From Clostridia bacterium (GTDB lineage Bacteria > Bacillota > Clostridia > Peptostreptococcales > Anaerovoracaceae), in assembly GCA_024684465.1 (NCBI GenBank), contig JAIKWW010000018.1:12592-36591 (forward strand): a DNA stretch of 24,000 nucleotides, in the 5' to 3' direction. This document shows positions 1 through 24,000 of the stretch, one piece after another. The notes below the pieces were generated by a model, which had not been told where the DNA came from, searched no databases, and saw only the letters and a program-made list of their open reading frames with translations. The position numbers and the translations under genes were made by a program. Numbering within the stretch: position 1 is the first letter of the stretch; every line of letters begins with the position of its first letter.

Positions 1-14
1 TTTGGAACTGCCAT
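1..14 (-). CDS. First 4-5 codons of a CDS that runs off the left edge. It begins M-A-V-P-(K/N), which is compatible with the N-terminus of ribosomal protein L32, but there is too little sequence to prove it.
   Basis: ATG at 14..12 is preceded by the Shine-Dalgarno GAGGAGGTG (plus-strand cacctcctc, 21..29) with a 6-nt spacer. A consensus promoter lies just upstream at 52..80. Only 14 nt of the gene are visible. Confidence 0.3.
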
Positions 15-51
15 TTAAAACACCTCCTCGCCTTTTCAAAGTAACAGTAAT

Positions 52-80
52 ATTATATCGATGGATAATGTGAGTGTCAA
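52..80 (-). promoter_or_regulatory. Consensus sigma-A/sigma-70 promoter, TTGACA-N17-TATAAT.
   Basis: On the minus strand the sequence reads TTGACA (80..75), a 17-nt spacer, then TATAAT (57..52). It sits about 35 nt upstream of the SD/ATG at 29..12 and immediately downstream of the tmcAL stop. Confidence 0.6.
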
Positions 81-125
81 TGAAAATAATGAAAACATTT
101 TTGATATTTTGGCAAAAAAAGCGCA

Positions 126-1349
126 CTAGACTTTGTTTACCGGAATATATTTCTTGTCAATATCGAATCCATTTTTTCCGGACCTCAGTAATTCGTACAA
201 AGCAGCTGCTCTTCCATCAAATTCAAGCATTTTCTTCACTCGGGAATCAGAGTCTTTTGATCCGGCAAGATTGTTTATAACCGGAATTTTCGACTTTTCC
301 CTCATCTCTTTCAGCACATCTCTGCCCTTACTGTTAAAACCCAGTACTCTGGCATAATACGTGCCCCTGAGCTGCTCCTGCTCCGTCTTTCTGACATTTA
401 CGAGAATCTGCATGAGCATCCGTCTGATCCTCGCCATGGTATACCTTCTGGATTTGATGCCTTCGGCCAGCTCATCCATGGATCCTGCTCCTGCAAGAGC
501 TGAAATGATGCGGTTTTCCAAACCCTCTGTCACCATGTTTATTCCGGAAAGTTCCTCTGCAGACGCTGTCATTATCCTGTACGTGAGAATTTTAAATAAT
601 CGATCCTCATCCACTAAATCATTTCCGGACAGTGCACGAATTATTATATCATATGTTGAAACAGGAACAAAAGACTTTATTTCCTCAGTCATCCTCCTCT
701 TCATCATCTGCCGTATTGCGCTTCCGGACATGAAGTTCAGGACTGCACTTTCCTGATCATGTTCCACGCCCTTACGTTTTATGATAAATGGATCTATTCC
801 TGAACCCATACGTCTTATCGCCGCCGTATACTCAACTCCCAGCAGATTGTTCGGACTTGACAGATATTCGGCCGTCCCGGCCCCATACAGTCTGCGGACT
901 GCCTCTGAAAATGCACTTGCATAGGTCCTGCCTTCATGAAGCAATTCCCGGAGCACCTCTGCTCCTCTGCTGCATCCGCTGCTATCTCCCACGTCATTAA
1001 CCGCCTCAGCCGCCAGAAACAGAAGCTCTCTGTCCGCACTTTCAGCTCCAAAGGCTAATCCTGACACACAGCCTGTTCCCTCCAGAATGCTGACAGCACC
1101 CTCTGCGAACTCCCTGGCACTGCCACAAGCATACAGAAAAGGTAACTCTAATACCAGATCCACTCCTGCAAGTGCCATTTCAGTTCTGGCACGTTTCTCA
1201 AGCGAAGCAGGTGTTCCTCGCTGGGTAAAGCATCCGGACATAACTGCCACCAGGGCATCGGCGCCGGTCTCCTTCCGGGCCCGTTCCGCCATGTACAGAT
1301 GCCCGTTGTGAAAGGGATCATATTCCGCAATGATTCCAGTAACTCTCAT
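126..1349 (-). CDS. tmcAL: tRNA(Met) cytidine acetate ligase (TmcAL/YlbM family nucleotidyltransferase).
   Basis: The N-terminus MRVTGIIAEYDPFHNGHLY...VAVMSGCFTQRG...ELPFLYA...SPNNLLGVEY matches my recollection of B. subtilis YlbM/TmcAL. The ORF-track start at 1358 is a GTG. The ATG at 1349 has an AGGAG 8 nt upstream and gives the family-typical N-terminus. Confidence 0.8.
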   Translation of the reverse strand: MRVTGIIAEYDPFHNGHLYMAERARKETGADALVAVMSGCFTQRGTPASLEKRARTEMALAGVDLVLELPFLYACGSAREFAEGAVSILEGTGCVSGLAFGAESADRELLFLAAEAVNDVGDSSGCSRGAEVLRELLHEGRTYASAFSEAVRRLYGAGTAEYLSSPNNLLGVEYTAAIRRMGSGIDPFIIKRKGVEHDQESAVLNFMSGSAIRQMMKRRMTEEIKSFVPVSTYDIIIRALSGNDLVDEDRLFKILTYRIMTASAEELSGINMVTEGLENRIISALAGAGSMDELAEGIKSRRYTMARIRRMLMQILVNVRKTEQEQLRGTYYARVLGFNSKGRDVLKEMREKSKIPVINNLAGSKDSDSRVKKMLEFDGRAAALYELLRSGKNGFDIDKKYIPVNKV

Positions 1350-1378
1350 GACTGACACTCCTGTTTATGATCATATCC

Positions 1379-1987
1379 TCAGAAGCACGGATGACAGCAC
1401 GGGTTGCATATAAGATTGATAAGACAAAGATCCATGCATCCGCAGCCGTTTCCCTGTGCATAACCACCGTACGGATTCTGTCTGTACGTATATGCGGCCC
1501 CACCATTTTCAAGCTGATTCAGAAGCTGACGATAACTGAGATTGCCCGGCTCGAGATTTACTGCCATGCGGGCACACTCAAGCGCAGCATAGTTGTTGCC
1601 CATTCCATCCTGTGCCACAGCACAAAGAGCATACCACCTGGCGTCTCTGTTTGAAATACCCATCAGAACGTTCATTCCCTCCTCGTAATGTCCGGAAGCT
1701 ATATAATTCTTCGCAGCCTGATAGTGAGCATCACTGTTATCACTATCGTATCCGGCATTTCCGCCAAAGGGATCAAAGCCGCCATATCCTGAGTTTCCGC
1801 CGTTCTTGCGTTCATTCATTATATGGTCATAAGCCTCATTGACAACCTTAAACATGTCTTCAGCCGCCTTATTTCCCGGATTTCTGTCCGGGTGATATTT
1901 TCGGGCCAGATTCCGATATGCTTTTTTTACTTCATCATCTGTTGCGTTTCTGTCAATGCCCAGAATCTTATAGGGATCAGACATCAT
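1379..1987 (-). CDS. J-domain (DnaJ N-terminal domain) protein with a Gly-rich linker, a TPR-like helical region and a Cys-rich hydrophobic C-terminal tail. It is not a canonical DnaJ, because it lacks the CxxCxGxG zinc-finger repeats.
   Basis: It carries the J-domain signature DPYKILGI...[14 protein letters not shown]. The C-terminus is [24 protein letters not shown]. Its start overlaps the upstream gene's stop (ATGATG/TGA, 1984..1987). Confidence 0.85.
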
Positions 1988-2955
1988 TCCGTCCTTTCTT
2001 CATTACCGGTTTCTGCTTTCCCGAAGGCAGCTTTCCTCCGCCTTTGCTGAGTCTCGCGAAAACTTCTCCATACCCCTGAATAAATTATATTTTTCAGTAT
2101 TTCATCTGTATTCTCTAAAGGGAGCATTTCAAAAGCCTCTGATACTTTTGCCATGTGAAGTCTCAGCATTTCCTCCACCTTTATTTCCAGAAGCATTCTC
2201 TCCCGATCTGAGGCACCTTTGAAATATTCCTTTAAAGGATTAAAAGTACCCTTTTTTAAATCGTCCTCTATATCTGCAAACGCATCGGACACGTAGATAA
2301 ACTTGCCAAGAAAGAATCCGATCTGCCTTAGATACCTGCTCCAGTTGTCATGCTGCACGTCGAATATTTCTTCCGTTATGCGTCCAAAACAGTTTGCAAG
2401 GCGTTCAGTTCCCGATAAAACCGGAAAAAGAATGCTTTCCCTTTTATCGTCCTCTTTTCCATTCCCCGAGAGTTGTTCACAGAAATCAGATCTGACTCCA
2501 TCCCATTCTCTCTCAAGCTGAGAAAGTTCTGTGAGTTTTTCATTCACAACCCGGGCGATTTCCGGATACTCTGCCGAGGCCCTTTCCACATCTTTCCGGA
2601 TCAGAGCAGCATATATCCTCCGGCTGTACTTTCTTTCATCATTCCAGTCGTCCATACATTTGCAGTATGTAAGCAGCATGTTCATATCAGCCGCATAGGA
2701 AGAAAAACGATTCGTTCTCTTCTCTCTCCTTCTGAAAGGATGCACAATGCACCTGTCATTCCTGAGAACTGTTTCCGTATCATAGAGACCGCTCATGAGG
2801 ATGATCAGAAATGTCATGTCATAACCCAGAGTAATACGTCCGGTGTTGCCATACTTTCTCTTTAAATCTGTACAGAGTCCACAGTAATATGATCTGTACA
2901 GATAAAAATCTTTAAACCTCATTTCGGGCTGATCTATCGTGACGATGCCAAACAT
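1984..2955 (-). CDS. DUF5685-like protein of uncharacterised function.
   Basis: The N-terminus [28 protein letters not shown] resembles the YCGLC-containing DUF5685 family as I recall it. The ORF-track start at 3201 would overlap the upstream gene and cross its terminator. The ATG at 2955 has a GGGAG 7 nt upstream. Confidence 0.6.
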
Positions 2956-2995
2956 GCTACGGCTCCCTGTATCTCGGATATTAACCAATGGTGAT

Positions 2996-3004
2996 ATTTT
3001 ACCA
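2996..3004 (-). promoter_or_regulatory. Possible extended -10 promoter element (TGgTAAAAT) for the DUF5685-like / J-protein / tmcAL unit.
   Basis: The minus strand reads tgTGGTAAAATatc about 40 nt upstream of the ATG at 2955 and downstream of the terminator at 3058..3092. No good -35 element is present. Confidence 0.3.
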
Positions 3005-3057
3005 CAATAAAAGAATGGTAATGTAGAGTTTTTATGAGAATTAGGTGAACTGCAGGC

Positions 3058-3092
3058 ATAAAAAACAGGTGCGACGAAAACCGTCGCACCTG
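3058..3092 (-). terminator. Rho-independent terminator of the molybdoenzyme operon.
   Basis: The minus strand forms an 11-bp perfect stem CAGGUGCGACG / CGUCGCACCUG with a GUUUU loop, followed by UUUUUU. It lies 40 nt after the stop at 3132. Confidence 0.8.
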
Positions 3093-3131
3093 AATTAAAC
3101 ATATTCAGACTAACTCTGAAAAGAATCTCGA

Positions 3132-5519
3132 TTAGAGGTTCTTGCCAACAGACTTCAGATAGTTCAGAACCTTTTCCGGAGTCATAGGCTCTTCTTTGCA
3201 TCTGTAACCGATTGCATCGTATACAGCGTTGAAGATTGCAGAAGGTGTAGGCTGGATAGGGCCTTCGCCGGATTCCTTACCACCGTAAGGAGCAGATGGG
3301 TCGAAGGACTCTACGATTACAGCGTCAACTTCTGGCATATCCAGAGTTCCGCAGAGCTTGTAGTCATGGAATGAAGGGTTCAGCAGACGGCCGTCGTCAG
3401 CATAACGCATTTCTTCGAGGAGTGCGTTACCGAGACCCATCTGGATGGAACCGTGTACCTGACCTTCGCAGGACATAGGGTTGATAGGCTGACCGAGGTC
3501 ACCAGCTTCGGAGATGTGGTTAACATGAACGAGACCAGTGTAGAGGTCAACTTCAACTTCAGCAACCTGGCAAGTGAATCCGAATGTAGGGGAGTGACCG
3601 ATGTTACCACCCTGCTGGATACCCTTTCTTCTAGGAGGTGTGTACTGACCAGTTGTTACGAGAGGTCCGAATGCAGAGATGTACATGGAAACTACTTCGT
3701 TCCAGTCAACATTCTTTCTCTTTCTCTCATAGATTGAGTAGAACTGATAGTCCTTAACACCAACTTCTTCGCCACGGCAACCCATGATGGATGCAGCAAC
3801 AGGGAACAGCTTAGCATTAGCAGCTTCGCATGCTCTTCTGATAGCCCAACCAGTAGCATAAGTTACTCGGGAAGCGAATGTACCGAGGTCGAATGTAGTT
3901 GTTTCTGTATCTCTGGATTCTACCTTAACGTCCTCAGCTCTGATACCGAGAGTTTCAGCAGCTTCCTGAGCCATAACCATGTCGCAGCCCTGACCGATAT
4001 CTGTAGCACCGCAGTAGAGAACTACGTTGTTTTCGCCTTCGATCTTAACCATAGCAACTGAATGTGGCTTGTAAGACAGATACAGAGTATAAGAAGTACC
4101 GGAGATGTAAGTACCACCGGACATACCGATGCCCTGTCCGAACGGCAGCTTACCGTACTTGTTTTCGAAATCAGCGTTGTCACAAGCAACCTGCATGGAC
4201 TTCTTGAATTCAGAATGAGGGATGTACATCATTGAACGGCAAGTGTGGCCGGATTCAATAGCGTTGATCATTCTGATCTTCAGTGGGGACATACCCAGCT
4301 TTTCAGCTGCCATATCCATCATGATTTCCATTGCGAATCTAGGCTGAGATCCACCGAGACCTCTGTGAGCACCGCAAGTATTTGTATTAGTGTAGATCAG
4401 CTTACCAGCGAACTTAGCAGCAGGCATTACATAAGGAATGTGAGTCATACCAGCTGTGTAGAACAGTACTACAACACCCCAGGACATGTAAGCGCCTGCA
4501 ACCATGATCTGGTTGTAGTCGATACCTGTGATGTGACCATCCTTATCGAAGCCCATTCTGAACTTCATGAATGCAGGGTGACGGCCCTGGTTATGAGCGA
4601 ATACTTCAGATCTCTCATAAACAGCCTTTACAGGACGACCGATTCTGCTGGAGAACTTGGAAGTGATGAAGTCTGCAGTTGCAGCAACACCCTTACCACC
4701 GAAACCACCACCGAGGAGTGGAACTGTGATTCTGATGTCCTTCAGAGGCATCTGGAGAACCTTAGCTAACTGCTGATGAGTATAGTGAGGTACCTGGCAA
4801 GTAGCATACAGGTGCAGCTTATGCTTATTTACATCGAAGTCAGCGAGTGCTGCCTGTGGCTCGATGTAAGCATGAGTGTACTGAGACTGATAGAATTCGT
4901 CTTCGATAACTACGTCAGAGTTAGCGAGGATTGCATCTACATCACCATATGCCTGAGTACCCTGGTGAGCGATGTTGGAAGGCTTGTCTTCGTGAATGAG
5001 AACACCTGTCTCATTAGCGAACTGCTCAGACTTACGAGCATCTGTAACTACAGGGAGAAGCTCATATTCAACGTCGATGAGTTCGAGAGCCTTTTCAGCG
5101 ATTTCTTCAGTTACTGCGCAAACAGCGGCAACTGGTTCACCCCACATACGAACCTTTTCTCTTGCGAGAACTTCTTCGTTTGCTGAGTGTGCTACGATAC
5201 CGTAATCGATAGGGAAATCCTTACCGGTCAGAACGTCGAGTACGCCTTCGAGCTCGAGAGCCTTGCTGAAGTCGATGTTCTTAATCTTAGCGTGAGCGTG
5301 TGGAGATCTGAGGATCTTAGCCCATGCCATTCTAGGAAGAGTCAGGTCGCCTGTATACTGATACTTACCGGTAACCTTGGAAGGACCGTCAAGTCTAGGA
5401 ATGGATCTGCCTACTTCAGTGTATTCTCTGGAGTAATCCTTAAAATCGTTATATTTATTAGCAACTTCGAACGTCTTATTCATTCCGCTCTTGATTTCTA
5501 CATTGTAAGTTTCGCCCAT
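3132..5519 (-). CDS. Molybdopterin-binding large subunit of a xanthine dehydrogenase / aldehyde oxidoreductase family enzyme.
   Basis: The 795-aa product contains LLGGGFGGKG, AHRGLGGSQ and the C-terminal GGKESGEGP...AIFNAVYDAIG with the catalytic Glu context. Its ATG directly abuts the TAA of the upstream 2Fe-2S subunit gene. Confidence 0.9.
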   Translation of the reverse strand: MGETYNVEIKSGMNKTFEVANKYNDFKDYSREYTEVGRSIPRLDGPSKVTGKYQYTGDLTLPRMAWAKILRSPHAHAKIKNIDFSKALELEGVLDVLTGKDFPIDYGIVAHSANEEVLAREKVRMWGEPVAAVCAVTEEIAEKALELIDVEYELLPVVTDARKSEQFANETGVLIHEDKPSNIAHQGTQAYGDVDAILANSDVVIEDEFYQSQYTHAYIEPQAALADFDVNKHKLHLYATCQVPHYTHQQLAKVLQMPLKDIRITVPLLGGGFGGKGVAATADFITSKFSSRIGRPVKAVYERSEVFAHNQGRHPAFMKFRMGFDKDGHITGIDYNQIMVAGAYMSWGVVVLFYTAGMTHIPYVMPAAKFAGKLIYTNTNTCGAHRGLGGSQPRFAMEIMMDMAAEKLGMSPLKIRMINAIESGHTCRSMMYIPHSEFKKSMQVACDNADFENKYGKLPFGQGIGMSGGTYISGTSYTLYLSYKPHSVAMVKIEGENNVVLYCGATDIGQGCDMVMAQEAAETLGIRAEDVKVESRDTETTTFDLGTFASRVTYATGWAIRRACEAANAKLFPVAASIMGCRGEEVGVKDYQFYSIYERKRKNVDWNEVVSMYISAFGPLVTTGQYTPPRRKGIQQGGNIGHSPTFGFTCQVAEVEVDLYTGLVHVNHISEAGDLGQPINPMSCEGQVHGSIQMGLGNALLEEMRYADDGRLLNPSFHDYKLCGTLDMPEVDAVIVESFDPSAPYGGKESGEGPIQPTPSAIFNAVYDAIGYRCKEEPMTPEKVLNYLKSVGKNL

Positions 5520-6002
5520 TTATAACACCCCACCTTCTGCAGCGCAAGCTTCAACAGCCTCGAAAATGAGAATATAACCAGTGCATCTGCAAAGGTTACC
5601 GGAGAGAGCTCTCTTGATCTCACCTCTAGTCGGCTTTGGATTATGAGATAATAAATTATAAGAAGACATTACCATACCAGGTGTGCAGTAACCGCACTGT
5701 ACAGCGCCGTGGTTGAGGAAAGACTTCTGAATCGGGTTCATTTCGCCAGTCTTCTGATCAGCGATACCTTCGATTGTAGTAATCTTCTTGCCCTGGCAAG
5801 CCATAGCAAGTGTCAGGCATGAGAGAACAGCCTTACCGTCGATGATAACAGTACATGCACCGCAGTCACCCTGGCCGCAGCCGATCTTAGTACCTGTGAG
5901 ACCAGCTTCTTTTCTGAGTACGTCAACAAGCAGATCAGTAGGAGCAACTCTCAGTTCCAGATCTTCGCCATTAATATTTAAAGTGATTATCTGTTTTTTC
6001 AT
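5520..6002 (-). CDS. [2Fe-2S]-binding small subunit of the xanthine dehydrogenase family.
   Basis: It has two Cys clusters: GCGQGDCGACTV (plant-ferredoxin type) and CGYCTPG...CRCTGY. The SD GGGAGGTG lies upstream of the ATG. Confidence 0.9.
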   Translation of the reverse strand: MKKQIITLNINGEDLELRVAPTDLLVDVLRKEAGLTGTKIGCGQGDCGACTVIIDGKAVLSCLTLAMACQGKKITTIEGIADQKTGEMNPIQKSFLNHGAVQCGYCTPGMVMSSYNLLSHNPKPTRGEIKRALSGNLCRCTGYILIFEAVEACAAEGGVL

Positions 6003-6016
6003 TTCATTACACCTCC

Positions 6017-6892
6017 CTACTTCTTGATCTCGTCAGCGAGGTCTCTGAGGATTCTTCTTGTCAGAGCGCCGATTACATCAACTCTGTACTGAGCGGAAGC
6101 TCTAACGTCAGTGATAGGATGAACCTCAGACTGAGCAGCTTCAGCAGCCTTCTTGATAACTTCTTCGTCACCAATCTTAGTGCCCTTGAGTACAGCAGGA
6201 ACAGCTTCAGAAATGAGCGGCTTGATTGCAACAGATCCCATAACAACCATAGCGTCCTTGATAGTGTCGCCATCTACGTCTAATCTGATGCACATGTTTG
6301 CAACGTCGATTTCCATTGATCTTCTGAGACCAACGTAAGCATACTTAACGTAAGTATTCTTATCAGGCTCAGGAAGAATGATAGTCTTGATGATTTCGCC
6401 TGGCTTCAGACAGTTCTTTCTGTTACCGGTGATGAAATCTTCTACAGGAATAGTTCTTTCACCTTCCTTGCTAACGAGTACGAGCTGTGCTCTGTAGCAG
6501 ATCAGGGAAGCCGGAGTCTCAGCGGAAGGACCGGAGTTGGAGAGGTTACCACCGATGGTACCCATTTCTCTAACCTGTGGGCCGCCGATTTCGCCTGCAG
6601 CATAAGAGAATGCAGGGAACTTAGCCTGTAATTCCTTGGAGAATTCGCAGAAAGCATCAGTAGTGCAAGCACCGATTACAGCGCCCTTACCATCTTCAAC
6701 CTTGAATTCGTTGAGTTCAGGAATATGCTTGATGTCAATAACGTTTGCTGGATGAATGATTTTTTCCTTCAGCTGAACTACCAGGTCTGTACCGCCTGCT
6801 ATAACTTTGGCGTTTTCCTTAGTAGCTAACAGTTCGAGGGCCTCGTCCAGAGTTTCTGGAGCGAAATACTCAAATGGAGTTAAAATATTCAA
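6017..6892 (-). CDS. FAD-binding medium subunit (CO dehydrogenase flavoprotein / XdhB-like).
   Basis: It contains an AGGTDL dinucleotide motif and a typical N-terminus FEYFAPETLDEALELL. The track start at 6901 is a GTG embedded in the SD AAGGAGG. The TTG at 6892 has 8-nt spacing and is preferred, although the exact start remains uncertain. Confidence 0.85.
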   Translation of the reverse strand: MNILTPFEYFAPETLDEALELLATKENAKVIAGGTDLVVQLKEKIIHPANVIDIKHIPELNEFKVEDGKGAVIGACTTDAFCEFSKELQAKFPAFSYAAGEIGGPQVREMGTIGGNLSNSGPSAETPASLICYRAQLVLVSKEGERTIPVEDFITGNRKNCLKPGEIIKTIILPEPDKNTYVKYAYVGLRRSMEIDVANMCIRLDVDGDTIKDAMVVMGSVAIKPLISEAVPAVLKGTKIGDEEVIKKAAEAAQSEVHPITDVRASAQYRVDVIGALTRRILRDLADEIKK

Positions 6893-7078
6893 ACAAGCCA
6901 CCTCCTTAAAAATAAAAAATTTGTTTAGTGTCCGACATATCTGTTCCGAAAAGAACGACCCGCACCAATTTGCAGCTTGATACCGATCATAGACTTGTCA
7001 GATTGTTTATTAATTTAGATCAGACCGGAGCCCGATTAAATTACATCCTTTAAGGTTTTTGCACCCACCTAATTACAA

Positions 7079-7095
7079 TGCAAATTCCATGCCAA
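7079..7095 (-). promoter_or_regulatory. Sigma-54 (RpoN) -24/-12 promoter for the molybdoenzyme operon.
   Basis: The minus strand reads TTGGCATGGAATTTGCA, that is TGGCAT-N5-TTGCA with the canonical GG-to-GC spacing. It lies about 185 nt upstream of the first operon start and immediately downstream of a sigma-54 activator gene. Confidence 0.75.
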
Positions 7096-7133
7096 CTTAA
7101 AAATCTTTGTTAAAAAATTATTCCATATTTTTT

Positions 7134-7155
7134 AAATGTTGAGTTTTCAACATTT
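7134..7155. repeat. Perfect 9-bp inverted repeat AAATGTTGA-gttt-TCAACATTT; its function is unknown.
   Basis: Read directly from the sequence. It is centred about 50 bp upstream of the -24 element. Confidence 0.5.
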
Positions 7156-7229
7156 TTGAACTCTTCATTTAATCGTATGGTCAATTTTATTTCTCACAAA
7201 TTTTTCGCATTATGAAAATCATTATAACA

Positions 7230-7247
7230 TGTAAATTGTAGTTTACA
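7230..7247. promoter_or_regulatory. Candidate enhancer (UAS) palindrome TGTAAA-N6-TTTACA (TGT-N12-ACA type).
   Basis: The arms extend to 7 bp (ATGTAAA/TTTACAT, 7229..7248). It lies about 135-150 bp upstream of the -24 element. A third TTTACA half-site sits at 7277..7282, and TGTAAATT recurs twice at the activator's own promoter. Confidence 0.35.
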
Positions 7248-7348
7248 TTTCTGTTAACTATAATGTATAACTTTTGTTTACAGTCAATTCTCTTTCACTT
7301 TCAGAAAATCTGCGGTTTCAAAAGCCGGCATCCACCGTTTTCATAATA

Positions 7349-8824
7349 TCACTTAATATTGTACTTTTCCAGCTTTTTATACAACATAGTCCTGGAGATG
7401 TCCAGCATCCGTGCAGCCCTGGACCGGTTGCCACCACACTGTTTCAGCGCATTTATCACAGCTTCCCTCTCGTTTCTGTTCTTGACCTCACTGAGGGATT
7501 CAACCCGTTCTCTTTTTTCTTCGGAAACAGCCTCTTTCTCCTCTGCCTCTTCAGTATTGCCGTACTTTATATTCTCATTTTCCTGCAGGAAGGCTGTGTT
7601 CATTATGTAACTTTTTCCAAAGATTTCCTGTTCGGGTTCGAATTTTCTGAAATCATCCACGGTAAGTATGTTGGAACCAGTCCCTGCAACAGCTCTCTCC
7701 ACAGCATTCTGCAGTTCCCTGACATTTCCCGGCCAGTCTTTTTCACAAAGATATTCCACGGCGCCGGAGGAGATATCGCTTACATACCCGTTGGCTTCAT
7801 CGTGATATCGCTGCAGAAAGAGTTGAAGCAGCGGGTAGATATCCTCTTTTCTCTGACGGAGCGGCGGTATTTTTATAGTAATAATGTTGAGGCGGTAATA
7901 GAGGTCCCTCCGGAATACGCCTTTTTCAACCAGATAATCCAACGGCATATTGGAAGCCGCTATCACCCGGACATCCACAGGCACGCTCTCCACTCCGCCG
8001 ATCCTCTCGATTTCTTTTTCCTGAAGTGCTCTCAGCAGCTTGGGCTGCATTGAGAGATCCATCGCATTTATTTCGTCAAGAAACATACTTCCAAGGTGAG
8101 CCTTTTCAAATTTTCCCGCTCTTCCACCTTTGACCCCTCCGGTGAAGCTTCCTTCCTCATAACCAAAGAATTCAGATTCCATCAGATTTTCCGGAATTGC
8201 AGAGCAGTTCACTCTAATAAACGGAAACAGACTTCTCCTGCTGCAGTTGTGGATCGCATGGGCAACCAGTTCCTTGCCCGTTCCGGTCTCTCCCTCGATG
8301 AGGCACGAAGCGTTGGTGGATCCCGCAATGTAGATCTGCTCCCTTACACGCTGCATCTCAGGGCTGTTGCCGATGATATCATTTATTTTATATTTCGCCA
8401 TTCCGCTGAAATCGGAATGATCACTGATATAGCCGAACTCTTCCATAATATGTTCAAATCGCTCATTGAAAGCCTGAGCCTCATCCATATCACTGAAGAT
8501 GGAAGTCACCAGACAGCCGGTGATCTCATTATCGGAGTCCTTAATCGGCGTGTACTTCATGATGCCCTGAAGTTCGCGGCCCGCATTGGTCCTCATGAAC
8601 ATCTCTCCGGAAATGACTTTTCCCGTCCTGATGGACAAGAGCGCCGCAGAACCACGGATGACCTCCTCTGCGGAACGTCCCAGCACATTGCTCTCCGGCA
8701 TGCCCGTTGCGATCTGCCAGGGCTTATTTACATAAACATATCTCCCGGCCCGGTCGAGGTACGCCACGATCCCGGCCTGATTCAGAATGTTTCGAAAAAA
8801 ATCATTATTTATGAAATTGTCCAC
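7349..8824 (-). CDS. Sigma-54-dependent transcriptional activator with PAS sensor, AAA+ and Fis-type HTH domains.
   Basis: It has Walker A GETGTGKE, Walker B MFLDEI and the sigma-54 contact loop ESEFFGYEEGSFTGG (a GAFTGA variant). The C-terminal HTH reads NRSRAARMLDISRTMLYKKLEKY, and the N-terminus is PAS-like. The start is a GTG placed unusually close to the GAGGAG, so it is uncertain. Confidence 0.9.
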   Translation of the reverse strand: MDNFINNDFFRNILNQAGIVAYLDRAGRYVYVNKPWQIATGMPESNVLGRSAEEVIRGSAALLSIRTGKVISGEMFMRTNAGRELQGIMKYTPIKDSDNEITGCLVTSIFSDMDEAQAFNERFEHIMEEFGYISDHSDFSGMAKYKINDIIGNSPEMQRVREQIYIAGSTNASCLIEGETGTGKELVAHAIHNCSRRSLFPFIRVNCSAIPENLMESEFFGYEEGSFTGGVKGGRAGKFEKAHLGSMFLDEINAMDLSMQPKLLRALQEKEIERIGGVESVPVDVRVIAASNMPLDYLVEKGVFRRDLYYRLNIITIKIPPLRQRKEDIYPLLQLFLQRYHDEANGYVSDISSGAVEYLCEKDWPGNVRELQNAVERAVAGTGSNILTVDDFRKFEPEQEIFGKSYIMNTAFLQENENIKYGNTEEAEEKEAVSEEKRERVESLSEVKNRNEREAVINALKQCGGNRSRAARMLDISRTMLYKKLEKYNIK

Positions 8825-8869
8825 TCCTCACACATCCTTTGTAAATTATGATTTATATACTGTAAATTT

Positions 8870-8897
8870 ATTTTAACATTTTCATTGTCATATTCAA
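8870..8897 (-). promoter_or_regulatory. Possible sigma-A promoter of the activator gene (TTGAAT-N16-TAAAAT).
   Basis: The minus strand has TTGAAT (8897..8892) and TAAAAT (8875..8870). It is located between the htpG terminator and the activator start. Confidence 0.4.
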
Positions 8898-8907
8898 GTA
8901 TTTCAAA

Positions 8908-8944
8908 GTAAAAAGACGCCATCCGGAATACTCCGGACAGCGTC
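8908..8944 (-). terminator. Rho-independent terminator of htpG.
   Basis: The minus strand forms a 13-bp stem GACGCUGUCCGGA / UCCGGAUGGCGUC (two G-U pairs) with a GUAU loop, followed by UUUUU. It lies 30 nt after the htpG stop. Confidence 0.7.
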
Positions 8945-8974
8945 CTTATCATTATTACTTTTATTTTCGCTTCT

Positions 8975-10858
8975 CTATTTCATGAGACCACAGATGGCAT
9001 TGGAAAATGCAACCGGATCCTCAACCGGAAGTCCGGCTATGAGTTCAGCCTGATCGTAGAGCAGTGAAGTATATACTCTGAGTTTCTCGTCATCCTTTTC
9101 GTCAAATGTCTTTCTGAGAGCTTCAAAAGCGGAGTGTTCTCCGTTTATCTCCAGAACTTTCTGCGCGTGAGCCTTTTCCTGGACAGGCATGGAATTGATA
9201 ACCTTTTCCATTCCCACAGACATCTCGCCATCTGTTGAGATGCAGACAGGGCTCTTCTTGAGACGGCTGGAAATGCGGACGTCACGAACTCTGCCTCCCA
9301 GGAATTCCTTCATCTTCGCGAGCAGTTCCTTGTTTTCCTCCTGCTTCTTCTGTAATTCCTGCTTCTCTTCATCAGACTCTTCGATTCCAAGATCATTGTC
9401 CTCTGCCGATCTGAATTCCTTGCCTTCATAATCCTTTATCATTCTCATGAGGAAGTCATCCACATCGTCTGTCATGTAGAGGATCTCATAGTCCTTTTCC
9501 TTCAGCATTTCGATCTGAGGCATGCGTTCGATCTGCTCAACATCAGCGCCGGAAGCATAGTAGATAAACTTCTGCTCATCCTTCATCCTTCCAACGTATT
9601 CTTTGAGAGTGACAAGCTTCTTCTCCGTGGATGAATAGAAGAGGAGCAGATCCTGAAGATCATCCTTCAGACTGCCAAAGCTGTTGTAGAGACCGAATTT
9701 CAAAGCCAGGCCGAAGTTCTTGTAAAAGCCCTCATAAGCTTCCCGGTCAGTATTCATCATCTGAGCCAGTTCGCCTTTGATCTTCTTCTCGATGCTCTTT
9801 GCGATGGACTTGACCTGTCTGTTCTGCTGAAGCGTTTCACGGGAGATGTTCAGCTGAAGATCTTCCGAATCAACAACACCTCTGACAAAACCAAGGTAGT
9901 CAGGAATCAGATCCTTGCATTTATCCATGATCATGACACCGCTGGAATACAGCGCCAGACCCTTATCATAGTCTGGTGTGAAGAAATTGAACGGAGTTCT
10001 CTTCGGGATATACAGCAGAGCCGAGAATGATGAGAGGCCTTCCACGCTGTAGTGGATGACTCTGAGCGGTTCCTCAGTTCCGAAGAATCTGTCCTTGTAG
10101 AACTGAGTGTACATCTCGTCCGTGATCTCACTCTTGGCTCTCTTCCACAGCGGTGTCATGCTGTTGAGAGTATCCATTTCAGTGTATGTCTCGAACTCGT
10201 TGTCCTCTCCGTCTTCCTTCTTTCTGGACTTTTCAACTTCCATCTGGATCGGCCAGCGGATGTAGTCTGAGTACTTCTTTACCAGGGACTTGATCTTGTA
10301 GTCCATCAGATACTCATCGTAGTTAGTATCGCCGTCGTTGTTCTTGAGGTGGAGAATGATCCTCGTGCCGTGTCCGATCATAGCGCTCTCAAACATCGTA
10401 TATCCGTCAGCACCGGAGGATTCCCACTGCCAGCATGCTTCTTCGCCGAATCTTCTTGAAACTACTGTTACCTTGTCTGCAACCATGAATGCTGAATAGA
10501 AGCCTACGCCGAACTGACCGATGATGTCCACATCGGACTTGTTTCCTTCCTCCAGTGACTTCTTGAATTCAAGAGATCCGCTTCTGGCGATCGTCCCCAG
10601 ATTCTTCTCCAGTTCTTCCTTGGTCATACCGATACCGTTGTCGATGATGGAGAGCGTTCTCTCCTCGAAATCAGTCTCGATGCCGATGAAAAAGTCATCT
10701 CTGGACATGCCCTCAGGGCCTTCATAGTAAAGTTTATCTATAGCGTCACTGGAATTGGAGATGAGTTCTCTTAAAAAGATGTCCTTATTCGTGTAGATCG
10801 AATTGATCATCATATCCAGCAGTTTTTTCGATTCCGCTTTAAACTGTTTCTTTGCCAT
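8975..10858 (-). CDS. htpG: Molecular chaperone HtpG (Hsp90).
   Basis: The N-terminus MAKKQFKAESKKLLDMMINSIYTNKDIFLRELISNSSDAIDKL, IGQFGVGFYSAFMVADKV and the full length are typical of HtpG. The track start at 10867 is a GTG inside the SD GAGGTGG. The ATG at 10858 has 6-nt spacing. Confidence 0.95.
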   Translation of the reverse strand: MAKKQFKAESKKLLDMMINSIYTNKDIFLRELISNSSDAIDKLYYEGPEGMSRDDFFIGIETDFEERTLSIIDNGIGMTKEELEKNLGTIARSGSLEFKKSLEEGNKSDVDIIGQFGVGFYSAFMVADKVTVVSRRFGEEACWQWESSGADGYTMFESAMIGHGTRIILHLKNNDGDTNYDEYLMDYKIKSLVKKYSDYIRWPIQMEVEKSRKKEDGEDNEFETYTEMDTLNSMTPLWKRAKSEITDEMYTQFYKDRFFGTEEPLRVIHYSVEGLSSFSALLYIPKRTPFNFFTPDYDKGLALYSSGVMIMDKCKDLIPDYLGFVRGVVDSEDLQLNISRETLQQNRQVKSIAKSIEKKIKGELAQMMNTDREAYEGFYKNFGLALKFGLYNSFGSLKDDLQDLLLFYSSTEKKLVTLKEYVGRMKDEQKFIYYASGADVEQIERMPQIEMLKEKDYEILYMTDDVDDFLMRMIKDYEGKEFRSAEDNDLGIEESDEEKQELQKKQEENKELLAKMKEFLGGRVRDVRISSRLKKSPVCISTDGEMSVGMEKVINSMPVQEKAHAQKVLEINGEHSAFEALRKTFDEKDDEKLRVYTSLLYDQAELIAGLPVEDPVAFSNAICGLMK

Positions 10859-10915
10859 TTCTTCCACCTCTTAAATAAAATCATATCAACATATGTCGAT
10901 GTGTTCGCAAAATGT

Positions 10916-10942
10916 TAGCACTCGTTCAATCCGAGTGCTAAC
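10916..10942. promoter_or_regulatory. CIRCE element (HrcA operator), a perfect consensus TTAGCACTC-N9-GAGTGCTAA.
   Basis: The sequence reads ttagcactc gttcaatcc gagtgctaa, and the palindrome extends to ATGTTAGCACTC/GAGTGCTAACAT (10913..10945). It starts 4 nt downstream of the putative -10 of htpG. Confidence 0.85.
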
Positions 10943-10946
10943 ATTA

Positions 10947-10974
10947 TTATACCCACAGGCATAAAAAAATCAAC
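10947..10974 (-). promoter_or_regulatory. Sigma-A promoter of htpG (TTGATT-N16-TATAAT).
   Basis: The minus strand has TTGATT (10974..10969) and TATAAT (10952..10947), with CIRCE immediately downstream. Confidence 0.55.
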
Positions 10975-10999
10975 CCCGTATTTCACGAGAATACGAGGC
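10964..10999 (-). terminator. Rho-independent terminator after tlyA.
   Basis: The minus strand forms the stem CCUCGUAUU / AAUACGGGG (9 bp, one G-U pair) with a 7-nt loop, followed by UUGAUUUUUUU. The U-tract overlaps the htpG -35. Confidence 0.6.
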
Positions 11000-11015
11000 T
11001 GATCAAGCTGCAATA

Positions 11016-11834
11016 TTATTTTCCTCCGGAAAGTTCATCATGTGCAAGTTCAACAACTTCAGCCGCCTTATCACAAAATGCCGGGAAATCAAACTCTTCG
11101 CGACTCCCCTTCCTTAGGAGAATGAGATATTCTATGTTACCCTTGGCACCGGTCATGGGAGAAAAAGTTAGTCCCTCCGGAACAAGTCCGTTTTCCAGGG
11201 CATATCCTGCAACTTTCTCGATTACTTCACGATGTACCGACTTGTCCCTGACTATACCCTTCTTGCCAACCTGTTCCCTGCCGGCTTCAAACTGGGGTTT
11301 TACGAGGCATACCAGTCTGGCATAATCATTAATCAGCTTCACCGCAGAGGGGAAGATCAGGTTAAGGGATATAAAAGAAACGTCAGCGCTGAGAAAATCC
11401 AGCTTCTCGGCTACTGTTTCCGGATCGAAATAGCGAAAGTTAACCTTTTCCATATTAACTACCCGTTCGTCCGTACGGAGTTTCCAGTCAAGCTGTCCGT
11501 AACCCACATCCACAGAATACACTTTACGCGCTCCGTTCTGAAGCATGACATCCGTAAATCCGCCGGTGGATGCTCCCACATCCATGCATACCGAATCCTT
11601 CAGATCGATCCCGAACTCTTTTATTGCTTTATCGAGTTTATATCCTCCCCGTCCCACAAAAGGACAGGTATCTCCCTTGAGTTCGATTTCAGAATCCACA
11701 TCCACAGGAGTTCCCGGCTTGTCAAAGATCTGACCGCCTATGTATATCTTACCGGCCATGATCTCAGCCTTTGCCCGTTCTCTGGATTTGAAGAAACCCC
11801 TTTTGACAAGGAGCACGTCTAATCTTTCTTTCAT
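11016..11834 (-). CDS. tlyA: TlyA-family 16S/23S rRNA (cytidine-2'-O)-methyltransferase with S4 and FtsJ domains.
   Basis: It has the N-terminal S4 domain MKERLDVLLVKRGFFKSRERAKAEI and the SAM motif MDVGASTGGFTD. Its start overlaps the dxs stop (ATGA). Confidence 0.85.
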   Translation of the reverse strand: MKERLDVLLVKRGFFKSRERAKAEIMAGKIYIGGQIFDKPGTPVDVDSEIELKGDTCPFVGRGGYKLDKAIKEFGIDLKDSVCMDVGASTGGFTDVMLQNGARKVYSVDVGYGQLDWKLRTDERVVNMEKVNFRYFDPETVAEKLDFLSADVSFISLNLIFPSAVKLINDYARLVCLVKPQFEAGREQVGKKGIVRDKSVHREVIEKVAGYALENGLVPEGLTFSPMTGAKGNIEYLILLRKGSREEFDFPAFCDKAAEVVELAHDELSGGK

Positions 11835-13756
11835 TTTTCTTCACCCTCAGGTTTCGTTTCCGTCACGGAAGCCTTCACCTTTCCCGAGGCTCTCGCAAAT
11901 CTGCGGGCAAGCCCCAGAGCGTCAAGGCCATACTGTTCCTCCAGTTCCTTCTGCTTGCCGTGAGGGATGAACTCATCCGGCCAGCCGATCTTTTTTATTT
12001 TAACTGCAAATCCGAAGTTCTCAGCCAGATCTTCCACCTCGCTTCCAAAACCACCGGATGTCACATTATCTTCAACTGTTATGATGTGATGCGTCTTTCT
12101 GGCCGACCGTTCGATCACTTCGGTATCCAGAGGCTTGACCTTTCTCACATCGATCACTTCCACGGAAATGCCCTTTTCCTTAAGGGCCTCCGCTGCTTTT
12201 ATACACCGTCTGGTCATCTTGCCCACTGCAAGAACAGTCAGGTCTTCACCTTCAACCCTGACCTCAGGCCCTATCTGCTCAGGCACACGGGTCACACTTA
12301 TGGACTCTTCCGGCATGGATGCCTTGCCTTTTGGATAACGGATAGCCACAGGGCCGTCCACTATCATGGCGTAATCCATCATCCGGCGGAGTTCAGCTCC
12401 GTCTGAAGGCGCAAGAATTGTCAGGTTCGGCATGTGCATGAGATAGGAAAGATCGAATATGCCCTGATGAGTTTCTCCATCCTCCCCAACGATGCCTGCT
12501 CTGTCTATGGCAAAGATCACAGGGAGATTCTGCATACATACGTCCATGAGAATCTGGTCATAAGCCCGCTGCAAAAACGTGGAATAGATTGCCACAAAAG
12601 GCCTCATCCCGCAGAGCGCCATTCCTGCTGCAAATGACACTGCGTGCTCCTCCGCAATTCCGACATCATATATCTTCTCCGGGAACTGTCTTGCGAAGCG
12701 GGAAAGACCCGTACCGTCAGTCATGGCGGCAGTCACAACGGTGATGCGGTTGTCCCTGGTGGCCATGGCGCAAAGTTTGCTGCCGAAAACTTCAGAAAAA
12801 GTCTTCGGGTTGTCAACGTTTGACTCTATGCCGATTTCCGTATTAAAAGGTCCCACACCATGATATTTCTCTGGGCTGTTCTCTGAAAGGCTGTAACCTC
12901 TGCCCTTTTGCGTGATGCAGTGAACAAGCACCGGTCCCCCTGCCCGTTTGGCTGCTTCGAGGGCTTCCACCATTTCTGCTACATTGTGACCGTCAACCGG
13001 TCCCATGTATGTAAGACCCATCTCTTCAAACATGATGCCGGGCACGATCAGATACTTGACCATATCCCTCATAGTTGAAAGGCCCTTGGTAACACCCTGA
13101 CCTACTCCTGGTATTTTGCCCAGTCCGGACTTCAGTCCCGTCTTCAGTTTCTTATATCTGTCTGAGGTTCTCAGCTTCGCAAGATGTTTTGACAATCCGC
13201 CTCTGTTTTTCGAAATGGACATGGCATTATCATTCAGAACTATGATAATATCCGTATTCATATCCCCTGCATTGTTCAGCGCTTCGAAAGCCATTCCTCC
13301 CGTCATGGCTCCGTCGCCGATTACTGCGACCACTGAATTATTGAGACCCTCACGGTCCCGTGCCACAGCCATGCCCAGCGCCACAGAAATCGAATTGCTG
13401 CTGTGCCCCGAGTCGAATGTGTCATATTCACTTTCATCTCTCTTGGGGAATCCGCTGAGTCCGTCCTTCTGGCGCAGGGATTCAAATCTGTTCCCCCTGC
13501 CGGTGAGCATCTTGTGCACATATGTCTGATGTCCCACGTCCCAAACTATCTTGTCACGGGGTGCATTGAACACTTTATGCAGCGCTACCGTTAGTTCTAT
13601 TATTCCCAGATTCGACGCAAGATGTCCCCCGGTTTCGGAGACAGTATTGATGATCTTCTTCCGGAGCATTGAACATAACTGTTCAAGTTCCTCCGGTTTC
13701 ATGTTATTTAAATCTGACGGGAAGATTCCTTCTTCTATAGTCTTCATAATATTCAT
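11831..13756 (-). CDS. dxs: 1-deoxy-D-xylulose-5-phosphate synthase.
   Basis: The 641-aa product has GGHLASNLG, VWDVGHQTY, the ThDP motif GDGAMTGGMAFEALN and AEEHAV. Confidence 0.95.
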   Translation of the reverse strand: MNIMKTIEEGIFPSDLNNMKPEELEQLCSMLRKKIINTVSETGGHLASNLGIIELTVALHKVFNAPRDKIVWDVGHQTYVHKMLTGRGNRFESLRQKDGLSGFPKRDESEYDTFDSGHSSNSISVALGMAVARDREGLNNSVVAVIGDGAMTGGMAFEALNNAGDMNTDIIIVLNDNAMSISKNRGGLSKHLAKLRTSDRYKKLKTGLKSGLGKIPGVGQGVTKGLSTMRDMVKYLIVPGIMFEEMGLTYMGPVDGHNVAEMVEALEAAKRAGGPVLVHCITQKGRGYSLSENSPEKYHGVGPFNTEIGIESNVDNPKTFSEVFGSKLCAMATRDNRITVVTAAMTDGTGLSRFARQFPEKIYDVGIAEEHAVSFAAGMALCGMRPFVAIYSTFLQRAYDQILMDVCMQNLPVIFAIDRAGIVGEDGETHQGIFDLSYLMHMPNLTILAPSDGAELRRMMDYAMIVDGPVAIRYPKGKASMPEESISVTRVPEQIGPEVRVEGEDLTVLAVGKMTRRCIKAAEALKEKGISVEVIDVRKVKPLDTEVIERSARKTHHIITVEDNVTSGGFGSEVEDLAENFGFAVKIKKIGWPDEFIPHGKQKELEEQYGLDALGLARRFARASGKVKASVTETKPEGEEK

Positions 13757-13792
13757 CCGCGTCCCTCTGCTAAGAACGCGCCCCCATCTTTC

Positions 13793-14380
13793 CTATGTAT
13801 TTTTGTCTTTCTTTTTCCTTTTTGTACCGTGTTCCGCAAATATCGCTATGAATTTGCTGACCCCGTTGATAATCTCCTTGGATCTGGATATGGCGATCTC
13901 TTTTCCGACAGCCTTGCCTCCGATGGTCATGGAGGCGACAAATCCGCTGAGAATCACAGAGCAAAGGGCAGCGTCTGCAAGTCCTGCAGATGCTATCTGC
14001 GTTACAATAAAGGCAGATGCGGATCCACTGATGATCCCGCAGGTATCACCCACCACATCGTTAAAGAGATTGGATACTCTGCTGGCATTTTTTAGGAGCA
14101 TAAGAGCACTTTTTGCTCCGCGGATCTTTCCTGCTGCCATGGAATGAAAAGGTTTTTCATCCGCCACGGTAACCGCGACTCCCAATATATCAAACAGAAT
14201 ACCTATAAAAATGATGACGATCAGAATTATAAATGCCACCAGTATTGACGATTTTGAAAGGAGCATGTCAGAAAACATACTCATGAAAACAGACAGCAGA
14301 AATGCCGCAATGGTGATCAGTACCACCCATCTTCGTCGGGCTTTTTCCGCATCTCTGTCTTTATTCTTATTTTTAGCCAT
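13793..14380 (-). CDS. oapA: Small polytopic membrane protein. By position it is the OLE-associated protein OapA.
   Basis: The 195-aa product has a basic N-terminus, about four hydrophobic segments and a basic C-terminus. It lies immediately downstream of the structured non-coding gap and upstream of dxs, which is the published oapA position. The family call rests on context, not on a search. Confidence 0.6.
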   Translation of the reverse strand: MAKNKNKDRDAEKARRRWVVLITIAAFLLSVFMSMFSDMLLSKSSILVAFIILIVIIFIGILFDILGVAVTVADEKPFHSMAAGKIRGAKSALMLLKNASRVSNLFNDVVGDTCGIISGSASAFIVTQIASAGLADAALCSVILSGFVASMTIGGKAVGKEIAISRSKEIINGVSKFIAIFAEHGTKRKKKDKNT

Positions 14381-14399
14381 TTTATTCTACCATTAGTCC

Positions 14400-15070
14400 G
14401 CAACTGCTGCGGATCTCTCCCGGGTTTCGGAGCATCATCTGATGTCCTCAGTCAACCGGGCTGACGAGACAAATAAAAAATAAGTGGACGATCTGAATGT
14501 TAACTTTATGGCATAGGTCCGGTAAGATTTCCTGCGATGCTGCTGGTCCGTCGCCGGATCAGCGGTTTCCCTTTAAAGCTCCGCACGCCAAGTTGCCTTA
14601 GACGTGACCGGATTACCACTAAGTCCATACTGCAATCCATAGAGATCAAACAGCCTAGGGGATTTCCCCGGCAGTATTGGCCATCCCTATCCTCTTTTGC
14701 AATGCAGGTTTCAGGCAGCAATTGACACAATCCTCCGGCCGTGAGGAACAGCGTCACAGTTCTGCAATCCCCCTGAATCACTCAAGGCAGGCTACGCTTA
14801 GGGAGCAGCCGTACAAAAGAACTTGTACAGCCACGCCGTCAGGTTTATTTCTTGCAGGTGCAAAGAACGCGCCCACAAGCCTCCACGACAAACAGGGATC
14901 GCGCCCATATGCCATTATGGATCGCCCTGTGTGTCTTTCTCCCAGAAATTGCCCCCGACTGGGCGTCAGCGGCAAGATCAAGGAGCTTCATCGATGTGCC
15001 CTTTGACGGATTTTTGGGCCCGTCTTCAGGACAGCCAAATTCTGACTAGGATACTGCGCCACTTATTACA
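14400..15070 (-). ncRNA. ole: Large structured non-coding RNA, a candidate OLE (ornate, large, extremophilic) RNA. The boundaries are approximate.
   Basis: A 695-nt gap separates the ispA stop and the oapA-like start. It has about 50% GC, whereas the other intergenic spacers here are AT-rich. Only short, mutually overlapping ORFs occur on both strands. There are many minus-strand hairpins (14807..14832, 14771..14787, 14658..14669, the GNRA hairpin 14547..14558, 14429..14447, 14397..14413). The synteny xseA-xseB-ispA-[RNA]-membrane protein-dxs-tlyA matches the described OLE locus. Confidence 0.65.
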
Positions 15071-15075
15071 GTATT

Positions 15076-16065
15076 TTATGACAAGCGTGAAGCCAGGTCA
15101 AGAGCCATCCTGGTGAGGAACAGTTCTCCTTCCTCATTGCCTCCTGCCGCTTTTATCCCTGAGGCCACAGCTTCAGATGTAATCCTGTCCGCAATTTCAT
15201 ATGACTTTTTCAGCCCGTACTCAGATGGGTATGACAATTTCCCCAGCATCCGGTCAACTCCGGTTTTCTTTCCCAGAGCCGCTTCATCTCCGGTTACATC
15301 GAGGATGTCATCCACTATCTGAAATACGACACCGATCTTCTCGCCGTATTCTCCAAAGGCATCGAGACGTTCTCCGCTGCATCCCGCCAGGAGTGCCCCG
15401 GCACGCACCGCAGCCCGGATCATCGCACCGGTCTTGTTGGCATGGATATACAGGAGAATCTCCTCATCGGAGCATCCTGCTTCAGAAAGACATGCTCCCG
15501 CCTTTTCTCGATCGACACAATGCTGATTGCTTTCGCCGGTCATCATGAGGTCCGTCATCTGTCCGGCTATCATCCCCTGAACTCCCGCCGCGCCGGAAAT
15601 CTCAGCAGCGGCATTTATTCTTGAAAGAATCTGTGCCTTATCTTCACCATGCATGACCGCGTTCCTGATATCTTCCAGCATGATGTCAAAAGCGGAATTG
15701 AGAAGCCCGTCACCGGCAAGTATCGCTGTTCCATCTCCAAATACCTTGTGGTTTGTCGGTTTTCCCCTCCTCAGATCATCATCGTCCATGGATGGATGGT
15801 CATCGTGGATCAGAGAATATGTGTGAATGAACTCCATGGCAGCTGCGTAGGGCATAGCCTGTTCAATACTACCGCCACAGATTTCACAGCATGCAAGCAG
15901 TAAAACCGGCCTGAGGCGTTTTCCACCGGCCGCAAGACTGTACTCCATTGCATCACGGAGCATGCGGCTTCTGATATCCACTGCCGGGATAAATCCCGCA
16001 AGAGCTTCATTCACAAAGTCCGCATAAGACTGATATTTTTCCCTGAAGTCTGATTCTCTGCTCAC
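15076..16065 (-). CDS. ispA: (2E,6E)-farnesyl diphosphate synthase (polyprenyl synthetase family).
   Basis: The first Asp-rich motif is LIHDDHPSMDDDDLRRG and the second is FQIVDDILD; KTGAMI is also present. The GTG start overlaps the xseB stop (GTGA) and has a GGAGG upstream. Confidence 0.9.
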   Translation of the reverse strand: MSRESDFREKYQSYADFVNEALAGFIPAVDIRSRMLRDAMEYSLAAGGKRLRPVLLLACCEICGGSIEQAMPYAAAMEFIHTYSLIHDDHPSMDDDDLRRGKPTNHKVFGDGTAILAGDGLLNSAFDIMLEDIRNAVMHGEDKAQILSRINAAAEISGAAGVQGMIAGQMTDLMMTGESNQHCVDREKAGACLSEAGCSDEEILLYIHANKTGAMIRAAVRAGALLAGCSGERLDAFGEYGEKIGVVFQIVDDILDVTGDEAALGKKTGVDRMLGKLSYPSEYGLKKSYEIADRITSEAVASGIKAAGGNEEGELFLTRMALDLASRLS

Positions 16066-16286
16066 TGTTCCTCCACAGGGCGCATAGTCCCCGTCTCCTT
16101 GTCAAACGTCTCAATAACCTGTTTCGCATCCTGAAGAATCTGCATGCAATAGTTGTAATGATCTCTGCCCTCTTTATAGCTCTCTATGGCTCTGTCCAGC
16201 GGTGTATTCTCATCACCTACCGCCGCGGCAGCCTTTTCAAGTCTGTCGAAAGCCTCTTCAAACGTCAATTTTTCTTTCTTAGCCAT
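16062..16286 (-). CDS. xseB: Exodeoxyribonuclease VII small subunit.
   Basis: The 74-aa product begins LTFEEAFDRLEKAAAAV...PLDRAIESYKEG, which is typical of XseB, and it lies directly after xseA. Confidence 0.9.
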   Translation of the reverse strand: MAKKEKLTFEEAFDRLEKAAAAVGDENTPLDRAIESYKEGRDHYNYCMQILQDAKQVIETFDKETGTMRPVEEQ

Positions 16287-16303
16287 TGCTGTTCCTTTCG
16301 TAT

Positions 16304-17587
16304 CTAAGACCGCCCGACCGTACCTTCGTTCCTGAGCACCACATGACCGTCCTTCATTTCGAGGTTGATCTTTACCGGACTCGCTGCATCCGCAGCTGAA
16401 GTCAGTACCTTTCCGGTTTCCGCATCCCTCACAATTGCATAACCCCGTGCCAGGATCTTTGAAGGGGCCGCCGCCTCCAGCACTGCTGCCGCGCTCCGCG
16501 CCGCAGCCTCGCAGGCGGCCACTCTGCGCCTCATATCCAAATCCATCTGCGCCTCAAGCCGGCCTGTATCTTCACCGAGCCGGCGGATTCTGGCCGGCAT
16601 CCCTTCCTGCATCCGGCGCCCGAGATTTTCGCAGCGCTCAGCCCACATCCTGATCCGGTTCCTGAAGGCTGCGTGCATCATGCCCCGGCTGTACCGTTCC
16701 ATCATATCTCCGCACCGCTCCAGCTTCCGGCGGATGCCGGCCCCAAGCAGTTCAGACTCACGCTGCAGCTGCTCCCGCAGCGCAAAAGTATCAGGCACCG
16801 CCATGGCAGCTGCAGCCGTCGGCGTCTCCGCCCTCATATCTGCCACGTAGTCGGAAATAGAATAATCTATTTCGTGACCCACTGCAGATATCACCGGTAT
16901 CTCCGAAGCATATATGCTCCTGGCCACTATTTCCTCGTTAAAAGCCCAGAGCTCTTCAGCGGCGCCGCCTCCGCGACCCACGATGATCACGTCTACATCA
17001 CCTGCAAACCTGGAATTCACATCATCTATGGCTGCCGCGATATCCCGGCCTGCAGCGTCCCCCTGGACCAGACAGGGATAGACCATCACATCAGTTACGT
17101 CGTTCCGGGACCTTATTATCTTCAGAATGTCCCTCACCGCAGCTCCGGTCTCCGAGGTGATCACACAGACCCTCCGGGGAAAAGCAGGCAGAGGCTTCTT
17201 GTGCTCCATGTCGAACAGCCCTTCCTTTTTCAGCTTCTCATAGAGAGCTTTGAAAGCCAGAGCCAGTTCACCGGCGCCTGACACCTCAACATTCCTGACC
17301 GTCAGGCTGTAGTATCCGCCCCTCTCGTAGACAGAGATCCTGCCCGAAGCAGTGACCTCCATCCCGTCAGTGAGTTCATACCTGAGTGTCTCCACGTAAT
17401 CCGCCGGCATAAAACAGGACACCTTCGAAGTCTCATCCTTCAGCGTGAAGAACACATGACCGCTCCCGTGATACTTGATATTGGTTATCTCACCCTTTAC
17501 CAGCACATTTCCCAGTATTGGATCCGTGGACAGGATTCTTCCTATGTATTTATTCAGTTGTGACACATTCAACGGTTTTATTGCCAT
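16304..17587 (-). CDS. xseA: Exodeoxyribonuclease VII large subunit.
   Basis: It has the OB-fold N-terminus MAIKPLNVSQLNKYIGRILSTDPILGNVLVKGEITN and the catalytic region IIVGRGGGAAEELWAFNEE...SAVGHEID. The track start (GTG at 17653) lies inside a repeat element. The ATG at 17587 gives the family-typical N-terminus. Confidence 0.9.
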   Translation of the reverse strand: MAIKPLNVSQLNKYIGRILSTDPILGNVLVKGEITNIKYHGSGHVFFTLKDETSKVSCFMPADYVETLRYELTDGMEVTASGRISVYERGGYYSLTVRNVEVSGAGELALAFKALYEKLKKEGLFDMEHKKPLPAFPRRVCVITSETGAAVRDILKIIRSRNDVTDVMVYPCLVQGDAAGRDIAAAIDDVNSRFAGDVDVIIVGRGGGAAEELWAFNEEIVARSIYASEIPVISAVGHEIDYSISDYVADMRAETPTAAAAMAVPDTFALREQLQRESELLGAGIRRKLERCGDMMERYSRGMMHAAFRNRIRMWAERCENLGRRMQEGMPARIRRLGEDTGRLEAQMDLDMRRRVAACEAAARSAAAVLEAAAPSKILARGYAIVRDAETGKVLTSAADAASPVKINLEMKDGHVVLRNEGTVGRS

Positions 17588-17596
17588 TATCCAACT

Positions 17597-17758
17597 GCCT
17601 TTCTTTTTCGCCAGGTCCATCGTCAGTCCCGCGTCGGTCCGTTCCGGCTTCACGTCAGTCCTTCACCAGTCCCCACGCCAGATCCATCGAAAGTCCCCGC
17701 GCCAGTTCAATCGAAGGTCCCGCGTCGGTCCGTTCCGGCTTCACGTCAGTCCCGGATA
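17597..17758. repeat. Nested direct repeats filling the aldolase-xseA spacer. A perfect 36-nt direct repeat occurs at 17626..17661 and 17717..17752 (91-nt period), with three degenerate 24-nt units interleaved.
   Basis: Both 36-mers read gtcccgcgtcggtccgttccggcttcacgtcagtcc on the plus strand. The minus-strand units are GGGACcttcgattgaactggcg, GGGACtttcgatggatctggcg and GGGACtgacgatggacctggcg. Confidence 0.9.
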
Positions 17759-18436
17759 TCAGAATTCTATCCCGTAAGCCTTCCGGCGCTCTTCAACAGC
17801 CTTCACTTCCTCCGGTGTGAGTATGTGCGGTTCCGGTACATGACCGGTTATCACCAGCATATTAGCATAGTATTCCAGAGTTTCCAGTCTGTAGTAAGCC
17901 TGCATCATATTCTGCCCCCAGGTCAGCACCCCGTGGCTCGCCATCAGCAGAGCGGCATGTCCCTTCACATAGGGGATTATAGTCTCAGCCAGTTCAGGAG
18001 AACCCGGCGTTGCAAAAGGCGCACACGGCACGGTTCCCAGATTCAGCAGAGCCTCTGTCACCACAGGGATATCCAGATCTTTCCTGGCACAGGCAAATGC
18101 TGTAGCCACCGGCGGATGAGCGTGAACCACCGCACCCACCTCCGGTCTTTCCCTGTACACGTTGAGATGAAGCTGCAGTTCGGAAGAAGCATGCATGCCT
18201 CCCTTGTTCTCCAGCTCATTGCCATCCATATCCACTTTTATGAGGATATCTTCGCTCATAAATCCCTTGGACACACCGGACGGAGTGATCCAGAGATTTC
18301 CGTCAGCCGTCCTGCAGCTGATATTTCCGTCATTCGCCGCGCAGTAATTCTTGTCGTACATTCTCCTGCCAACTTCCAGGATCGATGCCTTCGCCTCTTC
18401 ATCTCCGGGAAGCGGCTTCTTCAGTGCCTCACTCAT
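17759..18436 (-). CDS. Class II (zinc) aldolase/adducin-family protein. It is probably a 5-methylthioribulose-1-P / 5-deoxyribulose-1-P aldolase or an MtnB-like dehydratase.
   Basis: The zinc ligands are present (HAHPPVATAF and MASHGVLTWG), as is a catalytic Glu context (SSELQLH). It overlaps the mtnA stop by 8 nt. Confidence 0.75.
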   Translation of the reverse strand: MSEALKKPLPGDEEAKASILEVGRRMYDKNYCAANDGNISCRTADGNLWITPSGVSKGFMSEDILIKVDMDGNELENKGGMHASSELQLHLNVYRERPEVGAVVHAHPPVATAFACARKDLDIPVVTEALLNLGTVPCAPFATPGSPELAETIIPYVKGHAALLMASHGVLTWGQNMMQAYYRLETLEYYANMLVITGHVPEPHILTPEEVKAVEERRKAYGIEF

Positions 18437-19547
18437 CGCGAACCTCCTTCCGCTGTTCCATCTTCTTTTTTTCCATTATATCCCTCAGAGAGACGTCATA
18501 CGGCGGATACGCCACACCGTACTCAGTGATTATCCCGGCTATGAGCTCATGATCTGTCACGTCAAAGGCCGGATTATACGTCCGGACCTCCCTGAGCGCC
18601 ATGGGTTCGCTGTACCACATATCCGTTATATCCGTGCCGTCCCTCTGTTCGATAACTATGTCCTCTCCGGTGGCCGTTCCCATATCTATGGTTGAAGTCG
18701 GGGCTGCGATATAGAGCGGGATCCCGTAATGCTTCGCCAGAATCGCCACTCCCAGTGTGCCTATCTTGTTTGCGGAATCGCCGTTTGCGGCAACCCGGTC
18801 ACAGCCCGTGATAACTGTCTGCACCTTGCCTTCTTTCATCACCGATGCAGCCATATTGTCGCAGATCAGCGTCACATCCACTCCCGCCAGCTGAAGCTCT
18901 GTGGAGGTGAGACGCGCCCCCTGTAACAGAGGCCTGGTTTCATCCGCATAGACGTGAAAACCGTAACCCCTCTCCTGCCCCAGATAGATTGGAGCCGTGG
19001 CAGTACCGTACCGCACCGTCGCCAGATGCCCCGCATTGCAGTGAGTCAGGATACCCTGTCCCCTTTTCAGCAGCGGGAGTCCGTTTTCTCCAAGCTTCCT
19101 GCAGACTTCTATATCTTCATTTTTAATAGTCAGCGCCTCGACACGCAGCCTGCTGACGATCTCCTCCGGAGTGCTGTCAACCAGTCCCTCCGCGAGATCC
19201 ATCATCCGGTCCACCGCCCACTTCAGATTGACCGCCGTCGGCCTGGCCAGAACCAGTTCCCCGGCCGCCTTACGCAGTTCTTCCATAAAGCCTTTTCTGT
19301 CATTTCCGGCAACATTTAACGCGTCCAGCGCCGACAGATAAACTGCGATGCCGGCAGCAACTCCTATAGCAGGAGCTCCTCTGACTCTCAGCCTCTTTAT
19401 GGCATCTATAATTTCCCTCCGGTCCCTCAGCTCAACCAGCTTCACAGTTCCCGGAAGCACCGACTGGTCAATGATCACCAGCCTTTCACCGTCCTCAGAC
19501 AGATTGACGGTATCCGTTTCCAGAATATTAATGATTTCTTTTTCCAT
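18429..19547 (-). CDS. mtnA: S-methyl-5-thioribose-1-phosphate isomerase (eIF-2B alpha/beta/delta-like family).
   Basis: It contains VRGAPAIGVAAG, THCNAG, ADETRPLLQGARLT, GCDRVAANGD-ANKIGT and PAFDVT. Confidence 0.9.
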   Translation of the reverse strand: MEKEIINILETDTVNLSEDGERLVIIDQSVLPGTVKLVELRDRREIIDAIKRLRVRGAPAIGVAAGIAVYLSALDALNVAGNDRKGFMEELRKAAGELVLARPTAVNLKWAVDRMMDLAEGLVDSTPEEIVSRLRVEALTIKNEDIEVCRKLGENGLPLLKRGQGILTHCNAGHLATVRYGTATAPIYLGQERGYGFHVYADETRPLLQGARLTSTELQLAGVDVTLICDNMAASVMKEGKVQTVITGCDRVAANGDSANKIGTLGVAILAKHYGIPLYIAAPTSTIDMGTATGEDIVIEQRDGTDITDMWYSEPMALREVRTYNPAFDVTDHELIAGIITEYGVAYPPYDVSLRDIMEKKKMEQRKEVRDE

Positions 19548-19550
19548 TGT

Positions 19551-20747
19551 TCAAATCCCAAAGACCTGAAGAGATCTTTCCGCTTCTTCCACAGCAATCT
19601 TTACAAATGAACGCATGCTCTCCACATCGCCGAAGAACGCCTGAGCAGAGCCGGGCTTTCCTCCGCCCTTTCCTCCCAGAGCAGCGGCATGTGCCTTTAC
19701 TACAGCTCCGAAGTCCACCTTCGCTTCCCCGCTGAAAGCCAGCAGCACGCAGCAGTCTGAAGCAGAGGAAACGATAGCCGGGCGCGAGTCGTTATCCGTG
19801 ATCTTTCTGGATACCCTGCGCACCACATCCATATCACCCTCAGCCAGTTCTCCTGCTATGACAGGGGACTCCACAGCCATCAGCCTGGCGCTTTCGATAT
19901 CTGCCACGATTCCCTTCATCCTGTTGAGTTCCCTGTGCATCTCGTCATTCTTTCTGTCCGCGGCAGCCACCTTTTCAGGAAGAGAAAACTCATCCGCAGA
20001 GAATTTCTCCGCCAGCATGCTGATCACCCGGTGCTTCTGGCGGTAGTCCATGAGAGCCCGCTTTCCGCACTTGAACGAGATCCGGGTCATGCCCTTGTAC
20101 TTCTCTGTACCGGTGATCTTTATGATGCCCACCTGAGACGTGTCCGATGGATGAGGACAGCAGCATGCCACACAATCAACTCCCGGGATCGAGACGATGA
20201 TTATATCCTCATCCGCTTTAAGTTCCTTTCTCAGCGGATACTTCTTTGCTTCCTCCGCATCCTTCACCATGGTGATCTGAACCGGCAGACTACGGTAAAC
20301 CACATCATTTGCCAGTTCCTCGATCCGGTCCAGCATCTCCTGAGTTATCTCACGGGAGTCTATGTCGAAGGTGCCCACATCTTCACCCAGACGAAAGCCC
20401 TTGTTGTCCAGATCATACTCGCTCTTGAAAAGTCCCGAAAGGATATGTTCTCCGATATGATTCTGCATATGGTCAAAACGGCGTTCCCAGTCGATTTCCA
20501 TCAGAAGTTCATCGCCCACACTTACACCTTCAGCATCTTCCCTGCTGAGCTGATGAAGGATCTCTCCGTCCCGTTCCGTTGCCAGCAGGACTTTCATGCC
20601 GCCCACGGTACCCAGATCCGAATTCTGTCCCCCGGAATCCGGAGCAAATACAGTTCTGTCAAAGATCAGGAACTCACCTTCCTTACCCGTCACTTTAGCC
20701 GTTACCGTTTTCAGATACGCATCACTGTTGTAGAGTCTCTCTGTCAT
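19551..20747 (-). CDS. AlaX-L-type alanyl-tRNA editing protein (AlaRS second additional domain plus a DHHA1-like C-terminus).
   Basis: The zinc/editing motifs HIGEHILSG (HxxxH) and CVACCCPH (CxxxH) are present, with a C-terminal GGKGGGKPGSAQAF. The ATG at 20747 has a GAGGG 6 nt upstream. The track start at 20753 abuts the SD. Confidence 0.8.
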   Translation of the reverse strand: MTERLYNSDAYLKTVTAKVTGKEGEFLIFDRTVFAPDSGGQNSDLGTVGGMKVLLATERDGEILHQLSREDAEGVSVGDELLMEIDWERRFDHMQNHIGEHILSGLFKSEYDLDNKGFRLGEDVGTFDIDSREITQEMLDRIEELANDVVYRSLPVQITMVKDAEEAKKYPLRKELKADEDIIIVSIPGVDCVACCCPHPSDTSQVGIIKITGTEKYKGMTRISFKCGKRALMDYRQKHRVISMLAEKFSADEFSLPEKVAAADRKNDEMHRELNRMKGIVADIESARLMAVESPVIAGELAEGDMDVVRRVSRKITDNDSRPAIVSSASDCCVLLAFSGEAKVDFGAVVKAHAAALGGKGGGKPGSAQAFFGDVESMRSFVKIAVEEAERSLQVFGI

Positions 20748-20749
20748 GA

Positions 20750-21484
20750 TCATCCCTCAAATTCGTTCAGCGGTCTCACTTCGCCGCTCCTGTCCGTAAA
20801 ATATATTTCTTCTCTCACAAAGATCCAGTTCTGGGGGTGAAATCTCTTCCCCGCATATTTGGCAAACTCCGTCATGAGGACCTGTGGATTCAGATTTCCG
20901 TTGCTGCCAGTGAGCAGCCTCATTCGCAGTTCAGGGGAATCCGTGCCCTCTGACTGTTCAAAGCTGATGATCGAAGGACGTATATCCGTCTCCACATCCC
21001 TTCTCTTCTTTTTTGAGTATTTTGTAGTAATAATACTGCCCTGTCCCAGGAACGAATCCAGAGCGCGCTTCACCCGTTCTCTCTCATTCCAGACAGCGGT
21101 TTCCTCTTCATCAACGGCACTTCTGCATACAACTCTGTAATCCGCATGGGTAACAGCTGCCGCCGCTGCCGTCCTTCCCGTTTCCTTCAGAGATGTGCAT
21201 CCCGTAAGACTCATGCCTTCGGGCATCTGTCCGTTGAGCTTTTCCAGAAGCTCTGCAGTATCGTTATCAAACGCCGTCTCAAAATCCATGTATTCAGCCC
21301 GGCTCTCAAAGCCCAGCGACAGAGGATGAGCGAAGCCGATCTTTGCATGGGGATTGAATCCCTGTGAGTAGTTCAGCTTTATTTCAGCTCTCTTGAACGC
21401 TCTCTGAAAAAGTCTGAGAACGTCCAGATGCGAAATAAATCTGAGATTTCCTGTCTTTGTAAATTTTAAAAGATATCTTGCCAT
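20750..21484 (-). CDS. Radical-SAM-linked protein of the DUF2344 / TIGR03936-like family.
   Basis: The N-terminus is MARYLLKFTKTGNLRFISHLDVLRLFQRAFKRAEIKLNYSQGFNPHAKI. The ATG at 21484 is preceded by GAGGTGGAG. The 34-codon extension in the track overlaps the upstream gene. Confidence 0.75.
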   Translation of the reverse strand: MARYLLKFTKTGNLRFISHLDVLRLFQRAFKRAEIKLNYSQGFNPHAKIGFAHPLSLGFESRAEYMDFETAFDNDTAELLEKLNGQMPEGMSLTGCTSLKETGRTAAAAAVTHADYRVVCRSAVDEEETAVWNERERVKRALDSFLGQGSIITTKYSKKKRRDVETDIRPSIISFEQSEGTDSPELRMRLLTGSNGNLNPQVLMTEFAKYAGKRFHPQNWIFVREEIYFTDRSGEVRPLNEFEG

Positions 21485-21492
21485 ACTCCACC

Positions 21493-23394
21493 TCACATTT
21501 CCGACGGAGCATGCTCCGGCGCCGATACGTCTGACAGCTTCACCTTCTCGTACACCGGACATTCCACAAATCTTCTGAGTCCGCATCCTGTGCAGCCTTC
21601 TCTGCAGTCATGGGTCACTGTGGCAGCCATGGCTCTGTCATACTCAGCCAGCATATATTTCTTCGTCACGCCGCAGTCTATGATCTCCCATGGAAGATAC
21701 TCATCCCTGTCGCGGGTCCTCTGGGAATAGAACGTCGGATCCACCCCGGTTTCCTCAAAAGCCTGCAGCCATTTTCCGTAATCAAAGGACTCTGACCAGC
21801 TGTCGAACTTGCATCCCAGCTCAAAGGCCCTGAGAATCGACTTGCCGGTTCTTCTGTCTCCTCTGGCGAAGACTGCTTCCAGGAAACTGGTATCAGAACC
21901 GTGATACTGATATGACACACCCTTTTTCTTTTTCAGAAGATCTCTGAGCAGATAGTGCTTTCTGTCAAATTCCTCAGGTGTATTCTGTCCCGCCCACTGG
22001 AACGGCGTATCCGCCTTCGGAACAAAGTTTGAAACGCTGACTGTAACATTGAACTTGCCCCTGCGTTCCGGATCCTTTCTGGCAATCCAGGAAATCTTTC
22101 CCGCTATGTCAGCAATGCCTGCGATATCCTCATCAGTTTCCCCCGGCAGACCGATCATAAAATAGAGCTTTATGTTATTGTAGCCCAGTTCGATAGCCTG
22201 CTTCGTCGCCGAAAGTATATCTTCTTCCGAAATATTCTTATTAATGACATCCCTCATGCGCTGAGTTCCGGCTTCAGGCGCGAAGGTGAGCCCGGTCTTC
22301 CTGAAGGTGCTTATCTCATCCAGAACCCTCGGCGAAAATGAATCGAGTCTCATGGAAGGCAGTGAAAGCCCCGTTTCACGGCTTCTGCACATGGACATGA
22401 GATCCGTTACCAGTGGCTCGATCTTCGAATAATCGCTGGTTGAAAGTGACAGAAGAGACATCTCATCGTAACCCGTGTTCTTCAACTGCGCTTCAGCATA
22501 TTCCTTTACCTTCTCTGCGGATCTCTCCCGGATAGGCCTGCAGATGATGCCGGCCTGACAGAATCTGCATCCTCTGGTACATCCCCGAAAAAGCTCGATG
22601 ACAGAACGGTCATGAACCACATCCATGAAAGGCACTATAGGATTTAACGGATATGACACGCTGTCCATATCCATTATCATCCTCTTTACAACAGTATCCG
22701 GAGCGTCCGGGAACAGCTTTCTGTGTCCGGTCATCCTTCCGGTCTCATCGTATTCCGGTTCATAGAGCGAAGGAACGTAAACCCCCGGAACCTGACACAG
22801 CTTCTCCAGAAGTTCTCTTCTGGAATAGCCCATCCGCTTTCTCTCGATCATGAGCTGAGCCGTCTCCACCAGCACATCTTCCCCGTCTCCTATCATGTAG
22901 AAATCGATAAAATCAGCCAGAGGCTCAGGATTGTACGAGCAGTTTCCTCCTGCGCAGACAAGAGGATCCTCTTCTCCCCTGTCGCAACTCTTTAACGGGA
23001 TTCCCGCAAGATCCAGCATGTTGAGGATATTGGTGAATGAGAGCTCGTACTGAAGAGTGAACCCCAGCACGTCCATCTGGGAAACGGGATTCTTCTTTTC
23101 TTCAGTAAAAAGCGGCAGTCCGGTCTCCCTCATCAGTGCCTCCATATCAGATCCCGGAGCAAAAACTCTCTGGCAGTACACACCCTCAGTTTCATTCAAA
23201 ACGTGATAGATGATCTGGAGTCCAAGATAAGACATTCCTATCTCGTACTTGTCCGGAAAGCAGAATCCGTAATTCAGTTCGGCCTCGTTTTCGTCTCTCA
23301 TAACACTGCCCCACTCGCCTCCCATGTATGAAGCGGGCTTATCGACCTGCGCCAGCAGCGTTTCGACTTTTTCAGTAAGGTCTGTCATTTTCAT
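21493..23394 (-). CDS. Radical SAM protein, TIGR03960-like, with a B12-binding-like N-terminal domain.
   Basis: The CX3CX2C motif is FRGCTRGCRFCQAG, and its large size and adjacency to a DUF2344 partner fit the family. The start is placed at ATG 23394 (alternative 23388), after the AAAGGAAA and downstream of the hairpin at 23426..23445. Confidence 0.8.
   Translation of the reverse strand: MKMTDLTEKVETLLAQVDKPASYMGGEWGSVMRDENEAELNYGFCFPDKYEIGMSYLGLQIIYHVLNETEGVYCQRVFAPGSDMEALMRETGLPLFTEEKKNPVSQMDVLGFTLQYELSFTNILNMLDLAGIPLKSCDRGEEDPLVCAGGNCSYNPEPLADFIDFYMIGDGEDVLVETAQLMIERKRMGYSRRELLEKLCQVPGVYVPSLYEPEYDETGRMTGHRKLFPDAPDTVVKRMIMDMDSVSYPLNPIVPFMDVVHDRSVIELFRGCTRGCRFCQAGIICRPIRERSAEKVKEYAEAQLKNTGYDEMSLLSLSTSDYSKIEPLVTDLMSMCRSRETGLSLPSMRLDSFSPRVLDEISTFRKTGLTFAPEAGTQRMRDVINKNISEEDILSATKQAIELGYNNIKLYFMIGLPGETDEDIAGIADIAGKISWIARKDPERRGKFNVTVSVSNFVPKADTPFQWAGQNTPEEFDRKHYLLRDLLKKKKGVSYQYHGSDTSFLEAVFARGDRRTGKSILRAFELGCKFDSWSESFDYGKWLQAFEETGVDPTFYSQRTRDRDEYLPWEIIDCGVTKKYMLAEYDRAMAATVTHDCREGCTGCGLRRFVECPVYEKVKLSDVSAPEHAPSEM
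21505..21524. repeat. Copy 2 of the palindrome-containing element GGAGCATGCTCC-S-GCGCCG, located inside the 3' end of the radical SAM CDS.
   Basis: The 14-nt perfect palindrome cggagcatgctccg spans 21505..21518. The 19-mer at 21506..21524 matches 23430..23448 at 18 of 19 positions. Confidence 0.8.
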
Positions 23395-23425
23395 ATATAA
23401 GATGTTTCCTTTCAAATACAGCAGA

Positions 23426-23448
23426 CGCGGGAGCATGCTCCCGCGCCG
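23426..23448. repeat. Copy 1 of the same element. It is a 20-nt perfect palindrome, possibly a weak terminator or a regulatory hairpin, lying between the phosphatase gene and the radical SAM gene.
   Basis: cgcgggagcatgctcccgcg (23426..23445) is fully self-complementary. On the minus strand it is followed only by a weak U-tract (ucugcuguauuug). Confidence 0.8.
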
Positions 23449-23449
23449 G

Positions 23450-24000
23450 TCATTCTTCTTTAAAAAGCTCTGAGTCTCCGTTGAATTCCTTGACACGATA
23501 TGTGCCCCTGTCGAATTTCATATTCAATACCTGTGAAAGCTCCCTGCCTTCCATAAAACAGAGTATCACCCTCAGGACGCCGGAGTGACTGACTATTATC
23601 AGGTCACCGGAGGTCTCATTTACAAGTCTGCAGAATCCGGGTATCACACGGTCGTACAGATCCTGAAAATTTTCTGCATCCCCGTCTATCCTGTAATTCA
23701 GAAGATCTGCTCCCCGTGCCTCAAAGCCCTCCGGGTCTTCCTTCCGGATCTCGCTCATAAACTTACCGTCCCACGAACCCAGAGCCATTTCTCTGAATTC
23801 GGGCACAGGCTCCACAGCAATGTCTCCTTCCATCTTTGCCGCGATGATCTCTGCGCTCTCCGTTGCCCGCTTAAGGTCACTGCAGTAAACAGTCCGGGTA
23901 TTCAGTTTGAAGTGGTTCATTTCATAGCCGACGTATTCACACTGTTCCCGTCCCTCGGCACTGAGACTCACATCGGTCTGACCCAGGAATATCTTCTCGC
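23450..24000 (-). CDS. Histidine phosphatase family protein (phosphoglycerate mutase / alpha-ribazole phosphatase-like); 5'-partial, continuing beyond the window.
   Basis: The frame stays open to the window edge (...EKIFLGQTDVSLSAEGREQ...). It contains a SDLKRATESA context and the second catalytic His in IIVSHSGVLR. The track 'start' at 23971 is an internal GTG (Val). Confidence 0.8.
   Translation of the reverse strand, partial: EKIFLGQTDVSLSAEGREQCEYVGYEMNHFKLNTRTVYCSDLKRATESAEIIAAKMEGDIAVEPVPEFREMALGSWDGKFMSEIRKEDPEGFEARGADLLNYRIDGDAENFQDLYDRVIPGFCRLVNETSGDLIIVSHSGVLRVILCFMEGRELSQVLNMKFDRGTYRVKEFNGDSELFKEE

What the first reader, a model, noticed from the sequence alone, without database searches (positions are those of the whole stretch)
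6893..8824. A complete sigma-54 control module: a PAS enhancer-binding protein directly upstream of a textbook -24/-12 promoter
The minus strand at 7095-7079 reads TTGGCATGGAATTTGCA. This is TGGCAT-N5-TTGCA, with exact GG/GC spacing. It lies 254 nt downstream of a gene whose product has all the hallmarks of a sigma-54 activator (GETGTGKE, ESEFFGYEEGSFTGG, Fis-type HTH) plus an N-terminal PAS sensor. The promoter precedes the FAD/FeS/Moco operon by a leader of about 165-185 nt. Sigma-54 control of a xanthine-dehydrogenase-family enzyme has a precedent as I recall it: E. coli ygeV lies next to xdhABC. The PAS ligand and the inducing signal here are unknown. The GAFTGA loop is the variant GSFTGG.
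Basis: partly seen in the sequence, partly recalled or inferred. Interest (0 to 1): 0.6.

Follow-up and report, generated by a model that had tools for sequence, protein, structure and literature searches.

The report
Sigma-54 switch for a molybdenum enzyme

Summary

- **Promoter.** TTGGCATGGAATTTGCA lies at 7095-7079 on the minus strand, 253 nt after a PAS / AAA+ / Fis-HTH activator gene (7349-8824). It lies about 176 nt before the TTG start (6892) of a FAD / 2Fe-2S / Moco operon.
- **rpoN.** A full-length rpoN is present in the genome.
- **Conservation.** 16 related loci, from Anaerovoracaceae MAGs to cultured Sedimentibacter, keep GGCAY-N5-TTGC at the same place. All carry TGTAAA-type enhancer sites upstream, and 12 have a TGTAAA-N6-TTTACA match.
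- **Ranking.** A matrix built only from the other loci ranks the window site first of all 17-mers in the MAG.
- **One activator.** In six genomes (five of them 92-98% complete, the window's own 84%) this is the only sigma-54 activator found.
- **Kind.** PAS-type activators next to their sigma-54 target are the norm in Clostridia, so this is a new member of a known kind.
- **Enzyme.** It is closest to 4-hydroxybenzoyl-CoA reductase but fails that family's tests. Its substrate is unknown.
- **New.** A two-hairpin RNA of about 145 nt (6901-7044) lies directly before the FAD gene. It has strong covariation, occurs once per genome, and has no Rfam match. Its function is unknown.

No transcript data could be obtained. 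The scan had not seen this on other DNA.

The parts
8840..8878 (-). Two near-copies of the enhancer palindrome (8840-8857 and 8861-8878), 21 bp apart, just upstream of the activator gene. They are candidate autoregulatory sites at a sigma-A-type promoter.
   Evidence: Three of the nine one-mismatch TGTAAA-N6-TTTACA hits in the whole MAG lie in this locus. Similar sites precede the activator gene in 5 of the 11 other loci scanned, and one in L027 was seen by eye. No GG-N10-GC is found there.
7349..8824 (-). Sigma-54 enhancer-binding protein, 491 aa. Layout: PAS (about 13-110), AAA+ (150-317, with GETGTGKE, GSFTGG and FLDEI), lid (323-394), acidic linker, Fis-type HTH (452-488).
   Evidence: Pfam hits and motif positions. 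It is the only genuine PF00158 hit in the MAG. The best NCBIfam hit is PrdR at 362 bits, below its 795 cut-off.
7264..7282 (-). Degenerate second enhancer site, TGTAAA-N7-TATACA.
   Evidence: Read. Most orthologous loci have two good copies 24-46 bp apart.
7230..7247 (.). Perfect enhancer palindrome TGTAAA-N6-TTTACA, centred about 145 bp upstream of the -24 GG.
   Evidence: It is the only perfect match in the 2.06-Mb MAG, against 0.12 expected. A TGTAAA-N6-TTTACA match is present in 12 of the 16 loci, and the others carry TGTAAA or GTTTACA half-sites.
7109..7120 (-). A/T tract TAATTTTTTAAC, 14-25 nt upstream of -24. It may be a DNA-bending or accessory element.
   Evidence: Variants of ATTTTTTTAAC recur at this position in L027, L030, L032, L112, L116, L114, L115 and L036. 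Not tested further.
7079..7095 (-). Sigma-54 promoter TTGGCATGGAATTTGCA (GG at -25/-24, GC at -13/-12). The predicted start site is near 7068.
   Evidence: It is the top-scoring 17-mer genome-wide with a matrix built from the other loci. GGCAY-N5-TTGC is invariant in 16 loci.
6901..7044 (-). Conserved structured RNA in the leader. It has hairpin H1 (7011-7043), an AAUAAA linker, long hairpin H2 (6931-7002) with a CUGCAA loop (6970-6975), a tail and the Shine-Dalgarno sequence.
   Evidence: Covariance model R1 scores 79.7 bits here and finds one copy per genome. 15 of 22 pairs show compensatory changes, and 88.7% of cells are paired against 27-44% in slid controls. There is no Rfam match. The leader fold has a z-score of -3.1.
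6017..6892 (-). FAD-binding (medium) subunit, 291 aa from TTG 6892.
   Evidence: FAD_binding_5 and CO_deh_flav_C. The GTG at 6901 overlaps the AAGGAGG ribosome-binding site. Gene calls in the orthologous loci give 291 aa.
5520..6002 (-). 2Fe-2S (small) subunit, 160 aa.
   Evidence: Fer2 and Fer2_2.
3132..5519 (-). Molybdopterin (large) subunit. The longest ORF is 795 aa, but the real start is probably about 10 codons in.
   Evidence: Ald_Xan_dh_C, MoCoBD_1 and MoCoBD_2. The closest solved structure is 4-hydroxybenzoyl-CoA reductase alpha, 1RM6_A, at 501 bits; the next scores 253. Orthologues align from residue 5-13, mostly 12.
3066..3092 (-). Intrinsic terminator that ends the operon.
   Evidence: 12-bp stem with 8 G-C pairs, followed by TTTTTT.

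Best explanation
This is a one-component sigma-54 control module.

**How it most likely works**
- The PAS / AAA+ / HTH activator, made from its own sigma-A-type promoter, binds as an oligomer to TGTAAA-N6-TTTACA enhancer palindromes 145-185 bp upstream of the promoter.
- Sigma-54 holoenzyme sits in a closed complex on TTGGCAT-N5-TTGCA.
- When the PAS domain senses an unidentified signal, probably a substrate-related small molecule, it releases the AAA+ ring.
- The ring contacts sigma-54 through the GSFTGG loop by DNA looping and uses ATP to open the promoter.
- Transcription starts near 7068 and runs through a 176-nt structured leader into the FAD / FeS / Moco genes, ending at the terminator at 3066-3092.

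**Scope**
- In this genus, and in at least three other genera of the family, this is the only sigma-54 activator found. It is also the only strong intergenic sigma-54 promoter found, so the sigma factor appears to serve essentially this one operon.

**Shown and inferred**
- Shown here: the sequences, the domains, their conservation, their genome-wide uniqueness, and the presence of rpoN.
- Inferred: binding, looping, ATP-dependent opening, the start site and the signal.
For: - **Domains and motifs:**
- **rpoN:** intact with all three regions.
- **Promoter conservation:** the -24/-12 element is at the same position in 16 related loci (window, L026, L027, L030/L111, L112, L032, L035/L037, L113-L119, L036, L061). 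GGCA and TTGC are invariant while flanks and spacer vary.
- **Genome-wide rank:** a matrix from the other loci ranks the window site first of about 4.1 million positions. The six other top hits checked lie inside ORFs.
- **Enhancer:** the palindrome is unique in the genome. A match is present in 12 of the 16 loci, and the others carry half-sites or direct repeats of TGTAAAC.
- **Single activator:** one PF00158 protein in G000, G001, G049, G096, G106 and G161. In five of the six it lies next to this operon; in G106 it lies at a contig end.
- **Synteny:** the order htpG, activator, operon holds across the Anaerovoracaceae loci fetched.
- **Literature:** PAS-type one-component activators, TGT-N10-12-ACA enhancers and TTGGCAT-N5-TTGCT promoters are the norm in Clostridiales (PMC6615313).
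Against: - There is no transcript or binding evidence of any kind.
- The MAG is only 84% complete, so other activators or targets could be missing. Five related genomes at 92-98% completeness give the same picture.
- No strong terminator separates the activator gene from the operon, so some read-through transcription is possible.
- The second enhancer copy in this window is degenerate.
- The loop is GSFTGG rather than the canonical GAFTGA. The F-T core is kept and the variant is family-wide.
- The bare promoter pattern occurs at about chance frequency genome-wide.
Confidence: 0.85

Rival explanations
1. The -24/-12 match is not used. The operon is transcribed from a sigma-A promoter in the leader or by read-through from the activator gene, and the activator regulates something else.
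For: - The bare pattern is at about chance frequency genome-wide.
- A weak sigma-70-like match, TTAATA-16-TATGAT, lies in the leader at 7013-6986, and no strong terminator follows the activator gene.
Against: - By eye, the sigma-70-like match is not conserved in L026, L027 or L030, and it overlaps the conserved RNA hairpin H1.
- GGCAY-N5-TTGC is kept at the same place in 16 loci.
- It is the top-scoring site in the genome.
- No other strong intergenic sigma-54 site exists for the sole activator to act on, apart from a weaker one before trmL-rpoN that has no enhancer.
Confidence: 0.05
2. The sigma-54 promoter only sets permissive transcription. The main on/off decision is made after initiation by the conserved two-hairpin leader RNA, acting as a ligand- or protein-responsive riboregulator or as a processing and stability element.
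For: - The RNA is conserved with strong covariation.
- There is one copy per genome, always directly before the FAD gene.
- In L114 and L115 it is intercistronic, 2.4 kb from the promoter, so it goes with the enzyme genes and not with the promoter.
- In the window's own leader, a closing helix pairs CCUUAAAG with the Shine-Dalgarno region.
Against: - No terminator follows the hairpins.
- The Shine-Dalgarno sequence is unpaired in most single-sequence folds.
- The closing helix is not conserved outside a few loci.
- Sedimentibacter-type loci (L118, L119, L036, L061) keep the activator, enhancer and promoter but lack the RNA.
- The two layers are not mutually exclusive.
Confidence: 0.25
3. The promoter is a real sigma-54 promoter, but it is activated by a different enhancer-binding protein encoded elsewhere. 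The adjacent gene is a neighbour by chance.
For: The MAG is 84% complete, so an unseen activator cannot be excluded for this genome alone.
Against: - Only one PF00158 protein is found in each of five related genomes that are 92-98% complete. In four it lies next to the operon, and in G106 it lies at a contig end.
- The pairing of activator and operon holds across 16 loci, down to 48% activator identity.
- The enhancer palindromes co-occur with it.
Confidence: 0.03

Closest known systems
PAS-type one-component sigma-54 activators of Clostridiales with TGT-N10-12-ACA enhancers (Nie, Dong and Yang 2019, PMC6615313; for example MdeR, PrdR, AdhR)
   Same: - The architecture is PAS / AAA+ / Fis-HTH.
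- The activator gene lies next to its target.
- The enhancer is a TGT...ACA palindrome; MdeR sites such as TGTAATAAAACTTTTACA look very similar.
- The promoter type is TTGGCAT-N5-TTGCT.
- That paper also reports genomes with only one or two sigma-54 regulons.
   Different: - None of that paper's 39 groups has a 4-hydroxybenzoyl-CoA-reductase-like or three-subunit Mo-hydroxylase target.
- The protein scores 362 bits on the PrdR model, below its 795 cut-off.
- This family occurs in Anaerovoracaceae, Sedimentibacter and Sinanaerobacter. These genera are not named among the distributions in that paper's Table 1.
E. coli ygeV next to xdhABC, and the clostridial DioR and MopR regulons
   Same: A sigma-54 activator gene lies beside genes for xanthine-dehydrogenase-family or molybdenum-related proteins (PMC6615313, Table 1).
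   Different: - ygeV is convergent with xdhABC and divergent from ygeW, so adjacency does not show control.
- DioR targets are ygeW-ygfK-ssnA-type genes.
- The MopR enhancer (TGATCAAAAAGTGAACA) is unrelated to the one here.
4-hydroxybenzoyl-CoA reductase (Thauera aromatica, PDB 1RM6) and the gut reductive dehydroxylases UcdCFO and Uxd
   Same: - The large subunit is far closer to 1RM6_A (501 bits) than to any other solved structure (253 bits).
- It is a three-subunit FAD / 2Fe-2S / Moco enzyme in a strict anaerobe.
- More distant versions of the operon add two acyl-CoA-dehydrogenase genes, which fits a CoA-thioester substrate.
   Different: - All three subunits score below the NCBIfam cut-offs (alpha 705 against 994, beta 128 against 404).
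- The FAD subunit is about the length of the CoxM/CutM-type chains it matches best (278-296 aa). The reductase beta subunit is not among its PDB matches at E <= 1e-20, so an extra [4Fe-4S] insertion is unlikely.
- No regulator is described for ucd or uxd in the papers read.
Known cis-regulatory RNAs (Rfam 15, including the Moco and xanthine riboswitches)
   Same: It is a structured 5' leader before a metabolic operon, with variable stems and conserved loops.
   Different: No Rfam family matches the window leader at E <= 1. For the L112 leader all four hits at E <= 5 score below half their gathering scores. There is no terminator and no conserved Shine-Dalgarno-sequestering platform.

Membership tests
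Bacterial enhancer-binding protein (sigma-54 activator) | AAA+ sigma-54 interaction domain with Walker A, Walker B and sensor II | tested here: met
   PF00158 at 215 bits over positions 1-167 of 168. GETGTGKE, FLDEI and WPGNVREL are present.
Bacterial enhancer-binding protein (sigma-54 activator) | GAFTGA loop that contacts sigma-54 | tested here: met
   The variant is GSFTGG, with the G, F, T and G positions kept. The same variant occurs in at least 74 of 120 homologues, and GSFTGS, GSFTGA and GAFTGA also occur. That F and T are the critical residues is established knowledge and was not tested here.
Bacterial enhancer-binding protein (sigma-54 activator) | C-terminal DNA-binding HTH and a cognate upstream enhancer | tested here: met
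   HTH_8 at 49.9 bits. The TGTAAA-N6-TTTACA palindrome is unique in the genome, and a match is present in 12 of the 16 related loci. Binding itself was not tested.
Sigma-54-dependent promoter | GG at -24 and GC at -12 with exact spacing, in an intergenic region upstream of a gene | tested here: met
   TTGGCATGGAATTTGCA at 7095-7079. It ranks first in the genome with a matrix built from the other loci, and it is conserved in 16 loci.
Sigma-54-dependent promoter | rpoN present in the same genome | tested here: met
   G000:C145:11876-13294 scores 418 bits against TIGR02395 (cut-off 277) and has the AID, CBD and DBD domains.
Sigma-54-dependent promoter | Transcription starts about 12 nt after the GC and depends on rpoN and the activator | not testable with these tools
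PrdR (NCBIfam NF041552) | Score at or above the equivalog cut-off, and a prd operon as target | tested here: not met
   362 bits against a cut-off of 795. The target is a Mo-hydroxylase operon.
4-hydroxybenzoyl-CoA reductase HcrABC | Alpha, beta and gamma subunits above the TIGR03194, TIGR03195 and TIGR03193 cut-offs | tested here: not met
   Alpha 705.7 against 994.55, beta 128.6 against 404.55, gamma 184.1 against 257.8.
4-hydroxybenzoyl-CoA reductase HcrABC | Beta subunit carries an inserted [4Fe-4S] loop | tested here: not met
   The FAD subunit (291 aa from the TTG start) is about the length of the CoxM/CutM-type chains it matches best (278-296 aa). The reductase beta subunit is not among its PDB matches at E <= 1e-20. 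The TIGR03195 match is split into two stretches. The loop residues were not examined directly.
Any Rfam RNA family (for the leader RNA) | Match at or near a family's gathering score | tested here: not met
   No hit at E <= 1 in the window leader. For the L112 leader the four hits at E <= 5 score at most 21 bits against gathering scores of 47-90.

The most novel reading that the evidence does not exclude
The 145-nt two-hairpin RNA at 6901-7044 is a new class of cis-regulatory RNA. It would act either as a ligand-sensing riboswitch or as a protein- or RNase-recognised element, gating translation or stability of the mRNA for an uncharacterised 4-hydroxybenzoyl-CoA-reductase-like enzyme. The operon would then be under two stacked controls: a sigma-54 and PAS activator at initiation, and the RNA after initiation. 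In these small genomes the whole sigma-54 apparatus would be kept for this one enzyme.
Probability: 0.25. Interest if true: 0.7.

Novelty: new member of a known kind. Interest (0 to 1): 0.4.

Why it matters
- **A route to the enzyme's substrate.** The module gives a defined, inducible switch for an uncharacterised and very strongly conserved molybdenum enzyme. Its subunits are 75-91% identical across loci where the activator is only 52-65% identical. It belongs to the branch that includes reductive dehydroxylases of anaerobes. Finding the PAS ligand would probably reveal the enzyme's substrate.
- **A tractable sigma-54 system.** Several genera carry one activator, one enhancer type and one target operon, and cultured relatives exist in which this could be tested.
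- **A new RNA candidate.** The leader RNA has strong covariation and no Rfam match.

Tried and rejected
- **Bare pattern as evidence.** TGGCA-N6-TTGCW has 6 hits in the MAG, and I estimate about 8 by chance. I did not use it on its own.
- **A sigma-A promoter in the leader.** The TTAATA-16-TATGAT match is not conserved in the orthologues I compared by eye, and it overlaps RNA hairpin H1.
- **A terminator in the leader.** The terminator-like hit at 6975-6960 lies inside hairpin H2 and contains its conserved CUGCAA loop.
- **H1 as a DNA operator.** This is unlikely. The apical part of H1 forms a hairpin of different sequence in every lineage, and the element is intercistronic in L114 and L115.
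- **Kissing loops.** Pairing of H1 UUGC with H2 GCAA is possible in only about 5 lineages.
- **A helix that hides the Shine-Dalgarno sequence.** It appears in the window fold but is not conserved.
- **Sigma-54 autoregulation of rpoN.** A site before trmL-rpoN is kept in the two congeners. No such site lies in the 1.5 kb fetched on either side of rpoN in four other module-bearing genomes, and no enhancer lies near it.
- **Known regulator families.** MopR and DioR of Nie et al. have different enhancers and targets. The ucd and uxd papers describe no regulator.
Full report
**What is at the coordinates**

All genes in this part of the window are on the minus strand. GG is at 7093-7092 and GC at 7081-7080. 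The pattern occurs once in the window, against 0.07 expected.

The ORF at 7349-8824 encodes a 491-aa protein. Its Pfam matches are PAS_4 and PAS_9, Sigma54_activat (215 bits), AAA_lid_14 and HTH_8. It carries GETGTGKE, GSFTGG, FLDEI and WPGNVREL.

Downstream lie three genes for a xanthine-dehydrogenase-family enzyme:
- a FAD subunit (6017-6892)
- a 2Fe-2S subunit (5520-6002)
- a molybdopterin subunit (3132-5519)

The operon ends at a strong terminator at 3066-3092. The FAD gene starts at TTG 6892, 8 nt after AAGGAGG. The GTG at 6901 overlaps the ribosome-binding site, and gene calls in the orthologous loci give 291 aa. The predicted start site near 7068 gives a 176-nt leader.

**Is it more than chance?**

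On its own, no. The pattern TGGCA-N6-TTGCW occurs 6 times in the 2.06-Mb MAG, and I estimate about 8 from its degeneracy. Position and conservation decide the matter.

I collected related loci from several sources:
- the congener G001, an Anaerovoracaceae MAG
- the species-representative genomes
- metagenomes
- exact-protein look-ups

In 16 distinct loci an activator of this family (48-65% identical where measured) is followed by the same enzyme genes. In every one, a GGCAY-N5-TTGC element lies between the activator gene and the first operon gene. In the 11 loci where it directly precedes the FAD gene it lies about 200-280 nt before the start. In the five loci that begin with acyl-CoA-dehydrogenase genes the leader is shorter, 76-125 nt in the three measured.

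Examples of the 17-mers:

| Locus | 17-mer |
|---|---|
| G001 | TTGGCACAGAACTTGCA |
| L030, L111, L112 | TTGGCATGCAAATTGCA |
| L035, L037 | ACGGCACGCGAATTGCG |
| Sedimentibacter, L119 | TTGGCATGCTAATTGCT |
| Clostridiaceae bacterium 35-E11, L118 | TTGGCATAGAGATTGCA |

The spacer and flanks differ between loci, while GGCA and TTGC never change. A weight matrix built from 13 of these sites, leaving the window out, scores the window site at 19.2 bits. That is the best of all 17-mers on both strands of the MAG. The six other top hits I checked fall inside long ORFs.

**The rest of the machinery**

- **rpoN.** It is present on another contig at 418 bits (cut-off 277) and has the activator-interacting, core-binding and DNA-binding domains.
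- **Enhancer.** A perfect palindrome TGTAAA-N6-TTTACA lies at 7230-7247, about 145 bp upstream of -24. It is the only perfect copy in the MAG, against 0.12 expected. A degenerate second copy lies at 7264-7282.
- **Enhancer in relatives.** 12 of the 16 loci have a TGTAAA-N6-TTTACA match, often two good copies 24-46 bp apart and 180-240 bp upstream. L118 has direct repeats of TGTAAAC instead, and G001, L115 and L061 carry half-sites or variant spacing.
- **Possible autoregulation.** Three of the nine one-mismatch matches in the whole MAG are in this locus. Two of them, 21 bp apart, lie just upstream of the activator gene (8840-8878). There is no -24/-12 element there, so they suggest autoregulation at a sigma-A-type promoter. 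Similar sites precede the activator gene in 5 of the 11 other loci scanned, and in L027 by eye.
- **A/T tract.** A tract of the form ATTTTTTTAAC recurs 14-25 nt upstream of -24 in many loci.

**One sigma factor, one activator, one operon**

The MAG has a single genuine PF00158 protein. So do G001, which is 96% complete, and G049, G096, G106 and G161, which are 92-98% complete and belong to three further genera. In five of the six genomes that protein lies next to this operon. In G106 it lies at a contig end, so adjacency cannot be judged there. All six have rpoN.

rpoN is found in 110 of 151 sampled genomes of the family. The leader RNA that marks this operon is found in 7 of the 151. Small sigma-54 regulons are already documented in Clostridiales (PMC6615313), so this result is tidy but not surprising.

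**What the operon encodes**

- **Closest relative.** The large subunit is far closer to 4-hydroxybenzoyl-CoA reductase alpha (1RM6_A, 501 bits) than to anything else solved; the next is quinoline oxidoreductase at 253 bits.
- **Not that enzyme in the strict sense.** All three subunits miss the NCBIfam cut-offs. The FAD subunit is an ordinary CoxM/CutM-type protein, and there is no sign of the extra [4Fe-4S] insertion.
- **A hint at the substrate class.** In more distant versions (L114, L115, L118, L119, L036, L061) two acyl-CoA-dehydrogenase-family genes lie between the promoter and the enzyme genes. This fits a CoA-thioester substrate, but that is inference.
- **Downstream genes elsewhere.** In other Anaerovoracaceae a radical-SAM-like gene follows the operon, and in three loci a MoCF_biosynth gene follows that. 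In this MAG the radical-SAM-like gene is on another contig.
- **Strong constraint.** The enzyme subunits are 75-91% identical across the six closest orthologous loci, while the activator is 52-65% identical.

**A conserved structured RNA in the leader**

Between the promoter and the FAD gene all Anaerovoracaceae-type loci share:
- hairpin H1, with a sequence-invariant base (GUAAUUUAAU...GAUUUAAAUUAAUA) and an apical stem that differs in every lineage
- an AAUAAA linker
- a long hairpin H2 whose stems differ in sequence but whose loop is always CUGCAA
- a tail, AACAAACCAAUAUCA, followed by the Shine-Dalgarno sequence

All 14 sequences fold this way on their own.

| Test | Result |
|---|---|
| Sequence-only MAFFT alignment | 13 of 22 predicted pairs show compensatory changes |
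| Model-based alignment of 16 distinct sequences | 15 of 22 pairs show compensatory changes |
| Cells paired, true structure | 88.7% |
| Cells paired, slid controls | 27-44% |
| Shuffles reaching the observed covariation score | 0 of 500 |
| Copies per genome (model R1) | one |
| Rfam, window leader | no hit at E <= 1 |
| Rfam, L112 leader | four hits at E <= 5, all below half their gathering scores |

In L114 and L115 the same element is intercistronic, between the second acyl-CoA-dehydrogenase gene and the FAD gene. It therefore belongs to the enzyme genes and not to the promoter, and it acts at the RNA level. The Sedimentibacter-type loci lack it.

I could not determine its function. No terminator follows it. 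The Shine-Dalgarno sequence is mostly unpaired in the folds. A closing helix that hides the Shine-Dalgarno sequence in the window's leader is not conserved.

A processing and stability element is my leading guess, because an AU-rich linker lies between two stable hairpins. A ligand- or protein-binding regulator remains possible.

**Comparison with what is known**

PAS / AAA+ / HTH one-component activators next to their targets, TGT-N10-12-ACA enhancers and TTGGCAT-N5-TTGCT promoters are the standard pattern in Clostridiales (PMC6615313). The MdeR enhancer sites listed there closely resemble the one here. None of that study's 39 groups has this target.

The genes are convergent, so this does not show control.

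**Verdict**

- I put the probability that this is a working sigma-54 module at about 0.85.
- It is a new member of a known kind.
- The leader RNA is the part most likely to repay experimental work.

Noticed in passing
window 6901-7044 (minus strand): Conserved two-hairpin RNA directly before the FAD gene. It shows strong covariation, occurs once per genome, has no Rfam match, and is intercistronic in L114 and L115. Its function is unknown.
   Followed up: yes
L001:807-823 (G000:C145:11181-11197) and L110, about 3623-3607 on the minus strand: A second intergenic sigma-54-like site precedes trmL-rpoN: TTGGCACAAATTTTGCT in this MAG and TTGGCATAAAAAATGCT in the congener. It may mean sigma-54 binds at its own operon. 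There is no enhancer palindrome nearby, and no such site lies in the 1.5 kb fetched on either side of rpoN in four other genera.
   Followed up: partly
window 8840-8878: Two near-copies of the enhancer palindrome lie 21 bp apart just upstream of the activator gene, and no -24/-12 element is found there. This is candidate autoregulation. Similar sites occur in 5 of the 11 other loci scanned, and one in L027 was seen by eye.
   Followed up: partly
L114, L115, L118, L119, L036, L061: In more distant versions of the module, two acyl-CoA-dehydrogenase-family genes lie between the sigma-54 promoter and the Mo-enzyme genes. This hints at a CoA-thioester substrate. The window's lineage has lost them from the operon.
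   Followed up: partly
L111-L113, L116, L117; G000:C44:17146-18009: A radical-SAM-like gene of about 291-310 aa follows the operon in other Anaerovoracaceae, and in three loci a MoCF_biosynth gene follows that. In this MAG the radical-SAM-like gene (81% identical) is on a different contig.
   Followed up: partly
window 7109-7120: The A/T tract TAATTTTTTAAC lies 14-25 nt upstream of -24. Variants of ATTTTTTTAAC recur at the same place in many orthologous loci. It may be a bending or accessory site.
   Followed up: no
window 7134-7155: A perfect 9-bp inverted repeat (AAATGTTGA / TCAACATTT) lies between the enhancer and the promoter. Similar GTTGAAA...TTTCAAC repeats occur in L116 and L033, and CAACGG...CCGTTG occurs in L114 and L115.
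   Followed up: partly
window 6892-6901: The FAD gene most likely starts at TTG 6892. The GTG at 6901 that heads the longest ORF overlaps the AAGGAGG ribosome-binding site.
   Followed up: yes
window 3132-6892 compared with 7349-8824: The enzyme subunits are 75-91% identical across the six closest orthologous loci, while the activator is only 52-65% identical. The enzyme is under unusually strong constraint.
   Followed up: partly

Follow-up and report, generated by a model that had tools for sequence, protein, structure and literature searches.

An ordinary full-length OLE RNA locus and its membrane-protein partner OapA in a Clostridia bacterium

The 695-nt gap between ispA and the gene of a small membrane protein in a Clostridia bacterium almost certainly encodes, on the minus strand, a full-length OLE RNA; the next gene is that of OapA, the membrane partner of this RNA. 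The gap lies in a 24,000-nt stretch of DNA—called the window throughout and numbered from its first letter—and its product is near certain to be an OLE RNA, with no evidence to the contrary. OLE (ornate, large, extremophilic) RNA is a large bacterial non-coding RNA family, reportedly introduced by Puerta-Fernandez et al. in 2006, and the copy in the window is an ordinary, already known, full-length member of it. Members of the family have been found in 2,822 Bacillota genomes and fall into full-length and variant types (Fernando & Breaker, 2024; PMC11332333). The original prediction had proposed, from the letters alone, an OLE locus with a membrane-protein partner; the full-length Rfam match, the covarying helices and the oapA gene downstream all uphold it. 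It was right without yielding anything new, because the locus is a textbook OLE copy beside oapA.

Results

Identity and position of the RNA gene

The features that make up the locus are the following (window coordinates).

15076–16065, minus strand: ispA (farnesyl diphosphate synthase), the upstream neighbour of OLE, whose 3′ end carries the putative ole promoter
14381–15075, in the minus-strand gene string: the gap, 695 nt, from the ispA stop codon (TAA, 15078–15076) to the ATG at 14380
14468–15078, minus strand: OLE RNA gene, 611 nt, bounds as given by Rfam RF01071
14381–14467, minus strand: spacer between OLE and oapA, 87 nt, outside the conserved RNA
13793–14380, minus strand: oapA (OLE-associated protein A), encoding a 195-aa membrane protein
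11831–13756, minus strand: dxs, directly 3′ of oapA

The spacer between the ispA stop and the next start runs from 14381 to 15075 as predicted, and it is the longest non-coding stretch of the gene string, the runner-up (6902–7348) having 447 nt. Its GC content had been judged by eye to be about 50%; the value is 0.514, against 0.31, 0.30 and 0.38 in the three spacers originally set beside it, with 0.486 for the window as a whole.

The whole window was scanned against Rfam 15 at gathering thresholds (50 bits for the OLE model, RF01071), and OLE was the sole match. It covers model positions 1–616 of 616 without truncation, from 15078 to 14468 on the minus strand, with a score of 427.5 bits (E = 1.3e-122). 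A set of relatives was collected through the 195-aa protein, which has 814 homologues; an alignment of 14 of these served to retrieve 80 loci from species-representative genomes. All 19 loci that were scanned with Rfam carry a full-length OLE directly upstream of the OapA homologue (394–536 bits), and nhmmer with the RNA of the window as query placed OLE directly upstream of the OapA homologue in 76 of the 80, with five further partial matches in loci that end short upstream of oapA. At the level of single nucleotides, the RNA has all 120 invariant columns of an alignment of 51 OLE sequences, in which many more columns are nearly invariant.

The closest relatives of both OapA and the RNA are found in metagenome-assembled genomes of Anaerovoracaceae and other Clostridia. 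OapA is only 64–68% identical in the closest species-representative genomes and so, judging by this protein, the host species may be undescribed.

One of the fetched loci, from an Anaerosolibacter metagenome-assembled genome (L042; NZ_JARBTM010000007.1, 2809–3429), is irregular. Rfam reports a full-length OLE there (403.9 bits), yet its first ~100 nt align to no other OLE, the nhmmer match starts at query nt 96 and there is no promoter-like motif upstream. The 5′ end of this copy may be rearranged, or the contig may be misassembled.

Fold and covariation

Projection of the model structure onto the window gave 141 pairs, 125 of them standard. The alignment in which pairing was examined holds 51 OLE RNAs, namely that of the window and 50 from other Clostridia, and was made with MAFFT and not fitted to the model. 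The structure tested comprised the projected pairs, the terminal stem P1 and a 10-bp stem noted in the original prediction, together 26 helices and 160 pairs. Across the 51 sequences 80.4% of pair cells are standard-paired, as opposed to 40–48% when the partners are slid by 1–3 columns, and compensatory changes on both sides occur at 127 of the 160 pairs; none of 500 shuffles reached the observed values of pairing and covariation. The helices thus covary. Both ends of the RNA are unpaired in the Rfam structure line; in the window they form P1. Two other long-range helices were assigned to P2 and P3 after a 2025 review; the names of stems P2–P10 follow the text of reviews, together with position.

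The local helices that had been read from the letters fared unevenly. The 10-bp stem is present (14832–14823 with 14816–14807), contains two G-U pairs and a 6-nt loop, and forms the tip of P8. The variable hairpin to which it belongs (helix 10) is 36% paired and aligns poorly across lineages, which is an alignment limit and not evidence against the stem. GGGG-AAAU-CCCC (14669–14658) proved to be a consensus OLE hairpin, and UCCG-GCGA-CGGA (14558–14547), with its GNRA loop, the tip of the consensus hairpin P14.1. The proposed hairpin CCUUGA-GUGAU-UCAGGG (14787–14771) is absent from the consensus fold, with which it conflicts because both of its arms are 5′ strands of the covarying P9 helix (nt 291–389). 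The 9-mer GGAUUGCAG does occur twice, as had been claimed, and both copies begin at a conserved GGAU; the significance of the repeat is marginal, two matches being found in 4 of 100 shuffles.

Anatomy of the RNA

Stem by stem, the RNA is laid out as follows.

15059–15067, minus strand: 5′ strand of P1, AAUAAGUGG, pairing with 14479–14487 as a 9-nt perfect inverted repeat, 571 nt apart
14479–14487, minus strand: 3′ strand of P1, CCACUUAUU, with a U-rich run (14478–14468) after it
15029–15038 (OLE nt 41–50), minus strand: 5′ strand of the helix assigned to P3/P3.1, pairing with 14677–14686 (nt 393–402)
15005–15024 (OLE nt 55–74), minus strand: hairpin assigned to P4, with an A-rich loop; 95.8% paired, the A residues of the loop nearly invariant
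14931–14997, minus strand: P5/P5.1 hairpin (OLE nt 94–139) with loop GCCCA, and its flanking strands
14887–14935 (OLE nt 144–192), minus strand: P6 region with an inner hairpin; helices 4–6, 83–99% paired, loop invariant
14797–14879, minus strand: variable hairpins assigned to P7 (nt 200–228) and P8 (nt 237–282)
14690–14788 (OLE nt 291–389), minus strand: long helix P9 (helices 12–15), with the palindromic loop GGCC at 14740–14737
14491–14648 (OLE nt 431–588), minus strand: 3′ domain (helices 18–26), 84–100% paired, with many compensatory changes
14605–14585 (OLE nt 474–494), minus strand: P13, with a bulged U at 14600 (U479) and a GCAA loop at 14596–14593 (nt 483–486)
14563–14542 (OLE nt 516–537), minus strand: P14.1, with a GCGA loop at 14554–14551

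The inner five pairs of P1 are 90–100% paired in the 51 sequences, and three of them show frequent double changes (GC 27 / AU 20; UA 26 / CG 20; AU 24 / GC 17). In the window all 10 pairs of the helix formed by nt 41–50 and 393–402 are standard; across the alignment each of them shows compensatory changes, and 80.8% of the cells of the helix are paired. Its assignment to P3/P3.1 combines its position with the text of PMC12265935; P3/P3.1 has been put forward in the literature as a membrane-spanning helix.

Three kinds of published contact can be traced in the sequence. Strands flanking P5 are described in PMC9723947 as refolding into a k-turn bound by OapC; the corresponding strands in the window are ACAUCGAUGAAG on the 5′ side, identical to the 5′ strand of 38 of the 51 homologues, and GGGAGAAAGAC on the 3′ side. 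Checked by hand and by eye, not with a k-turn model, the two fit a C-helix, a 3-nt bulge and G-A pairs. The contacts that hold the RNA dimer together in cryo-EM structures are the P4 loop, the kissing loops of P5.1 and P6.1 and a kissing contact of the P9 loop. All four features are found in the window, at positions with little or no variation in the alignment, and the P6 inner loop, AAUGGCAU, and the P5.1 loop, GCCCA, are complementary. For OapB, P13 is the primary recognition site and P14.1 the secondary one (PMC7936274), and each of the two carries a GNRA loop in all 51 sequences. As far as sequence can tell, the features for OapB binding, OapC binding and RNA dimerisation are all present.

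The RNA resembles the full-length type of PMC11332333 in its length of 611 nt, its full consensus fold, its conserved nucleotides and the presence of its own predicted promoter at P1, and likewise in having oapA directly downstream, isoprenoid and DNA-repair neighbours and, judging by its closest relatives, a probable anaerobic Bacillota-like host. It differs in a shorter hairpin at the P7 position, a longer one at the P8 position and the lack of a small hairpin at model positions 424–435. All three peculiarities are common to the Anaerovoracaceae-like clade of the window, in which 32 nt for P7 and 46 nt for P8 are usual (overall ranges 14–68 and 26–58 nt).

Reduced OLE types have been described for the TANB77 and RF39 clades: variant 1, with short P7–P9 and no OapB site, and variant 2, without P7 or P8. 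That the RNA of the window is one of these is very improbable. The hairpin at the P7 position is indeed shorter than in the Rfam consensus, with 12 pairs instead of 17, but P7 and P8 are both there, P9 at 99 nt equals the median of all 51 sequences, P13 retains its bulge and GNRA loop, and the model is covered over its whole length. The presence of P7 and P8, the long P9 and the P13 tip place the RNA in the full-length type and in neither variant 1 nor variant 2.

At the other end of the size range are the Oscillospiraceae/Faecousia loci (L019–L080; alignment A2, columns 218–290), in which the hairpin at the P7 position reaches 68 nt, compared with 32 nt in the window. Most of these loci are without ispA directly upstream of ole (e.g. 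L033).

Selective constraint and coding potential

A near-identical relative of the locus was found in a metagenomic Logan contig of 2 kb, identified through its 98%-identical OapA (P0001). The contig carries a 611-nt OLE scoring 429.6 bits, and over the 1,892 nt that can be aligned it differs from the window at 72 positions, distributed by segment as follows.

ispA segment: 28 differences in about 516 positions
OLE segment: 1 difference in 608 positions
tail segment between OLE and oapA: 8 differences in 87 positions, the fastest-changing segment
oapA segment: 34 differences in 588 positions

The flanking ispA and oapA thus diverge by ~5–6%. OLE is far more constrained than the protein genes on either side of it, which indicates strong purifying selection. 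A single change in 608 positions against 5–6% in the flanks argues against a decaying, non-functional OLE relic. Such a relic might be suspected from the 16 of 141 modelled pairs that are non-standard in the window and from the absent consensus hairpin at model positions 424–435, but that hairpin is missing, and P7 short, throughout the clade, and neither the promoter, nor oapA, nor any known contact motif appears damaged. We give the relic very little credence, as little as a reduced type.

Protein-coding capacity offers a still poorer account of the gap. The original prediction had noted short nonsense open reading frames on both strands. They do occur on both strands, as mechanical ORFs of 48–109 aa, though at up to 109 aa they are not all short. 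A small protein, or several, might be sought in the 91-aa or 67-aa sense frames or the 109-aa antisense frame, yet none of these keeps its frame in relatives: intact frames without internal stops are seen in 4 of 51 sequences for the 91-aa frame, 8 of 51 for the 67-aa frame and 2 of 51 for the 109-aa antisense frame, the others being broken or stopped. In OLE sequences at large the median stop-free stretch is ~107 codons long, and the substitutions in OLE are compensatory across helices rather than three-periodic. That the gap encodes protein is accordingly a very remote prospect.

The weakest alternative, a different or highly divergent large structured RNA in the ispA–dxs slot (the fallback of the original prediction), has a negligible chance and is excluded by the end-to-end model match, with a score inside the range of bona fide Clostridia OLE loci, by the full set of shared invariant columns and by the single Rfam family at the site.

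Promoter and RNA ends

The OLE RNA has a candidate promoter of its own.

15073–15101, minus strand: putative sigma-70-type ole promoter, with −35 TTGACC (15101–15096), a 17-nt spacer and −10 TAAAAT (15078–15073)

The motif matches the consensus at 10 of 12 positions; its −35 element lies within the last codons of ispA and its −10 element overlaps the stop codon of that gene. Of the 51 OLE loci, 50 have a promoter-like motif at the same position, often with an extended TG, and in 38 of the 50 its −10 element ends 11–13 nt before the invariant G of GUGG (13 nt in the window). The clade of the window always has CTTGACC as −35, inside the end of ispA, and the overlap of the −10 with the ispA stop is likewise kept in that clade. 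From the position of this promoter, transcription is likely to start near 15067–15064, where P1 begins. Experiments in B. halodurans have shown an expression gain of more than 100-fold from the proximal promoter, with 5′ RACE ends at the beginning of P1 (PMC3413148), so the promoter is a feature already known.

An RNA starting there would be ~590–600 nt long and closed by P1 (15067–15059 with 14487–14479). Together with the U-rich run at 14478–14468, P1 could act as a leaky 3′-end signal. It is further conceivable, if rather unlikely, that the promoter embedded in ispA and a leaky end at P1 and the U-run would set the ratio of OLE RNA to OapA and couple ole to read-through from xseA–xseB–ispA. 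Were this layout to hold, it would refine the regulation of a known system slightly and would not amount to a new kind of element. A terminator-like site on the plus strand (14539–14566) is merely the reverse complement of hairpin P14.1.

The 87-nt tail between the RNA and oapA was also considered as a structured leader or terminator and was rejected as either. Its predicted fold is no better than that of shuffled sequence (z = −0.61), there is no terminator-like site on the minus strand within it, and it diverges fast; the length of this spacer varies widely among relatives. Two hairpins originally counted with the structured RNA, at 14429–14447 and 14397–14413, lie in this tail and hence outside the RNA, and do not survive these results. 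We treat the tail as ordinary spacer. Near its end, at 14381–14396, there is no clear Shine-Dalgarno sequence within 15 nt of the oapA ATG (…CUAAUGGUAGAAUAAAAUG), and the nearest GGAGAG lies 35 nt upstream of that ATG, beyond a 6-bp hairpin.

The downstream membrane protein

The 195-aa protein has no significant Pfam or NCBIfam family, even at E up to 10; some of its 814 homologues carry PF01595. An exact look-up of its sequence returned no record. The protein contains a DxxxD motif, DVVGD at residues 108–112, of which D108, V109, G111 and D112 are invariant in 14 homologues; this motif has been published as the feature that sets OapA apart from CNNM domains. Its N- and C-terminal tails are basic. 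The AlphaFold model (pLDDT 78) has long helices at residues 5–42, 46–72, 99–131 and 137–165, and its top six fold matches in the PDB are the CNNM membrane domains of CorB/CorC, including 7M1U, with probabilities of 0.98–1.0, TM-scores of 0.42–0.58 and weak E-values (0.013–0.63). The relation to CNNM/CorB emerged from fold comparison only, a profile search of PDB sequences with OapA having given nothing meaningful. On its motif, its predicted fold and its conserved position beside OLE, we take the 195-aa protein to be OapA.

By description, it is like the OapA of Halalkalibacterium halodurans, a small membrane protein encoded after ole, with a DxxxD motif, basic tails and a CNNM-like predicted fold without CBS or CorC domains; 7M1U is a reported top PDB match of the H. 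halodurans protein as well. With the Mg2+ transporters of the MpfA/CorB/CNNM group it shares the fold of the transmembrane domain, as predicted for the protein of the window. MpfA, in contrast, has CBS and CorC cytoplasmic domains and three membrane helices rather than four, and is without both the DxxxD motif and an RNA partner. MpfA and OLE have been reported to be anticorrelated, and a functional overlap has been suggested.

Gene neighbourhood

The gene order around the RNA is xseA, xseB, ispA, ole, oapA, dxs, tlyA, with every gene on the minus strand. A search of the accessible literature returned no paper that mentions OLE RNA along with ispA, dxs or xseA, and gene order was measured directly in the related loci. 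Of 73 testable loci, 69 have dxs after oapA; ispA lies immediately 5′ of OLE in 19 of 68 testable loci, most of them in the clade of the window and in other Peptostreptococcales-like genomes. The order in the window and its relatives agrees with published reports that link ole to isoprenoid, DNA-repair and translation genes.

Several neighbouring genes have peculiarities of their own. The ispA product has 329 aa against a farnesyl diphosphate synthase profile of 288 positions, and the match coordinates imply that the middle of the enzyme contains an insertion of ~25–30 residues. Immediately upstream of xseA and in the same orientation, mtnA (methylthioribose-1-phosphate isomerase) overlaps a gene for a class II aldolase/MtnB-like protein (17759–19547). 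The region 3132–8824 (minus strand) holds a three-subunit molybdenum hydroxylase operon of the 4-hydroxybenzoyl-CoA reductase/xanthine dehydrogenase family; upstream of the operon lie the AT-rich 447-nt spacer at 6902–7348 (GC 0.31) and, at 7349–8824, a gene for a sigma-54-dependent activator resembling PrdR. At 1379–3201 the gene of a DUF5685 protein (405 aa) overlaps the next gene, which encodes a 202-aa protein with a DnaJ J-domain only; the two form an uncharacterised pair.

Discussion

Taken with published work, the locus allows a working model. Transcription would begin at about 15066, from the sigma-70-type promoter embedded in the final codons of ispA, and inside P1 the RNA would fold through the long-range helices P2 and P3, then P4–P9 and then the 3′ domain with P13 and P14.1. 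By analogy with the published B. halodurans and Clostridium work, OLE RNA would dimerise through the P4, P5.1/P6.1 and P9 loops, and dimers of the four-helix, CNNM-like OapA would tether it to the membrane. On the same model, OapB would bind the GNRA loop and bulge of P13, and OapC the k-turn beside P5. The resulting particle may help the cell to withstand cold, short-chain alcohols, excess Mg2+ and poor carbon sources.

What such a particle would do at the molecular level is addressed by the leading hypothesis of the field, which is not a demonstrated fact: OLE RNA may be the regulatory or sensing module of OapA, acting as a divalent-cation (Mg2+) transporter, and may stand in for the CBS and CorC domains of MpfA. 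By analogy we consider this a serious contender for the locus of the window, with a likelihood that approaches an even chance without exceeding it.

For annotation, the value of the analysis lies in labelling the 695-nt gap as ole and the 195-aa “hypothetical” membrane protein as oapA. It further indicates that the OLE family is recognisable from context and local structure alone, which is how the original prediction arrived at it. OLE RNA ranks among the largest bacterial non-coding RNAs that still lack an assigned biochemical role, and recent structures suggest that it may span the membrane; to this family the locus adds one typical example, from an uncultured Anaerovoracaceae-like anaerobe.
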